In this document: piece by piece, positions 1 to 64,000 of the stretch
Numbering within the stretch: position 1 is the first letter of the stretch
Layout of the letters: every line of letters begins with the position of its first letter
The notes under the pieces: model-generated
Database searches by the model: none
What the model was told of the DNA's origin: nothing
The model's input: only the letters and a program-made list of their open reading frames with translations
Made by a program: the position numbers and the translations under genes
From: an uncultured Acidobacteriota bacterium
GTDB taxonomy: Bacteria; Acidobacteriota; Terriglobia; UBA7540
Length of the DNA: 64,000 nucleotides
Direction of reading: 5' to 3'
Assembly (NCBI GenBank): GCA_963842495.1
Contig: CAWJHY010000068.1
Location: 50,179-114,178 of the forward strand

Positions 1-19
1 TCCGGAGATCACAAATCTC

Positions 20-1027
20 TTAGCAATTCTTTTCGTCTTTTCGCTTTTCACCAATGCCCTTCACCATTCTGCCTGCTTGGCGCCCCACCACCCCTGACCC
101 CTCCTCGGAGAGGAGGGGAGAAAGGAGGGGGTAGGAGGTGGTTGAATCTCGTCGGCCAGCCACGGCCAACCGTACTACCGAGTGACTCCTGACTTCTGAC
201 TCCTGCCTTCTGAGGACTTCCGCCAGCCTCGCCGGGTAGTTGGTGATGATACCGTCAACACCCTCAGTGATCTTCCGTTCCATTCGGGCCGGCTGGTCGA
301 CGGTCCAAGGAAAAACCGGAATCGAATGCTTGTGCGCGCGGCGGATAAATCCTCGCGACGCAATCGCCCAGTGGGGAAGGACGGCATTGCCTGCCAGAGA
401 CCTCACCCGGCGGATGGCGAGAAGAGCCCGGGAAACGTCCAACCCCAGGAAGATAGGCCGGTTAAGCTGTTGGACCCGACGCAGGCTCGCGAAGTCAAAC
501 GAAACTATGGTCACCAGCCTGCCGACTCGTTGTTGTTCGATTTCGTCCACCACCTTGGCCTCGATGCCAGGATAAGCTTTCTTGCCCCGCTTGATCTCGA
601 TAAAGGCAAGCGCCTGGCGAGCTTGAACCCACGCCAGCACCTCGGAAAGCAGCGGGATCTTGGCGCCTACGTAGGCTCGTCGCGCTTTTTGCGGAAAGCG
701 CCGGTTGAACCACGAGCCGGCGTCCAGTTTGCGAAGCGCACTCGCCCGATGCTCGCCGACCCAGCCGCTGCCCGAGGTGGTGCGGTTCAGGCGCGGGTCG
801 TGAATGACCACCGGAATGCCGTCGGAAGAAAGGTGGACGTCGAACTCGATTCCTCTTGCGCCCTGCCTCAACGCCAGATCGAAAGCCGCCAGAGTATTCT
901 CCGGGGCTTCACCGCTCGCCCCGCGGTGAGCGACATTCAGCGGCGGCCAGATCAGTCGCCGCCCGGCCTCACCCTCAGCCGCGCTCCGAGCGTGCGTGAG
1001 CATATTAGAGAATGTCATACCGAACAA
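20..1027 (-). CDS. Glycerophosphodiester phosphodiesterase (GDPD family)
   Basis: 335-aa ORF. NVAHRGASGEAPENTLAAF and IEFDVHLSSDGIPVVIHD match GDPD catalytic motifs. The last ~60 codons read through a CT/GA palindromic repeat (85-118), so the C-terminus is uncertain. The start may be a downstream Met, because the listed start overlaps the ispF 3' end. Confidence 0.85.
   Translation of the reverse strand: MFGMTFSNMLTHARSAAEGEAGRRLIWPPLNVAHRGASGEAPENTLAAFDLALRQGARGIEFDVHLSSDGIPVVIHDPRLNRTTSGSGWVGEHRASALRKLDAGSWFNRRFPQKARRAYVGAKIPLLSEVLAWVQARQALAFIEIKRGKKAYPGIEAKVVDEIEQQRVGRLVTIVSFDFASLRRVQQLNRPIFLGLDVSRALLAIRRVRSLAGNAVLPHWAIASRGFIRRAHKHSIPVFPWTVDQPARMERKITEGVDGIITNYPARLAEVLRRQESEVRSHSVVRLAVAGRRDSTTSYPLLSPLLSEEGSGVVGRQAGRMVKGIGEKRKDEKNC
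85..118. repeat. CT/GA palindromic repeat (core cccctcctc-gga-gaggagggg with ccaccacccctga flank)
   Basis: Perfect 9-bp stem read directly from the sequence. A related copy in opposite orientation lies at 27868-27906. Confidence 0.7.
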
Positions 1028-1532
1028 CCAACGCCACCGCGTCAGCCCGCACGGCTTCGCCCCGTCCCACCGCGTCTACGCCCTCGCCGGTCTTGGCTTT
1101 CACGCTGACTTGGCCGGTGTTCAGCCCCAGGGCCTCAGCCAGTTTCTCTTGCATGCGGGGGATATGAGCGGAGAGTTTGGGACGTTCGAGGCCAACGGTT
1201 GCGTCAATGTTCACAATCGCGTAACCGGCCTTTCGCAAGAGATCGCGAACCTGGCGGAGGAAAACGAGGCTGGAAACGCCACGCCATGTGGGGGAAGTGT
1301 TGGGAAAGTGCCGGCCAATATCGCCCAGGGCGGCAGCGCCTAGCAGCGCATCGCAAATCGCATGCGCCAGCGCGTCGCCGTCCGAGTGGCCCGCCGGACC
1401 TTTCGCGAAGGGAACATGTACGCCACCCAGAACGAGCTTGCGGCCCGCGATGAGCCGGTGCAAGTCATTCCCCAGGCCAGTGCGAAGAGGACATACCACT
1501 CGCTGCTTCCCTGCCTGCTTTGAGGTTTTCAT
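1005..1532 (-). CDS. ispF: 2-C-methyl-D-erythritol 2,4-cyclodiphosphate synthase
   Basis: 175-aa ORF with GNDLHRL, GHSDGDALAHA and ALGDIG motifs. It has a 4-nt overlap with the upstream ispD. Confidence 0.95.
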   Translation of the reverse strand: MKTSKQAGKQRVVCPLRTGLGNDLHRLIAGRKLVLGGVHVPFAKGPAGHSDGDALAHAICDALLGAAALGDIGRHFPNTSPTWRGVSSLVFLRQVRDLLRKAGYAIVNIDATVGLERPKLSAHIPRMQEKLAEALGLNTGQVSVKAKTGEGVDAVGRGEAVRADAVALVVRYDIL

Positions 1533-2233
1533 CCTGCGGCTTCCTGCCGGTCGCGTTCTTGCGCGAGGTAAAGGCGGGCAAGGGGTAAGTCCGAGGGTTT
1601 AGTGATTTTGATGTTGCGGTCCGAGCCCATGATCACGGTCACGTTGTAGCCCAGCCGTTCTGCAAGGCTCGAGTCATCGGTCCCGTGAAACCCGTCTGCC
1701 GCAGCACGGGCGTAAGCCTCACGGATTATCGCATAGCGGAAAGCCTGAGGGGTTTGCGCCAGCACGATCCGTTCCCGAGGGATGGACCCCAGGATCATGT
1801 GGCGCTGCACTTGCTTCACCGTATCCACGCTGGGAATGCCCAGGATAGCCGCGCCCTCCTGCCGTGCGGCGGCGATCACGCGCGGGATCATCTCGAGCTC
1901 GATGAAGGGCCGCACGGCGTCATGGACCAGCACCAGTTCCGTATCCGCGGGAACCTGCTCCAGGCAGCGCGCCACGGTCTCTTGCCGCGACGGTCCGCCT
2001 TCCACCAGGCGCACGGGCCTGGCCAGGCACTCGCGCTCGATTTCGTTTTGGGCGCGCTCGGTATCTTCCGCCCGCAGGCCGAGTAAAATCTCGTCAACCG
2101 CTTCGCAGGCGACGAATTTCCGCAGCGTGTGAACGAAGATCGGAATGCCCTCGAGCGACAGGAATTGCTTGGGTGTGGGGGTCCCCATTCGTAGCCCCCA
2201 CCCCGCAGCGGGAATGATGGCGACAACGCTCAT
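1529..2233 (-). CDS. ispD: 2-C-methyl-D-erythritol 4-phosphate cytidylyltransferase
   Basis: 234-aa ORF with N-terminal AIIPAAGWGLRMG...PKQFL motif. Adjacent to and coupled with ispF. Confidence 0.95.
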   Translation of the reverse strand: MSVVAIIPAAGWGLRMGTPTPKQFLSLEGIPIFVHTLRKFVACEAVDEILLGLRAEDTERAQNEIERECLARPVRLVEGGPSRQETVARCLEQVPADTELVLVHDAVRPFIELEMIPRVIAAARQEGAAILGIPSVDTVKQVQRHMILGSIPRERIVLAQTPQAFRYAIIREAYARAAADGFHGTDDSSLAERLGYNVTVIMGSDRNIKITKPSDLPLARLYLAQERDRQEAAG

Positions 2234-2268
2234 GACGGATCCCAGGTGTCAGATGTCGAGTTCAGAGT

Positions 2269-3291
2269 CTATTGATGAACCGGCTCCACGGCCACCGGTT
2301 TTCGATCTTCGAACTTTCCAAAAATCATCTTGCCCGCGGTGGTTTGCAGCACGCTGGTCACGGCGATATCAATGGTCTTGGAAATCATCCGCTTGGCGTT
2401 ATCCACCACCACCATCGTGCCGTCGTCAAGGTAGGCGACTCCCTGGTTATACTCCTTCCCTTCCTTGAGGATGAACACCCGCATCGCCTCCCCAGGGAGC
2501 ACGACAGGCTTCAAAGCATTGGCCAGTTCGTTAATATTCAGCACCGGCACGCCCTGAAGTTGGGACACCTTGTTCAGGTTGAAGTCGTTGGTAACGATTT
2601 TCGCCTCATACTGCTTGGCCAGCTCGATGAGTTTCATATCCACTTCCCGCATCTGCGGGTAGTCTTCCTCGACAATCTGAACTACGATAGTTCCCATCTT
2701 CTGCATACGTTGCAGAATGTCCAGACCTCGCCGGCCGCGATTGCGCTTCAGTTGGTCGGAAGAGTCAGCCACCAATTGCAGCTCCCGGAGGACGAACTGC
2801 GGGACGATCATTGTCCCGTCAATAAACCCTGTTTCGCAGACGTCGGCCACGCGGCCGTCGATGATGACACTTGTATCCAGTACCTTGAAGTTCCTCCTCG
2901 GTTTCGGCTCGGTGCTGAACAGGCCACCCAGGGCGGAAAGGTTCAGCAGATCACCCTTGTTGGCGCCCAGTACCAATCCGACGTAGGCCATGAGCAGTAG
3001 TAAAGTCACCTCGAGAAAGGAAAGGTTGACTTTCTCGAGTGACGTTACGCTCAACATGTAGCTGATCATGAGCGCCCCGAGAATTCCGAAGATCGATCCC
3101 GCCGCGGCTCCGATCAGGCGTTTGAGGCTGGCCTTCTCCAACCGCATCTCAAAGAAGATGAAAAACAATCCCAGGCAGGCACCCAAGAGAGCGGCAAGAG
3201 GCCTGGACAGGCCGAATGGATGCAGTTGGAATGACGCCACGATGATGATGAATACGAAGATTGTACGAATTCCCGCCATTTCCCAGGTCAT
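2269..3291 (-). CDS. Membrane-anchored PIN/TRAM domain protein (YacL-like)
   Basis: 340-aa ORF. Four N-terminal hydrophobic helices, a PIN-like core ([12 protein letters not shown]) and a C-terminal TRAM-like segment ([26 protein letters not shown]). Confidence 0.85.
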
Positions 3292-3417
3292 TTACTTTGA
3301 CTCCCTTTCGGGACCCAATAAACACTATGTAAATAAGAACTTTGGCTCCCATAAGTCCACACAATCCCACTTAGTATATCATTGTACGCTATTCCGGCCA
3401 AAACCGTTTTCAACAAC

Positions 3418-4779
3418 TTAACGACTCTGGCGCGACTTAATGACGATGGGTGTCCCCAGGAACCCGAATCGCTCGCGAATGCGATTCTCCAGGAACCTTT
3501 CAAACGAGAAGTGGAATTTCCCCGGGCGGTTGGTAAAGGCTACAAAGACAGGCGGGGCGACGCCGCCTTGGGTCAGATAATAGATTCGCGTGGGTCTTCC
3601 GGCCGGAGTGGGAGCCCGCTCCAAGTCCAGCTCTTTCAGGAATTGGTTCATTTCCGACGTAGGCACTCGCAGCTTGCGCGCTTCTGCAACTTGGGCAATC
3701 GTCTTGAGCAGATTACCCAGCCTCTGGCCATGCAGGGCGGAAATGAAGAGGAGGGGCGCGTAATCAAGGAACTTCATCCGCCGCCTTATCGCCCGAACAT
3801 AATCGTTCATGGTCCCCTTTTTAACCAAGTCCCACTTATTGACCACGATGATGACCGAGCGCCGGCTTTCGTGCGCGTACCCCCCGATGTGCGCGTCGAG
3901 GGCTGTAAAGCCCTCCGGTCCGTCGAGCATGAGTAGCGCCACATCAGAGCGCTCCAAGTGCTTACGTGCCTGAATCACGCTCAGCTTCTCTGCCAGCAAA
4001 TTGGTTTTGCCTTTGCGACGGATCCCAGCCGTGTCGATTAGCCGGAAGCGCCGACCATCGCGCTCGAATTCCGCGTCCACGGCGTCCCGCGTGGTGCCGG
4101 GCAGCGGCGAAACGATCGAGCGCTCCTGCTCGAGAAAGCTGTTCAGGAGTGTGGACTTACCCACGTTGGGCCGCCCGATGATGCCCACATTGATGGGTCG
4201 GTCGCCATGCGGCGCCGGGGGCGCCGCAGTCGTCCCGCCGGCCGGTTCGGAGGGCGGGTTGTCAACTCCCTCCTGGGAGGCTGGAAAGCCCTTGGTGACG
4301 TGTTCGAGGAGATCGTCGACGCCCAGCCCATGTTCGGCAGAAAGGGGGAAGATGTCGGGAACCCCCAGGCGGTGGAATTCCCCCGCCAAGGGCGAATGCT
4401 GGGCCATGTCGACCTTATTCACGGCCAGGGCGAGCGGCTTCCCAGAGCGGCGCAACAGATGCACCAGTTCCTCGTCAAGCGGCACGATTCCCTGCCGGGC
4501 GTCCACCACCAGGATGAGCTGGGAGGCTTCTTCAATGGCCACCTGAGCCTGGCGCAGAATCTCAGTGGCAATGAGGTCCTTTTCGAAGGGGATCATTCCC
4601 CCTGTATCGACCACCTCGAACGGCTTTCCCATCCACTCAGCAGGAGCGTAGAGCCGGTCGCGCGTCATGCCCGGCTCGTCTCCCACCAGCGCCCGCCGGT
4701 GACCGCAAATGCGATTGAACAACGTGGATTTGCCCACATTGGGCCGCCCGATGATCGCCACCCGAGGGAGTTGAGGCAC
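3418..4779 (-). CDS. der: Ribosome-associated GTPase Der/EngA
   Basis: 453-aa ORF with two GTPase domains, each with a GRPNVGKST G1 motif, plus a KH-like C-terminus. Confidence 0.95.
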   Translation of the reverse strand: MPQLPRVAIIGRPNVGKSTLFNRICGHRRALVGDEPGMTRDRLYAPAEWMGKPFEVVDTGGMIPFEKDLIATEILRQAQVAIEEASQLILVVDARQGIVPLDEELVHLLRRSGKPLALAVNKVDMAQHSPLAGEFHRLGVPDIFPLSAEHGLGVDDLLEHVTKGFPASQEGVDNPPSEPAGGTTAAPPAPHGDRPINVGIIGRPNVGKSTLLNSFLEQERSIVSPLPGTTRDAVDAEFERDGRRFRLIDTAGIRRKGKTNLLAEKLSVIQARKHLERSDVALLMLDGPEGFTALDAHIGGYAHESRRSVIIVVNKWDLVKKGTMNDYVRAIRRRMKFLDYAPLLFISALHGQRLGNLLKTIAQVAEARKLRVPTSEMNQFLKELDLERAPTPAGRPTRIYYLTQGGVAPPVFVAFTNRPGKFHFSFERFLENRIRERFGFLGTPIVIKSRQSR

Positions 4780-4983
4780 GAGAAAAGTCCAAAGCCGGAA
4801 GTCTGAATTCTAAAGAGTAAAGTCTACCACATTGACCCCCAACTAAACCGTGACCCGTCCCCAGCCCCCTCTGACACCACCCCCGAAGGAGCGACCCAAC
4901 GAAGCACAGGCCAACAGCCTGAACGTAGCTGATTGTGAAATTTGCCCTGTATCACGCGCTCCGGGCGAGCACAACTCCGCCGC

Positions 4984-6378
4984 TCAGTATTCGCGGGTGG
5001 TCACGATGCCCGGTTGCGGCACAGGATATCTCCCGTGGGGATCGGCAATCAAGGGGGCTGCGGAATCCATGGTGAACTTGTCCACGTCCGGCGCCATTTC
5101 ATGATCGCATTGCAGCATTTCGTCCAAGGTGATTTCCCGGCCGGTGTGAGCGGCCATGCGCCCCAGATTGGACACAAGACTAGCCTCGACCCCCCGTTTC
5201 GTCTCGTTGTAGGGCTTATCATCTCGAACCGCGTCCACCAAGTCATTCCATTCGTTTTGATAAGGGTCGAGTTCGTCCGCTTTCACCTGGGATTCCCAGA
5301 TCATGTCAGCGGCCGTCATGGGAGTCCGATAAAGGCTCGAGGGCTGCCCGCAGTCACCGCGCTTGGAAGCGACCGCCATCCCTTTCGAGCCGTGCAGGTA
5401 GCTCGCATAGATTTCCTCGCAGCCCGCGATGGTGCGCCCGTCGAAGAAAAACTTCGTGCCGTCGGAATACGTGTATTCCACAGAATACGTATCGAAGTTT
5501 TGGTCCACGTAAGCGATTCCCTCGGGGCTCAGCTTATAGTGGCGGCCGCCCAGGGCCTGGGCCTTCACCGGCCACTCGTTTTTCATCCATCCCAGGTGGT
5601 CGATGATGTGGATATAGAAGTCGTTGAAGCAGCCGCCGCTGGCCCAGATGAAGCTGTGGAAGCGCTGCACCTGGTAGAGTAGATCGGTGATCCCGGCAGG
5701 TTTGGGAAGCGAGGAGAAATATCCGCCCGGCCCGTGCATCCGGTAGCCGCGCTCGAGAATGATCTGGCCGATCGCGCCATCATGAACGCGATTGGCCAGT
5801 TCCTGGAGCGAGCGGCTGTGCCGCGACATCAATCCCACGCCCACCTTGAGATTCTTGGCCGAGGAATCCTGGGCAAGCTTGAACATGCGCCGGCTGGTGG
5901 GGCCATCCACGGTGACCGGCTTCTCCATGAAGACGTTGATGTTCTTCTCGATGGCGTAGGTGAAATGCACCCAGCGGAAGGCGGGGGGCGTGGCAAAGAT
6001 GGCGATATCTCCCGGCTTCAAACAGTCCATTGCCTTCTTGTAGGCGTCAAAGCCGATGAATTGGCGGTCCCGCGGTACATCCATCTGGCTCGCGAACTTC
6101 TGGTTCAATCTACTGAAGGTCTTATCGAGGCGCTCCGGGAAGATGTCCGCCATGGCCGTAAGCTTCGTCGGACCGCGCTTTACAGAGAGCGCGTTCATCG
6201 CCGCGCCGCCCCCTCGCCCGCCGCAGCCGATCAGGGCTACCTGGATCAGGTCGCTGCCGGCAGCGTGGACTTTGGGTATGGCCACGTTGGCCAAAGCTGA
6301 AACGGCAGCTAGTTTGCCGGTGGTTGCAATGAATTTACGACGGCTACTCAAAGCTTGTTTGGGAAGGTCCATGGCCAT
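4984..6378 (-). CDS. Gfo/Idh/MocA family oxidoreductase with twin-arginine signal
   Basis: I place the start at ATG 6378, with GGAGG 7 nt upstream. Tat-like SRRKFIATTGKLAAVSALA and a Rossmann motif IGCGGRGG. The track ORF extends to 6444. Confidence 0.85.
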   Translation of the reverse strand: MAMDLPKQALSSRRKFIATTGKLAAVSALANVAIPKVHAAGSDLIQVALIGCGGRGGGAAMNALSVKRGPTKLTAMADIFPERLDKTFSRLNQKFASQMDVPRDRQFIGFDAYKKAMDCLKPGDIAIFATPPAFRWVHFTYAIEKNINVFMEKPVTVDGPTSRRMFKLAQDSSAKNLKVGVGLMSRHSRSLQELANRVHDGAIGQIILERGYRMHGPGGYFSSLPKPAGITDLLYQVQRFHSFIWASGGCFNDFYIHIIDHLGWMKNEWPVKAQALGGRHYKLSPEGIAYVDQNFDTYSVEYTYSDGTKFFFDGRTIAGCEEIYASYLHGSKGMAVASKRGDCGQPSSLYRTPMTAADMIWESQVKADELDPYQNEWNDLVDAVRDDKPYNETKRGVEASLVSNLGRMAAHTGREITLDEMLQCDHEMAPDVDKFTMDSAAPLIADPHGRYPVPQPGIVTTREY

Positions 6379-6551
6379 GCAATACCTCCGAAGGGTGTAT
6401 TCGCCTTGTCGCCGGCTTGAAGCAGGCCGGGCGGCGCGAAACACATTCTAGCGCGAGAAGCCTCTTCGTCAAGGATTAAAGTGCCCCCAGCCATTTAACG
6501 GGCAATGTCGCTGCCAACGCGTGCGCCAAACGCTCGTCAGCGGTTGCCGGA

Positions 6552-6597
6552 GCCCCGTAAGGGGCGAAATAATTTAGCCCAGGGCGCAAGCCCTGGG
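6552..6597. repeat. REP-like unit, family A (partial): gccccNNNNggggcgaaataa...cccagggNNNNccctggg
   Basis: Two adjacent hairpins. Same organisation as the units at 7825-7920 and 8394-8530. Embedded in a cluster of further GC hairpins (6600-6740). Confidence 0.7.
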
Positions 6598-6916
6598 AAA
6601 AACCACCTCCACCCCCTTTTGTTCCCCCTCCCCCTCCCGGCGGGGGAGGGGGGAGGGAAGGGGGCTTTGCAGTAGGCCCACGGCTTGCGCCGTGGGCTAC
6701 TCGCTGCCGCCCGTGGGCCGACGGGCTGAATTCTTCAACGAATTTCTGACCTGGGCCACTAGCCGACTTCTTGTCACTTTCATGGCCTCGCTTTAGCGCT
6801 CGCAATTCCTGCCGTCGTTTTCGCAAAACGTGACGATTTTTGCTCCTTTTGGGGTCAGATTCTTGTTAATTTGTGCACAAAACGCGCATCATTTGCAGCC
6901 TTCAAAAAAGTGATGT

Positions 6917-6993
6917 CCTTTGTTTTCAAGTACTCCTTAGCTTCGTTTCCACTATTTTTGTATTTTCCCGCGGTCCCTCGCGTTTCCCCCAGT
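6917..6993 (+). repeat. T-rich ~76-nt repeat, copy 1 (contains 30-nt module CTTTGTTTTCA-N11-GCTTCGTT at 6918-6947)
   Basis: Aligns by eye with 7147-7222. The module also recurs, reverse-complemented, at 40376-40405, 40534-40563 and 40585-40614. Confidence 0.7.
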
Positions 6994-7107
6994 CGGGCAG
7001 TTTCGGCCCCTGCCGCATCCCCCACGATCCAGTCCCCTGCCCCAACGCGTGCGATGTCGAAAAGCTCGAATTTTGGCTCGATTTCACGCATTTGAGCACT
7101 CAATTGG

Positions 7108-7140
7108 GGTTCGTTTTGAGTTCGTTTTGAGTTCGTTTTC
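7108..7140 (+). repeat. Tandem 11-mer (gttcgttttga x3)
   Basis: Read directly: ggttcgttttgagttcgttttgagttcgttttc. Confidence 0.8.
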
Positions 7141-7146
7141 GAAATG

Positions 7147-7222
7147 CCTCGTTTGTTTTCAATAACATACTGGCTTCGTTCGTATCATTTTTTGTTTTTT
7201 TCGGACCCCGGTTTTCCCCAGT
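7147..7222 (+). repeat. T-rich ~76-nt repeat, copy 2 (module GTTTGTTTTCA-N11-GCTTCGTT at 7151-7180)
   Basis: Diverged direct copy of 6917-6993, 230 bp downstream. Confidence 0.7.
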
Positions 7223-7391
7223 GCCGCGGCTATTGCGCTTTTCCCCGCGGTCCGCAGCCTGGCCACGACAATGTGTCCATAAAATGACCACGATTATAGG
7301 CTACCATGTGCCCTTGGGTTTGTCAAGTGAAAAATGCGTTGTGTCCTAATTGGAAGGATCCCGTAGGGAGATGTCACTCCGAGCGGCTATT

Positions 7392-7419
7392 GTAGGGGCA
7401 CGCCATGGCGTGCCCCTAC
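7392..7419. repeat. Perfect palindrome gtaggggcacgcc-at-ggcgtgcccctac
   Basis: 13-bp arms read directly. Same gtagggg...cccctac family as 30011-30040 and (imperfect) 42944-42972. Confidence 0.8.
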
Positions 7420-7824
7420 GTGAGGATGACGAGGGGACTTGCATCCGCCCAGGTGGGCCAACGGCCCATGATAACTGCCGCGAGGCCAATTGTGCGCTCT
7501 CGACGATGCGTCCAGGTGAGCCCTCAGATTGTGCCCGAGTAGCCATCCGCGCGGAACCACCTGGCGCCACGTCCGCGTGTACGCCGTCAACTTGACCGCG
7601 TCTGTCCGACTTTCGAGCGGCGCGTGATCCGCTCGAAATGTGCTGGTCAGCCCGTAGCGCAGACCGCCGGGTTTGCGGTGTGGGGATCTTCGTGGACGAG
7701 GGCGACTCGATATTACGACGTGGCACCTGCCAGGGAAAAGACCCGGACCACAGAAGCGGTGGTCCGCGCCACTTGCTGGCCGCCGAGAAACCTGCCAATA
7801 TTTAAGCCCCAGAGGGCTGTTGAT

Positions 7825-7920
7825 TTAGCCCCAACGGGGCGAAATAACGAAGCCCAGGCCGACGGCCTGGGTTTAGATAATCCCCCGATCTTGCCGCCAG
7901 CCCTGAAGGGGCGAGATAGG
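7825..7920 (+). repeat. REP-like unit, family A (forward)
   Basis: Sequence ttagccccaacggggcgaaataacgaagcccaggccgacggcctgggtttagat...cagccctgaaggggcgagata, ending 10 nt before the RAYT-like gene start. Confidence 0.8.
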
Positions 7921-7929
7921 TGTTCCCCC

Positions 7930-8382
7930 ATGCCGCAATCGCTTTCGCAACTCTACGTTCACCTGATCTTCAGCACCAAACATCGCGAGCCGATGTTATT
8001 GTCGCCCCTGCGAGAAGACCTCCACGCCTACCTGGCGGCGGTTCTCAATAACCAGGACTCCCCGACGCTGAAAGTCGGAGGCATGAGCGACCACGTTCAT
8101 GCGCTGTTTCGATTGTCGAAGAACGTCGCGCTGGCAAAAATGGTGGAGGAAGTGAAGACCAGTTCCTCGAAATGGGTCAAGACGCAAGGGCGCGGCTTGG
8201 CCAACTTCCATTGGCAGAGCGGCTACGGCGCGTTTTCGGTGAGCGCGGCGGATGTGGAAGAGGTCGTGGAGTACATCGCGCAACAAGAAAGCCACCACCG
8301 CGTGGTCAGCTTTCAAGAGGAATTCCGGAAGCTCCTGGACGCGCACGGCATTGCCTACGACGAGCGGTACGTGTGGGATTGA
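7930..8382 (+). CDS. IS200/IS605-type Y1 (HUH) transposase, REP-associated (RAYT-like)
   Basis: 150 aa from ATG 7930 (MPQSLSQLYVHLIFSTKHREP). HUH motif in SDHVHALF, then WQSGYGAFSV and ESHHR. Flanked on both sides by family A REP units. The track ORF (7624-8382) has a spurious 5' extension through the REP. Confidence 0.85.
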   Translation: MPQSLSQLYVHLIFSTKHREPMLLSPLREDLHAYLAAVLNNQDSPTLKVGGMSDHVHALFRLSKNVALAKMVEEVKTSSSKWVKTQGRGLANFHWQSGYGAFSVSAADVEEVVEYIAQQESHHRVVSFQEEFRKLLDAHGIAYDERYVWD

Positions 8383-8393
8383 AAAGGATTGTT

Positions 8394-8530
8394 CCGCCCC
8401 TTCAGGGCTCGGGTATCGGTTTGGGTGCGGTTGGCTTAGCCCCAAAGGGGCGAAATAACAAAGCCCAGGCCAACGGCCTGGGTTTAGATTACCCCGCAAT
8501 TTTCACCCCCAGCCCTGAAAGGGCGAGATA
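8394..8530 (+). repeat. REP-like unit, family A (box ccgccccttcagggctcgggt plus forward unit)
   Basis: The box is the inverted partner of cagccctgaaggggcg at 7900-7915. It is followed by ttagccccaaaggggcgaaataacaaagcccaggccaacggcctgggtttagat. Confidence 0.8.
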
Positions 8531-8541
8531 CGTATTTCCCC

Positions 8542-8676
8542 ATGCCGCAATCTCATTCCCCACTCTACGTAACGCAACAAGAAACCCACCAGCGCGTGGT
8601 CAGCTTTCAAGAGGAATTCCGGAAGCTGCTGGACGCGCACGGAATCGCCTACGACGAGCGGTACGTGTGGGATTGA
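8542..8676 (+). pseudogene. Internally deleted in-frame mini-copy of the RAYT-like gene (44 codons)
   Basis: Hand translation: MPQSHSPLYV|TQQETHQRVVSFQEEFRKLLDAHGIAYDERYVWD*. It matches the first ~10 and last ~33 residues of the 150-aa protein. The HUH core is missing. Confidence 0.6.
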
Positions 8677-8687
8677 AAAGGATTGTT

Positions 8688-8774
8688 CCGCCCCTTCAGG
8701 GCTCGGGTGTCGGTTGGGGTCCCGTTGACCCAGGCCGTTGGCCTGGGCTTCGTTATTTCGCCCCTTTGGGGCTC
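8688..8774 (-). repeat. REP-like unit, family A (box plus reverse unit); left boundary of the low-GC island
   Basis: Sequence ccgccccttcagggctcgggt-N-ccgttgacccaggccgttggcctgggcttcgttatttcgcccctttggggctc. Near-identical organisation and orientation to 13138-13221. Confidence 0.8.
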
Positions 8775-8833
8775 GCCTGCCCACACCTCGAGACGCACCC
8801 TTTCCGGCTCTTGGAGCCTGGCCGCGCAGTCCG

Positions 8834-9658
8834 TCAATCCCGGGCGGGAGCCGAAAGAGACTTAGCCATATCGCCGATCAACCCCGGAACCAATCGCTCC
8901 GCCGCCCCGGCGGCGACGCAAGCTACAAGCAGCGCAAGAAATGGGTGACTCAACCGCTGGGACACTCCGAGTAGAAGATCAGCTTTTATCGCAAGGGCCA
9001 CAAAAAGTGCACCACACACGCCCACTATGGCCCTAGTCGCCCCTTCAACCTTATGAATTCTTGGGCCGGCGACCGGTTCGAAATGGATTGCCTCGGTTCT
9101 GCCGGCGACAGAAAGAAAAGCCCCCAAAGAGCCCATCATCGCCCCGCTAAGCACCTCAAGTGCGCTTCTCCACATTGGGCTAGAGACCGAGTGCCAAATC
9201 ACGAAGAGAATGGCGCCCATAATCAGCGCGCAGAGGGCCGTCGTTGCCGCCCCGGTGAGATACCACACCCGCGCATTTTCGGTTCCACGTGCCCTTAGGT
9301 ATGCTTCGGCCCGGTTGAGCGCTGCCTGTGCCTTCTCCTCGTTGTGGTCGCCGAGTATGCGCGCCATCGCCTCCCCGAGATATCGTTCAAATGGTTCCCG
9401 CTGGGTCTCGTCTAGCTGTGTCAATGATCGCGCTTCGAGGTGTCCTATCAAGTTTGCGGTATCCTCGAAACCTGCGGGTGAATTGCAAGCGAAGGTCCAT
9501 TCAACGCACATATCGTCGTCGAGGTAGATGAGGTAGTCTTTGTCACTGTCGATAAGAGTACGGATTTTCTTGTTTAGCGTGGGATCAACATCGCCCTCAC
9601 AATACGGAGTGTAATCCTCCACTGGTCTGCCCGAGCCCATTCCTGGTTGATCGTTCAT
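8834..9658 (-). CDS. Hypothetical protein: ~130-aa soluble N-domain plus four predicted TM helices
   Basis: 274-aa ORF. Its ATG overlaps the upstream ORF stop (ATGA). Hydrophobic spans at about residues 131-155, 165-186, 207-231 and 238-258. I recognise no family motif. Confidence 0.6.
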   Translation of the reverse strand: MNDQPGMGSGRPVEDYTPYCEGDVDPTLNKKIRTLIDSDKDYLIYLDDDMCVEWTFACNSPAGFEDTANLIGHLEARSLTQLDETQREPFERYLGEAMARILGDHNEEKAQAALNRAEAYLRARGTENARVWYLTGAATTALCALIMGAILFVIWHSVSSPMWRSALEVLSGAMMGSLGAFLSVAGRTEAIHFEPVAGPRIHKVEGATRAIVGVCGALFVALAIKADLLLGVSQRLSHPFLALLVACVAAGAAERLVPGLIGDMAKSLSAPARD

Positions 9659-9846
9659 GGCGGTCCTTTCTGTATCTCAATCATGTACTGATACAAGCGG
9701 TCATCGCAGAGGTATTTGTAGTGCCCCTTGCCTTGGGTTTCACCAAGGCCATCCGTGGAATTAATAAAGGGCAAGGCAATCTCTCGCCGTGTTGCGGCGA
9801 TGACCCATGTGGAATCTTGGTCTACCGAGTGTATATTTCTAACCAC
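9655..9846 (-). CDS. Hypothetical 63-aa protein
   Basis: Its GTG start overlaps the TAG of the upstream gene (TAGTG) and its TGA overlaps the ATG of the downstream gene (ATGA). Support is positional only. Confidence 0.45.
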   Translation of the reverse strand: MVRNIHSVDQDSTWVIAATRREIALPFINSTDGLGETQGKGHYKYLCDDRLYQYMIEIQKGPP

Positions 9847-10880
9847 TAAGTCAGTACGATCTTGGCTGGATTAATGCCCGGTGCGGCCAAAAGTTCTGGG
9901 GTTTCGACTTCATTTAGGGATACCTGTCCGATAGCCACTTTCCCCTGCTCAAAAGCTGATTTTACGGACTGGCCTGCAGCAATCGCCGCGTAAAACTGCG
10001 TTGCAAACGCAACAGCCGCCAAATCACTAACTGAGTCACGCATAACTACGACGATTTTCGCTGGTGGCAACAACGCCTTCCGTGCACCAGCGCTCTTGCA
10101 TGCATTCAGAACAATAATCGCGGGTGGTACATCAGTCGCAGAAGTCGCCTTAGAAAAGAGATCGAATGAAACGGTCTTGACTGGACGCTTTGTAACGCCG
10201 GGGTTGTCAACCGCAACGCCGCCTTTGTAACCATGTCCAGAAAAGTGTACGATCTGAGGCCGGAGGTCATTAAGGCCCTCCATTAGGGAATGCAGATCAG
10301 CCGCTGGGCGATACTCAACAGTGATGTTGTCTCTATATATGGACCCACGAATCTCGGACTGCACCTGCCTGACTTCCGCATCTACTCGAAGCGGATTTTT
10401 GGGGTCGGGATTCGCCGTAAGATACAACACCTTGACGCGTTTCCTCTTGCGTAATGCCTGCCGGGTAATCGTTCTGATTGGTGGGAGCCCCCGCACTTGC
10501 GGCCGGCGTTTCGTCGGAACTCTCTCCGCTAAATTGGGATTGTCCGCATGTTTGATGATTTCCAAGCGGTTTGCTCGAACAGTTGGGTCCTTCTTATAGA
10601 GATACCTACTCCCGTCGTTGACTGAGCCATCGTTGTCCACCCTAACGATGAGATGATGCTGTGTGAGCTGGTCAAGTGCGTTCTGTACTTGCTGGGAATC
10701 TCGATTCGGAATCGCAGCATCCCGCATGATCTGAAGCTTGGATCGTGGCTTAGAACGTCGTCCGTAGATCGTATTGAATGTCTTACGGCGCACCTTGTTC
10801 TTGCCCAGATGCTTCGCCAGCTGCAAAACAGATTCTTCGTGGTCGCCAGAAATATTGACAATCGGCGTACGTTCGACCAT
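9846..10880 (-). CDS. CHAT-like (caspase-fold) domain protein with possible N-terminal winged-helix domain
   Basis: 344-aa ORF. The C-terminal ~190 aa show the short CHAT pattern: KVLYLTANPDPKNPLRVDAEVRQV, IVHFSGHG (His216, codon 10233-10235) and IIVLNACKS (Cys261, codon 10098-10100). A basic linker RKRKR precedes it. The N-terminal ~110 aa are helix-rich (LDQLTQHHLIVRVDNDG...RYLYKK). Confidence 0.7.
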   Translation of the reverse strand: MVERTPIVNISGDHEESVLQLAKHLGKNKVRRKTFNTIYGRRSKPRSKLQIMRDAAIPNRDSQQVQNALDQLTQHHLIVRVDNDGSVNDGSRYLYKKDPTVRANRLEIIKHADNPNLAERVPTKRRPQVRGLPPIRTITRQALRKRKRVKVLYLTANPDPKNPLRVDAEVRQVQSEIRGSIYRDNITVEYRPAADLHSLMEGLNDLRPQIVHFSGHGYKGGVAVDNPGVTKRPVKTVSFDLFSKATSATDVPPAIIVLNACKSAGARKALLPPAKIVVVMRDSVSDLAAVAFATQFYAAIAAGQSVKSAFEQGKVAIGQVSLNEVETPELLAAPGINPAKIVLT

Positions 10881-10886
10881 CGTCTC

Positions 10887-11060
10887 TTAACCCTTCTTCG
10901 CAGATAATTTCGGAACCATGCGGCTGATAGTCGGTTGACTTAGACCAAGCACTCGGGCGAGTTGAGCCTGTGAATAGCCCTTGTCAAACAATTCGAGGAT
11001 TCGAAGCTTTCGAAGCATTTCGAGCTCTTTAATAATCTGATCAGCTTGCTCGTTCGTCAT
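10887..11060 (-). CDS. Small HTH protein (57 aa), below the ORF-track cutoff
   Basis: Hand translation: MTNEQADQIIKELEMLRKLRILELFDKGYSQAQLARVLGLSQPTISRMVPKLSAKKG*. GGAGG lies 5 nt upstream of the ATG. The stop is 7 nt before the CHAT-like gene start. Confidence 0.6.
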   Translation of the reverse strand: MTNEQADQIIKELEMLRKLRILELFDKGYSQAQLARVLGLSQPTISRMVPKLSAKKG

Positions 11061-11134
11061 TTATTCCTCCGCGCCCGCTCCTGTCTCCTTTGTCAAGCCT
11101 TTCGGCATCATGAGGCTCCCTGAGGTCCGGTGCT

Positions 11135-11389
11135 TCATTTCACTTTTTTCTCACGGAGCTTTGCCCTAATCCGTGCGAGTTCTGATCCGCCGGCGACTGG
11201 CGACCTCCTGACGATTCTGGCAATGGAAGTCTACCCAAGCCCCGCAGCGTCACGTAATCGAATCTGATCCCGCAGGCCTCTCGGGTTCTCCGGACTGGGA
11301 AGCGCAACAACAAGCAGGGCAATTATGGCGTCAAGGCGCTTGGTTATCTCAAGAACGTCATTCTTGTCAATCGTCCTATCCTCGATTTC
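11135..11389 (-). pseudogene. Decayed paralogue of the 81-aa HTH gene (no start codon, internal TAG at 11231-11233)
   Basis: Hand translation: EIEDRTIDKNDVLEITKRLDAIIALLVVALPSPENPRGLRDQIRLRDAAGLG*TSIARIVRRSPVAGGSELARIRAKLREKKVK*. It aligns with IGIDRKLGVIIALLSRLKPAGDELSTMREQIETLSGLGMRPMEIAGILGRS... of 11866-12111. Confidence 0.4.
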
Positions 11390-11659
11390 TTAATCAACAG
11401 TCTTTTGGTAAGACTTACCCACCTTTACAAGTAGTCCAGCTTCCTCCCATGACTGCCAAATGGTTGAGATTTTCCATGTTGATACCTTGACCTTTTTTGC
11501 GATTTTGACAATCGAAGTGTCTTTGCCCGTGAGTTCCCAGATTTCGCGCAGCATTTTGTCAGCGCGAATTTCCGCCAATGCATGAGACACAGCAGCTCTC
11601 AACAAGCCTCTTAAGAGCTGTTCGATCCTAAGGAGAATTTCGTTGGCGTTTTCGTTCAT
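11390..11659 (-). CDS. Small helical/HTH-like protein (89 aa)
   Basis: Start taken at MNENANEILLRIEQLL (ATG 11659). The C-terminus TSIVKIAKKVKVSTWKISTIWQSWEEAGLLVKVGKSY looks winged-helix-like. The track ORF extends to 11824. Confidence 0.5.
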   Translation of the reverse strand: MNENANEILLRIEQLLRGLLRAAVSHALAEIRADKMLREIWELTGKDTSIVKIAKKVKVSTWKISTIWQSWEEAGLLVKVGKSYQKTVD

Positions 11660-11714
11660 GCCTGCACCTTTCTCAAGGGAGTAAGTGGTCGGCTCAATTT
11701 CGACCGGCGCACTA

Positions 11715-11888
11715 TTACTTGCTTTTTTTGATGTGCCGAGCGATGCGACTGACCCGCGCCATGTCAACCCCGACAATCTCCCTAATCCGGGGTTGGGGCA
11801 CGCCAGCTCTTGCCAACTCGACAATCAACAAATCTTGCACCAGCCCGACTAATTTGTCGGAGCTTTCAGCCTTCTTTTGCCTGCTCAT
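11715..11888 (-). CDS. Small HTH protein (57 aa), below the ORF-track cutoff
   Basis: Hand translation: MSRQKKAESSDKLVGLVQDLLIVELARAGVPQPRIREIVGVDMARVSRIARHIKKSK*. It overlaps the 3' end of the upstream gene by 23 nt. Same size and architecture as 10887-11060. Confidence 0.5.
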   Translation of the reverse strand: MSRQKKAESSDKLVGLVQDLLIVELARAGVPQPRIREIVGVDMARVSRIARHIKKSK

Positions 11889-12111
11889 TTTTCAATCCCC
11901 GCTTGCGTAGTCCGACAAGCTCCTTATTCACATACCCTTGTGACCTACCCAAAATTCCTGCTATTTCCATCGGCCTCATCCCCAAGCCGCTCAGCGTTTC
12001 TATCTGCTCGCGCATAGTCGAAAGCTCGTCGCCCGCGGGCTTGAGCCGAGAGAGCAGAGCGATGATCACTCCCAGTTTCCTATCTATGCCGATCAAGATC
12101 TCGTCGTCCAT
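11866..12111 (-). CDS. Small HTH protein (81 aa from MDDEILIG)
   Basis: The C-terminal GMRPMEIAGILGRSQGYVNKELVGLRKRG resembles a sigma-70 region-4/LuxR-type HTH. The track ORF starts at a TTG at 12159. TATAAT-like sequence lies upstream at about 12185. Confidence 0.5.
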   Translation of the reverse strand: MDDEILIGIDRKLGVIIALLSRLKPAGDELSTMREQIETLSGLGMRPMEIAGILGRSQGYVNKELVGLRKRGLKNEQAKEG

Positions 12112-12950
12112 CCAGTCCCCATTTCTGCGTAGTTCGCTAAATATTCGCCTTCCAGGCAAAAGGGTAAACTCATATTACCTGAGATTATTATAATGCACGA
12201 TTCCCCTGGCACGGTCAAGCAGTTTCGTTTCATCCAACAAGAACTGGCAAGAACTCCGTTTCCAATCCTGTTCCGCCCTGGCAGAGCTCAATCCGAGGGT
12301 ATTCCATTCACATTTCTTCCATGTCTCGTTAATCCTATTGCAGCTAAAGAAGATATATTGAAGAACCTTCGGTGATCGACAGTCCAAGGAGTCTTTCGAA
12401 AACTCCATCGCCAGCCGCCGAGACCCGGAAGGCGACTTTTCTGACCCTAAAGACCCAACCCAACCTGCCCAGCTTAGTTTTTGGCACGACGGGGCCGTCC
12501 AAGGCAAAGAACTCATATTTCGCATATCATACATCATGGGTAGTTAAATCTTGGAGGATCCGATAAAAGAGTACGAAGGTCGTACAACTGAACTACCTAT
12601 TTTGTTCGCCAATACACTTACTCTTAGTATGATACATAAGCTAAGTATGGCAATTGTGCGTGTCTATCGATTCTGCGAGGTCTGGATATTCTGACTACTC
12701 AAGTTTATTATGATGCATTTGCAACTTGACCGCCGTGAATTCTCACCTTGCCAAACAAGAATTGGCAAGAATTCCGTTTCCGGTCCCATAACGCTCTAGC
12801 AGAAACATGCTCAAACACTGTCAATTCCAGGCGGCACAGACTTTGGCCTGGATATCGGAACACGGGGACACGCAATACCATATTTCCAATTTACCGACAT
12901 CAAAGCTTCCGCCGCCTCCCACTACAGACTAGGGATTGGGAATTAGGGTC

Positions 12951-13031
12951 CTGTAACCACCCCGGCGGGAAGCCGCCGACTCCTCCCGAATTCTGTAACC
13001 AGCCCTCGGCGGGAACGCGCCGTCCCCCTCC
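12951..13031 (+). repeat. Two tandem ~38-nt hairpin units (ctgtaacca-ccc-cggcgggaaNccgccg-cctcc)
   Basis: Units at 12951-12986 and 12993-13031. Unit 1 carries the perfect cggcgg/ccgccg stem; unit 2 has a degenerate version (cggcgg-gaacg-cgccg). Confidence 0.6.
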
Positions 13032-13137
13032 TAAATCAGGAGAGGAGTCCGTCCGCCCTGGCAGCCTGTGACGCGGAGCGTCGGCCGGTTTTCCTCTGTG
13101 CCTCCGCGGTGAAGGTTGGTCTGGGGGATTGGGTAGG

Positions 13138-13221
13138 TCGCCCTTTCAGGGCTCGGGTCGATGGGGTTCCGTTGACCCAGGCCGTTGGCCTGGGCTTTGT
13201 TAGATCGCCCCTTTGGGGCTC
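13138..13221 (-). repeat. REP-like unit, family A (box plus reverse unit); right boundary of the low-GC island
   Basis: Sequence gtcgccctttcagggctcgggt-N-ccgttgacccaggccgttggcctgggctttgttagatcgcccctttggggctc. Same orientation as 8688-8774. Confidence 0.8.
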
Positions 13222-13508
13222 AACGCCAACGACGGACTTTGCGCGCCTGGGCTTCGTCCACGCGACGCTTCGTTTCCTTTTGAAAGGCGGCACGAAAGCC
13301 GTCGTAGCCCGGAGCTAAACAATCCACTTGGCCTTGAAACGCCCGTCCCGGCGATGTGCCGGCTCGTGGTTCCGGGCGTGTCGGCGACTCGGACGTAACC
13401 TGAGTGTGCGGCTGGACGTATGTCGGCAAGCCGTACATGTGGTCCATGTGTCGTCTCTTACGTTCAAGCGTGGATCACGCGACACTCGGAGATTGGACAA
13501 AGGCAGTC

Positions 13509-13578
13509 GGGAAGAGGGAATAGGGAACAGGGAAGAGGGAAGAGGGGAGAGGGAACAGTTTATCTCAGCGGCGCGGCG
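13509..13578 (+). repeat. Purine-rich GGGAA-type repeat plus tatctcagcggcgc motif (upstream flank of the TA pair)
   Basis: Shares the exact 21-mer tagggaacagggaagagggaa with 14500-14520. Confidence 0.7.
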
Positions 13579-13623
13579 AAATTAACTCAGAGACTCCGAG
13601 CAGATTCCGGCTATACTAGTTGC

Positions 13624-13941
13624 ATGGAGATTAGGGTGCAATTGCCGGAAGACGTGGCCAAGCATCTCGCGGCGCGGTGGCAGGACCTGCCGCGCGCGGC
13701 GCTGGAGAGTTTGGCGCTCGAGGGCTACCGGTCAGGAGCGCTAACGCAGTCGCAAGTGCGCCGCATGCTGGGCTTGCAGACGCGCATGGAAGTGGACGGG
13801 TTCCTGAAGGAGCACGGCGTGAACCTGGAATACACGGTGGAAGACCTGGACCGTGAAGCCGCCAGCAGCCGGCCAGTCTGGGAGCGCCGGCAGGTCGAGT
13901 TGGCAAGCGAAACTAAGGAAGAAGACCGCCGGGCCGGATGA
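13624..13941 (+). CDS. UPF0175-family antitoxin
   Basis: 105 aa from MEIRVQLPEDVAKHL. LALEGYRSGALTQSQVRRMLGL...EVDGFLKEHGV is typical of UPF0175. ATGA overlap with the downstream toxin gene. Confidence 0.8.
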   Translation: MEIRVQLPEDVAKHLAARWQDLPRAALESLALEGYRSGALTQSQVRRMLGLQTRMEVDGFLKEHGVNLEYTVEDLDREAASSRPVWERRQVELASETKEEDRRAG

Positions 13942-14435
13942 TCGTCATTGCGGACACCACGCCGCTTAATTATCTCGTCCTCATCGACCAATCCAATTTG
14001 CTGCCCCGCCTCTATGGGCGCGTGTTGATCCCGCCCGCCGTTTATAAGGAACTCCAGGCGGAGGGCACGCCCGCTTCCGTGCGAGATTGGGCCGTCCACC
14101 GCCCCACATGGCTCGAAGTGAGGCCGCCATTCCTCCCGCTGGATATAGGGCACGGCGCACTCGACGCGGGTGAATGCGAAGCCATCGCCTTAGCCCTGGA
14201 GCTGAGGGCGGATCTTCTGATTCTGGATGATAGGGATGCGCGGCTTGAAGCCGCCCGCCGCAACCTCATGGTTATTGGCACGCTCCGAGTGCTCGAAGAT
14301 GCCGCTCAACTTGGGCTGATCGATCTGCCGCATGCCTTGCAGAGGCTCCAGCAGACAACATTTCGCGCTTCCGCAAAACTCCTCCAGGCGATGTTGGACC
14401 GCGATGAAGTAAGAAGGAAGAAACACCAACCGTGA
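13938..14435 (+). CDS. DUF3368 (PIN-like) toxin
   Basis: 165-aa ORF with IADTTPLNYLVLI, LDAGECEAIALA and LLILDDRDAR motifs. This is the usual partner of UPF0175 antitoxins. Confidence 0.85.
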   Translation: MIVIADTTPLNYLVLIDQSNLLPRLYGRVLIPPAVYKELQAEGTPASVRDWAVHRPTWLEVRPPFLPLDIGHGALDAGECEAIALALELRADLLILDDRDARLEAARRNLMVIGTLRVLEDAAQLGLIDLPHALQRLQQTTFRASAKLLQAMLDRDEVRRKKHQP

Positions 14436-14463
14436 TTCGCCTGGCGCCGCCTGGCGTTGTTAC

Positions 14464-14565
14464 GTATCTCTGCGGCGCTTGCCGGCAAACCATAGCATAT
14501 AGGGAACAGGGAAGAGGGAACAGGGAACAGTGTATCTCGGCGGCGCTTGCGGGCAAACCATAGCG
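14464..14565 (+). repeat. Composite repeat: 34-nt motif gtatctc(t)gcggcgcttgcSggcaaaccatagc x2 flanking a GGGAA-type purine tract
   Basis: Read directly. The motif occurs at 14464-14497 and 14532-14565, with the purine tract at 14500-14530. Confidence 0.7.
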
Positions 14566-14890
14566 CCCAGGCCAGATTCTTCCAACTCTGAGTCGCCGAC
14601 AAAACCATTAGGTTCGAAGTCTTTCCCAACTCCGTAAAAGCTCCACGAATCGTCTGAATTTCAGATGTGACAACCTCCTTGAGAGGGTTCCGGACTCGTT
14701 CTTGGGTCCGAGCGAATACGCGGAACCCAAGGCCGGGGACCCACGCAAACACGCCCCAGGCGCAGATTGGTGGCACGGCATCGAGGAGGAAAAATTGTCA
14801 CAAGGCGAGGGCTTGGCATAGAATAGATGGTCATCAGGGCGCCAAAATGGATAACGTCGGTTGGGCGGGTTCGTCTAACGAATCTCTCGC

Positions 14891-16591
14891 ATGCAGGCTG
14901 GCATGAAAAAAGTTTACGATGCCATCGTCGTCGGATCCGGCGCCAGCGGCGGCTGGGTGGCTAAAGAACTGACTGAGCATGGCCTGGCCGTCCTCATGCT
15001 CGAAGCCGGCCCGCCACGCATCCCGACGCGTGACTTCACGGAACACGTTTGGCCCTACCAATTGAAGTTCCGGGGTTTTGGGGATCAAACGGCGCTGCTG
15101 ACGAATCAGCCCGTACAGCGGTTGTGCTTCGCCTGCGACGAATACAGCCACCAGTTTTTTGTTGACGACCACGAGAATCCCTACACCACACCCCCGGACA
15201 AGCCTTTTATGTGGATTCGGGGCCGCCAAATCGGTGGGAAGACTTTCTGCTGGGGGCGCGAAAGCTATCGCTACAGCGACTACGAATTCAAGGCCGCCAG
15301 CCGCGACGGCTACGGAGAGGACTGGCCGTTCGACTACCGGGAACTGGCTCCTTATTACGACAAAGTCGAGAGCTTTATCGGCGTAAGCGGATCGCTTGAG
15401 GGCCTCGAGCAATTCCCCGACGGCAAGTACCTGCCACCCATGCGACTCTCTTGCGGCGGAGAGATGACAAAGAAAGTTCTGGGCGAGAAATTCGGCTGGA
15501 AAGTGATGCCCGATCGCGTGGCCAACCTGACGGTGCCTCACAACGGCCGCCCCGCCTGCCATTACTGCGACGAATGCCAGCGCGGCTGCCACACCGCCTC
15601 TTACTTCAACAGCCCCGCGGTTACACTTCCAGCCGCTTGGCGCACCGGGCGGTTGACGCTCGAGAGCGATGCCGTGGTGAGCCACCTGGTAATGAACAAA
15701 GACGAAGCCCGGGCGGACGGAGTCCACTACATCGAACGGACAGGGGGCGCCCACCGCGAGGCCTACGCCAAGGTTGTGGTGCTGGCCGCATCCGCGCTCG
15801 AATCCACGAGGATTCTACTCAACTCCCAAACCCGCCGGTTTCCCAAGGGAGTGGGAAACTCTCAAGGACAGTTAGGACACTACTTAATGGACCACTTTAC
15901 TTTGGAAGGCGCCGGCGGGATCATTCCTTCCCTCCGCTCTTCCCAGCGCGAGCCGGTGGGGACGCCCTGCGGATTTCTCGTCGCCAAATATACCAACGTG
16001 GGTAACAATCACAACAAGAACTTCCTGCGCGGTTATCGCTTCGATGGCGATGGCAGCCAAGAACTGTATGGGCATGCGTTTTCCCTGCCCGGCTTCGGCG
16101 CGGACTGGCGAAAACGGGTGCGCGAGGAAATTCCTTACTACTTCGGCATCACGGCACAAGGCGAGTGCTTGCCGGACTATAACAACTTCGTCGAGCTTGA
16201 TCCGAAGGTTAAAGACGCCTGGGGCATCCCTGCACTCCGCATTCACGCGAGTTATGGTGAGAATGAAAAGGCTATGGCGAAAGCCATGCGCCGGGACGTC
16301 CTGGAAATCCTCGAAGCTATGAAGCTCGAAAGCACGCGGCCCCCGCGCGAAAGCCTGAGCGTTTTCGGCAAGAACATTCACGAGTGTGGAACGGCGCGCA
16401 TGGGCCTCGACCCCAAGAAGAGTGTGCTTGACCGCTTCAATCGCGTGCACGACGTGAAGAATGTGCTGGTCACAGACGGCGCGTGCTTCGTCACGCAAGG
16501 CCCCTACGAGCCGACGTTAACGATCATGGCAGCTTCCGTGCGCGCGGCGGAACACCTTGTGGAAGATTTAAGGAAAGGCAATCTGGCGTAG
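14891..16591 (+). CDS. GMC family FAD-dependent oxidoreductase
   Basis: 566-aa ORF with N-terminal YDAIVVGSGASGGWVAKEL dinucleotide fold and a C-terminal GTARMG...NVLVTDGACF region typical of GMC enzymes. Confidence 0.9.
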   Translation: MQAGMKKVYDAIVVGSGASGGWVAKELTEHGLAVLMLEAGPPRIPTRDFTEHVWPYQLKFRGFGDQTALLTNQPVQRLCFACDEYSHQFFVDDHENPYTTPPDKPFMWIRGRQIGGKTFCWGRESYRYSDYEFKAASRDGYGEDWPFDYRELAPYYDKVESFIGVSGSLEGLEQFPDGKYLPPMRLSCGGEMTKKVLGEKFGWKVMPDRVANLTVPHNGRPACHYCDECQRGCHTASYFNSPAVTLPAAWRTGRLTLESDAVVSHLVMNKDEARADGVHYIERTGGAHREAYAKVVVLAASALESTRILLNSQTRRFPKGVGNSQGQLGHYLMDHFTLEGAGGIIPSLRSSQREPVGTPCGFLVAKYTNVGNNHNKNFLRGYRFDGDGSQELYGHAFSLPGFGADWRKRVREEIPYYFGITAQGECLPDYNNFVELDPKVKDAWGIPALRIHASYGENEKAMAKAMRRDVLEILEAMKLESTRPPRESLSVFGKNIHECGTARMGLDPKKSVLDRFNRVHDVKNVLVTDGACFVTQGPYEPTLTIMAASVRAAEHLVEDLRKGNLA

Positions 16592-16640
16592 CGGGGACCC
16601 AAAACTGAGGATCTACACTACGCAGCAGACTAGTGCTTAG

Positions 16641-16821
16641 TTGGTTTAATAAGCGCAATTTCAAATGGTTCTCGGAAGGGCGGGGCTTTAGCCCCGCCGC
16701 CTCTGGGTGCAGGGTGGGAACGGCCTTTAGGCCCTGAAACCAATTCGTTTCAGGGGCTGAAGCCCCTTACTTACCTCCCGTAACCAGCGGCGGGGCTAAA
16801 GCTCCGCCCTTCCGCTCCCGA
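16641..16821. repeat. MITE-like nested-hairpin element, family B, copy 1
   Basis: Terminal inverted repeats ggaagggcggggctttagcccc / ggggctaaagc(t)ccgcccttcc. Central pair ggcctttaggccctgaaac...gtttcaggggctgaagcccc. Shares a ~35-nt left flank with copy 2. Confidence 0.8.
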
Positions 16822-16864
16822 AGAAAAAGGTGGCTTTCCAATTCTGGAAAGCACAAGGCAAGGA

Positions 16865-17683
16865 ATGTTCTGCATGCACAACGATCCCAGTCACCCGGAA
16901 GCCTCTCCAGCCAGTCCGGACATTACCCGTCGCGAGTGGCTCATGCGCCTTGGCGGCACGGCCGTCCTCATGGGCTTCCAAGGCGCGCCCGCAACGGGCA
17001 AGAATGGGCCCGCGAGCGCAGCGATGGATCGACTTCCGCCGGGGCTCTATGACCCCTCGCAAGACCACATGACGCACGCCCTCGAAAGCGACGCCCGCTA
17101 CTTTCCCGCACCGGCCGGGAGCGACACCGATTTCCTGCGGCCTCCGAGCGGCCCAATCGAGCCCCAGTATTTTTCATCGCCTGATTTCGCGCTGGTAAAG
17201 CGCCTCGTCGGATGGTTTTTGGGCGAATCGGGAACGAACAGCGAGATGGCGAGCACCATGGTGGAGATTTCCGAATGGATCGATCTGGAAGTTTATAATT
17301 CGGCAGCCGTTCGGGAGGCGGCGCTCAACCTATCGCCCGAGCATCGCGCCCTGGCGATCGCTTACTACGGTGAACACGAGGTAACGGCACTCGAGACCCA
17401 CGACTCTCAAAGGATTTGGAGAGAAGGGTTGGAGTGGATTTCGATGGAATCGACCCGGCGTTGGGGCAAGGCGTTCCTCGAAGCTTCTCCGGCCTCGCAG
17501 GCCGAGGTTTTGAAGTCATTGAGTGATCGCGCGGGAGAAGATGGCGCGGGGACACGGCTTTTTGCTCTCTTGAAGAACCAAGTCGCCCGTGGATTCTACA
17601 CCTCGCAGAGCGGGCTTAAAGAGCTAGACTACAAAGGGAATGCATTTTACGCCGAGTGTCCGGGGTGCACCAGGAAGGGATGA
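16865..17683 (+). CDS. Gluconate 2-dehydrogenase subunit 3-like protein (Tat signal)
   Basis: 272-aa ORF with TRREWLMRLGGTAVLMG twin-arginine signal and C-terminal RGFYTSQSGLKELDYKGN, typical of the small subunit partnered with GMC dehydrogenases. Confidence 0.8.
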   Translation: MFCMHNDPSHPEASPASPDITRREWLMRLGGTAVLMGFQGAPATGKNGPASAAMDRLPPGLYDPSQDHMTHALESDARYFPAPAGSDTDFLRPPSGPIEPQYFSSPDFALVKRLVGWFLGESGTNSEMASTMVEISEWIDLEVYNSAAVREAALNLSPEHRALAIAYYGEHEVTALETHDSQRIWREGLEWISMESTRRWGKAFLEASPASQAEVLKSLSDRAGEDGAGTRLFALLKNQVARGFYTSQSGLKELDYKGNAFYAECPGCTRKG

Positions 17684-17797
17684 GGACCAGCAGGGTAGCG
17701 CAGACCTGCGTGTTTTGCAGGCCTGCGGCTCTTCCCCTGTTCCCAGCAGAAAAGCCGCAGACCTCGGAAAGCACGAGGTCTGCGCTACCGGGCGCAA

Positions 17798-18616
17798 TCA
17801 GAAGAGTAGCTTGACGCCAAGCTGGATAATGCGGGGCGCGTTGGCGTTGCGGACATATCCGAAGTTCGCCGGATCGGCATAGTCGGTGTAGTTCAGGATA
17901 AACTGCGTATGGTTGAAGGCGTTGAAGAACTCCCTGCGAAACTCCAGGCTGGTGCCTTCCGTCAGTCGCGTGTCCTTCTCGAGGGCGGCGTCCCAGTTGT
18001 TGATGCCGGGGCCGTGGAAGAACCGGCGGCTGGCGGTCCCGAGCACGCCCAGAGTTTCCGCAGTGAACATGCTGGTGTCGAAATACGGTAGCGGATTTCC
18101 GTTGGCGTCCGTCTTGCGGGGATCGTGGAAAGTCAGCTTCCCGCCGGAGAAATTCGGTGTGTCGATCGGCAGCTCACTGGGTCCCGACCCGTTCGTCCCC
18201 AGCAAAGAGCGGTCGTCACTGGCCAGAAGCGTGACCGGAATGCCCGTGGAAAAACGCTTGATGCCGCTCAACCGCCAACCCTGGGTCAGGCGCCTGGGAC
18301 CAGCAAGCTTGTCGAATGGGAGTTCGTAGTTATAGCTGACGACGAAGTTATTCGTCATGTCGAAGGCCGAGAGCGATCTTACATTGTGGTCCAGGGGATT
18401 AACCGCCTCCCCATACCCTGAGGCGTTCGACAAGGACTTGCTGAAGGTGTAGCCCGCCAGAAACTCCAGCCGCCTGGCTACATGCCGCACGTTGGCCTGC
18501 AAAGAGTTGTAGCCGGAATCCCCCAGCGTTGCAAACTAGGAATTGCTTTGAATCAGCGGCCCGAAGGTTACCCTCCCCTCGTAGGGCAATACATCGCGCC
18601 CAAAACTCACGCAGGG
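17798..18616 (-). pseudogene. TonB-dependent receptor, C-terminal fragment with internal TAG
   Basis: Ends in the typical ...RIIQLGVKLLF. The reading frame opens only at 18616 (after a TAA) and has an in-frame TAG at 18536-18538 (LIQSNS*FATLGDSGYNSLQ). Plug and most of the barrel are absent. Confidence 0.7.
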
Positions 18617-18870
18617 TTATTCTCCATTTGTCGATTAGTTAAGCTACATTTACCGCTGGCGCCATTAATTGTCAAGGGTTTTTTGGACAAATTGTCATTT
18701 GTCGCGGGGCTGCAAGTGAGGAGGCTCCAACCAGTTTTGACCTTTGTCAAACTGCTGGCCTACCCGAGGATATTTCGCTTTGCGAGGAAAACAGTTGACA
18801 GGATCGCTTGTGACATACAAGCCGTGAAAGGGCACCCGTTCGGTCTTGATCTTTGCCCCAAACTCGGATT

Positions 18871-19173
18871 TCACAAGAGAGGGCGAAGTCGAAGGACAAC
18901 ATGAACGTGACGATCTCCACGCAGGAGGCCGACGGAGTAGCGGGTGTTCGGCCGGCACAGCATGCCTCGGATTTCGGTGAGTGTCACTTCCTTGGCAGTG
19001 CGATCATCGATTGATTCGATGACGTCACCCGCTTCGATACCTGCCTCCAAGGCTGGCGACTGGGGCACAAGCCGTTTTACGATAAAAGTGTGAAAGCCAG
19101 GCCCCTCCGCCCGAAGCCTTAGTCCGCTCTGATCGTATTCGGCAGGCTCCGCGTAGCGACTGTTCGGCGTTAA
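18871..19173 (-). pseudogene. PDZ domain segment, in frame with and cut off from the upstream protease ORF by a TAG
   Basis: Hand translation after the TAG at 19174-19176: LTPNSRYAEPAEYDQSGLRLRAEGPGFHTFIVKRLVPQSPALEAGIEAGDVIESIDDR.... This is a PDZ fold pattern. The Met-started track ORF (18871-19068) would begin mid-domain. Confidence 0.6.
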
Positions 19174-20118
19174 CTAAATGCGCTTGCCAGGGTTGTCAAA
19201 CACGACATTGAAACGCTCCAGAAGTTCGGCACCGATCAGTCCTGCATAATCCTTTGCGGCCATCAGTCCTTCCGTATCTTGCCCAAACGTGATCGGTGGT
19301 TTCGCGATCGAGTAAGTCCCGATGCTGATTCGATCGGCTAGGCCGTCCTGGGAGTGTGTGGTTCCATCGGCGCTGGTCCCGGGCTCGTTCAGGAGTTTCA
19401 TCGCCGCAGGAGGAAGATGGTGGGCTTCGCTGAATGGCTTGTAGAGGTCCGCGAAGGTATTCGCGCCGCCGTCGATCAAGAAATTGGCCGTGAACGGTTC
19501 AACGCCCGGCAAGGCGATGGTCGCGTCAATGAATTGAAACCCATGCTGATCAATGCGGACTGGGAATGCCTCCTCATTTCCGGCGGGGTGGTAATTCCGG
19601 GGCGAATAGATGGCATACGTCCGATGTTCATAGTCGATCGCGACAACAAAGTCGTCGAACAAGCGCGAGCCAATGATGCCATCGACCTCGTGACCGACGG
19701 CTGGCTCCAGAGACTTGAGATCGATCACCACGAGGGTGCGGTGTGTCAATTCCAGTCCTGGAAGGCCGATCTGAACGTCACGAGCAATGCCAGCTTCAAT
19801 TACCTTTGATGTGTCGCCCCGTGCCACCGCGCGGCCGCCGCTCTGAAGTGAGACCTCGCGGGCAAAACTCCGATCGACGAGAAAACCCTGCGTGGCATTG
19901 TCAAGAATGAACCATCCGGGGTGGTCATTCACCTTGGCGCGCACAAAGACGAGACCATTGGCGATCAGCTCGACCGGAATGTTCAAGGCGGCGCTACCGG
20001 ATGAAAACCGGTACGAAGGCGCCGCAGGCGAGGGAGTTTGACCAACCACCAGGGTGGTCATCAAAACCATCGCCGTCGCGCAAGATGCATAATTCATCGC
20101 ACATCCTATGGGTCGCAT
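19174..20118 (-). CDS. Secreted two-lobed retropepsin-like (aspartyl-protease-like) protein, truncated before its PDZ domain
   Basis: 314-aa ORF with a signal-like N-terminus (AMVLMTTLVVGQ). Two lobes carry degenerate D-T/S-G positions (FILDNATQG, FLIDGGANT). The family call is tentative. Confidence 0.55.
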   Translation of the reverse strand: MRPIGCAMNYASCATAMVLMTTLVVGQTPSPAAPSYRFSSGSAALNIPVELIANGLVFVRAKVNDHPGWFILDNATQGFLVDRSFAREVSLQSGGRAVARGDTSKVIEAGIARDVQIGLPGLELTHRTLVVIDLKSLEPAVGHEVDGIIGSRLFDDFVVAIDYEHRTYAIYSPRNYHPAGNEEAFPVRIDQHGFQFIDATIALPGVEPFTANFLIDGGANTFADLYKPFSEAHHLPPAAMKLLNEPGTSADGTTHSQDGLADRISIGTYSIAKPPITFGQDTEGLMAAKDYAGLIGAELLERFNVVFDNPGKRI

Positions 20119-20161
20119 AGCGTCCTCCCATCGGAGCGAGGTTTAAATCGACTGGCACCTT

Positions 20162-20234
20162 CGCGGGCGGCGCAGACGTGCCGCTCTTTGGCATGTCTGC
20201 GCTTCTCCGACTCAAATTTGGCGCATATATCCCG
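20162..20234 (+). repeat. 73-bp hairpin repeat, family D, copy 1
   Basis: Sequence cgcgggcggcgcagacgtgccgctctttggcatgtctgcgcttctccgactcaaatttggcgca.... The 12-bp stem is cgcagacgtgcc/ggcatgtctgcg with one G-U pair. Confidence 0.8.
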
Positions 20235-20273
20235 GGCGAAAGGCGTGTCAGATATTGTGCAGCGTTCAGTTCT

Positions 20274-22055
20274 TCATTGCGGGGTTGACCGTTTGCCAAC
20301 AACCACGATTCCGTCGCGCAGAACCAAAATTGGTTTGCGCAAGGTCCTCAGGTCGGCGAGCGGGCTCTCACCAACCACCAGCAGATTGGCTGTGCAACCA
20401 ACCTCGATGCATCCAAGCGTTTCGGGTCTGCCCAGATAAGCCGCGTTATTTCTCGTCGCAAAGGTCAGAATCTCCACAGTTGAAAATCCTGCACGCACAA
20501 ACTGATCCAGTTCATCCAGAAAGCCGCTCCCGTATGCAACCAACGGAGCATCCGTGCCAATTGTGATGGGGACGCCTGCCGCAGCCAGTTGGCGTACTGC
20601 GGCGTAGGAAGACTGTAGGCGTGTGGCGCGCTGGTCTGCGGGAATGTTCTGCAGTCGCAGTGCGGCTTCATACTCACCAAACGTTGGGTCCGCGAATGTA
20701 TGCGCTTGGGCCATCTGGGCGATCAGCGGCGGTGGCAACGCGCCTGCTGTAGCAACATGTTCCACGCCGGTCGCACCATCGTTGACGGCGTCCTGAATCT
20801 CGCCGGGTGTTTCCGTATGCACAACCGTAATGAAGTGGCGCTCGCGTGCCCACGCGATCCCGTCTGCCATCAGCTTGGGATCCAGAATCTTCGTTGCCCG
20901 ACCGATGGTGCCGTCGATGAACTTGATGGCATCCGACCGACCCTCCCGCTGGCTGTCTTCGAGACCAGCCAGCAGTTGTCGCTGGCTCCCGGCCAGAATG
21001 GCTCCCTGCCGCGCGAGATACGGAAAGGGCTTCCAGATAGTTGCTACCGGATGGCCCTCGGGTGCAGTAACCAATCTGCCGACAGCAAACAGTTGCGGTC
21101 CCAGTAAGCGATGCTCAGCAATCGCTTGCCGCCAGTGAAAGAGCTGCGCCGCTGGTCCGCCGCAATCGCGGATCGCCGTCACACCGCTTTCGAGATAGGC
21201 GCGCCGGTGGTCGGCGTAATGAGAGAATTCTTCTTCGATCAGATAGCCGAAGTCGAAAGGCGCAAAGAGAGAGCGGACCGGCGCGGCCAGGTGCATATGC
21301 ACATCTATCAGACCCGGTAGCACATAAGCGCCGTGCAAGTCCATTTTTGGCAGCGGAGAACTGTCCTTTGCTGCGTCCACAATAGCCACAATGTGGCCGT
21401 GCTCAATATGGACATTCCTGCCGGACAGAATCTGTCCGGAGCGAAGCTCCACGAGTTTGCCTCCGGTTAGGTTCCAGGAATCCTTCTGCGCTTTGGGCCA
21501 TGGGTACTGATCTGTTCTAAAGAAGAGAGACAATGGCCACGCAATCCCTGCAACAAAGACCAGGGCTGCCAGCACGAGCACCGAGCGCCGGCTCCACCAA
21601 CGAAAAGTTGTGAGCCGTGCAAAGCAAACCACGAGCAGGAAGAGCGGGACAGTCCCGGCGAAATAGATGATCCATACCTTGACGCCGGATGGATGGAAAT
21701 CGGCCCCGGCAAGCGGATAGACAAGCCAGAGACAGATAAAGTAGAGGGGAACAGAAACTAAAAAGCCCTGCAGCCAGCGCTTGATCCACGAACCCTGCCT
21801 GCCGAAAACCAGCCACCCAGCGGGAATCCAGTAAAAAACGGAGAAGCTGGCCCAGCGCAAGGCTGTCAGCGCGGTCAGCCAGCCACCTTCCTCTGCCCCC
21901 AGCGCCAAGTAGAACGGGAACAAGTAATTTGGTAGAAGCAATGCTATAAGACACCAAAGCTGGAAGGAAAACTGTGGTGGAGAAACAGCGGATTTTGACT
22001 GCGCGTCTGGCATGTGACTCACAATCTCCTTGAGCGCCAAGCCCATGACGCGCAC
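20274..22055 (-). CDS. Amidohydrolase-family protein fused to an N-terminal polytopic membrane domain
   Basis: 593-aa ORF. The first ~190 aa hold 5-6 hydrophobic helices. This is followed by a metal-dependent hydrolase signature PGLIDVHMHL and a C-terminal TDAP...G region. Confidence 0.85.
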   Translation of the reverse strand: MRVMGLALKEIVSHMPDAQSKSAVSPPQFSFQLWCLIALLLPNYLFPFYLALGAEEGGWLTALTALRWASFSVFYWIPAGWLVFGRQGSWIKRWLQGFLVSVPLYFICLWLVYPLAGADFHPSGVKVWIIYFAGTVPLFLLVVCFARLTTFRWWSRRSVLVLAALVFVAGIAWPLSLFFRTDQYPWPKAQKDSWNLTGGKLVELRSGQILSGRNVHIEHGHIVAIVDAAKDSSPLPKMDLHGAYVLPGLIDVHMHLAAPVRSLFAPFDFGYLIEEEFSHYADHRRAYLESGVTAIRDCGGPAAQLFHWRQAIAEHRLLGPQLFAVGRLVTAPEGHPVATIWKPFPYLARQGAILAGSQRQLLAGLEDSQREGRSDAIKFIDGTIGRATKILDPKLMADGIAWARERHFITVVHTETPGEIQDAVNDGATGVEHVATAGALPPPLIAQMAQAHTFADPTFGEYEAALRLQNIPADQRATRLQSSYAAVRQLAAAGVPITIGTDAPLVAYGSGFLDELDQFVRAGFSTVEILTFATRNNAAYLGRPETLGCIEVGCTANLLVVGESPLADLRTLRKPILVLRDGIVVVGKRSTPQ

Positions 22056-22132
22056 GGCGGATGCTGGTTCTGGGTTGCCCGTGCGGCCGCGCTCACTATA
22101 TCACGGGTGAGCGTTGCATCCGCAAGGAGAAA

Positions 22133-22205
22133 CGCGGGCGGCGCAGACGGGCCGCTCTTTGGCATGTCTGCGCTTCTCCGACTCAAATTTGGCGCACACA
22201 TCCCG
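22133..22205 (+). repeat. 73-bp hairpin repeat, family D, copy 2
   Basis: Differs from copy 1 at three positions by my alignment. Same orientation. Confidence 0.8.
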
Positions 22206-22276
22206 ACGACCCCCGTCGGGACGTATGCCCCCGCCTTGGCTGGGATTCACACTCGGCGTGATTTCAAAATGCGCCG

Positions 22277-23836
22277 CTACCCGCCCGCCGCCTTGCGGTA
22301 GCGGGTCATATGCTCTTGCAACTCAGGATCTCGCGGGTCGAGTTGCAGGGCCAGCACTTGGATCCTCACTGCTTCCTGGTAGCTTCCGCTGGCGTAATTG
22401 GCCTCGGCCAGCGTATCGATGAAGCCGGCTTCCTTCCATTGCGTTAATTCGACCGCTTGACGAGCGTGCTCGAGTGCAGCGCGTGGATCGCGCCATTTGG
22501 GGTCGTCGCAGGTGGCATAGAGCCAGGCCAGGTTATTGTGCGATTCGGCGCTTCGGGGCTCGATCTGCAAAGCTTGCTTGTAATGCTGAACGGCTTCCGC
22601 AAAAAGCTTTTGATCGGCATAGAGATCCGCGAGCAGGCGCTGGCCATCCGCCGTGGCGGGGTTCTTGCCCAGAGCGGTTTCGAAGGCCCGCTGCGCCTTC
22701 CCCAGGTCGCCCTTCATGCGATAGGCCACACCCAACGCCAGTTGCGCATCCGGCGCGCCTGGAATGAGCCGCGCCGCCTCGCTGTATTCCTGAATAGCTC
22801 TGTCGATCTGCTGGTCGCGCAGGTAGAGCGCGCCCATCATCATGTGGGGCCGCTCATCACGCGGCGCCCGCCGGGCGGCGGCCTCGAAGCGTTCCAGGGC
22901 CTTGTCATCGTGGTGAGCGAGCCGAAGGCGCACGCCTTGCAGGAGCAGCCGGGTGACATCACGAGAGATGGCATAATGTTGCGCGGTCGAGACCATAGCC
23001 AGCCCCACCACCAGCACCGGTAAAACGATGATCGCTTGTGAAGGCCGTGCCTCGCCGAACTGTAGCGCCAGGCCGTGCTTGGGCGGCGGAATAAAGGCCG
23101 CCAACACCCCGCCCGTGAGCAACCCCCCCACGTGTCCCCATTTGTCGATTCCTTTCTCAGAAAAGCCGAGGAATAACATGAGCACAACGAAGGGGACGAT
23201 CCCCGCGCCGAAAGCGCGGCCCCAGTGCGGCGGAATGATCTCCCGGTGCATGAAGCCTGCGACCAGCATGGCGCCGGCGATTCCGAAAATCGCCCCTGAC
23301 GCGCCCGCGGCGACGTTCAGCGAAAGGCTCATCGACAGCGCGGAACTGCCTATCCCGGCGGCGACGTACAGAAAAGAAAATCGTCCCGCGCCGTAGACGC
23401 GCTCCAGAATCGGCCCCAGGATGAATAGCGCATAACTATTGCCGAGGAGGTGCAGCCAACCGACGTGAAGGAACATCGGCATCACCAGCCGCCAATATTC
23501 TCCACGCCGGAAGTATGGACTGTACGACGCACCGAAATCCAAAAGCACGTCGGTGTTCGTCGAGCCGCCCGCGTAGGTCAGCAGGAGGAAAACCACAACA
23601 TTTATGCCAATGATCGCCAGGGTGACCACAGGCCAATATCGCCGCCCGGGACCAGTGACGAGTGCCGAGTGCCGAGTAACAGGTGGCGAGCCGGTGCCGG
23701 GCTCGAGGTTCCAGGGCCGTGTATTGGTGGGCAGGGTTGGGGCCGGGGAAAACAAATCCCTGGCACCTGCATCTGGCTCCTTTTTATTCAGCGAGCCCTG
23801 ATTCCCGAATCCTGAGTCCTGCTTGTCACTCATCAC
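22277..23836 (-). CDS. Rhomboid-family intramembrane serine protease fused to C-terminal TPR repeats
   Basis: 519-aa ORF with GASGAIFG catalytic-serine motif, HxxxN-type helix (FLHVGWLHLLGN) and multiple TPR-like repeats in the C-terminal half. Confidence 0.9.
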   Translation of the reverse strand: MMSDKQDSGFGNQGSLNKKEPDAGARDLFSPAPTLPTNTRPWNLEPGTGSPPVTRHSALVTGPGRRYWPVVTLAIIGINVVVFLLLTYAGGSTNTDVLLDFGASYSPYFRRGEYWRLVMPMFLHVGWLHLLGNSYALFILGPILERVYGAGRFSFLYVAAGIGSSALSMSLSLNVAAGASGAIFGIAGAMLVAGFMHREIIPPHWGRAFGAGIVPFVVLMLFLGFSEKGIDKWGHVGGLLTGGVLAAFIPPPKHGLALQFGEARPSQAIIVLPVLVVGLAMVSTAQHYAISRDVTRLLLQGVRLRLAHHDDKALERFEAAARRAPRDERPHMMMGALYLRDQQIDRAIQEYSEAARLIPGAPDAQLALGVAYRMKGDLGKAQRAFETALGKNPATADGQRLLADLYADQKLFAEAVQHYKQALQIEPRSAESHNNLAWLYATCDDPKWRDPRAALEHARQAVELTQWKEAGFIDTLAEANYASGSYQEAVRIQVLALQLDPRDPELQEHMTRYRKAAGG

Positions 23837-24459
23837 TCGTCACTCGTCACTTCGTAATAACTTTCTCCGGCGCAACTTCGGCACAGGACCCGGTCTCCCA
23901 GTCGGAGTTCCCGGCCGTCGTTCACGCCTTCACCGCATTGCGCGCAAGCAACTCGCGAGTGCGGGCGGCCTGGCAGGTCCTCTGGTTTCAGCGCCACGCG
24001 CACCGCCTGGAGATTAAAAAGATCCTCATTCTCCATCAACTTGTAGGCTTCAAGCTGCGCCTGAGTGGCGTCAGACAGGTGCGGGAACATGGCCTTGGCT
24101 TTGACGCGTGCGTCGTCACGAGCCGCCACCCGCACCGCCCGGCCTGTCTCAAGATCGACGAAAGTCGCTGCCACCTTGCCGTAATCAAGAAACTTAAGAG
24201 AGCGTTTTCCCAGGCGGCATCCGGTGACCAGGCTCACGGCGTCCGTGGCACAACGGTCGATCTCAACAAAGGTCAAGAGGCGCTTGCGAGCCTTGGCGGG
24301 GTCGTCTATTCCAATCGAACGCAGCCCCAAGAGCGCCATGCGGATGCCCAGAATCTGGCCGGGGCACATGTGGCCGTGACTCTGGCCCGCCAAGACGATA
24401 TATTCCTCCAGCGATTTCATCCGCGCTGCCTTTGTAGAGACGACTGCCCCTGAACCCAC
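23833..24459 (-). CDS. FmdE-family protein with C-terminal zinc ribbon
   Basis: 208-aa ORF with HGHMCPGQILGIRMA and CAQCGE...CRSC motifs. Its stop overlaps the rhomboid start (ATGATGA). Confidence 0.8.
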   Translation of the reverse strand: MGSGAVVSTKAARMKSLEEYIVLAGQSHGHMCPGQILGIRMALLGLRSIGIDDPAKARKRLLTFVEIDRCATDAVSLVTGCRLGKRSLKFLDYGKVAATFVDLETGRAVRVAARDDARVKAKAMFPHLSDATQAQLEAYKLMENEDLFNLQAVRVALKPEDLPGRPHSRVACAQCGEGVNDGRELRLGDRVLCRSCAGESYYEVTSDE

Positions 24460-24624
24460 CCGCGGCGTTCAAGCCGGCCACCGCCGCCCTTAGCCGCGTA
24501 AGCTCACATTATAGCACCCGGGGCGCTCAGCGGGTTTGGATGGGGGCGACCACAGAGCACTTCCTCATCCCCGTCGGCGGACGGCCGCCCGGAAATCACG
24601 AGAATGCCCTGACCTTGCATAGAT

Positions 24625-24725
24625 GTGGTGCGGGCGTCTCGCCCGCGAAAGAACACGCGGGCAGAGCCTGTCCTGAGCGGAGCGAACGAATGCCCGCGCC
24701 ACAGCGGGCGAGACGCCCGCACCAC
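24625..24725. repeat. Long hairpin element, family C, copy 1 (22-bp perfect arms)
   Basis: Arms gtggtgcgggcgtctcgcccgc ... gcgggcgagacgcccgcaccac, with an inner 8-bp stem cgcgggca/tgcccgcg. Followed by aattctcaaa, as in copy 2. Confidence 0.8.
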
Positions 24726-24839
24726 AATTCTCAAAGTGGGTGGGCTGAAATGGGGGATTATCTAAGCCGTAGAGGAAGGGCAAAGGTCAGTTCGCTGCGA
24801 GAACCGGGCAGGGAGGCCACAAGGGACACCCCTTCAGTC

Positions 24840-26114
24840 TCAATGCAGCGGGTACTTCCCGCTCTCGCGCAAAGTCTCGTACATCGCCAACACATTAGTG
24901 ACGGGCACGCGAGCCTGAACGTTGTGAATAGTATTGAAAACGAAGCCCCCCCCGGGGCCAAACGCTTTCAAGCGTTCGCAAACTTCCTTGCGAACCTCAT
25001 CCGGAGTGCCGAAAGGCAAGGTGCGCTGAGTATCCACACCTCCTCCCCAAAAGGTGAGGCGCACTCCGAATTCCTGCTTCAGTCCGCAAGGGGCCATGCC
25101 CGCGGCCGAACATTGCACCGGATTGATGATGTCGAATCCGGCATCGACGAAGTCCGGCAGCAGCGCCCTGACCGACCCGCAGGAGTGAATAAAGGACTTC
25201 CACGTCGTGTGTTGGTGAATCCAGTTGTTGACCTGGATATGAAAGGGCTTGTACAGGTCGCGGTAAGCCTTGGGGGAAATGAAAGGGCCGTGCTGGGAGC
25301 CGAAATCGGTTCCGGTCACGAAGGCCGCTGTGACTTTGCTACCGACGACCTGGTGTATCCTCTCCAAATTCGTAAGACCGATCTCGCACTGGCGCTCGAA
25401 GATCTTGAACACATAGTCGCGACGCAACGCCGTGCTCACGTACCACTCTTCGACGTCTCGGATTCCCTTCGGGTGCTTCATCCAGGGACCCGGAACCAGA
25501 GCGATATCCCCGAAAGCCGTGCCCCCGAAGTTCGCTAGAATTGCCTTATCCGTCCGGGTGTAAAGCCTCTCCGCTTCAACCTTGAGGTATTCCAGATCCT
25601 CGTCAGAGATAGGGCCGAACTCTTCGAGGTTATCTTCCACATTCAGGTTTGCATCGTCGATGGGATCCTGCCGGGGGATGCTGTCGAAGTAGAACCCGCC
25701 CTTGGGCAGCCGCCCGCTCGGCGGAACAGACTTGTCCCCTTCCGGGTACATCAGGATGTCGCCGTTAGCGGCGGGCTCGGTATTGAATCCCTCGGGAACC
25801 AGGACCGGCGTTCCCGCAAAGGTCGTCCACGGCTTCCAGCCTTCGTTCCTGAATCCGAACATGTTGGCGAGCTTGCCCAAGCCCACCACATCCACTCCCA
25901 ACGCCTCTCTCAAGTCCGAACCGATCTCTCCCAGCATCTGGTAAGGTTCAACCACCTTGACCGGCGTGCCCGGCATATCCAGTCCCAAGGCTTGGCGCAG
26001 GGCATAGACCGTGTCCACTTGCATCCCGGTCACAGCGCTCGCGCCCAGATCCAATGGAATGCGGTCGGCTTCTTGGTGCTGAAGAGCAAGACTTACTCGT
26101 TCTCGCGACGTCAT
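24840..26114 (-). CDS. Uroporphyrinogen-decarboxylase (URO-D) fold protein, methyltransferase-like
   Basis: 424-aa ORF with N-terminal MTSRERVSLALQHQEADRIPLDLG, typical of URO-D/MtaA-like family members. Sits beside a corrinoid protein gene. Confidence 0.7.
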   Translation of the reverse strand: MTSRERVSLALQHQEADRIPLDLGASAVTGMQVDTVYALRQALGLDMPGTPVKVVEPYQMLGEIGSDLREALGVDVVGLGKLANMFGFRNEGWKPWTTFAGTPVLVPEGFNTEPAANGDILMYPEGDKSVPPSGRLPKGGFYFDSIPRQDPIDDANLNVEDNLEEFGPISDEDLEYLKVEAERLYTRTDKAILANFGGTAFGDIALVPGPWMKHPKGIRDVEEWYVSTALRRDYVFKIFERQCEIGLTNLERIHQVVGSKVTAAFVTGTDFGSQHGPFISPKAYRDLYKPFHIQVNNWIHQHTTWKSFIHSCGSVRALLPDFVDAGFDIINPVQCSAAGMAPCGLKQEFGVRLTFWGGGVDTQRTLPFGTPDEVRKEVCERLKAFGPGGGFVFNTIHNVQARVPVTNVLAMYETLRESGKYPLH

Positions 26115-26327
26115 CGCAGTTCTACCCCCAGAGGGAAACTAAGGCTTATGTCCGCTTGAATTCTCCACGCGCTGCGGCGGGCGAAGGACAGCCGCGTCAC
26201 GTTCCTCGGGTCATGACAAAAAGCCTGTCGCCCGCGCCCAAGGCTAGTTCATCGTGCCAGAAGCACGGGCAAGCCTGCCCCTGTCGCGCGGGCTAACGGG
26301 CTCCGCACCACGGCGCGCGGAAAAGTG

Positions 26328-26978
26328 TCAGGCATTTGCCGGCGCCAGCCTACGAGCCAGCTCGACCGCACCAGGAGCATCCTTGCCATAACCGTCGGCC
26401 CCGATCGAATGCGCCCAAGCATCGGTAAGTGGAGCTCCACCCACCAGGACTTTCACTTGGTCCCGGAGGCCGGCCGCGACCAGGGCTTCAATGATGGCTT
26501 TCATGTTGACCATGGTCGTGGTAAGCAGAGCCGACATGGCCACGAAATTGGCCCCGTGCTGCTTCACGGCCTCCACCACCTTGTCCGGGGGAACGTCCAC
26601 TCCCAGGTCCACGATCCGGAACCCCGCGCTTTCCAGCATCATCGCGACAATGTTCTTGCCGATATCGTGCAAGTCGCCTTTTACCGTCCCGATGACCACA
26701 GTGCCCGCGGGCTTGATGGCTTCCTCACCCTGCAGCAGCGGCCTGAGGATGTCCGTAGCGCCCCTTGCCGCCCGCGCGGCGATCAGCACTTCCGGGATAA
26801 AGAATTCACAGTCCCTCATGCGACGCCCAACCTCATCCATGGCCGGAATGATTGCGTTGGGGAAGAATTCATGGGGCTTAATCCCTTCCTTCAGCCCTCG
26901 GTCTGTCAGTTCCTTAGCGACGGGAGCCTTTCCGTCAATGATGGCTTGCTGCAGCTCCGCAAAAATGCTCATTTCCAT
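26328..26978 (-). CDS. Cobalamin-binding corrinoid protein (methyltransferase cognate)
   Basis: 216-aa ORF with the B12-binding DxHxxG motif (GDLHDIGKNIV) and an N-terminal helical cap domain. Confidence 0.9.
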   Translation of the reverse strand: MEMSIFAELQQAIIDGKAPVAKELTDRGLKEGIKPHEFFPNAIIPAMDEVGRRMRDCEFFIPEVLIAARAARGATDILRPLLQGEEAIKPAGTVVIGTVKGDLHDIGKNIVAMMLESAGFRIVDLGVDVPPDKVVEAVKQHGANFVAMSALLTTTMVNMKAIIEALVAAGLRDQVKVLVGGAPLTDAWAHSIGADGYGKDAPGAVELARRLAPANA

Positions 26979-27041
26979 CTCCTTAGTTTGTCAATGTCTG
27001 TCCCATACTTTCTTTGCTTAACTCGTAGCGCTGGCGCCCGG

Positions 27042-27220
27042 TTGGTTCAATAACCGCAACATCAAATGATCCTCGGAAGGGCGGGGCTTTAGCCCCTCCC
27101 ACAGGTGTGGAATTGAATGGGCCTTTAGGCCCTGAAACCACTTCACATCAGGGGCTAAAGCCCCCAGACGTGCCTCCTCCCGTCAGCGGCGGGGCTAAAG
27201 CCCCGCCCTTCCGCTCCCGA
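27042..27220. repeat. MITE-like nested-hairpin element, family B, copy 2
   Basis: Same TIRs and central hairpins as copy 1. Lies between the activase gene and the corrinoid protein gene. Confidence 0.8.
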
Positions 27221-27306
27221 CATATAAGTTGGCTTACCAATTCGGCGTAAGCGGCTAGCCCTCGCGCCGGCATTCGCTGGCCTAATGGCCGGCCGTGCAC
27301 CGCCTT

Positions 27307-28897
27307 TCACGCCGTTGCTTGCGGACCCGCTTTCCCGAGATCCGGGCTGCCGGGCGGAAACGCCAGTTCCTCCACAAAAACTTCCTGAAAACACGGATCG
27401 GCATTCAGGGCCACGTGCTCGATTTGGCGGCGCAGGCCTGGGTACGAACCGCCCTCAGAATCGTGGCTGAAGAGGGCAAGCTTCGCCCCCAGGAGCGCTG
27501 TATTCCCCGCCGCTTCCACTCGGTCGGGCGGAAAATCGATCAGGCCGATGCGCTGCGCGCTGGCCCGATCGATGTAATTGCCAAAAGCCCCAGCCAAATA
27601 AAGGCGGCTGAGATGCTTTGCGCCTTTCCTCTGCATCAGCAGCTTTATGCCCGCAGCGACGGCTGCTTTGGCAAGCTGAAGTTCGCGAATGTCATTCTGC
27701 GTGAGGGCGACAGGCTCGGCCAGCATCCAACTGGTTTCGCCGTTCGCGAAGCGCCCGGAAGCTCCAATCACTCCGAGCTCCAGACCCGCCGCCACCGCAT
27801 CCACCAACCCGCTTCCGCACAAGCCACGCGGAGTCGCGTCCCCGATGACCCGGCAGTGCAATCGCTTGCTCCCCTCCTCACTGAGGAGAGGGCTCAGGGG
27901 GTGGTGACAGGGTAACTTGGGATATCGCCCCTGTCGAGGCGCGCATGCCCATCGAAATCTTCGCACCTTCAAACGCCGGACCGGCTGCCGTGGAGGCGCA
28001 AAGCAATCCTGCTTTGTTCCCAATCACGATCTCACCGTTGGTTCCCAAATCCACCAGCCCCACCAAGTCCTCGTGCTCGGGCAGCTTCGTGGCCAGAATC
28101 CCGGCCAGCACATCGCTCCCCACAAACCCGCCCAGGCAGGGCAAAAAACGCACTTCGGGATCTCCTGCAAGCTTCCATCCCAGCTCGCTGGAGTGGAACC
28201 TCTTCAGCCCCCCATCCGCCGGCTCAAAGGGATAATGCGCGAGCGGCTCGGCTGCGATCCCGCAGAAAAAGTGGTGCATGACCGTATTGCCCACCACCAC
28301 GATATCGACGATTTCGGATGCGAGCCTTCCGGCCGAAAAGAGCAGTTGCTCAATCAGCGCGCCAATCTGCCGCCGGATCAAATCCGCGAGTTGGCGTTGT
28401 CCATTCTCGAGCACGGCGAAGTGCAGCCGGCTCATCACGTCGGCGCCATAACGCGCCTGGGCGTTGAGCGCCGTGCTCACCGCGAGCACTTTCCCCGTGG
28501 CCAAGTCGAGCAACTGGGCTACCAGTGTCGTCGTGCCCAGATCCACCGCCACTCCCAGCCCTGGGCGAGGCTGGAAGTTGAAGGGCGTTTCATCGACGAG
28601 TATGGCTGCGTCCCATTGCCGCAGCTCAATCTCCAGATCACCTTCAACTGCGCACTGGCAGGCAAGACGCCACCCCGCCGCGATCTCCTCGGGCGAAAGC
28701 CGCTCCCGTTGCGCCCCGTTAACTTCCGCCTTCCCTTTCAGAACCTGAATGCGGCAGCCCCGGCACCTGCCCTGCCCGCCACAGGGGAATTCAACTCCCT
28801 GTTCGAACAGCAGGTCGCGCAGCGGGGCTCCGGCGCGCGCGGCAAGTTCGACCCGCGTGGGCCAAAGAATAATCCGATGGGATGGGCTTGCAGTCAA
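27307..28897 (-). pseudogene. RACo-type corrinoid reductive activase (2Fe-2S ferredoxin plus ASKHA ATPase), frameshifted
   Basis: The upstream part (27878-28897) has FPCGGQGRCRGC and DLGTTT. The downstream part (frame of 27307-28023) has RVIGDATPRGLCGSGLVDA. The frames join if one C is removed from the C5 run near 27895-27900, inside an intragenic palindromic repeat. A sequencing error cannot be excluded. Confidence 0.75.
27868..27906. repeat. CT/GA palindromic repeat inside the activase ORF
   Basis: Sequence ctcccctcctcactgaggagagggctcagggggtggtg. Related to 85-118 in the opposite orientation. Confidence 0.7.
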
Positions 28898-28943
28898 GAG
28901 CTTTCTGTCAGTAGTCGAGGGGTCGAGAGTCGAAGGGCGGGAG

Positions 28944-29993
28944 TTAAGGGCTTCTCGGCTCTTGGCTCCCCGCCTTCTCGACTGGTGCGTGCTCCCGCGC
29001 GTAACGTATCATGGCCATCAGGTTGGCGGGCGGTGTCCCCCGCGGAACTTCACAACCCGGCCCGACAATGAACCGGTCTCCAGCCTGCTGATGACACTGC
29101 CCTACCGCTGCATAAACGGATTCGGGCGTTCCCGCTTTGAGAACTCGCACGGGATCGAGGTTCCCCAGGAGGACCTGCTGCGGTCCCATTTCTTCCCGCC
29201 CCTTGGACACCGGAGAAAGCCAGTCCAGGTCAACCACGGAACACCGCAGCCTTCCCATCCCCGCGAGGATCTTCCGCGTGTTCCCGCAGATGTGCAACCG
29301 CGTCTTAATCCCCTCTGCGTGCAGGGCGCCGACCAACCTCTGTTCGTAAGGCCAAACAAACTCGTTGTAAAACTTCGGTCCCACCAGGGAAGCTGCGGCA
29401 TCTCCGACGCCTATGAGATCCGCTCCCATGGCGACTTGAAATCTCGCGAAGCGTAATTCCAACTCGACAATAAACTCGAACAGATCGCGCACGAAAGCCG
29501 GGTCATCGTAGAAGTCCAGCATCAAGGTGTTGATCCCGCGTAAATCGGCGCCTTCTGCGCAGGGACCCTCGATCCAGCCCTCAACTACTTTATCATTCCC
29601 GACTCGTTCCTTCATCAGCTTCACGGCCAGCGCCCGGTTGCGGGTTCGTTCCGCCTGCTCGGGATCCGGCGCCTGGAGGCCGGCCAGCCTGGCCTTGTCC
29701 TTCAGCAGAGCGTTTTCCTCATCGACCGCGGGAGGTTGATCAGGGAAAAACTTCAGCGCAGCGCCCAGGGCCGAAGCCTCACACCCGGGATCCGAAATCA
29801 CGCTGACGTAATCAAAATCGAATCGCTCCGCCACCCTGACTTGAGCGTCGGCCAGGACGCGATAATTCGTAGCATAGTCGTAGTACTTCGCCCCGATCTG
29901 GTCCGCGGCGAACATCATCGTAATGGGCATGGCAGGAAGAGTATCCACCGGCCGGCCTTCCAGCATAGCAAGCACGCGCTCACGACCGTTCAT
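28944..29993 (-). CDS. URO-D fold methyltransferase (MtaA/CmuA-like)
   Basis: 349 aa from MNGRERVLAMLEGRPVD (ATG 29993, GGGGAG upstream). DYVSVISDPGCEASALG is typical of corrinoid:acceptor methyltransferases of this fold. Confidence 0.85.
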   Translation of the reverse strand: MNGRERVLAMLEGRPVDTLPAMPITMMFAADQIGAKYYDYATNYRVLADAQVRVAERFDFDYVSVISDPGCEASALGAALKFFPDQPPAVDEENALLKDKARLAGLQAPDPEQAERTRNRALAVKLMKERVGNDKVVEGWIEGPCAEGADLRGINTLMLDFYDDPAFVRDLFEFIVELELRFARFQVAMGADLIGVGDAAASLVGPKFYNEFVWPYEQRLVGALHAEGIKTRLHICGNTRKILAGMGRLRCSVVDLDWLSPVSKGREEMGPQQVLLGNLDPVRVLKAGTPESVYAAVGQCHQQAGDRFIVGPGCEVPRGTPPANLMAMIRYAREHAPVEKAGSQEPRSP

Positions 29994-30010
29994 ACGTTCT
30001 CCCCGTGACA

Positions 30011-30040
30011 CGTAGGGGCGGTTCGCGAACCGCCCCTACG
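30011..30040. repeat. Perfect 30-nt palindrome cgtaggggcggttcg|cgaaccgcccctacg
   Basis: Fills the intercistronic gap. The DUF1638 TAG stop (30036-30038) lies in the stem. Confidence 0.85.
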
Positions 30041-30776
30041 TCTTAATGGTGATCAGCCCTCCGCCGTAATCCGCCGCCACCTGTTTTCCCGGCGGCACCA
30101 CCAGAAATTCCTTTTCGTCCCAGACTCCATCCACCAGTCTCTGAAACATCCCGAGGTCTCCGCTGAGTTTCTCGAATTCCCATCCGCGCTGCGCGGCTTC
30201 CTCGCGAGCCTGGCGCTCGAAATCCGCATCCGGTCCCATGCCCATCGTAATGTAAGTGAATTGGCGGTAGTTCTTTTTCAGGTCGCCCAGTTCGTTCCAG
30301 AGATACTTGGCGTTGTCTTCCCCGTAACGCGCCACAAGGTCCTCGTAACTCTGCCCGACGCCCAGCACCTTTCCGACCGAAAGCTGGCTGAGCTCCCCAT
30401 CCGCCTTGCCGCGCTCCATCCAACCGGTGGTCTGGAAGTAGACCCCCGGGTGGCTATGGAAGTACTCCAGATAACGCTCGGAGCTCCCGAGGAACAGCGT
30501 GATGCAATCGTGGGCGCGAGGAATGACCAGCGGATACTTGCCGGCCGTCAAACCCACCACCCCGTTGTTGCAGAGACCATAGCCCATCAGCACGGCCTCG
30601 TAGCGCGGGCCGTCCACGCGGTCGAGGGCCGTCTGGAGGCGCGTGCGCATTCCCTCCACGCCGATGTCGTGTAGTCCTTTGGGAAGAAATTCGACGTCCA
30701 GCGTGTTCGGCGAACGCGCCATCACCGAGCAGAATTCCCGGTAAAAGATCTCACAGGTGATCAGCTTCAGCCGCAT
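30036..30776 (-). CDS. DUF1638 domain protein
   Basis: 246 aa from MRLKLITCEIFYREF. In my recollection this family accompanies corrinoid methyltransferase genes. The track ORF extends to 30983. Confidence 0.7.
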   Translation of the reverse strand: MRLKLITCEIFYREFCSVMARSPNTLDVEFLPKGLHDIGVEGMRTRLQTALDRVDGPRYEAVLMGYGLCNNGVVGLTAGKYPLVIPRAHDCITLFLGSSERYLEYFHSHPGVYFQTTGWMERGKADGELSQLSVGKVLGVGQSYEDLVARYGEDNAKYLWNELGDLKKNYRQFTYITMGMGPDADFERQAREEAAQRGWEFEKLSGDLGMFQRLVDGVWDEKEFLVVPPGKQVAADYGGGLITIKT

Positions 30777-30974
30777 AAAACCAGCACTCCCACTGTCATT
30801 CCGCGCCACCCTCAAAAAGTAATTGCTTTTGGTACTGGTAGTCGGTTTATCATACGGTGGTCTGCGCCAAGACAAGCAAGATACCACGCTTGGGTTCTGA
30901 TTGCAGCAATCTTCGGGCAGGGATATTGGGTCAATTTGAAGTAACGCCGGGCTGAGACACAATATCAGAACCTT

Positions 30975-31406
30975 ATGAACCATACTGACTCACGGCCGGA
31001 TTTTACCGGCGTGTGGGAGCTGAATCTTGAGCGAAGCATCCTGCGTGGGTCAACTCCGAAGCGCCTCGTGATGCAGATCGAACATCGGGAACCGCGGCTG
31101 GTTCAGCAAATTCACTTCACCAGGGCGGACGGTGTGGAAAAGCGGATGACTTTCGACTACGAAACCGGCGCTGAAACGACAAACTCCCTGGGCGGAGCCC
31201 CGGGGCGCACGTCGGCGCGCTGGGAGGGAGAGGAGCTGGTCCTCGAATCCAGGGTGACGACGCCTTGCCGGGAGGTCCACTTTGAAGACCACTGGTCAGT
31301 TTCCGACGACGGCCGAACGCTCACCATGGCGCATCGCAACGACGACCTGGCGGGGCAGATCTCGGCACTCGAGAAGCGCTCTCCGACAGACGGAAGCGCA
31401 TGCTGA
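30975..31406 (+). CDS. Hypothetical protein (143 aa)
   Basis: ORF with coding-like composition, divergent from the DUF1638 operon. No motif recognised. Confidence 0.55.
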   Translation: MNHTDSRPDFTGVWELNLERSILRGSTPKRLVMQIEHREPRLVQQIHFTRADGVEKRMTFDYETGAETTNSLGGAPGRTSARWEGEELVLESRVTTPCREVHFEDHWSVSDDGRTLTMAHRNDDLAGQISALEKRSPTDGSAC

Positions 31407-31536
31407 GCGTTGGCCGCGACAATGTGTCCTCGCGAGGGTTATTTATAAGCTCCATAAAATCAATTGCTGGCGCGGATGAAAACTTCTGTATATATTTTCT
31501 GCCCGTGCGCATTCCGCATAAAAGGAATCCAAACCT

Positions 31537-32754
31537 ATGAGCCTGAGTCAACTCGCTCGAAACATCAAAGAGTCTGTGACGTTGAAACTTAACGAGACCG
31601 CCGCGCTGCTGCGCGAAAAGGGCGAGCCGGTGATTCACCTCGGCGGCGGCGAGCCTAAGAGCAAGGCGCCCATCGACGCGGTCATCAACTGCACCTCCAT
31701 CTTGCATACGGGTGAGATTCGTTATACTCCCCCGGACGGTATTCCGGCGCTGAAAAAGGCCATCATTCGCTACACCGAGGAACGATACAAGAAGATCGTC
31801 ACAGCGGATAATGTCATCGTTTCGGGCGGAGCTAAGCAGGCCATCATGGTTCTGCTCCACGCCATCCTCGATCCCAAGGACGAAGTGATTTTCCCGGCTC
31901 CCTACTGGGTGAGTTACCCGGAGATGGTGAAATTGGCGGGAGGCTGCCCGGTGGTGGTCACCCCCGAAGACGGCAGCTTCCATCCCACCCTGCGCGAGAT
32001 CGCTGATACCGTTGGTTCTTATACCAAGGCGATTATTATTAACAGTCCTAATAATCCCTCGGGGGCGATGTTCTCAAAGGACTTCATCGCCGAAATTGTG
32101 GAGTTCTGCGAGAAAAAGAGCCTCTACCTGATCATGGACGACATCTACAACCGGCTGGTCTTCGAGGGCAAGAGCGCTCCGGTGTGCTACGACTACGTGG
32201 ACGCACCCTTGGAGCAATCCAAGCTGGTGGTTATCAACGGCGTGTCGAAAATGTATGCCATGACCGGCTTTCGCATCGGCTGGGCTGTTGCCAACAAGGA
32301 ACTGGTGGAAGCGATGGCCACCGTACAGTCGCAGCAGACTTCCGGCCCCTCGGCCCCTTCGCAATGGGCTGCCGTGGGAGCCTTGAACGGTGTGCAATCT
32401 TCCGTTGAGAACCTGCGCATGACGCTCGAGAACAACCGCAATGTGATGATCGACCGCCTGCGGGCCATCGACGGCGTGCAAGTGACCAAGCCGGACGGCA
32501 CTTTCTATTGTTTCCCCGATTTCAGCGCTTACATGCAAGATTCGCAAAAGCTGTCGAATTTCCTCCTGGAGAAAGTCCGCGTGGTGACGGTTCCCGGCAA
32601 GGAATTCGGCTTCGAAGGCCACCTGCGGCTCAGCTACTGCGGCACGATCCGCGACATCACGGAAGGACTCGAGCGCATCCAGTGGGCGCTTGACCCGACC
32701 TCCGCAAACGAACTCTACCTTGGCGACCGCAAGCTGGTGAGGGACTGGTTATGA
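31537..32754 (+). CDS. Class I/II PLP-dependent aminotransferase (aspartate aminotransferase-like)
   Basis: 405-aa ORF with NSPNNPSG and the PLP-lysine region SKMYAMTGFRIGW. Confidence 0.9.
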   Translation: MSLSQLARNIKESVTLKLNETAALLREKGEPVIHLGGGEPKSKAPIDAVINCTSILHTGEIRYTPPDGIPALKKAIIRYTEERYKKIVTADNVIVSGGAKQAIMVLLHAILDPKDEVIFPAPYWVSYPEMVKLAGGCPVVVTPEDGSFHPTLREIADTVGSYTKAIIINSPNNPSGAMFSKDFIAEIVEFCEKKSLYLIMDDIYNRLVFEGKSAPVCYDYVDAPLEQSKLVVINGVSKMYAMTGFRIGWAVANKELVEAMATVQSQQTSGPSAPSQWAAVGALNGVQSSVENLRMTLENNRNVMIDRLRAIDGVQVTKPDGTFYCFPDFSAYMQDSQKLSNFLLEKVRVVTVPGKEFGFEGHLRLSYCGTIRDITEGLERIQWALDPTSANELYLGDRKLVRDWL

Positions 32755-34412
32755 ATATCTATCTCGACGTTCAATCTCCTGCCGTTCAGGAAGCCGGCAA
32801 GCTGGCCAGCGACTACGGCCTGCAAAATCACGGATTCACGAACCTGCGCCGTGTCTACTGGAATCTTCCGACTCCGGCGCTCTACGAAGAAAGCGTGTTC
32901 CGGTCGGAAGGCCGCCTCACGCACCTGGGTCCCCTGGCGGTCAGCACCGGCAAGCATACGGCGCGGGCGGCGGCGGATAAATTTGTGGTCCGCGAGCAGA
33001 CCACCGAGGACAAAGTCTGGTGGGGGCAATACAACCGCCCCGCCACGGGCGAGAACTTCAGCGGCCTGCTGGCGCGCTTGCAGGGCTACTTGCAGGGCCG
33101 GGACGTCTTCGTGCAGGATTGCCACGCCGGCGCCGACCCGGAATACAGCCTGCCCATCCGCATCGTCACGCAGAAAGCCTGGCACAGCCTCTTCGCGCGC
33201 TGCATGTTCCTGAAGATCCGCAACCAGGACCAGTTGAAGAAACACGTCCCGGAGTTCACGGTCATCGCCGTGCCCGGCTTTCTCGCCTCGCCGATGATCG
33301 ACGGCACGCGCACCGAGACGTTTATCGTGCTCAATTTCCGCGAGCGCCTCGCGGTCATCGGCGGCACAAGCTATGCCGGCGAGATTAAGAAGACCATCTT
33401 CACCGTCCTCAATTTCCTGCTGCCGCTGGACGGCGTGCTCTCTATGCACTGCTCGGCAAACGTCGGCGCGGACGGCGACGTGGCCATCTTCTTCGGCTTG
33501 TCGGGCACCGGCAAGACCACCCTTTCCGCCGACCCCAAGCGCCACCTGATCGGCGACGACGAGCACGGCTGGAGCGACAACGGCGTTTTCAATTTCGAAG
33601 ACGGCTGCTACGCCAAAGTTATCCGCCTGTCGCCGGAGGCCGAACCGCAGATCTATGCCTGCACGCGCCGCTTCGGCACCATCCTCGAGAACGTCACTTT
33701 CGATCCTGTCTCCCGCCGCCTCGACTTGGATGACTACCGCGTCACCGAAAACACCCGTGCCGCCTATCCTCTTGAATATATCGAGAACTATCTTCCTCAG
33801 AAGCGCGCCGGCCATCCCAAGAACGTCATCTTCCTCACCTGCGACGCCTCCGGCGTCATGCCGCCCATCGCCCGTCTCAGCCCCGACCAGGCCATCTATC
33901 ACTTCATTTCCGGCTACACCAGCAAGATTGCGGGCACTGAGATCGGCCTCGGCGTCGAGCCCGAAATCACCTTCAGCACTTGCTTTGGCGGCCCCTTCAT
34001 GGTCCACCACCCCTATGCCTACGCGGAGTTGCTGAAGAGAAAGGTCCTCAAGCACGGTGCGACGGTGTGGCTTGTGAATACCGGCTGGACCGGCGGGTCC
34101 TTCGGCGTCGGCAAACGCATCAGCATCCACCACACCCGCAGTCTGCTCAACGCTGTCCTCAGCGGAAAGCTAGCCAAAGTCGACTATAAGAAAGACCCCG
34201 TCTTCGGCTTTGAGGTCCCCACCAGTTGCGAAGGCGTGCCCTCGGCCATTCTCGATCCCGCCAGTACCTGGCCCAGCCGCGACGAGTATTTCAAGAAGTA
34301 TGACGCCCTCGCCGCGCGCTTCATCGAAAACTTCAAGCTGATGATGGCAGAGGCGCCCGAACATATCCTCGAAGCCGGCCCCAAACGCCTCACCCTCGTC
34401 CCGGCACACTGA
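32751..34412 (+). CDS. pckA: Phosphoenolpyruvate carboxykinase (ATP)
   Basis: 553-aa ORF with kinase-1a motif GLSGTGKTTLS and conserved IGDDEHGW. 4-nt overlap with the aminotransferase gene. Confidence 0.95.
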   Translation: MNIYLDVQSPAVQEAGKLASDYGLQNHGFTNLRRVYWNLPTPALYEESVFRSEGRLTHLGPLAVSTGKHTARAAADKFVVREQTTEDKVWWGQYNRPATGENFSGLLARLQGYLQGRDVFVQDCHAGADPEYSLPIRIVTQKAWHSLFARCMFLKIRNQDQLKKHVPEFTVIAVPGFLASPMIDGTRTETFIVLNFRERLAVIGGTSYAGEIKKTIFTVLNFLLPLDGVLSMHCSANVGADGDVAIFFGLSGTGKTTLSADPKRHLIGDDEHGWSDNGVFNFEDGCYAKVIRLSPEAEPQIYACTRRFGTILENVTFDPVSRRLDLDDYRVTENTRAAYPLEYIENYLPQKRAGHPKNVIFLTCDASGVMPPIARLSPDQAIYHFISGYTSKIAGTEIGLGVEPEITFSTCFGGPFMVHHPYAYAELLKRKVLKHGATVWLVNTGWTGGSFGVGKRISIHHTRSLLNAVLSGKLAKVDYKKDPVFGFEVPTSCEGVPSAILDPASTWPSRDEYFKKYDALAARFIENFKLMMAEAPEHILEAGPKRLTLVPAH

Positions 34413-34437
34413 TGTCCTTCTTCTCTTGAGCACGGGT

Positions 34438-34467
34438 GGCGCATACATTGCTTTTTATGTATGCGCC
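34438..34467 (+). terminator. Stem-loop downstream of pckA (11-bp perfect stem ggcgcatacat / atgtatgcgcc)
   Basis: Starts 26 nt after the pckA stop. The loop tgcttttt is T-rich but there is no 3' U-tract, so intrinsic-terminator status is uncertain. Confidence 0.4.
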
Positions 34468-34520
34468 GCGCTTCGAATCCGTGGCCCTCTCCCTCTTGGA
34501 GAGGGTGGCGCGGCCAGAGG

Positions 34521-34594
34521 CGCGGACATGCCAAAGAACGGCACGTGTGCGGCACTGGTCGAATCCGAAAAGTCGCTTCGCCAAATCGCAGACG
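34521..34594 (-). repeat. Degenerate inverted copy of family D hairpin repeat
   Basis: cgcggacatgccaaagaacggcacgtgtgcg resembles the reverse complement of the family D stem-loop. cgccaaat follows in a different order. Confidence 0.4.
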
Positions 34595-34742
34595 CAAAAG
34601 GTGAGGGTCCGCGCCAGCGGGCGATTCTTCCTGCGAGGCTCCACGCAGATATGCTCCCGACTGGGGGTCAGGACTGTGTGGCGGTTTTACCATTGACAAC
34701 CGAGCAACCAAAAATGAGAGTATTTACTGGAAAGGAGGATTC

Positions 34743-34955
34743 ATGGCCATATTCAAGTGCAAGCAGGAATACAGTTTCACAATTGAGGCTGCAACAGACA
34801 AGGAAGCGACAACACTCCTGGAGGGGTTCCATCAGGAGGAGGATAAGATTCTCTACGGCTCGGGCAGCCGGGTGAAAGCGGATCGCTCAACGGCATTCTC
34901 GATGCACGAAGAGCTATCTGGCCCCGTGGAACACCGTACTTCGACAACCCGTTGA
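34743..34955 (+). CDS. Hypothetical 70-aa protein
   Basis: Strong RBS (aaaggaggattcATG). No recognised motif. Confidence 0.5.
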   Translation: MAIFKCKQEYSFTIEAATDKEATTLLEGFHQEEDKILYGSGSRVKADRSTAFSMHEELSGPVEHRTSTTR

Positions 34956-35276
34956 AGAGTGCCGTTGGTTGCAGAGACTGCCGACGACTTCAGTCATGGT
35001 GAGGCGTGATCAAGTTTCTGGCGGCCGACCGTCACCGTGGCCCAACTTCAGCGCTTCAAGTGCCGCGAAGCTCGCCGCGGCGGCGGGTGGCGCCGACCTT
35101 GCCTCTTATGACGGCGCCCCGGGCAAGGGGATCGGGTGTTTCGCCATGGTCGCGACTTGGCGCATGCATACAAAGCAAGGTGTGCCACCCGCGCTTTTGC
35201 TTTTCCCGGACAACCTGGGTAAGATGGTCGCGCCTGGGAAACGGGCAGTCAAGGGCAGTCATACGCGGGTATTTGT

Positions 35277-36086
35277 ATGGTCGTGGAATGCACCACCTGC
35301 GGCAAACGAAATCGGCTTACTGGCCCGCTTCAAGCTGACGCGGCCCATAGGTGCGGCTCATGTGGCTCGCTCCTATTTCGGGCTGGGAATCGCGCTTTGG
35401 AGTGGCTCACCGGCACTCACCGCGGTGCGAGTAGCGAGACGGCCCACCTGATCGAGTCGCTGCCGACCTCTGCGCGGAACCTATACAGAGAGGCCGAGTC
35501 CTTCGTCCAACAGTTCGAGGAGATATTTATTCAGGGGCCGTTTGTTTCGAACGGAGTTGAGAGCACGTACAGCGACTTTGAGATGAATCGGCACGCCTTG
35601 CTCAAGAACTGCATTTTCGACCTAGTCTCGCTCGCCTACTTCGATGAGGTGTTCTCGTCCCTTCAAGACAGGGAGCACGCATCGGTTCTGACGGATGCGC
35701 TCACCTACGAGGCAACGGGGATAGAGGCGACCCTTCCGACCGAAGACCAGGTACAAGATTCGGGAACTGAAGAGTGCCGAGGCATTGGGAAATATTGGAA
35801 GGCTTCAAAGCAAAAATGGGCTGTCCAGGACCGCGTCGGCTGGCTGTTCGGCAAGGAGGTGTCCGCGATCTTCAGTTCGACTGCAAATGACATCGCGATA
35901 ATCGTACCGGCAGCGACCCGCTCCATCGATGTCCGGGTGCGTGCGCGCTGGGCCGTCAGGTACTTGTCGAACGGCACTCCCCCAACTGCGGATGAAATCA
36001 GGTCGCTTACGCTGCTACTGCAGGAGCGTGCGAAAGCTTTGGAGAAGCTTACCGACTCGCTTCCTCATCCCGAACACGGCGGTTAA
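35277..36086 (+). CDS. Hypothetical protein with N-terminal zinc ribbon
   Basis: 269-aa ORF with CTTCGKRN...HRCGSCGS (CxxC-N18-CxxC by my count). No clear RBS. Confidence 0.5.
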   Translation: MVVECTTCGKRNRLTGPLQADAAHRCGSCGSLLFRAGNRALEWLTGTHRGASSETAHLIESLPTSARNLYREAESFVQQFEEIFIQGPFVSNGVESTYSDFEMNRHALLKNCIFDLVSLAYFDEVFSSLQDREHASVLTDALTYEATGIEATLPTEDQVQDSGTEECRGIGKYWKASKQKWAVQDRVGWLFGKEVSAIFSSTANDIAIIVPAATRSIDVRVRARWAVRYLSNGTPPTADEIRSLTLLLQERAKALEKLTDSLPHPEHGG

Positions 36087-36228
36087 GCCCTCCCCGGCCC
36101 ATGCCGCTGTCCTGATCAGATCGGCCAGCCGTCGCAGGCCGGGTGAGAGGTGACTTCCGTTGCCAGGCACGCAGCACTGGACCGCTTGCCCTCAAACAAA
36201 TCTAATGGGAGAATATCGTTGGAGTGGG

Positions 36229-36768
36229 ATGATGGCCACGAAAACGACAATCACCTGGGAACAATTCGTCGCCGCGGGCGTCGAGGGGCAGAAGTGTGAA
36301 TGGGTCGATGGAGAAATCGTCCAAATGAGTCCGGTAAACTTTCGTCACGAAGCGATCCTTCTGCGCTTATTCGCGTTCATTGAGGGGTACTGTCGCCGTC
36401 ACCTTGAATGGGTCGGTTTTCCGTCGAACGCAGCGTACACCATGACCTCCGGCAACTGGCGCTGCCCTGACGCATCGCTGGTGCGCCAGGAACGGTTTCG
36501 AGGTGAGCACTTCCCCGTCATGGCTGACTTCGCCCCCGATGTCGCCTTTGAAGTCCATTCCCCCAGCGACAAACCAAGTGAAATCCAAAGCAAGCGGAAG
36601 GACTACCAACAGAGCGGGGTCATCCAAGTGTGGATCGACCCCGAAAAGCGCCTCGTCGAACTCATCTATCCTGATCGCGGGCTGGAATACTTCCAGGAAG
36701 GCCAGCCTCTCCTCATCGCCGGTCTTCCGGACTTCTCCCTCGACCTCAAAGACCTGTTTGCTGTTTGA
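36229..36768 (+). CDS. Uma2-family (DUF820) putative endonuclease
   Basis: 179 aa from MMATKTTITWEQF. WVDGEIVQMSPVNFRHE and PDVAFEVHSPSD are typical of Uma2. Confidence 0.85.
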   Translation: MMATKTTITWEQFVAAGVEGQKCEWVDGEIVQMSPVNFRHEAILLRLFAFIEGYCRRHLEWVGFPSNAAYTMTSGNWRCPDASLVRQERFRGEHFPVMADFAPDVAFEVHSPSDKPSEIQSKRKDYQQSGVIQVWIDPEKRLVELIYPDRGLEYFQEGQPLLIAGLPDFSLDLKDLFAV

Positions 36769-36829
36769 TCCGCCCCCGCTGCTTCCAGGCTCCTCGTCTG
36801 AAGTCCTTCCTGGCGACCCCCACATCACG

Positions 36830-36854
36830 GCCCTCTCCTCCTTGGGGAGAGGGC
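36830..36854. repeat. Hairpin gccctctcc-tccttgg-ggagagggc between convergent genes
   Basis: 9-bp perfect stem. A similar hairpin lies at 34485-34505. Confidence 0.7.
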
Positions 36855-36861
36855 TGTCGAT

Positions 36862-37398
36862 TCATATTCGCGGCTGACTAATCGCATACCGGACAAGTCG
36901 CACACCTTCGTTCTCAAACTCACATTCCAGTTTGAGCCCCAGTTTTTGCATGATGCGAATCGAAGCGGCATTCTCCGGCATGGCGACGGAAATGATTCGC
37001 TCCAGCCGAACCCGTTCGAACGCATCGCGCAGTGCGGTCTGAGCCGCTTCGGTCGCGAGCCCACGACCCCAATAATGCCGTGCCAGCCACCATCCAATCT
37101 CCGGATCCGGCGCGTCGCGCCAAAATCCCACGCCGCAAAAGCCGATCATTTCTCCGGAGGCCTTGGCGAGCAGTTTCCACCTGCAAAAGCCTCGCCCAGA
37201 ATAGAGCTTCACCTGACGTTCCACGAAGGCTCGGATCTGGTCATCCGTCCAAGGCACGCCGCCCGTGATGTATCGCATCACGTCGGCGTCCGTCGCGATC
37301 GGACGAAACGCTGTCCAATCCGAGGATTGCCACGTATCAAGAATGAGCCGCGCGGTTTCGAGGATCACAGGTTCATTATGACGTGACGGTGGGAACAA
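36862..37398 (-). CDS. GNAT family N-acetyltransferase (RimJ/RimL-like)
   Basis: 178-aa ORF with LETARLIL N-terminus and acetyl-CoA motif WGRGLATEAAQ. Confidence 0.9.
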   Translation of the reverse strand: MFPPSRHNEPVILETARLILDTWQSSDWTAFRPIATDADVMRYITGGVPWTDDQIRAFVERQVKLYSGRGFCRWKLLAKASGEMIGFCGVGFWRDAPDPEIGWWLARHYWGRGLATEAAQTALRDAFERVRLERIISVAMPENAASIRIMQKLGLKLECEFENEGVRLVRYAISQPRI

Positions 37399-37759
37399 TC
37401 ATAGCCTTCTCCTGTTTGGGAACCGCAGACCGGAGCGGATTCCAGCAGCGAGAGAGACGGGGGCAGGGGAAGTACGCGGCACAGTTCGAAAGGGGGTCAG
37501 TTTCGAATTTTGGGAGTCTGCGGAGAGACAAATCCGACCCAGTCCGAGGCCCCTGCGAGCACCCCGCACTGAGAGTTCGACTGGACCTTGACATTAGAGG
37601 CGGACGGCTGTAGATTTCGGGCAGAGCGAAAACCGAAAACGGAAATTCCGGTTTTAAAAGGCGGAGGAAAGGCTATCTAAAATTGGTAACACGCTCCAGC
37701 GCGTGGCGCGACTCGTCAACACGGCGAGGGCGTTGACGCTGGCGCGAGAGGAGCGAGGT

Positions 37760-38626
37760 ATGCCCAATCCTGACGATCAGGAACGAAAGGGAAAGAACAA
37801 CCGAGCGCGGTTCGAGGCGTTGTGGGCTCGCGCCCAAAGCAACGCCAACCCTCAGAGCTGGAGCGAATGGTGGTCGGCGGGAATCTCGCGCTTGAGTTCC
37901 GCCGGTTCAACGGCCGGGTCCGCGGCAAAATCCGGCGTTCAGCACGCGGCCCTTCACACCACCGGTAAGTTAGTTATGTATGGCGTGGCAGCGGGCGTGA
38001 CATCGCTTGTCTTACCCGTTGGGTGGATCGGCGGTATTGTGGCCTGGGGAGTCGGAGGTCTGACCGCGCACCTGGGGGAGCAGGCCGTGGAAAAGCTCGC
38101 CGACTACGGCGGCGGCATAGCCGAGGACTGGATCAAGTCGGTCGCGGAAGAAGGCGCAGGCAAAGCCGTGTCGGCGGTGAGCGGCAGTACGCCACCGACG
38201 CCGACCGAGGAGAAGCAGAAGAATCTCCGGGAAGATACCGACAAGATGTTCGCCACCATCGGCGGGTTGGATGTCCTTATGCGTCAAATGGACGCCCTGC
38301 AAGGAAAACGTTTGGAGTACTGCGATGACGCCAACATCATTGCACGGCTTCAGGCCCGTATCGACGCGGAGATAGCGAGCGCGAAGTCCCAAATATCCCA
38401 CCTTAAGCGGCAGTTAGGATCCCTCGAGAGTTCCATCGCGCGCAGCGAGAACGCCAATAACCAGAATCGTCCAAATGTGAAGGCGGCGGTCAAAAAGGTG
38501 GTGAAGGGCAGCGCGGCCCAGCATTGGACCAATACCTATGCCGACACTTTGGCTGCCATGTACCGCTGCAGCAAGCAGCACTGTTTCGGCCCAGGCACCG
38601 GCAGTCCGGCTAACGACTTGACCTAG
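37760..38626 (+). CDS. Hypothetical membrane/coiled-coil protein
   Basis: 288 aa from MPNPDDQ (AGGAG upstream). Gly-rich hydrophobic span VMYGVAAGVTSLVLPVGWIGGIVAWGVGGL, then heptad-like QARIDAEIASAKSQISHLKRQLGSLES. Confidence 0.55.
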   Translation: MPNPDDQERKGKNNRARFEALWARAQSNANPQSWSEWWSAGISRLSSAGSTAGSAAKSGVQHAALHTTGKLVMYGVAAGVTSLVLPVGWIGGIVAWGVGGLTAHLGEQAVEKLADYGGGIAEDWIKSVAEEGAGKAVSAVSGSTPPTPTEEKQKNLREDTDKMFATIGGLDVLMRQMDALQGKRLEYCDDANIIARLQARIDAEIASAKSQISHLKRQLGSLESSIARSENANNQNRPNVKAAVKKVVKGSAAQHWTNTYADTLAAMYRCSKQHCFGPGTGSPANDLT

Positions 38627-38846
38627 CCTGGCCCTCATGAGGGCCCGTGACGGGAAGTGCTTCCGGGACTCTTAAACCCGGGGACAGACGAAACGTTACA
38701 CAGGTTACTTTGTCCGCCATCGCCGCAGCCAACCCTCCCCACCCGCGCGAACCCGTCCAAGGCTTTTCAACCGCCGCTCGCTGCCGCCGCTTTTCTGTCT
38801 TGAAATCAAGAAACCGGATTTTCGGACTGAACGAGGAAAAATAAAA

Positions 38847-39185
38847 ATGGCAGATGCAGACCAAGCCGCGCTTGAGGCCAGACACGGAAAGAAGATGATC
38901 GAGGTCAGTTTACGATTCTGGACTAACGATATTTCTGAAGAGGATGGGAAGGTCATCCCAAAACACGCATGGGCCAGCGGCGCCGTGCGCATTCAGGGAA
39001 ACGAATCGCATGGCATCGTGTCAGGTAATCCGCTTCCGTTTCATTCACTACTGGAAATTGGGTCCGTCGTCGAGAAGGTTCTGCTCGAACACGGAATAGT
39101 TCTCCACATAAGTACAAAGATGGATAAGTATTGCGCGCCGCGACCGGCTCACGCTAAACCGAAAAGCCGATGGGCTGACGAATAA
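38847..39185 (+). CDS. Hypothetical 112-aa protein
   Basis: RBS-like GAGGA upstream. Visibly lower GC than the flanks. No motif recognised. Confidence 0.5.
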   Translation: MADADQAALEARHGKKMIEVSLRFWTNDISEEDGKVIPKHAWASGAVRIQGNESHGIVSGNPLPFHSLLEIGSVVEKVLLEHGIVLHISTKMDKYCAPRPAHAKPKSRWADE

Positions 39186-39228
39186 AAACATTATAGTTTC
39201 AGACTGACCCACTACCGATTTTCGCGGC

Positions 39229-39966
39229 ATGCTGACCTACCTCTTAGGCCCGTTCCTGTCTCTGTTGCCGGAAGCATGGCGTGCCAGGCTGCCTTCGGCG
39301 GAATCGATTCGCTGGCGGCCCGCGACCTTTGTCTCCGGAGCCCTGGAGGCCCTTGTTTCGTTCTGCGCCCTGGTAGTTTGGTATTCGTACTCCGTCACCC
39401 ACCACACTCCAGTCCAACTCGAAAGCGCCCTGCGAGCCCATCCCAATATTCACCCCAACGAAATGATGATGGGCTTGTTAGGTTACATCTTTGTGGCTCT
39501 CAATCCGGTGACCTGGATCATCTGCTGGTTTTGTTTCGAAGGCGTTGTCCGCGCCCTCGGCGCCGCCTTCACAGAAGGAATTGTGGGGACGCTTCCGCTG
39601 TGGATCATTGGTCGGTCGTATCGTGTTCTTCGTCAACGTCAGCAGAATCGCCGGCTGCCACCGCTGGTGCCGGATGAGGTGGCTTGGTTCAAGGACGGGC
39701 GGCTGGATGTCGTCAAAGTCGCGTCTTGCCGGCCAAAGCCTACCTGGCAAAACCGGCCCACCATCCGCTTCGGAGACGAGTTTTTCAAAGTCGAGAGATC
39801 ACTCGCCGGCACGGGCCTGCGGCCGTACGTCTACCACCTGCGGCGATTGCAACCGGGAGAGATCATTCGCGCCCCGGAAGATTACGACGTGGAAGCGGTG
39901 CCCCTCGAGCCCCAGCGAGAGGAGAACGTCTGGGTTTGGGCCTACCGTGCCCTGCGAAAAAGGTGA
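39229..39966 (+). CDS. Hypothetical polytopic membrane protein (245 aa)
   Basis: Three to four hydrophobic helices in the N-terminal half and a basic soluble C-terminal half. No motif recognised. Confidence 0.5.
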   Translation: MLTYLLGPFLSLLPEAWRARLPSAESIRWRPATFVSGALEALVSFCALVVWYSYSVTHHTPVQLESALRAHPNIHPNEMMMGLLGYIFVALNPVTWIICWFCFEGVVRALGAAFTEGIVGTLPLWIIGRSYRVLRQRQQNRRLPPLVPDEVAWFKDGRLDVVKVASCRPKPTWQNRPTIRFGDEFFKVERSLAGTGLRPYVYHLRRLQPGEIIRAPEDYDVEAVPLEPQREENVWVWAYRALRKR

Positions 39967-39970
39967 GCTA

Positions 39971-40005
39971 TTGACACCTCTCAGGGTTGAGATACAATGT
40001 ATCTC
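39971..40005 (+). promoter_or_regulatory. Sigma-70-type promoter (TTGACA-N16-TACAAT) with overlapping operator-like palindrome GAGATACA-A-TGTATCTC
   Basis: TTGACA at 39971-39976, TACAAT at 39993-39998 and the palindrome at 39989-40005, about 18 nt upstream of the dinJ-like ATG. Confidence 0.6.
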
Positions 40006-40022
40006 AGCGAGGTTCAAAGCTT

Positions 40023-40397
40023 ATGGCGACGACGATGGTACACATCCGCGTGGACGAAAAGGTGAAGAAAAGGGCCGCAAAAACACTGGCTACAATGGGC
40101 ATGTCGGTGTCCGACGCAGTGCGTATCCTGCTTGTCCGGGTGGCCGCCGAGAGGGCTCTACCCTTCCACGTGAAGGTGCCCAATCGAATCACGATCAAGG
40201 CGATGCGGGCGGCAGATCGAGGAGAGGGGGAGCGCTTTGAATCCGCCGCTGACCTTTTTCGTGAGTTAGGGGGTCGAGGAGTTGTGAAGCCAAGTCGCGA
40301 GGGCAGGCGAGCAGATGCCGACGGTTTGTCACTCTTCAACCCTCGACTCTCGACTTCTCGACTTGAATTCGAGAGAACAAAGCGAGAATGTCTATGA
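40023..40397 (+). CDS. dinJ: DinJ/RelB-family antitoxin (orphan), with 3' extension into a tandem repeat
   Basis: MVHIRVDEKVKKRAAKTLATMGMSVSDAVRILLVRVAAERALPFHVKVPN matches the DinJ pattern. After ...DLFRELG the ORF runs ~40 codons into repeat DNA. No toxin gene follows. Confidence 0.75.
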   Translation: MATTMVHIRVDEKVKKRAAKTLATMGMSVSDAVRILLVRVAAERALPFHVKVPNRITIKAMRAADRGEGERFESAADLFRELGGRGVVKPSREGRRADADGLSLFNPRLSTSRLEFERTKRECL

Positions 40398-40614
40398 AAA
40401 CAAAGAGTCGAGGAGTTCAGAGATCAAGAAGTCGAGGAGTCTTGAAGCCAAGTCGCGAGGTCAGGGGAGCAGATGCCGACGGTTTGTCACTCTTCAACCC
40501 TCGACTCTCGACTTCTCAACTTGAATTTGAGAGAACAAAGCGAGAATGTCTATGAAAACAAAGGACCGCTGCGAAAAACTCCGGAACAAAGCGGGAATGT
40601 TATTGATAATAAAA
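40273..40614 (+). repeat. Tandem repeat: two 133-nt units (40273-40405, 40431-40563; period 158) plus a third partial 30-nt module (40585-40614)
   Basis: The units differ at a handful of positions. Each ends in AACAAAGC-N11-TGAAAACAAAG, the reverse complement of the module at 6918-6947 and 7151-7180. Confidence 0.85.
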
Positions 40615-40672
40615 GAGATGCCGGTATAGTCCGGGTATATTACTGAAAATAAATGACTTATTAACAAGCCGG

Positions 40673-42103
40673 TCAACGAGACCCGGCAGCGACAGATTGT
40701 CTTAGCGCCCCCCGCACCTTCTTCTCCACCGTATCCACGAACGTCGTCACCACCAACCCCTCCTGCCGAAAGACCACATGCCCGCTGCGGTCGAAGATCA
40801 TCAAGGTGGGAAGCGAGGTGACACCCAAGAGCCGGTCCAGTCCCTGCGCATAGACCACAGGAGTAGTCCAGCGCTCCTCCTTGACGAACGCCGGGACGTT
40901 CGCCGGGTTTTCGTCCACGTTCACGGCCAGGAACACGGCGGCGGGCTCCTTGTGGAACTTCTCGATGACGCTCTCGAGCAGCTTCCCCTCCAGGCGGCAT
41001 GGCCCGCACCAGGTAGCCCAGAACTCCAGCACCAGTATCTTGCCGCGGTAATCGGCGAGGGACAGCGGCGAGCCGTCGGTTCGCTTCAGCACGTAAGCGA
41101 AGGGGTCTCGCAGCTCGGCGTTGGGCTGCCCGGAGCCCTGGAATCGTGCGGCGAGCGCATGGCTAAGCTCGTCGTAGCGGGCGAGGATCAAGTCACCCAG
41201 GCCCTTCTCGGATCCGTGCAGCACCAGATAACAACTGCCCAGCTTGCGGCGCACTTCCTGCCGCTGCGCCGGATCGAGGGCCGGACCGGGAAACGCGAAC
41301 GCCGTAGCGTACTCATCTACGGCGCGGTCGAGTTCGTTCTTCTTCACGGCCAGATCGCCCAACCGCTCGGCAGCCTGTTGCGAAGGGTAGACGGCGTAAC
41401 TCTTCTCGTAATCCGCCCGAGCCTTGTCCAATTCTCCAGCCTCGGCGTAGAGCTTTCCACGCACCAGTCGGGCCTGCGCCAGCAGCATGCCGAACGAATC
41501 GGCGGCCTTCTCGGTTCCCGAAGCGGAACGGCCCGGCTCCCGGTATTTCGCTTCCGCTTTTTCGACAAGCCGCGTGGCGTACTCAAGAGCTTTCGCGCGG
41601 CGCGAGGCATCTCCCCGCCGATCCAGCATGTCTGCTAGAGAAGCGAGCAGCGCAGGATCGTCCGGCCTCTCGGCCAGCAGTTTTTCGCCGTACTCGATGG
41701 CGGTTTCAGGGTCGTTGGCGCGCCGGGCGGACGTGTAAATGACGTCGATAACCTGCTCGCGGCGCACACTGGCAGGAAAGCGTTCGAGAAAGCCCTCCAG
41801 GTTCTTGATCAGCAATTGCGGATTGTCCTCGGCGGACCGGACCGCATCTTGAAGCGCCTGCGCTTCCTGCACCTCCGGCGGGGGCGGCGAGGGCGGCGTT
41901 GCCGGAGCTTGGATGGCCGGCATCGAGAGGGGGCTGAGCAGCAACAAGAAAAAGCAGTGACCAGTGACGAGTGGCGAGTGGAGAGCCGGAAGGCGCCACA
42001 ACTGGGGCCGTGCGAGTGAGTACCCACGACCGAGAACCGCGCCTCGAAGGCTGTGTCTTCTCCCCATCCTGCTAAATCTAAAGAGAAGCGGAAGACGGGT
42101 CAA
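40673..42103 (-). CDS. TPR-repeat protein fused to a TlpA-like thioredoxin domain
   Basis: 476-aa ORF with C-terminal FWATWCGPC redox motif and a preceding TPR-like helical region. The start codon is uncertain. Confidence 0.85.
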   Translation of the reverse strand: MTRLPLLFRFSRMGRRHSLRGAVLGRGYSLARPQLWRLPALHSPLVTGHCFFLLLLSPLSMPAIQAPATPPSPPPPEVQEAQALQDAVRSAEDNPQLLIKNLEGFLERFPASVRREQVIDVIYTSARRANDPETAIEYGEKLLAERPDDPALLASLADMLDRRGDASRRAKALEYATRLVEKAEAKYREPGRSASGTEKAADSFGMLLAQARLVRGKLYAEAGELDKARADYEKSYAVYPSQQAAERLGDLAVKKNELDRAVDEYATAFAFPGPALDPAQRQEVRRKLGSCYLVLHGSEKGLGDLILARYDELSHALAARFQGSGQPNAELRDPFAYVLKRTDGSPLSLADYRGKILVLEFWATWCGPCRLEGKLLESVIEKFHKEPAAVFLAVNVDENPANVPAFVKEERWTTPVVYAQGLDRLLGVTSLPTLMIFDRSGHVVFRQEGLVVTTFVDTVEKKVRGALRQSVAAGSR

Positions 42104-42145
42104 GGCAAAACCGCTGATATAATACTCGCATCACAGGGAGCAGAA

Positions 42146-42859
42146 ATGAGACCAAGACGATTTCGCGCTGTCTTGTTGGATGCCGGCAACACCTTGGTGT
42201 TCCCCCGGATCGAGGTCGTCATCGCCGATTTGAAGGAGCACGGACACGCGGCCACGCCGGAAGACTTCTACGCGGCTGAACGATTGGCCAAGCAAAAACT
42301 GGATGAGTGGCTTTGGCCGATGATGCGGGCTGGTACAGTTCCCGAGCAGATTGACTATTACTATTGGACGGAGTACCTGCGCGAATTCACCCGCCGGCTG
42401 GGTGTGCCGGAGGAGGGGCGCGGTGAACTCACTCGGCTTCTGGTGGCGGACTTCCAGAACATCCAACTCTGGTCTCGGGTGATGCCCGATACGCCCGCCT
42501 TTCTCGATTGGATGTTGGCCCAAGGCTATCTTCTGGGAGTGGTTTCAAACTCCATCGGTACTCTCGAAGGTCAACTCGTTGGTCTGGGGCTGGCACGTTA
42601 TTTCAAGGCCATTTTGGATTCAGCGATCGTCGGCATTCAAAAACCCCACTCAGGAATCTTCAAGTTGGCCCTTCAACGCCTGGGCGTGGAGAGCTCAGAA
42701 GCTGTGTTCGTGGGTGACACGTATGCAACGGACATCGGTGGGGCGCAACTCGCCGGGATCACGGGTGTGCTGATCGATACCGTGGGTGCTTACCCCGGTG
42801 CCACTTGTCCAAGAATTTCATCACTGCCGGAACTGAAGGCAATCCTCGAGAAGTTGTAA
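42146..42859 (+). CDS. HAD-superfamily hydrolase
   Basis: 237 aa from MRPRRFRAVLLDAGNTLVF (motif I variant). VVSNS is motif II and VGDTYATDIGGA is motif IV-like. RBS AGGGAG. Confidence 0.85.
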   Translation: MRPRRFRAVLLDAGNTLVFPRIEVVIADLKEHGHAATPEDFYAAERLAKQKLDEWLWPMMRAGTVPEQIDYYYWTEYLREFTRRLGVPEEGRGELTRLLVADFQNIQLWSRVMPDTPAFLDWMLAQGYLLGVVSNSIGTLEGQLVGLGLARYFKAILDSAIVGIQKPHSGIFKLALQRLGVESSEAVFVGDTYATDIGGAQLAGITGVLIDTVGAYPGATCPRISSLPELKAILEKL

Positions 42860-43055
42860 GACCAGGCGCTCGGGAGAGTACCGCTCCAGTGCCACCACTG
42901 CCCTGCCCACCTTCATCAACAAGCGTAGGGGGACGGCTTGCCGCCCCCTGAAGGTTACGCGCTTGACCGGCGTGGGCAGGGCAAGCCCTACCCCTACGGC
43001 GCCAAGGAGTGCTACCATGCTCACGGTGTAAACGTGCCGGTTAAGGGGGTGTGCT

Positions 43056-44360
43056 ATGGAGGTTCGAAAACATCATCGCAAGAAAGAAGATTACAAGCTG
43101 CGCACACACATGATCCACGGGAGCTTTGACAGCAAGAAGTGGGATTACGACCATCACGTCGTCCCGCCGGTCTCCCATTCCACGGCGTTTCGCTTGACTT
43201 CGCTCGAGCGCGGCGCCAAAGGCTTCGTGCAATTCGCTTCCGCCGACGAACACCTGAGCGGCCACATGCCGATCTACATCTACGACCGGCTGGACGAACC
43301 CACACGGGCGATGCTGGAGGAAAACCTGGCCTACGCCGAGGGCGGCGAAGTCGGCGTGACCTTTGCCTCAGGCATGGCTGCGATCAGTGCGGCACTAGGT
43401 TCGGCGCTTCGCCAGGGGCAGGAGGTGTTGGCTCACCACACCCTCTACGGGTGCACGTATAGTCTAATGACCAACTGGCTGCCCAGGTTCGGCATGCAGG
43501 TCCGGTTTACGGACTTCCTGAAGATGGAGTCCTTGCAGGAGCAGATAACACCCGCCACCCGCGTTCTCTACTTCGAAACCCCGACCAATCCGACCATGGA
43601 ATTGATCGACATCGCCGGCGTGCGCCGCCTCTCGGACCAGGTCAATTCCGGCCGTGAGGAGCGCGATCGAGTCCTGGTGATCGTGGACAACACCTTTGCC
43701 ACGCCCTACTGCCAGAGGCCTCTGAAACTCGGGGCCGACATCGTCGTGGAAAGCCTCACCAAAGGAATCGGGGGATTCGGAACGGATATGGGCGGAGCCG
43801 TGGTTGCGCCGGCGGAGTGGTACAACAAAGTCATGCTCTTCCGCAAGGATTTCGGCGGAGTGCTTTCACCGCGTGCCGCCTGGGGTATCCTGGTTTACGG
43901 CCTGCCCACGCTGGCCACTCGCATGTCGAATATGCAGAAGACAGCGCAACGCGTGGCGGACTTCCTCTCGAAGCATCCCAAGGTCGCCTGCGTCCGATAC
44001 CCGGGCACGGACTGCTTCCCGCAAAAGGCGTTGGCTCACCGGCAGATGATCAGTTTCGACGGATCGTTCGCTCCTGGCAGCATGATCTACTTCGTTCTTA
44101 AGGCCGGCGATTCGAAGCAGAGCCGGGCCGAGAAGCTGGTGGATTACCTCGCCGAGCACGCCTATTCCATCACCCTGGCTGTCAGCCTCGGCCAGGTCAA
44201 GACTCTGATCGAACATCCTTTCTCGATGACGCATTCGGCTCTGCCCGACGAGCAGAAACGCGCATTCGGTATGCATCCCGAGGGCATCCGGGTGTCCCTG
44301 GGCCTCGAAGACTGGCACGACATCATTCGCGACCTGGAAATTGCGCTGGAGAAGGTGTGA
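43056..44360 (+). CDS. Cys/Met-metabolism PLP-dependent enzyme (O-acetylhomoserine sulfhydrylase / gamma-lyase family)
   Basis: 434-aa ORF with VVESLTKGIGGFG PLP-lysine region and an overall trans-sulfuration family pattern. Confidence 0.85.
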   Translation: MEVRKHHRKKEDYKLRTHMIHGSFDSKKWDYDHHVVPPVSHSTAFRLTSLERGAKGFVQFASADEHLSGHMPIYIYDRLDEPTRAMLEENLAYAEGGEVGVTFASGMAAISAALGSALRQGQEVLAHHTLYGCTYSLMTNWLPRFGMQVRFTDFLKMESLQEQITPATRVLYFETPTNPTMELIDIAGVRRLSDQVNSGREERDRVLVIVDNTFATPYCQRPLKLGADIVVESLTKGIGGFGTDMGGAVVAPAEWYNKVMLFRKDFGGVLSPRAAWGILVYGLPTLATRMSNMQKTAQRVADFLSKHPKVACVRYPGTDCFPQKALAHRQMISFDGSFAPGSMIYFVLKAGDSKQSRAEKLVDYLAEHAYSITLAVSLGQVKTLIEHPFSMTHSALPDEQKRAFGMHPEGIRVSLGLEDWHDIIRDLEIALEKV

Positions 44361-44367
44361 GGCAGGC

Positions 44368-44585
44368 GTCAGCCGTCAGTTGTCAGTAGTCAGTTGTCAG
44401 GATGCTGCGCCAGCTTCTAATGGCGGCACTCGCGGGACGAAAAACCATGGATGGCGACGCGCGCCGAACAGAGAGCTTCCTGATCTTGGATTTTCACTTC
44501 AAAACACAGCTTCCCGGGCGCCAGAGTAGGATCGAAGTTCGAACCCAACGGACGACGGACCACGGACAACTGACGTCCGGCTGAC
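44368..44585. repeat. Inverted repeats (gtcagccgtcagttgtc ... gacaactgacgtccggctgac) spanning the convergent intergenic region
   Basis: Read directly. The left arm is followed by low-complexity cagtagtcagttgtcag. Confidence 0.6.
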
Positions 44586-44586
44586 T

Positions 44587-45768
44587 CTATTTCCCCGCCC
44601 CCACGCTAGCCTGCGTGGCGATTCGCTCGTTCCGCAGAACTTCACGGTAGAAGCGCCCGGCGATTTCCGCGGCGTGCGGACCGAACATCATGCGTCCGCC
44701 GCGCAGGAGAACCACGGCCACATACTTGGGCTGCTGCTCCTGGGCGTAGGAGACAAACCAGCCCAGTCGCGCACCGTCTTCGCTGCACGTCCCGGTCTTT
44801 CCGTAGATCTGCACTTCGGGGTCGTAGGCCGAGTGACCCGTTCCGTAGAGCACCGCCGCCTCGAGGCCAGCTTTGACTTGGGGCAGGTACTGGACCAGAT
44901 CACTCAACTGGCGCCGGACTTTGGGCTCGAATTCAGAAAGTTCATCTGCGCTGCGCGGGTATTGCAGTTCGTACAGCGTACCCCCGTTGGCGACGGCTGA
45001 AATCACTGCGGCCATTTGAAGCGGGGTCACTTCCATGTCCATCCCGTAGTAAGCCAAATAGCCGGCCCCGCCTTCTTTGGGGGCAGTGGCTGGGAATTTT
45101 CCAGGTGACTCACCCGGGATGTCTTCGCTGGTTTTCTCGCCCAAATCGAACTCATGAGCATATTGCGCCAGTCGCGTGAATCCCAGCATCTCACCCAGTT
45201 TATGGAAGAATACGTTATTAGAGCGGGCCAGCGCCTCAGTAAGGTCCATCCGCTGACGGTTGCCGACGTAGAGTTTGGTGGAGGGGGTGATGATGCCTTC
45301 CTTCAGGGCGGCCAATGCCACTACAGGCTTAAAAGTCGAGCAAGGTGTGAAACCGCTGGAAAGCGCCAGCTTTTGATTGATGATGCTGAGAACACGCCCC
45401 GTATTGGGGTTCACGACGACCAGGCTGCCGTTCCAGTTGCCCAGAGCCGTCAGAGCCGCCTGGCGCACGGCGGGATCGTCGCCGACCGGGTTGTCTTCCG
45501 CCGCCGGCTCGCCGAACGAGCTGAAGCGATACCCGGCGTCACTTCTCATTCGGCGCCGGTTGCGTCTGCGATAGACTGCCGATCGAGTCGGTGAGTTTAG
45601 CTTCCGCGCGGTGTGGAGCTTGGAAGCGGAGGGTTTCTTAAGAGAGGATCGCGCGCGTGAGGACGCCGTCGAGGATGGAGTCTGGGAGTTCAGCGCGACC
45701 CCGGAGCGGGTGTTCATTGCAAACAGGAAAAAAGTGGCCACAGCCAGTATGGCTAATCGTTTACACAA
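44587..45768 (-). CDS. Penicillin-binding transpeptidase-domain protein
   Basis: 393-aa ORF with the three active-site motifs STFK, SNN and KTGT. Confidence 0.85.
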   Translation of the reverse strand: MCKRLAILAVATFFLFAMNTRSGVALNSQTPSSTASSRARSSLKKPSASKLHTARKLNSPTRSAVYRRRNRRRMRSDAGYRFSSFGEPAAEDNPVGDDPAVRQAALTALGNWNGSLVVVNPNTGRVLSIINQKLALSSGFTPCSTFKPVVALAALKEGIITPSTKLYVGNRQRMDLTEALARSNNVFFHKLGEMLGFTRLAQYAHEFDLGEKTSEDIPGESPGKFPATAPKEGGAGYLAYYGMDMEVTPLQMAAVISAVANGGTLYELQYPRSADELSEFEPKVRRQLSDLVQYLPQVKAGLEAAVLYGTGHSAYDPEVQIYGKTGTCSEDGARLGWFVSYAQEQQPKYVAVVLLRGGRMMFGPHAAEIAGRFYREVLRNERIATQASVGAGK

Positions 45769-46007
45769 GGTTGTAATCAGGACCTCCTTGGTTTAAGTCG
45801 AGTTGGATAAGCTCCCACCCCGGAAGCTGGCGACTGCCGGTGGGGAGAAACTCCGAAATTTCCAAAATCCGTTAAGACAGATCAGCTTTCGCGTCTGCGG
45901 CTCGACCCAGATGTCGAGTTGGTAGTGCAGACTTATTACTAACATCGGCGGGTTTTCCGGAATGTTCAATCCCGGAGCCGCAGGTCTGCACCACCCTCAG
46001 CCTGCGC

Positions 46008-47066
46008 TTACTTCTTACCCTTTGCGGCCGCGGCGCTTTCCGCCGCGGCAGCAGCATCAGGGGACGCCGGCAGGTTGAGCGCTTTACGCACTTCCACGTC
46101 AAGCTTCTTGCGCACGTCAGGATTGTCGCGCAAGAATTGCTTGGCGTTTTCGCGGCCTTGCCCGATGCGCTCACCTCCGTAGGAGAACCACGCCCCACTT
46201 TTTTCGAGGATATTGCGCTCCGCGGCTACGTCGATCAGATCACCTTCTTTTGAGATCCCCTCGCCATATATAATATCAAATTCTGCCTCCCGAAAGGGAG
46301 CGGCCATTTTGTTTTTGACGATTTTTACCTTGGTCCGATTGCCCACCACCCGTTCACCATCCTTGATGGAGGCAATACGCCGGATGTCCACGCGCACGGA
46401 GGAATAGAACTTCAGCGCCCGGCCGCCAGTGGTGGTTTCGGGGTTGCCGAACATTACACCGATTTTCTCGCGAATCTGGTTGATGAAGATCAGGCAGGTT
46501 TTCGACTTCGCCACTATGGCAGTGAGCTTACGCATAGCCCGCGACATCAGTCGCGCCTGGAGTCCGGGCTGTGAGTCGCCCATGTCGCCATCCAGTTCGA
46601 CCTTAGGAACCAGCGCGGCGACGGAATCAATCACCAGAACGTCAATGGCGTTAGAGCGGACCAACGCCTCGGCGATTTCCAGCGCCTGCTCACCGTAGTC
46701 CGGCTGCGAAACCAGCAGGTTGTCGACGTCCACACCCAGCCTTTTGGCATAAGGCGCGTCCAGAGCGTGCTCGGCATCAATGAAGGCCGCCATTCCACCG
46801 CGTTTCTGCGCTTCGGCCACCACGTGCAGCGCAATGGTGGTCTTGCCGCTCGACTCCGGGCCGAAAATTTCCACCACCCTGCCGCGCGGCATTCCGCCCA
46901 CACCCAGCGCGGCGTCAAAGGAAACCGAGCCCGTGGGAATAATTTCTGCCGGCACCAGGACATCCTTCGTCCCCAGGCGCATGATGGAACCTTTGCCAAA
47001 TTCCTTCTCGATCTGGAACACGGCCAAATCAATGGCTTTGCCCTTTTCGCTTTGCTCTGGAGTCAT
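46008..47066 (-). CDS. recA: Recombinase RecA
   Basis: 352-aa ORF with GPESSGKTT Walker A, the L1/L2 loop regions and [22 protein letters not shown]. Confidence 0.98.
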
Positions 47067-47309
47067 GTCGCTATCCTTCTTAGTGGTGGATTCCCCTCAA
47101 TATGATGCGTTCTTCCCACTCGTGGTTCGTCAACCCCTCGCAACCCCGAATTCGGCCGAGCTAAGAGCGACCTCCCTTGAGTCTTTAGCGAGGCCAACAG
47201 CCGGGAATCGCTGCCGCAGGTCTGTCGGCCGAAAAATCACTCAGCTCACCCACTCCATATACTATTTCGTACCCTTCGTCAATGGTACTATCGTAAAACC
47301 CCGGAAAAA

Positions 47310-48227
47310 CTAACGGTACCCGTAGAACCCCTGTCCCGTTTTGCGTCCCAGGCGTCCGGCGTTCACCATCTTTTCCAGCAATGGGCAAGGGCGGTATTTC
47401 GAGTCGCAAAAGCCTTCATAGAGGACTTTCATGATGTCCAGGCAAACGTCCAGGCCGATCAGGTCGGCCAATTCAAGCGGCCCCATGGGGTGGTTCATAC
47501 CCAGTTTCATCACGTCATCAATGCCCTTGGCGTCCGCGACGCCTTCCATCAGGCAGTAAACGGCCTCGTTGATCATGGGCATCAGGAGGCGATTGGAGAT
47601 GAATCCTGGCGCGTCATTCACGCGCACCGGCGACTTACCCGCCGACGTGGCCAAGCCCTCGGCGGCTTCCACGGTCTGCGCGGAGGTTGCCAAGCCGGGA
47701 ACTACTTCGACCAGCTTCATGACCGGCACAGGGTTGAAAAAGTGCAACCCGATAAAGCGATCGGGGCGCTCGGTCGCAGCCGCCAAGTGGGTAATGGAAA
47801 TAGACGAAGTGTTGGAGGCAAAAATAACGCCAGGCCCGCAGTGAGGCTCAACCGCCCGGAGGACCCCGACCTTGGCCTCGAAGTTCTCGGTTACCGCCTC
47901 GATGATGAAGTTGACAGCCTCCAGGTCCGAGACTCGCATTGTGGTCGTCAGCCGGCGGAGCGCCTTCTCGCGATCATCTTCGGTCAGACGATTCTTTTCA
48001 ACGTCGCGGTTGAGGCCCTTGGCGATTCTGGCCGCTCCCGCATCGAGGAATTGCTGCGAGACATCGTTGAGCAGCACCGTGTAGCCACTTCGAACAAGGA
48101 TCTGAGCGATGCCGTGACCCATGGTTCCCGCACCCAATACGCCTACAGATTTGATTTCCACTTGATGCTCCGCAAGTAACCGTCTTTGACCTTGCGCATA
48201 ATGAGTCACTTTCCCGCCAAAAGTCAA
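47310..48227 (-). CDS. hbd: 3-hydroxybutyryl-CoA / 3-hydroxyacyl-CoA dehydrogenase
   Basis: 305-aa ORF with VGVLGAGTMGHGIAQ NAD fold and HFFNPVPVMKLVE signature. The start codon is uncertain. Confidence 0.9.
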   Translation of the reverse strand: MTFGGKVTHYAQGQRRLLAEHQVEIKSVGVLGAGTMGHGIAQILVRSGYTVLLNDVSQQFLDAGAARIAKGLNRDVEKNRLTEDDREKALRRLTTTMRVSDLEAVNFIIEAVTENFEAKVGVLRAVEPHCGPGVIFASNTSSISITHLAAATERPDRFIGLHFFNPVPVMKLVEVVPGLATSAQTVEAAEGLATSAGKSPVRVNDAPGFISNRLLMPMINEAVYCLMEGVADAKGIDDVMKLGMNHPMGPLELADLIGLDVCLDIMKVLYEGFCDSKYRPCPLLEKMVNAGRLGRKTGQGFYGYR

Positions 48228-48276
48228 GGCGTGAAAGTACTAGACCTCTCTATTTGCTGAACCTGTTGCGTTCAGG

Positions 48277-49893
48277 TCAAGTTTCTTGTGGGGCGAGTTG
48301 CGCTTGGTTGACTCGCCGGTTGATCTCGGCCTCGAGTTGCTGCAGACAGCGTTGCAGGGTTGAATCGAGAGGTGGAGCATTAGGCAGCAGTTGTGAGAGG
48401 CCGGGGCGGAGAATGCGGGCATGGACGCGGGTGAAGAAGAGGGAGGCGCGCAGCCCGAACTCCGTCACTTGGTAACGATGCGTTTTGGGAATGCGTTGGA
48501 TGAAACCGTGCAGGCGCAGCCGCCGCAGATCATAGGTCATCCGGCCGGGGGTAAGAGATTCGGGCACTTGCCCGGTGAGCGCGGCGAGATGCCCGCGCAA
48601 GTCGCGATGCGCGAAACCGTACGGCAGGAGACGGAACAAGAGCAAAGCGGTCCACAGCGCCAGGACGCGGGGATCAGTGAAGCGTAGCGCGGCGGCATGC
48701 TGTCCGTTTACTTCGTGGGGCCGATGGAGCTGCTGAAATACCTCTTCTCCCAGTTGGCAATCGTGGCTGAGGCATTGGACTTCGATCAAACGTCGGTTGG
48801 CTTGAAAGCCGATCTGCCGCAGGCGCGGCAGGTTAACCAGCCGTTTGCCGCAGAAGAAGTCGCGAGCATTGTTGATGGTGGTTTCGGTACGCAGCGCCCG
48901 CCCCTGCTTGTGATACTGCTTGATGCGGCAGGTTTTGTAGTCAACGTGCAGCGAGGGCGTGACGCCATCGGTAATCACGCGGGTGCGAAAGCGACCCGGG
49001 GTGGCGCGAGTCACACGCCGTCCGAAGATCAGTTGCACCTGATCGGGGCGGCCCAGATCCAGGTTCTCGCGGATGACCTGCTCGAAAAAGAGGCGACCTT
49101 GGGCTGGCCGATCCAGGACTTGGGTGAGCGAGAATTCGGCCTGCTGGATGGAAAGGTGGTAACGGTAACCAGCTTCCTGATCGAGGCTGGTGAACGGAGA
49201 GGGCAAGAATCGCAGCCATTTGGCCAGTAGCGCTTCGATCTTCGCCGCCGACAACGCGTCACAAATCTGTTGCAGGCGTGCAGGGTGAGCACAAGAGAGA
49301 ATGCCGTTGTCCAGGGCTTGATAGGTGATCCCTTCCTTCTCCAGTTGCCGCTTCAGATATTCGTGACCATTGAGGCAGAGCTTGGCGTTATGAGGGAAGT
49401 AAGAGCAGAATTTGAGGAAGAAGGGGCCGAAGTCCCGGTCCACGCAGTAGAAGTAGTAGTGATTCACCACCGCGGTGGACTTCACAATCCAAGCATAGCG
49501 GCGACCGGTTTGAGGGTTGCGCCGCTTCTGGGTGCGGAACAGGGTTGTCTTTTCCTGGGCTTTGCCCACGAAGACCACGCCCTCGGCGAATCGAAAATGC
49601 TTCAGATGCTCGGCCATGACGTCGTCTTTGCGCTGGCCCTTGCGAAACTCCACCACCGGAAGGGCACGGGCTTTGATAAATCTCTCAATGGCCGCCACGA
49701 AGTCACGTGTACGCGGCGCCATCAGCGCGGAAGAAGCCACCGGCTGGCCCAAGTGCCTTTCAAAGAAGGTCACCACGCCTCGCTCCCATTGCAGGCGTGG
49801 GACGCAGGCGTTGAGATACATCCGGTCAATGCCCTCGACCTGCAAGGTGACATGCTTTCGAAGCATCTCGGCCACGTTCGGTGCTATGCTCAT
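48277..49893 (-). CDS. Conserved hypothetical protein (538 aa), possible mobile-element protein
   Basis: Start taken at MSIAPNVAEMLRK. N-terminal GIDRMYLNACVPRLQ...GQRKDDV and central YFYCVDRDFGPFFLKFCSYFP resemble a family I recall as multi-copy hypothetical proteins. This is unverified. Confidence 0.6.
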   Translation of the reverse strand: MSIAPNVAEMLRKHVTLQVEGIDRMYLNACVPRLQWERGVVTFFERHLGQPVASSALMAPRTRDFVAAIERFIKARALPVVEFRKGQRKDDVMAEHLKHFRFAEGVVFVGKAQEKTTLFRTQKRRNPQTGRRYAWIVKSTAVVNHYYFYCVDRDFGPFFLKFCSYFPHNAKLCLNGHEYLKRQLEKEGITYQALDNGILSCAHPARLQQICDALSAAKIEALLAKWLRFLPSPFTSLDQEAGYRYHLSIQQAEFSLTQVLDRPAQGRLFFEQVIRENLDLGRPDQVQLIFGRRVTRATPGRFRTRVITDGVTPSLHVDYKTCRIKQYHKQGRALRTETTINNARDFFCGKRLVNLPRLRQIGFQANRRLIEVQCLSHDCQLGEEVFQQLHRPHEVNGQHAAALRFTDPRVLALWTALLLFRLLPYGFAHRDLRGHLAALTGQVPESLTPGRMTYDLRRLRLHGFIQRIPKTHRYQVTEFGLRASLFFTRVHARILRPGLSQLLPNAPPLDSTLQRCLQQLEAEINRRVNQAQLAPQET

Positions 49894-50078
49894 CTGGGCT
49901 CCGTTTGCTGGACCACCGGCCTGAAGGCCAACCACCGCCTCGCGCGGTCCATGAGCGGGGGGACACCCCACCCGTTTTCACGTCCACGAACGGAGCCTTA
50001 CTTTACACGCTTTGTGGGTCTGAGGCGAAGCCTCGTTAGTACTTAATGACGGAATACGCCGTGATAACGTGGCCGCTT

Positions 50079-50216
50079 GGAAGGGCGGGGCTTCAGCCCC
50101 GCCGCCTGCGCGAACCCGACGAGTTGGGCCTTTAGGCCCTGAAGCAGTGTTGCCTCAGGGGCTAAAGCCCCAAGTGATAAGCCGTTTTCCATGGCGGGGC
50201 TGAAGCCCCGCCCTTC
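50079..50216. repeat. MITE-like nested-hairpin element, family B, copy 3
   Basis: TIRs ggaagggcggggcttcagcccc / ggggctgaagccccgcccttc, with the same central hairpins as the other copies. Confidence 0.8.
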
Positions 50217-50410
50217 ACGGCACTCCGCAATATGACGCGAACTTTCGTCAGCAGGTACAAGGCGTGCAATTCGTGCAACGGCGTTCGATTCCCAGTTTCG
50301 CGGGTATGACCATGACGCAAGCTGGGAGTCCAATGATCGGTTCGCGAAACCGCTTGACACCGGTTGCGGGTTCGGAAGAAATAGTCGAAACTACACAGCA
50401 AGGGGGTGAC

Positions 50411-50899
50411 ATGGTCGGCTGGGTTTTGGTGTTCCACCTGATCGGACTGGTTTTCTGGCTCGGCAGCTTACTGGTCGTAACGCACGTTCTGGCCGTTCAT
50501 TCGGAAGAACCTTCCCCGGAAGCCCGCGCGGCCTTCGGGCGATTGGAAATGAGGCTTTTCAAAGGCCTGGCTCATCCTGGCGCCGCGCTGATGGTGATTA
50601 CGGGAGCAATTCTGATCGGTCAAAAGCCTCATTATTTGCTCGAGCACTGGCTGCACGCAAAGTTGCTGCTTGTCTTGGTGCTGATCATCTTAGATTTGAG
50701 GGTCTATTTCCGGGCCGTCGCGTTTTTGGCGGGCCGCGTGGAATTGCACCGCCGCGAGTGCATGGCCATGCATGGCGCAATTTCGCTGGTGTTTTTCGGA
50801 ATCCTGATTCTGGTTTTGCTCAAGCCGTTTGGCGCCGGCGGGTCGCCCCGGCCCCACGCCGCATCGAGTTCTGGAGTCCAGGCGAGTCTGCGCCGCTAG
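50411..50899 (+). CDS. CopD/HemJ-like (UPF0093-type) membrane protein
   Basis: 162 aa from MVGWVLVFHLIGLVFWLGSL. Four hydrophobic helices with conserved-looking His residues. Tentative call. Confidence 0.55.
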   Translation: MVGWVLVFHLIGLVFWLGSLLVVTHVLAVHSEEPSPEARAAFGRLEMRLFKGLAHPGAALMVITGAILIGQKPHYLLEHWLHAKLLLVLVLIILDLRVYFRAVAFLAGRVELHRRECMAMHGAISLVFFGILILVLLKPFGAGGSPRPHAASSSGVQASLRR

Positions 50900-50981
50900 A
50901 TGCCGTCGGGGCAACGCCGGTGGTGGCCGTGGGGTGGAGACAAGGGTCACCCTTGCAACTTTCCTTTCGGAGGAGCATGCG

Positions 50982-51215
50982 ATGAAGATTACCGTAAACA
51001 AGAACGGCTCACTGCGAGTTGAAGGGGAATTCGCAATCTGCGATGCCGAGGGCAACGCCTTCGACTTGGCGGGCCGAACCTCGATCTCACTTTGCCGCTG
51101 CGGCCAATCCGGAAACAAACCTTTCTGCGACGGTACCCACAAGCAGATTGCGTTCCAATCGGAAGTGAAGGCCCATGCCCTTCCCCCGTCTGTCCCAAAA
51201 CCCCCAACGGTGTAG
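50982..51215 (+). CDS. CDGSH iron-sulfur domain protein
   Basis: 77 aa. CRCGQSGNKPFCDGTH is the CDGSH 2Fe-2S signature. RBS GGAGGAG. Confidence 0.85.
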   Translation: MKITVNKNGSLRVEGEFAICDAEGNAFDLAGRTSISLCRCGQSGNKPFCDGTHKQIAFQSEVKAHALPPSVPKPPTV

Positions 51216-51306
51216 GCAATCGCCGATTGTCTTGCGTTGGCCTGAGTTTACAACGACCGTTGATGGTGTTAGATGTTCACGGTGCCGTCAGGGAGGTCCG
51301 GATTCG

Positions 51307-52248
51307 ATGAATAGTCGACGAGAGTTTTTGAAGTCATCTGCGGGACTTGCGGCTGCTGTTGCGGCCCGGCCTTTTCCAGGCATCTCACAAACGTCCGCAA
51401 CGGGCAGCCTTCCAAGGGTCCGTTTCGGCCGCTACCAGATCAGCCGCCTGCTGGTTGGCTGCAACCAGTTCTATGGCTACTCCCATTTCAACTCGTTGCT
51501 TGACCAACTCATGCGCGAATGGAATACGCCGGAGCGCGTTTGCGAGACTCTCCGCCAGTGCGAGCTGAACGGCATCAATGCCTACCAATACGGCCACAAC
51601 GACCGGGCGCTTTCCGACCTCGAGAAACATCGCGCCGCCGGAGGGGAAATGCTTTTGGTCGCGACCGAGACGACCAGCGACCCCGTGGAAGAATCCGTGA
51701 AGCGCATCCAGCCCGTCGCTCTCTATCATCACGGAGAAAGAACCGACGTTTTCTTCCGCTCCGGAAAGATGGACCAGGTGCGGGAGTACACGAAGAAAGT
51801 GCGCCAGGCGGGAGTGCTGGTGGGGATTGGAACTCACAAGTCAGAGGTAGTCGAATATGTTGAAGAACGCGGGTGGGATGTTGACTTCTACATGCTCTGC
51901 GCCTACAACCGCACTCGAACCTCCGAGGAACTTCGCAAGTTGCTGGGCGTTGTGCCGGAGCCTCCCTCCGAAGTCTACCTCGAAACCGATCCTCCCGTGG
52001 CGTACCGCGTCGCCCGGCAGACGTCGAAGACCTGCTTCCTGTTTAAGATTCTGGCTGCCGGCCGCAGGACGCGCTCGCCGCAGAGCATCGATGAGGCGTT
52101 TGCGACCGCATTGGCAAACATCAAACCCCAAGACTGCATCGTGGTTGGAATGTACCCCCGCTATAAAGACGAGGTAAAAGAGAATTGCGACCGCGTGCGG
52201 CTGATCTTGAACTCCAGCCTGCCGGCAAGTTTGCAGGAAGCTGCGTAA
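51307..52248 (+). CDS. Hypothetical Tat-signal protein (313 aa)
   Basis: MNSRREFLKSSAGLAAAVAA twin-arginine signal. No family recognised. Confidence 0.6.
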   Translation: MNSRREFLKSSAGLAAAVAARPFPGISQTSATGSLPRVRFGRYQISRLLVGCNQFYGYSHFNSLLDQLMREWNTPERVCETLRQCELNGINAYQYGHNDRALSDLEKHRAAGGEMLLVATETTSDPVEESVKRIQPVALYHHGERTDVFFRSGKMDQVREYTKKVRQAGVLVGIGTHKSEVVEYVEERGWDVDFYMLCAYNRTRTSEELRKLLGVVPEPPSEVYLETDPPVAYRVARQTSKTCFLFKILAAGRRTRSPQSIDEAFATALANIKPQDCIVVGMYPRYKDEVKENCDRVRLILNSSLPASLQEAA

Positions 52249-52399
52249 GTCGCATCAGCCCTGGTCCCTGATTTTCTTTGCGAGCTTTGCGTACTTTGCG
52301 GCTTTGCGCGAAACCGGGTTGTCGGACCGTGGATTGGTTCACACCTTCTTACGCCGTGGGCTACACTCTGCCACCCGCTCCGCGGACTCACTTCTTCAA

Positions 52400-54154
52400 T
52401 TAAGGGGGCAGCAGTTCGTGAAACCGCCCCAGCCAATAGGGCAGAAGGAAAAAAGCCCCGTCGTCCTCCGTGCGTCCTTCTGGGCTGCAATCCATTTGGA
52501 AGGGATTCCCGTTCCATTTCATCGTGCAACGCTCGTCGGCCGGGATTGCCCGCAAGGATTGCTCCTCACGAAAACGATCCGGGCCCGCCGCGCGCGGTAG
52601 ATCGATGCGCTGGGAATTCTTCACGGTCCAGTAGACCGTGTCGAGAGGAATTCGCTCCAGCGTTTCAACTGCTGCGGGCAGGTCGTAGTCTCTCGCGCCC
52701 GCTCCTGCGGCATAGATAAAGTTCCACAGGGGGTTTTGTTCCGCTTCGCAGGCGCGCCAATAGCTTTTGAGAGCTGCCTGGAGCTGAGCGCGCAATCCCG
52801 GATCGTCCTCGTAGCTGAGCAGGGGATAGAAGGAGAGGAAGGCCAGTTCCTCATCGGAGTAATTAATCTCACTTCTCCGGGCGATTCGCATTACGTTTTC
52901 AAGATAGCCTTGCTCGCGGATGAGTTGACGATAAGCCGCCAGGAATCGATGCTCGCCGGTGAGATGGTAAGCGACCCGCAAGTGGGAAAGCAGTTCGAGA
53001 GAATTCAGCGCCGCGTCCTCCTTGCCGTCCGGGGTTTGGAAATAGGCCTGAGAATACTTGCCCCACATCGTCACCTGGCCGCCGGGTCCCACCAGTTGCA
53101 AGCCATGGTCGAGAAGATGCGCCGCGATTCGCCCTGCCGCGCCGCGGATCGCCGCCCGCTGCGAATCATCGGGCAGCAGATCGTAAGCTACCGCGTAGGC
53201 GAAGAAGTGCCCTACCAGTTCGTCTGAACTCGTGTCGCCTTTCCACTCCCACTGGCCGTCGGCGGTCCAATGCCATTCGCCCTCCGGCGCGCGGTAATCG
53301 CCGCGATGGACAAGGGCACGGGCCGGGAATCCCGGAATTCCCGTGATCGACTCGAGCCGCAGCAGCGCTGCGAGCGAAGCCCGCGCGTTCCGCAGCGCCT
53401 CCGGCGAGCGGGTCACGGCAAAACGAAAGCACTCCGAGGCCGCATAAATCGCTGTCCAAAGGCCGTCGTTGTCGCTGGGCGCCATCCGAAACGACGAGGG
53501 GTCTCCAGGGCGCAGCAATTCGCAATCGGCGGTATAACCATAGCGATTGTGCCGGCTCTGTAAGCGTTGAATAAAGAGGTCGCTCTTGCGTTCGAGGTCG
53601 AAGGGCTGGAACTCGATTCGGGAGATGCCTGTTTCCGTGCGAATCCACGCGCCGTCCTTTTCGGCCACAATCTGCAAGACGCGATTGTCGTTGAGGTAGC
53701 GCTTGCCCCAGAAATAGAACCATTGTTCGCCGCCAGGCGCGCCGGGCTGGAAGCAAACCGCACCCTGGTGCGTGGCGAGCCACAGCCTGGCATCCGGTCC
53801 GAGAGCGATCCCAGTCACTGGCAGGATAGGCAGGCCCTCCTTCCCCGTCCATATTCGCTGGTTGCCGGAAGGGTCTACTTCCACGAGGCCGGTTGGCGAG
53901 GCTTGCCAGAGCCTTTGCTCCGCATCACGAACCTGCAACTTTGGCGGGCTGGCCAGGGCTTGGCGAATAGGCGCCAGTAGGCTCGCGCCGTCGGGCGCAA
54001 AGCGGGTGCAGACGATTTGCTGATACGCGTGCCGGGCCACTGTCTGCCCTGGGCAGGGAGACGCCGTAAGCATTACGACGCAGAGCATGGCCGGCAAGTA
54101 TTGTGCGCAGCGGCCCAAGAACGTTGACGATTTCACCGTTTTCCAAGCTAACAC
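52400..54154 (-). CDS. Hypothetical secreted protein (584 aa)
   Basis: Signal-like N-terminus (LCVVMLTASPCPGQT). A propeller-like segment is followed by a helical repeat region. Divergent from the first sensor kinase gene. Confidence 0.65.
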   Translation of the reverse strand: MLAWKTVKSSTFLGRCAQYLPAMLCVVMLTASPCPGQTVARHAYQQIVCTRFAPDGASLLAPIRQALASPPKLQVRDAEQRLWQASPTGLVEVDPSGNQRIWTGKEGLPILPVTGIALGPDARLWLATHQGAVCFQPGAPGGEQWFYFWGKRYLNDNRVLQIVAEKDGAWIRTETGISRIEFQPFDLERKSDLFIQRLQSRHNRYGYTADCELLRPGDPSSFRMAPSDNDGLWTAIYAASECFRFAVTRSPEALRNARASLAALLRLESITGIPGFPARALVHRGDYRAPEGEWHWTADGQWEWKGDTSSDELVGHFFAYAVAYDLLPDDSQRAAIRGAAGRIAAHLLDHGLQLVGPGGQVTMWGKYSQAYFQTPDGKEDAALNSLELLSHLRVAYHLTGEHRFLAAYRQLIREQGYLENVMRIARRSEINYSDEELAFLSFYPLLSYEDDPGLRAQLQAALKSYWRACEAEQNPLWNFIYAAGAGARDYDLPAAVETLERIPLDTVYWTVKNSQRIDLPRAAGPDRFREEQSLRAIPADERCTMKWNGNPFQMDCSPEGRTEDDGAFFLLPYWLGRFHELLPP

Positions 54155-54252
54155 GAACAGCCGAAAACTTCATTAGGAACGAGGAGAGTACCGCTGTACC
54201 ATTGCGCAGTTAACTGGTCTAGGTTATTGACGATATAGAGTGATAGGGAGGA

Positions 54253-57200
54253 GTGGAAGTGTCTCATTCCAAATTGCCGAACTGTCGTCGGTTGCTGATT
54301 CGAGTGCTCGCGGCGGCCGTCTTGGCTAGTGCGCCGGCCAAAGCCCTCGACCCGCACAAGCTGGTCTCTCAATACGTCCAATCCGTTTGGACGAGTCAGA
54401 GCGGCTTGCCGCAAAACGTGGTGTTTTCCATAACACAGACCGCGGATGGGTACTTGTGGCTGGCCACCGAGGAAGGCGCGGCGAGGTTTGACGGAGTGAG
54501 GTTCGAAGTATTTGACAAAACTAATAGCCCTAACCTCGGTGAAAATGTCGTGAATAGGCTGGCCGCAAGCCCCGACGGAAGTCTCTGGCTAGGGACTCGC
54601 AGCGGACTCAGTCACTATCGTAATGGAGTTTTTCAGACCTACACGATGGCGGATGGGCTGACCGCAAATGAGATATCCGCCCTGCTGGTGAGTGCCGACG
54701 GCAGCCTTTGGATTGGTACTCATCGAGGCTTGAACCACCTCTCAAACGGTCACTTCCAATCGTATACGACCAGAGACGGCCTGCCGGATCTCAGAGTGAC
54801 TGTGCTCGCTCAGGATCGAAGAGGCACGTTGTGGGTCGGGACACCAGGCGGATTGGCTCGGTTCGACAAGGGCCGGTTTGATGCGCACACCGCGGCTGCC
54901 GAGTTGCCGGATCAATCGGTAACCGCGCTCGCCCCGGCACGGGACGGAGGCCTTTGGGTAGGCACCAGCCAGGGGGTACTGGCCCGATGGCATAACGAGC
55001 ATATCTCGGTCTGGCCTCCCCAGGACGGGTTGCCGAAGGGGGAAATAAGATTCCTTCTTGAAGATCGTGATGGCAACCTCTGGATTGCGTATCGGCACGA
55101 TGGGCTCGGTCGCCTGGCGGGAGGGCATTTCGTTTCTTTCAGAGAGCGCGACGGACTGCCGACCGACGCCCTCCGCACGCTGTATGAAGATCGCGAGGGC
55201 AACATCTGGATCAGCATGTATGAGGCCGGGATCCTCGAATTGAGCGATGGCAAATTTACCCCATTTGGGACTCGTGAGGGCTTGTCTTCGAATCTCGAGG
55301 AGGAAGTGCTCGGGGCAAAGGACGGCAGCGTCTGGGCAGGCTCCTACCGCGACGGGGTTGACCAGATTACGAACGGCAGAGTGCAACACTTTTCTACTGC
55401 GAACGGTCTCAAGAACAATATGCCCAGCGCCTTGGGGGAGGGCTCGGACCGGAGCATGTGGATCGGACAGGAAAAGGGATGGCTCTGCCAGGTACGGAAT
55501 GGACACGTCACCAGCTTCAGGGATCTAGCCTCCAAGGACTGTGCAATCAATGCCATCCTGGAAGACCACCTGGGAAACCTCTGGATCGGCACGAACGGCG
55601 TCGGGGTCGCTCGATTCCAGGATGGACGGTTCGAGCATGTCTCGCCCGCCACCGGGCTGCCTCAAGACACGGTGGTGGCGCTGGCTGAGGACCGCGAGGG
55701 AAGCCTCTGGATCGGCACAGACGGCGGTGGCGTAAGGCAGTTCCGCCAAGGCAAGTTCACGAACTACACTCGGCAAAACGGCCTGCTCAGCGACTTCGTG
55801 ACTTCGGTTTACGCGGATAACGAGGGGGCCATCTGGATCGGCTCCGCATCAGGCGGGCTGAATCGCATCAAGAAGGGGCTAGTCACTTCGTACGGTGCGA
55901 AACAAGGCCTGTTTGGCACCACCGTGGGCGGCGTCGTCGACGATGGCCTCGGCCACTTGTGGATGAGTTCGAACAAGGGCGTGTTTTTCGTTTCCAAACA
56001 GGAGCTCAACAGTCTCGCGGAAGGACGCATTAGTGCGGTTCACAGCGTGGTGTATGGCGTAGCGGATGGGCTACGGTCGCCGGAGTGCAACTATGGCGGA
56101 TCGCCGACCGGAACGAGGAGTGCCGATGGGCGGGTGTGGTTTCCTACCATCGCAGGCCTGGTAGCCATTGACCCTCGCCACATTCGACGCAACGAACTGC
56201 CGCCTCAAGTCTGGATCGAGAGTATGCTCTTTGACGGCAAGAGCGTGCCGGTCACCAAACCTCTACACCTTGGTCCAGGGACGGGCCGCCTGGAGATCCA
56301 ATTCACTGCCCCCAGCTTCGTGGCCCCTTCCCGCGTCCGCTTCCGCTACCGCCTGAAAGGGTTTGACCGGGAATGGATTGATTCGGGGGCGCGCCGCACC
56401 GCTTACTACACCAACCTCCCGCCCGGGCGCTACACGTTCCAGGTGAAGGGCGCTAATAGCGATGGCGTCTGGAGCCTCAGGGATGCCCAACTGGAATTCC
56501 AACTGACCCCGCATTTCTATCAAACGGAGTGGTTTCGCGTTTTGTGCGTGCTGGCCCTGTGGCTGGGCGCGGTCTGGCTTTACAGGCTTCGCCTCAGCTT
56601 CCTCATGCGGCGCAACAAGGAACTGGAAGAGAAGGTAGCGGAGCGGACCACCGACCTCGTCCAGCAGGCCGAGGAACTCGCCAAGCGAACGGATGAATTG
56701 GAAATCGCCAATACACAACTGGAAAAAGCTAGAGAAGTTGCCGAAGCCAGCACCCGCGCCAAAAGCGAGTTTCTCGCTAACATGAGCCACGAGATTCGCA
56801 CCCCAATGAACGGCATCCTGGGCATGACGGAGTTGGCGCTGGATACGGAACTGACCCCCGAGCAGCGCGAGTACCTGGGCATGGCCAAGGCCTCAGCCGA
56901 CTCCCTGTTGAGCGTCATCAACGACATTCTGGACTTCTCCAAGATCGAAGCCGGCAAGCTTGAACTCGACCCCATCCCGTTTCGTCTTCGCGACAGTCTT
57001 GCTGTGACCCTTATGCCTCTGGCTTTGCGAGGTCAGCAGAAGGGCCTCGAGCTGACCTTTGAAATCGATCCCGCAGTGCCCGAGGAGATCGTGGCTGATC
57101 CCACACGCCTTCGACAACTGATCATCAATCTCATCGGCAACGCCATCAAGTTCACCGAGCACGGAGAGGTTGGGCTCGAAGTCTCCTTCGATTCCCGCCA

Positions 57201-58341
57201 GGACGACGAAATCCAATTGCATTTCAAGGTGCGCGACACGGGCATTGGCATTTCCCTGGACAAGCAGCAGACGATTTTCGATGCCTTTTCGCAGGCGGAA
57301 AGCTCCACGGCACGGCGCTACGGCGGCACCGGGCTGGGGCTGACTATCTCCGCGCGGCTGGCGGCCATGATGCAAGGGCGTATCTGGGTGGAGAGCGAAC
57401 CAGGCAAAGGGAGTTGTTTCCACTTTACGGCGCGCGCTCGAGTATTGAAAAACCCTTCTGCTCCAACCGTGCCCGGCACTGTAGAATTGGCCGGCCGCCA
57501 GGTCCTGGTGGTGGACGACAACGCCACCAGCCGGCGCATCCTGGTCGAAATGCTGCGGCGCTGGGAAATGACGCCCATGACCGCCTCCAGCGGGTTCGAA
57601 GCCTTGGAAATCCTGCGCCAGGCTGAGCAATCCGGCCGCTCGGTCAACCTCCTGCTGATCGACGCCCACATGCCGGAAACGAACGGTTTCGAACTGGTCG
57701 CGCAGATCCGGCAAACTCCCAGCGTCTCCAAGGGACGGATCATCATGCTGACCTCGGCCGGCCAGCGCGGCGACGCCGCGCGCTGCCGAGACCTGGGGGT
57801 TGCCGCCTACCTCACCAAGCCGGTGGCGCAAGCTCAACTGCTGGAGGCCCTGCGCGGAGTGCTGGAAGCGAGAACCCGAGCCGGCGAACCCGCCGCCCTA
57901 ATAACCCGTCATTCTCTCCGTGAGGGTCGGCAGAAGCTGCGGATTCTGCTGGCCGAGGACAACGCCGTCAATCGGATGCTGGCCGTGCGGCTGATCGAGA
58001 AACGGGGTCATGGGGTAACCGTAGCGAATAACGGGCGCGAGGCCCTGGAGGCCCTGCAAAAGGACCATTTCGATGTCGTGCTAATGGATGTGCAGATGCC
58101 GGAAGTGGACGGGTTCGAAGCCACCGCCCTGATTCGCGCCAGGGAACATGGCACCGGCAGGCACGTAGCGATTGTCGCCATGACAGCTTACGCCATGAAG
58201 GGCGACCGCGAGCGATGCCTGGCCGCCCAAATGGACGGCTACGTCGCGAAGCCCATCAAGGCGGAAGAGTTGTTCAAGGAGATTGAACAGGTCCTCTGCC
58301 CGGCGCCGTCACCGCCCGCCCCAACCCTGACTCCATCCTAG
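54253..58341 (+). CDS. Hybrid sensor histidine kinase with periplasmic beta-propeller (Reg_prop/Y_Y_Y-type) sensor and two receiver domains
   Basis: 1362-aa ORF with many G-x-LWIGT propeller repeats, a TM segment, H-box [11 protein letters not shown], HATPase [10 protein letters not shown] and two REC domains ([21 protein letters not shown]). Confidence 0.9.
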
Positions 58342-58517
58342 ACAAGCCTGGCGAAGTGTGTAGCGATGGCGCGGCCGGGGCGATTACCCCAACCAGCGGG
58401 CAGGAGAGTCGATTTGTCCACCGCCCTCTGCAAGCCTCGACATACACCAGCCGCCGCAAGGTCGTATTTAACCGCTGGGTATTTACCCAGCGGCCGGCGG
58501 AAAAACCCTCGGACGCC

Positions 58518-58621
58518 GTCATTCTGAGCGCAGCGAAGAATCTCGGCAGTTGTAGTTTCAACGAACTACGGAGATCCTTCCTGCGTTTCACTCAAGACCG
58601 CCTGCGGCTCCTCAGGATGAC
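58518..58621. repeat. Inverted-repeat element gtcattctgag...ctcaggatgac with inner hairpin gtagtt-tcaacg-aactac
   Basis: Read directly. Lies between the two kinase genes. Confidence 0.6.
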
Positions 58622-58758
58622 AGTCAAAGCGGTTTTTCCGCAGCCAGCGAGGTCAGCAAGCTTTGACACTTTGCCGGCCACACCGAGACCTGAGCTCTGG
58701 CCGAGCTAAAGTCCCTCCACTAACCCACCGATGATAGAAGTTAAGGAGAAGTAGCGGC

Positions 58759-61700
58759 GTGGTGTCCCCGAGCATTCCGCGCAGCAACCCGAGAAGCGGC
58801 AGATGCCCGAAGCTGAGGGTCCGCACTCCGGCCAAGCCGTCTACCCTATCCAATACAAAGCGCTTCGGGGCCACGATCCTCGCAGCCGCCTCCGCGGTCT
58901 TGTTGCTCCTGGCCGTCCAAGGCAGATCTTTAGCCGCGAGACAGAAGGCCCCTCTTACCCTCGCACGACAGATAAGCGAGCTTTCCGCCGATGAAGCCAA
59001 GCGAGGATATCCGGTGGCCATGCGCGGCGTGATTACGTACGCGGACATGAAGCTGGGCCACGCGTTTATCCAGGACGGCACGGGTGGGCAATTTGCCTAT
59101 TTCAACCCTGCCCTCCCACAGCCTTTTCTCCGCGTAGGACAACTCGCCGAAGTTCTGGGAGTAACGACGCCGGGCGATTTTTCCTCCTGCATCAGAGCCG
59201 AGAAGTTTAGGGTCCTCGGGGAGGCGCCACTGCCTCGCCCCAAACGAGTTCCATTCGATCAACTCATCAACGGAAGATGGGCGTGTTATTGGATTGAAGT
59301 CGAGGGGACGATTCGATCGGGCAAAGTGGCAGACAACACCGTGGAGCTTGATCTGGCCAGCGAAGGCGGCAAGGTGCTCGTCCTCATGCAGGAATACCCG
59401 GAGTGGCGGCGAGCGCTGATAGGGGCCAAGGTGCGTATGCGGGGACCGTTGAGCACCCTCTACAATGACCAGCGGCAGTCTCGGGGCGTGAAGCTCTTTG
59501 TTCCGGGGCCGCAGTTTGTCAGCGTACTTGACCCTCCTCCGGCAGATCCCTACTTGATCCCCGCCATTCCCCCCAGCCGCATCGGCCAGTACGACGTCGA
59601 GTCGGACTTCGAGGCTGAGACTCGGGTGCGAGGCACGGTGACCGCTACCGAGCCCGGTCCCCTGATTTATGTCTCCGACGCCGATTCAACGGTAGCTGTT
59701 GAGTCCTATCCGTCCTGTTCACCCCGCGCAGGTGACTTGGTCGATGTGGTAGGGTTCAGAGATTTGGTCAACGGCAGGCCCGGCCTGGTCAACGCAGTCT
59801 GCCGCTCGGTCGGAGCGGGCGCGCCGCTGAAGCCCAGCGAGGTAACCGCGCAGCAGGTTGTCGCATCCTCCGCGGAGCCTAGCGGCGATCCAACGGTTTA
59901 CCTTCACAATAGCACCCGCTACGACCTGCGATTGGTTCGCACACAAGGCATCCTCCTCGAAGATGCGCGTGGGCCGAAAGGCGCGACTCTGGTGTTGAAG
60001 GCCGGGGAGGATGAATTCACGGCCACGTATCCGAAATCGGCAGGCACTCTGCTTGCGGCCTCGAAGGTGGGAAGCGTGCTGCAGGTGACGGGCCTGTGCG
60101 TGGTCATCTTTGACGCTTATAGCCGCCCGCTCGGCTTCCGCATTGTTCTGCGTTACCCCCAGGACATCGTGCTGCTGAGACTGCCGCCATGGTGGACCCT
60201 GGAGCGGCTCTGGATCATGCTGGCAGTGGCCTTCGGAGCAACCCTTATCGCCTCGGGTTGGATCTTCCTGCTCCGGCTTCGGGTGAACCAGCAGACAGCT
60301 ACGATACGAGACCAGATGAAGCGCCTGGACGCGCTCAGGGAACACGCGGAAGTCGCCAACCGCGCCAAGAGCGAATTCTTGGCCAATATGAGCCATGAGA
60401 TTCGGACTCCCATGAACGGCATTATGGGCATGGTTCAGTTGGCGCTCGACACCGAACTGACGGACGAACAGCGGGAGTACCTGGGCATGGTCCAAGGCTC
60501 CGCCGACGCCTTGCTCACTGTCATCAACGATATTCTGGACTTCTCCAAGATCGAGGCGGGCAAGCTCGATCTGGATCCCATTGCCTTCCAGTTACGCGAC
60601 CACCTGGCGCAGACCCTCAAGCCGCTCAGCCTCCGAGCCCACCAGAAAAGCCTGGAACTGACCTGCGACATCCGCCCCGAGACGCCGGACGGAATCGTCG
60701 CCGACCCAACGCGTTTGCGTCAGATCCTGATCAATCTCGTCGGCAACGCCATCAAGTTCACCGAGCGGGGGGAAGTGGGGATTGAAGTCGCCGTCGAGTC
60801 TCAGACGGAAAGCCACGCCTGCCTGCATTTCGCCGTCCGCGACACCGGCGTCGGCATCGCCCCCCACAAGCAGAAGCTGATTTTCGCCGCCTTCGCTCAG
60901 GCGGACACTTCCACGGCGCGAAAGTACGGCGGCACCGGACTCGGGCTCACCATCTCCTCCCGGCTGGTGGAAATGATGGGTGGGCGACTCTGGCTGCAGA
61001 GCGAGTTGGGGCGGGGCAGTTGCTTTCATTTCACGGCTCAGGTCGAGATCGCCCGCGGCGCCGCCCTCACGGAACGCGTTGAGCAGGTCGAGTTGGCCGG
61101 GTTGCCGGTGCTCGTGGTCGATGACAATCTCACCAACCGTCGCATCCTGGGGGAGATGCTGGAGGGATGGGGAACCAAGCCGGTGCTGGCGGCCAGTGCG
61201 GTTGAAGCCCTGGCGGCGCTTCGCGAGGCCCAGCAGTCAGCCACTCCGTTTGCCTTGCTCTTGATCGACGCCAATATGCCTGAGGTGGATGGCTTCACGC
61301 TGGTGGAACAGGCCCGAAAGGAAGCGGACCTGCGCCAGACCATCATCATGATGCTTACCTCCGGGGGGCAGCAGGGTGACGTGGCGCATTGCCGGGAACT
61401 GGGCATCGCCGCTCACTTGATCAAGCCCGTCTCCCAATCGGAACTCTTGGACGCCATTCTGCGTGTTCTCGGCACGAAGCCTCGGCCGGCCGAGCGACCC
61501 CGTCCCGTCACCCGGCCATCGGCGCGTGAGGCGCAACAAGGCTTGCGGATTCTATTGGCCGAGGATAATGTCGTCAACCAACGGCTGGCCTCTCGCCTGC
61601 TCGAAAAACGTGGCCATAGGGTGGTCGTGACCTCGAACGGACGCGAGGCAGTGGAGGCGCTGGAGAGGCAAAGCTTCGACTTGGTCATGATGGACGTGCA

Positions 61701-61947
61701 GATGCCGGAAGTGGACGGGTTCGAAGCCACCGCCCTCATTCGCCAGCGGGAGAACAGCACGGGCGCGCACCTGCCGATTATCGCCATGACCGCTCACGCC
61801 ATGAAGGGCGACCGCGAACGATGCCTGGCCGCCCAAATGGACGGCTACGTCGCGAAGCCCATCAAGGCGGAAGAGTTGTTCAAGGAGATTGAACAGGTCC
61901 TCTGCCCGGCGCCGCCTCCACCCGTCGAAACGCTAAGCCCTCCGTAG
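58759..61947 (+). CDS. Hybrid sensor histidine kinase with a distinct N-terminal sensor and two receiver domains
   Basis: 1062-aa ORF. The H-box, HATPase and REC-REC region are paralogous to 54253-58341. The N-terminal ~480 aa are unrelated to the propeller sensor. Confidence 0.9.
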
Positions 61948-61955
61948 ACCAACAG

Positions 61956-62099
61956 AGCGAACCGAGTGGAGACGATTTGCGGGTACGTCCGCCGCGCCGC
62001 AGTCTGCCCTGGGCAGGGAGACGCCGCAACCATAACAAGGAGAGCAAAGGTCAAAGGTTTCACCACAATCGAAGCATCTCCTTCCGAAATGTTTCTCAA
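61956..62099 (-). pseudogene. Relic 5' end of a paralogue of the 584-aa secreted protein gene
   Basis: MRNISEGDASIVVKPLTFALLVMVAASPCPGQTAARRTYPQIVSTRFA aligns with LCVVMLTASPCPGQTVARHAYQQIVCTRFA of 52400-54154. DNA block gtctgccctgggcagggagacgccg is shared (54041-54065 vs 62000-62024). Confidence 0.5.
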
Positions 62100-62163
62100 A
62101 CCAGTGGCTCATGCCGCCAGCGGCACCCAGAAACCATGAAAATCGCCCGGCGGCGGAAGGATG

Positions 62164-62235
62164 TGGCGCGGGAGCGTCCCGCTCCCGCGCGCGGGCAGGA
62201 TGCCCGCGCGACAGCGGGCGGGACGCCCGCACCAC
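62164..62235. repeat. Long hairpin element, family C, copy 2
   Basis: Imperfect outer arms gtggcgcgggagcgtcccgc... / gcgggcgggacgcccgcaccac. Perfect inner hairpin gcgcgggca-gga-tgcccgcgc. Followed by gattctcaaa. Confidence 0.7.
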
Positions 62236-62458
62236 GATTCTCAAACCAGTTGATTGTCCGTTTTCCACCCAAGGATATCAATAGGCGCTTACGAAACAGA
62301 GAGTGGCGCATGGATCACTCTTCATGTATGCGCCCGACTACTCCCCCAGGCTAAGCACGGCGAATACATAGAGATTCATGTAGGTGCCATCCGCGTATAA
62401 AATCGACCTGAACAATTTGGCCCTCCAGAGCGAATAATAGGGTGGAGAATAAGCAACG

Positions 62459-62968
62459 ATGCCGGGCGATGAGGAACTTTGGGACAAGTTGAGTCGGCGC
62501 GATGCGCGAGCTTTCGAGGGCTTCTATCGCGAGAACTGCCCTCGACTGCACAGTTTTGTGAAAGCTTGTGTGGGTAGTTCGCAAGCCGCCGACGATGTGG
62601 CGCAGGAGACTTTCCTCCAGTTGTGGAAGCATCCGAATGGCTTCAACCCTGCCCGATCGACCCTCAAGGCTTACGTCTTCGGAATTGCTCGCAAGCGCGC
62701 GGCGGACTGGTGGCGGCATCATCGTCCCTTAGGGGAGCCTTCACCACGCCCGGAATCGCCGGTTGTTGATGAGAATTCCACGCTGCTCCTGACCGACGCC
62801 ATGAGCCGGCTCGATCCCGACGTGCGGGGCGTGCTCTGGCTGCGCGAAATGGAAGGCTATTCTTACCAGGAACTCGCGGAGATCTTTGAGATTCCTTTGG
62901 GAACCGTGAAGTCTCGCCTGTATACGGCGCGCGAGCAGTTGCGCCGGGTGTGGAATTTCGGAAAGTGA
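62459..62968 (+). CDS. ECF-subfamily sigma-70 factor
   Basis: 169-aa ORF with region 2 (DDVAQETFLQLW) and region 4 HTH (YQELAEIFEIPLGTVKSRLYTAREQL). Confidence 0.9.
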   Translation: MPGDEELWDKLSRRDARAFEGFYRENCPRLHSFVKACVGSSQAADDVAQETFLQLWKHPNGFNPARSTLKAYVFGIARKRAADWWRHHRPLGEPSPRPESPVVDENSTLLLTDAMSRLDPDVRGVLWLREMEGYSYQELAEIFEIPLGTVKSRLYTAREQLRRVWNFGK

Positions 62969-62977
62969 GGGAAAATT

Positions 62978-64000
62978 ATGGAGTGCCTTGAAGCTCAACC
63001 TTTCGTTTCCGTTCTGTATGACGGAGAGCGGGTGCCGGAAGAAGCCGCCGAACACATCAGCGGCTGCGTCTCATGCCGCCGGCAACTGCACGACTATGCC
63101 GCCCTAGGTGCGGAATTGAGGCTGTCCGAAAGCCGGTGTGCAGAGAGCCTGCCCAGGCCGGCGTGGCTCGCGTCCAGCGCGCCGCGACGGCGTTTTCTGG
63201 CCGCACGCGCCTTGACCGCGCACGTAGTGGTCCCCAGGTTTGCTGTTGGACTCGGTGTGGCTGTAATTTTGGCGCTTTCGATCGGCATCAACCTCATCCG
63301 GGCGCAAACCCCGGCTCTGTGGTTCCAATTTCGGCTTTATCCGGCGGATTTGCCGGGCCCGGAGTCGCTCCCGCCACGAGTCGTGAAGCCGGGTTATCGA
63401 GAGCCCATGAGTTGGTTCTGGATTACCCACAACACGGGAGCGTCGGGTTCTGTCAACAACAAAGTAGGGTCGATCGTTTCTGTTGTGGATATTCAAATGG
63501 GTCGGGTACGAATCGCCGTGAGAGCCCGCCACTACGAAGAGGACCCCAATCCTGACCTGGTTGAACGGGACCTCGGGAACCTAAAAGGCCACGAGTATGC
63601 TTATGTGCCAGGCCAGACATTGCAGATTCCTATCGAAGGCGGAGGCACATTGCTCCTGAACGGCGAAGTCTCTGGACAGCAACCCAAACTGGCATGGGGC
63701 TTTCCGCTTGAGCCCGCCGCGAACCAGATGATCCTGACGCACTTCACGCTAATCCGGGACAAGCAGGTCCTGACTACTCCTGGTGGAGCGAGCGCGATGA
63801 TCACTGAAAACGGGAGAGGGATTTGTTTGTACCTGCCCGGACAAGGACTCTTTACTTTCTCGCTTCAACCATTCGAGGCTGCGGTGAAGGGCGAGGCAAG
63901 CTGGAGCGAAGCCGAATTCACGATCGACGACCACCATTACTATTTGCTGTCGGGTTCACCGATAACAGGCGGGGAACAGCCCCATGACATCTGGGTTTCG
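62978..64000 (+). CDS. Anti-sigma factor (zf-HC2 type), 3'-partial at window end
   Basis: Not in the ORF track because it has no stop in the window. My translation from ATG 62978 gives 341 sense codons to position 64000. EHISGCVSC is the H-x3-C-x2-C motif. One TM helix (FAVGLGVAVILALSIGINLI). It starts 9 nt after the sigma stop, with GAGGGA upstream. Confidence 0.7.
   Translation, partial: MECLEAQPFVSVLYDGERVPEEAAEHISGCVSCRRQLHDYAALGAELRLSESRCAESLPRPAWLASSAPRRRFLAARALTAHVVVPRFAVGLGVAVILALSIGINLIRAQTPALWFQFRLYPADLPGPESLPPRVVKPGYREPMSWFWITHNTGASGSVNNKVGSIVSVVDIQMGRVRIAVRARHYEEDPNPDLVERDLGNLKGHEYAYVPGQTLQIPIEGGGTLLLNGEVSGQQPKLAWGFPLEPAANQMILTHFTLIRDKQVLTTPGGASAMITENGRGICLYLPGQGLFTFSLQPFEAAVKGEASWSEAEFTIDDHHYYLLSGSPITGGEQPHDIWVS

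Follow-up and report, generated by a model that had tools for sequence, protein, structure and literature searches.

An HTH-CHAT protease cassette with an optional four-helix membrane protein in an acidobacterial low-GC island, probably an undescribed defence-type system

In a 64,000-nucleotide stretch of DNA from an uncultured Acidobacteriota bacterium (hereafter the window), four co-directional minus-strand open reading frames (ORFs) had been proposed to form a coupled operon. All four were found at the coordinates originally given; three of them, encoding the small helix-turn-helix (HTH) protein HTH57, the protease CHAT344 and the membrane protein TM274, are real genes, whereas the fourth, a 63-aa ORF, is not. 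As had been observed, they lie in a region of lower GC content (0.48-0.54 at ~9000-13000, against ~0.60 in the flanks). This island measures 4.4 kb and has REP-like repeats at both edges, where Acido-Lenti-1 repeats (RF01687) were detected on the plus strand at 8729-8773 (40.2 bits) and at 13176-13220 (38.1 bits; Rfam gathering score 37). A short-read contig from an independent assembly, L088, is 100% identical to window positions 8751-13137 and ends at these two coordinates, that is, by the two Acido-Lenti-1 repeats. The flanking ORFs encode the Der GTPase, IspD, oxidoreductases, one toxin-antitoxin-like pair and an IS200-like transposase; no larger defence island was found in the flanks, and there were neither cas genes nor an oligonucleotide cyclase among the ORFs flanking the locus.

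In CHAT344 (9846-10880, minus strand), a predicted winged helix (residues ~14-120) is followed by a basic linker (~121-148) and then by a compact CHAT protease of caspase fold, the dyad of which is H216/C261. The CHAT module expected from the original prediction matched Pfam CHAT (PF12770) at E=1.3e-13 (51.5 bits, cut-off 24), and a profile of the CHAT344 family retrieved SAVED-CHAT (PDB 8tl0) at E=5.8e-21 with 26% identity. Both proposed catalytic residues, H216 in HFSGHG and C261 in LNACKS, align to HFIGHG and LNAC of 8tl0, and the aligned residues of 8tl0 have the 47-residue spacing of its dyad H375/C422, which has been mutated and validated as catalytic (Steens et al., 10.1101/2023.06.23.546230). 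The caspase-hemoglobinase fold was borne out by Foldseek, with 8tl0 as the top match (E=5e-11), followed by caspase-11, -4 and -1, separase, MALT1 and metacaspase at probabilities of ~1.0. In the AF2 model, which has a pLDDT of 78.8, the N-terminal domain is built as helix-helix-helix-helix-beta-hairpin (pLDDT ~90), consistent with the winged helix that had been suspected. More than 940 homologues of CHAT344 were found, and H216 and C261 are invariant in 34 homologue sequences. By sequence and model, CHAT344 is a predicted caspase-fold cysteine protease (clan CD) with an intact catalytic dyad, in which a putative DNA-binding winged helix would be joined to the protease by the basic linker.

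Directly upstream lies HTH57 (10887-11060, minus strand), a small HTH protein (Pfam HTH_23, E=2.9e-7, above cut-off) that constitutes gene D of the cassette described below and has the anticipated GGAGG ribosome-binding site ahead of its ATG. Its stop codon is separated from the CHAT344 ATG by 6 nt, not by the 7 nt first counted. The D stop and CHAT start are tightly coupled across all loci, HTH57 is found directly upstream of CHAT344 in L076-L084, and the HTH-CHAT junction was kept in every relative examined. HTH57 is also much better conserved than the CHAT protease, with homologues at 84-91% identity in L006, L019 and L080-L084. Of the four-gene operon envisaged as a conserved unit, it is this junction that held; the TM gene is absent from L076-L081, where the CHAT344 homologues show 59-77% identity, and TM274 is missing from six of the 11 sampled CHAT344 cassettes. 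The conserved core is a compact mobile cassette of ~2.2 kb, in which genes for small HTH proteins (A-B-C-D) precede CHAT344 as the last gene, and TM274 is an optional add-on that joined the cassette only in a narrow clade. Both Acidobacteriota and Alphaproteobacteria have the A-B-C-D-CHAT cassette, among them the cultured Bradyrhizobium USDA 4011, whose copy has no TM gene; a TM gene is usually absent, and the cassette occupies unrelated chromosomal contexts (L076-L084). Other sixth genes occur as well, for instance one for a 207-aa protein in L081.

The small HTH genes farther upstream in the window, at 11135-12159, are part of this conserved cassette and had been overlooked. Sequence comparison identified cassette gene C as a paralogue of D, and the A proteins of relatives give weak MarR_2 matches. 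Next to HTH57 is a degenerate, HTH-like copy of gene B (11135-11389, minus strand), which lacks a canonical start and is interrupted by an in-frame TAG at 11231-11233; its frame-0 translation is similar to the B proteins of relatives. A sequencing error was ruled out as the source of this TAG because the independent assembly L088 is 100% identical. The window cassette is partly degenerate, with a stop codon in B and with C missing. Beyond it lies a divergent homologue of gene A (11390-11767, minus strand; MarR-like winged HTH), with a likely start at the ATG at 11659 and a start placed at 11767 by the gene caller on L088; it showed 33% identity to the A genes of L006 and L081 by tblastn (E=8e-7 to 1e-4) and a weak Pfam match to HTH_47. 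The same divergent upstream module encodes X, a 57-aa HTH-like small protein (11715-11888, minus strand), for which the ORF was confirmed and a gene was called on L088, and which gave weak Trp_repressor and HTH_23 matches and a match to phrog_6831, a transcriptional regulator (E=0.006). The first gene of the module, also called on L088, encodes a 97-aa homologue of B with a helix and an HTH (11866-12159, minus strand), with 31-34% identity to the B genes of L080-L084 by tblastn (E ~2e-5) and a promoter-like site at 12218-12190. The cassette is mosaic when compared with that of L083: D, CHAT and TM are ~86-92% identical, A and B ~30%, and nucleotide homology begins abruptly at about window position 11118.

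CHAT344 and TM274 are separated by a non-coding spacer (9659-9845, minus strand), which contains the 63-aa ORF (9655-9846) and a weak terminator-like hairpin (9788-9770). The reported TAGTG overlap of this ORF with the 344-aa gene and its ATGA overlap with the 274-aa gene are both present. It had been suggested to encode an adaptor or inhibitor, but it is a chance ORF: the codon-position statistics, the lack of a start in some relatives, a broken frame in another and the missing ORF in L082 rule out a gene. Substitutions in the ORF are spread evenly over the three codon positions (20/14/19, 15/15/19 and 21/18/21), and those in the flanking genes show a third-position excess (25/24/87 in CHAT, 10/12/40 in TM). 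The start codon is absent in L019 and L083, the frame is broken in L006, and in L082 the CHAT-to-TM spacer is just 70 nt long. The spacer ranges from 70 to 320 nt and has a terminator-like hairpin, which was counted against a link between CHAT344 and TM274. A structured RNA was likewise rejected, with no Rfam match inside the spacer and an RNAalifold consensus without covariation support (covariation term +1.5).

TM274 (8834-9658, minus strand) is preceded by an AAAGGA ribosome-binding site upstream of its ATG. Its predicted architecture was recovered, with an acidic beta/alpha head of ~130 aa (residues ~1-130) and hydrophobic segments at ~131-155, 166-185, 204-226 and 237-258 that correspond to four TM helices; the AF2 model has a pLDDT of 89.4 and a pTM of 0.79. 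The TM helices contain conserved small-residue and polar positions, and the conserved polar residues of the protein are R187, H202, E205, R209, K225, E254 and R255. Assignment to a known family failed in Pfam, PADLOC, NCBIfam and PHROGs, Foldseek against the PDB gave no significant match (best E=0.31), and tblastn found no match in plasmids. We regard TM274 as an accessory, putative effector module. Its family comprises 3955 representative clusters (50% identity) at E<=1e-3. TM-family genes are mostly solitary, and most sampled loci have unrelated, often housekeeping, neighbours; these loci were retrieved by one peptide pattern, so that the sample represents the subfamily closest to the window only. 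A search for homologues of the head alone gave 4 matches, few candidates having exact words in common with the query, and the N-terminal extensions of longer family members contained no Pfam domains.

TM-family genes are flanked by caspase-fold proteases in six lineages. One of these is the CHAT344 clade with a TM gene (the window, L006, L019, L082 and L083/84); in the others the TM-family gene lies beside a 646-aa CHAT protein (L005), a 938-aa CHAT-TPR protein with a stop codon that overlaps the start of the TM gene (L028), a convergent CHAT gene (L035) or Peptidase_C14 proteins (L015 and L013). Five relatives preserve the order of CHAT followed by TM on the same strand. Of the Pfam families represented among 75 non-redundant immediate neighbours of TM-family genes, CHAT alone occurred repeatedly, which supports the functional link that had been proposed, here between the TM family and caspase-fold proteases. 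No cleavage motif conserved specifically in the protease-linked TM proteins was found. A TM274-type head also occurs in defence contexts: it is fused to TIR_2 in L016, L064 and L066, and the neighbours of these loci include an Eco57I-like methylase, STAND-like AAA_16 proteins and other TIR proteins; L001, a further locus with such a head, is situated in a defence island. Since TIR replaces the TM helices in these fusions, the C-terminal half of the family probably represents an effector slot.

The repeated occurrence of the TM274 family beside CHAT-type proteases suggests that the locus is probably an undescribed defence-type system. The interpretation that we favour, with a probability of roughly 0.45, is that it consists of two unnamed modules, a protease-centred HTH-CHAT344 conflict cassette and an optional, putative membrane effector, TM274. 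In such an arrangement the HTH proteins would repress the cassette and restrain or inform CHAT344, which would be activated by a trigger, probably phage or foreign DNA, and would then break down proteins of the cell or the invader. In cassettes with TM274, the head of this protein may be a further target of CHAT344, and processing of the head could free the four-helix module, so that the membrane is permeabilised and the infection aborted; where TM274 is absent, the protease would itself be the effector. A broader proposal is that the TM274 family would form a novel class of immune effectors that disrupt membranes under regulation, with the head receiving as input either proteolysis by an adjacent caspase-fold protease or another signal, and that the multi-HTH/wHTH-CHAT cassette would be a novel defence system in its own right, with a DNA-tethered caspase-like protease as both sensor and effector; in this full form the proposal appears doubtful to us.

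The two modules might also be independent mobile elements that landed together in a REP/RAYT-rich insertion hotspot, each acting alone and with no link between protease and membrane, an explanation that we consider rather unlikely. It would fit the solitary occurrence and varied contexts of most TM-family genes, the lack of a TM gene after most CHAT344 cassettes, the variable spacer with its terminator-like hairpin, the separate ribosome-binding site of TM274, and the IS200/Y1 transposases and repeats that adjoin the cassette in the window, L006, L080 and L083. However, co-landing does not readily explain why six unrelated lineages have a caspase-fold protease beside the TM family, with CHAT as the sole recurrent neighbour family, nor the same-strand order in five relatives or the overlap of the CHAT stop with the TM start in L028.

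The remaining alternatives retain a link between the proteins but assign them different roles. Protease/repressor switches are known from ImmA/ImmR and CapP/CapH, and CHAT344 could similarly cleave the small HTH repressor(s) on a stress or infection signal and thereby de-repress the operon, including TM274, as a regulator and not an effector. The four to five DNA-binding proteins per cassette, the protease's own wHTH, the far better conservation of HTH57 than of the protease and the tight D-CHAT coupling in all loci are compatible with such a switch, but in most cassettes no effector gene follows that could be controlled, and the HTH-less C14 and TPR-CHAT proteases beside the TM family would be left unexplained; we judge it improbable. 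Still less probable is that TM274 serves as a membrane sensor that activates the protease and not as a downstream effector. A membrane sensor upstream of the caspase has been predicted for the EACC1-caspase system (Kaur et al. 2020, PMC7159879), and the conserved small and polar residues in the TM helices of TM274 could suit this role. Yet in other proteins this head carries TIR, a classical effector, where TM274 has its TM helices; the TM gene is positioned 3' of the protease gene, and for most of the TM family there is no protease that could be activated.

The triggering of membrane effectors by caspase-like proteases is a feature that links bacterial cell death with that of animals. If the favoured interpretation of a protease cassette with an optional membrane effector is correct, TM274 would be a second, structurally unrelated membrane partner of C14/CHAT proteases, indicating that this logic evolved more than once, and thousands of soil-bacterial proteins of the TM274 family that are now without annotation would gain a function. 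With a length of just ~2.2 kb and a broad distribution in Acidobacteriota and Alphaproteobacteria, the self-contained HTH-CHAT cassette is amenable to cloning and testing, and its wHTH-tethered protease with four small DNA-binding proteins may represent a mode of activation undescribed for bacterial caspase-like proteases.

In agreement with the original prediction, no catalogued system in PADLOC, NCBIfam, Pfam or PHROGs matches the locus, and literature searches gave no description of it. PADLOC-DB v2.0.0 returned only generic HTH matches (Csa3 and CasR) and a partial SAVED_CHAT match, which covers the CHAT part of CHAT344 alone (residues 188-312, E=8.5e-6); TM274 and the other small proteins were unmatched. 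The EACC1-caspase, Craspase, SAVED-CHAT, type IV Thoeris and gasdermin systems were considered as candidates, and each falls short of at least one defining feature. Among solved structures, the nearest relative of the CHAT domain is that of SAVED-CHAT/PCaspase of type III-B CRISPR (10.1101/2023.06.23.546230; 8tl0), but the N-terminal domain of CHAT344 is winged-helix-like, with neither the SAVED sensor of SAVED-CHAT nor the TPR sensor of Craspase TPR-CHAT fused to the protease, and the cyclase, Cas10, cas genes, downstream PCaspase and sigma-factor module are absent here. The EACC1-caspase system (Kaur et al. 2020, PMC7159879) is likewise a predicted conflict system that combines a caspase-superfamily protease with a small membrane protein; EACC1, however, has a single TM segment and its gene lies 5' of that for the protease, a position at which the locus has genes for soluble HTH proteins, and the caspase there is N-terminal to a variable effector domain, whereas CHAT is C-terminal in CHAT344. 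The NCBIfam model caspase_w_EACC1 scored 11.3 bits against the locus (E=0.17), compared with a cut-off of 140.

Promiscuous caspase-like effectors are known (10.1101/2024.10.24.620036; 10.1101/2023.06.23.546230), and the use of a caspase-like protease in this capacity by type IV Thoeris (Rousset et al., bioRxiv 10.1101/2024.10.24.620036) offers a plausible parallel for the cassettes without TM274. The difference is that no TIR gene is present in the window or the core cassette, no TIR domain having been detected among the island ORFs (Pfam and PADLOC) or in core cassettes L076-L084. In CBASS and Pycsar, effectors alternate between TM and TIR, and the TM274 family resembles them in joining one N-terminal regulatory domain to either TM helices or TIR, but there is no cyclase, and the head domain has no match in PADLOC, Pfam or NCBIfam.

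Bacterial gasdermins are encoded next to proteases of the C14 or CHAT type and become active on cleavage, with a protease neighbour in 43 of 50 cases (Johnson et al., bioRxiv 10.1101/2021.06.07.447441), whereas only a minority of the TM family has such a neighbour. In gasdermin systems an inhibitory peptide is released by the cleavage. A gasdermin-fold partner is absent from the locus: TM274 is alpha-helical, with four TM helices and a beta/alpha head in contrast to the beta-sheet fold of gasdermins, and has no Pfam match at E<=1 and no significant Foldseek match in the PDB. The protease here also differs in its wHTH domain and in the several HTH genes ahead of it. Nevertheless, in both cases a caspase-fold protease gene adjoins that of a ~270-aa protein predicted to act on membranes, C14 and CHAT proteases both occur as partners, TPR repeats being present in some of them, and the genes are found in compact islands.

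CHAT344 (9846..10880, minus strand), the protease of the locus, contains a CHAT domain that is a bona fide member of its family. Its Pfam CHAT match is well over threshold (E=1.3e-13), and a 34-homologue profile matched the solved SAVED-CHAT protease (PDB 8tl0) at E=5.8e-21, placing H216 and C261 on the HFIGHG and LNAC residues of 8tl0. Their spacing (47 residues) equals that of H375/C422 in SAVED-CHAT, whose activity is lost when this dyad is mutated (10.1101/2023.06.23.546230), and both residues are invariant across the 34 homologues. The AF2 model (pLDDT 79) gave 8tl0 as its first match (E=5e-11), with caspases, separase and MALT1 next; residues ~14-120 form a confident helical bundle and beta-hairpin, consistent with a winged helix, followed by a basic linker modelled at low confidence. 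The original prediction of an N-domain, a basic linker and a CHAT/caspase-like module carrying H216/C261 was thus correct, and the dyad, the fold and the putative winged helix show CHAT344 to be a predicted intact protease with a DNA-binding domain. More than 940 homologues exist. Full-length proteins of ~344 aa with >=58% identity number at least 120; they belong to Acidobacteriota and Alphaproteobacteria, Bradyrhizobium sp. USDA 4011 among them.

The four minus-strand ORFs first reported here were all recovered by an ORF check, at precisely the coordinates given for them. The raw sequence contains the GGAGG upstream of the ATG of HTH57 (10887..11060, minus strand), as well as the TAGTG and ATGA overlaps bordering the 63-aa ORF (9655-9846), while the HTH57 stop lies 6 nt, not 7 nt, from the CHAT344 ATG. 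An AAAGGA ribosome-binding site precedes the ATG of TM274 (8834..9658, minus strand). The sequence of 8751-13137 is reliable, since it is matched at 100% identity by L088, a contig assembled independently from short reads. The lower-GC island described around these genes is likewise present, with a GC content of 0.48-0.54 over ~9000-13000 versus ~0.60 outside. Three Acido-Lenti-1 motifs exceed the Rfam gathering threshold (8438-8482, minus; 8729-8773 and 13176-13220, plus); two of the three bracket the island, and contig L088 stops exactly there. The copies adjoin an IS200/RAYT-like Y1 transposase ORF (7624-8382, plus), and the homologous locus L006 holds many copies next to two Y1 transposase genes. 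Because RAYT-like transposases lie beside the copies, which are found at the island edges, Acido-Lenti-1 may be a REP-like repeat tied to RAYT rather than an sRNA. Just outside the island, stop/start-overlapping UPF0175 (E=4.5e-17) and DUF3368 (PIN-like) genes (13420-14435, plus) resemble a toxin-antitoxin pair. A gene for a 340-aa PIN-domain protein (2269-3291, minus) lies between the IspD and Der GTPase genes, in another stretch of lower GC (0.52-0.57).

The 63-aa ORF, previously read as an adaptor or inhibitor, is not a gene. Neither L019 nor L083/84, both close relatives, has a canonical start codon in the homologous frame; in L006 the frame is broken by stop codons and by indels whose lengths are not divisible by three; and in L082 just 70 nt separate the CHAT and TM genes. 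Substitutions between the window and relatives are spread evenly over its codon positions (20/14/19, 15/15/19 and 21/18/21); CHAT344 (25/24/87) and TM274 (10/12/40) show the third-position excess expected for genes. What lies between these two genes is a non-coding spacer of moderate conservation, with a weak terminator-like hairpin, no Rfam match and no covariation supporting RNA structure. About 190 nt of it (9659-9845) are ~75% conserved in four relatives, which have ~100-120 nt extra (L019 1285-1605; L083 3509-3818; L006 5700-6000), and this conserved spacer is absent from L082.

Nor do the four genes form a conserved operon as proposed; the real unit is a row A-B-C-D-CHAT344, mostly without the TM gene. 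It comprises A (~105 aa, weak MarR-like wHTH), B (~71 aa, HTH), C (~60 aa, an HTH paralogue of D, duplicated in some), D (HTH57, 57 aa, HTH) and the ~344-aa wHTH-CHAT protease, which closes the row in all contexts examined (L076-L084). CHAT344 is thereby shown to be obligatorily associated with small HTH proteins in these contexts. As the flanking genes vary from genome to genome, the cassette is self-contained, at ~2.2 kb, and IS elements are frequently nearby. Only the window, L006, L019, L082 and L083/84 have a TM gene after CHAT344; it is missing from relatives at 72% (L080), 77% (L081) and 59-67% (L076-L079) identity; the pairing is facultative. In L081 the TM274 position is occupied by an acidic 207-aa protein (4344-4967), unrelated to TM274 and with no Pfam match, which may be an alternative partner.

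Relative to these loci, the window cassette is rearranged. Nucleotide homology with all relatives starts abruptly at ~11118: downstream, D, CHAT and TM are 77-92% identical in DNA, whereas no nucleotide homology to relatives is found upstream. There lie a degenerate B copy (11135-11389, minus), which lacks a canonical start and contains an in-frame TAG (11231-11233), a divergent A homologue (within 11390-11767, minus), an extra 57-aa HTH gene (11715-11888, minus) and a divergent B homologue (11866-12159, minus); gene C is not present. Since D, CHAT and TM are 86-92% identical to those of L083 but the A and B proteins only ~30%, this sharp mosaic breakpoint points to the upstream HTH genes being exchanged as a module. 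The identical independent assembly confirms the TAG-bearing B gene, so the window's own cassette may be partly decayed.

The AF2 model of TM274 is confident (pLDDT 89, pTM 0.79): a three-stranded sheet and two helices precede a 50-residue helix, which continues as the first of the four hydrophobic helices. Glycines, as well as the polar residues R187, H202, E205, R209, K225, E254 and R255, are conserved in and between the TM helices. No match was found in Pfam, PADLOC, NCBIfam or PHROGs, and no fold match in the PDB (best E 0.31). An exhaustive profile search places it in a family of 3955 representative clusters at E<=1e-3 (469 at E<=1e-30), mostly of 260-300 aa. In three loci (L016, L064, L066) a TIR_2 domain replaces the TM helices after the head (residues 7-127, 52-53% identical), and these proteins sit among Eco57I-like methylase, STAND-like AAA_16 and other TIR proteins. 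In a Bacteroidota genome, a TM gene shares a defence island with a type I restriction enzyme, a Pycsar-type TIR, RmuC and an AAA_15/21 ATPase. The pattern marks out the head as regulatory, and the C-terminal half as the slot for an effector. Elsewhere, a TM-family protein carries an N-terminal fusion to a SET methyltransferase domain (L014/L052, 446-1855), and a separate SET-like protein with an NHSCDPN motif lies just 3' of a TM gene (L046, 1571-2116). A weakly GNAT-like protein of 154-189 aa lies directly upstream of the TM gene, at ~120-160 nt, in nine loci (L030, L031, L032, L044, L045, L049, L060, L070, L072), five of which have a conserved 100-aa protein further upstream; it is a second recurring partner set, within one lineage only.

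The chance juxtaposition of two mobile modules is a rather unlikely account of the CHAT344-TM274 pairing, and the genomic context of the TM family bears on it in both directions. Among 75 sampled loci, drawn from the subfamily closest to the window and with genes in part called by our own ORF scan, most TM genes are solitary, among unrelated, often housekeeping genes (neighbours include POR, RecG, ribosomal protein S1, acyl-CoA dehydrogenase, an epimerase and a TonB receptor). Six separate caspase-fold protease lineages nevertheless flank a TM gene: the CHAT344 clade, a 646-aa CHAT protein in a prophage-like region (L005), a 938-aa CHAT-TPR protein whose stop overlaps the TM start (L028), a convergent CHAT protein (L035), and Peptidase_C14 proteins 58 nt upstream (L015) or divergent (L013). 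When 75 non-redundant immediate neighbours from 53 loci were classified blind against Pfam, no family but CHAT occurred more than once. The association with caspase-fold proteases is thus shown to be facultative but non-random.

By analogy, we tentatively favour (probability roughly 0.45) a reading in which the HTH proteins would repress and restrain the cassette until a trigger switches on CHAT344. [quoted passage not shown] That the locus is instead a regulatory switch, in which the protease cleaves the repressor, is improbable, and that TM274 is a sensor and not an effector is less probable still. The original observation was largely correct except for the 63-aa gene, and its interpretation as a conflict operon is partly supported: the protease identity and the association of the TM family with proteases favour it, and the loss of the 63-aa gene and of the four-gene unit weakens it.

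No description of the HTH-CHAT cassette or the TM family was found in the literature searched. Plasmids, too, carry related short CHAT proteins, within conflict-type clusters. On the Agrobacterium Ti plasmid pTiCFBP5877 (L085, 51835-60515), for example, a cluster encodes one wHTH protein (308 aa), three CHAT proteins of 564, 361 and 632 aa, two TIR proteins, a metallophosphoesterase and a caspase-family protein, and has the look of an uncharacterised conflict island with a relationship to the short-CHAT subfamily. The locus in the window lacks features that define the gasdermin, Craspase, SAVED-CHAT, EACC1-caspase and Thoeris IV systems. It is best regarded as a new variation on the pairing of a protease with a putative membrane effector, made up of uncharacterised parts.
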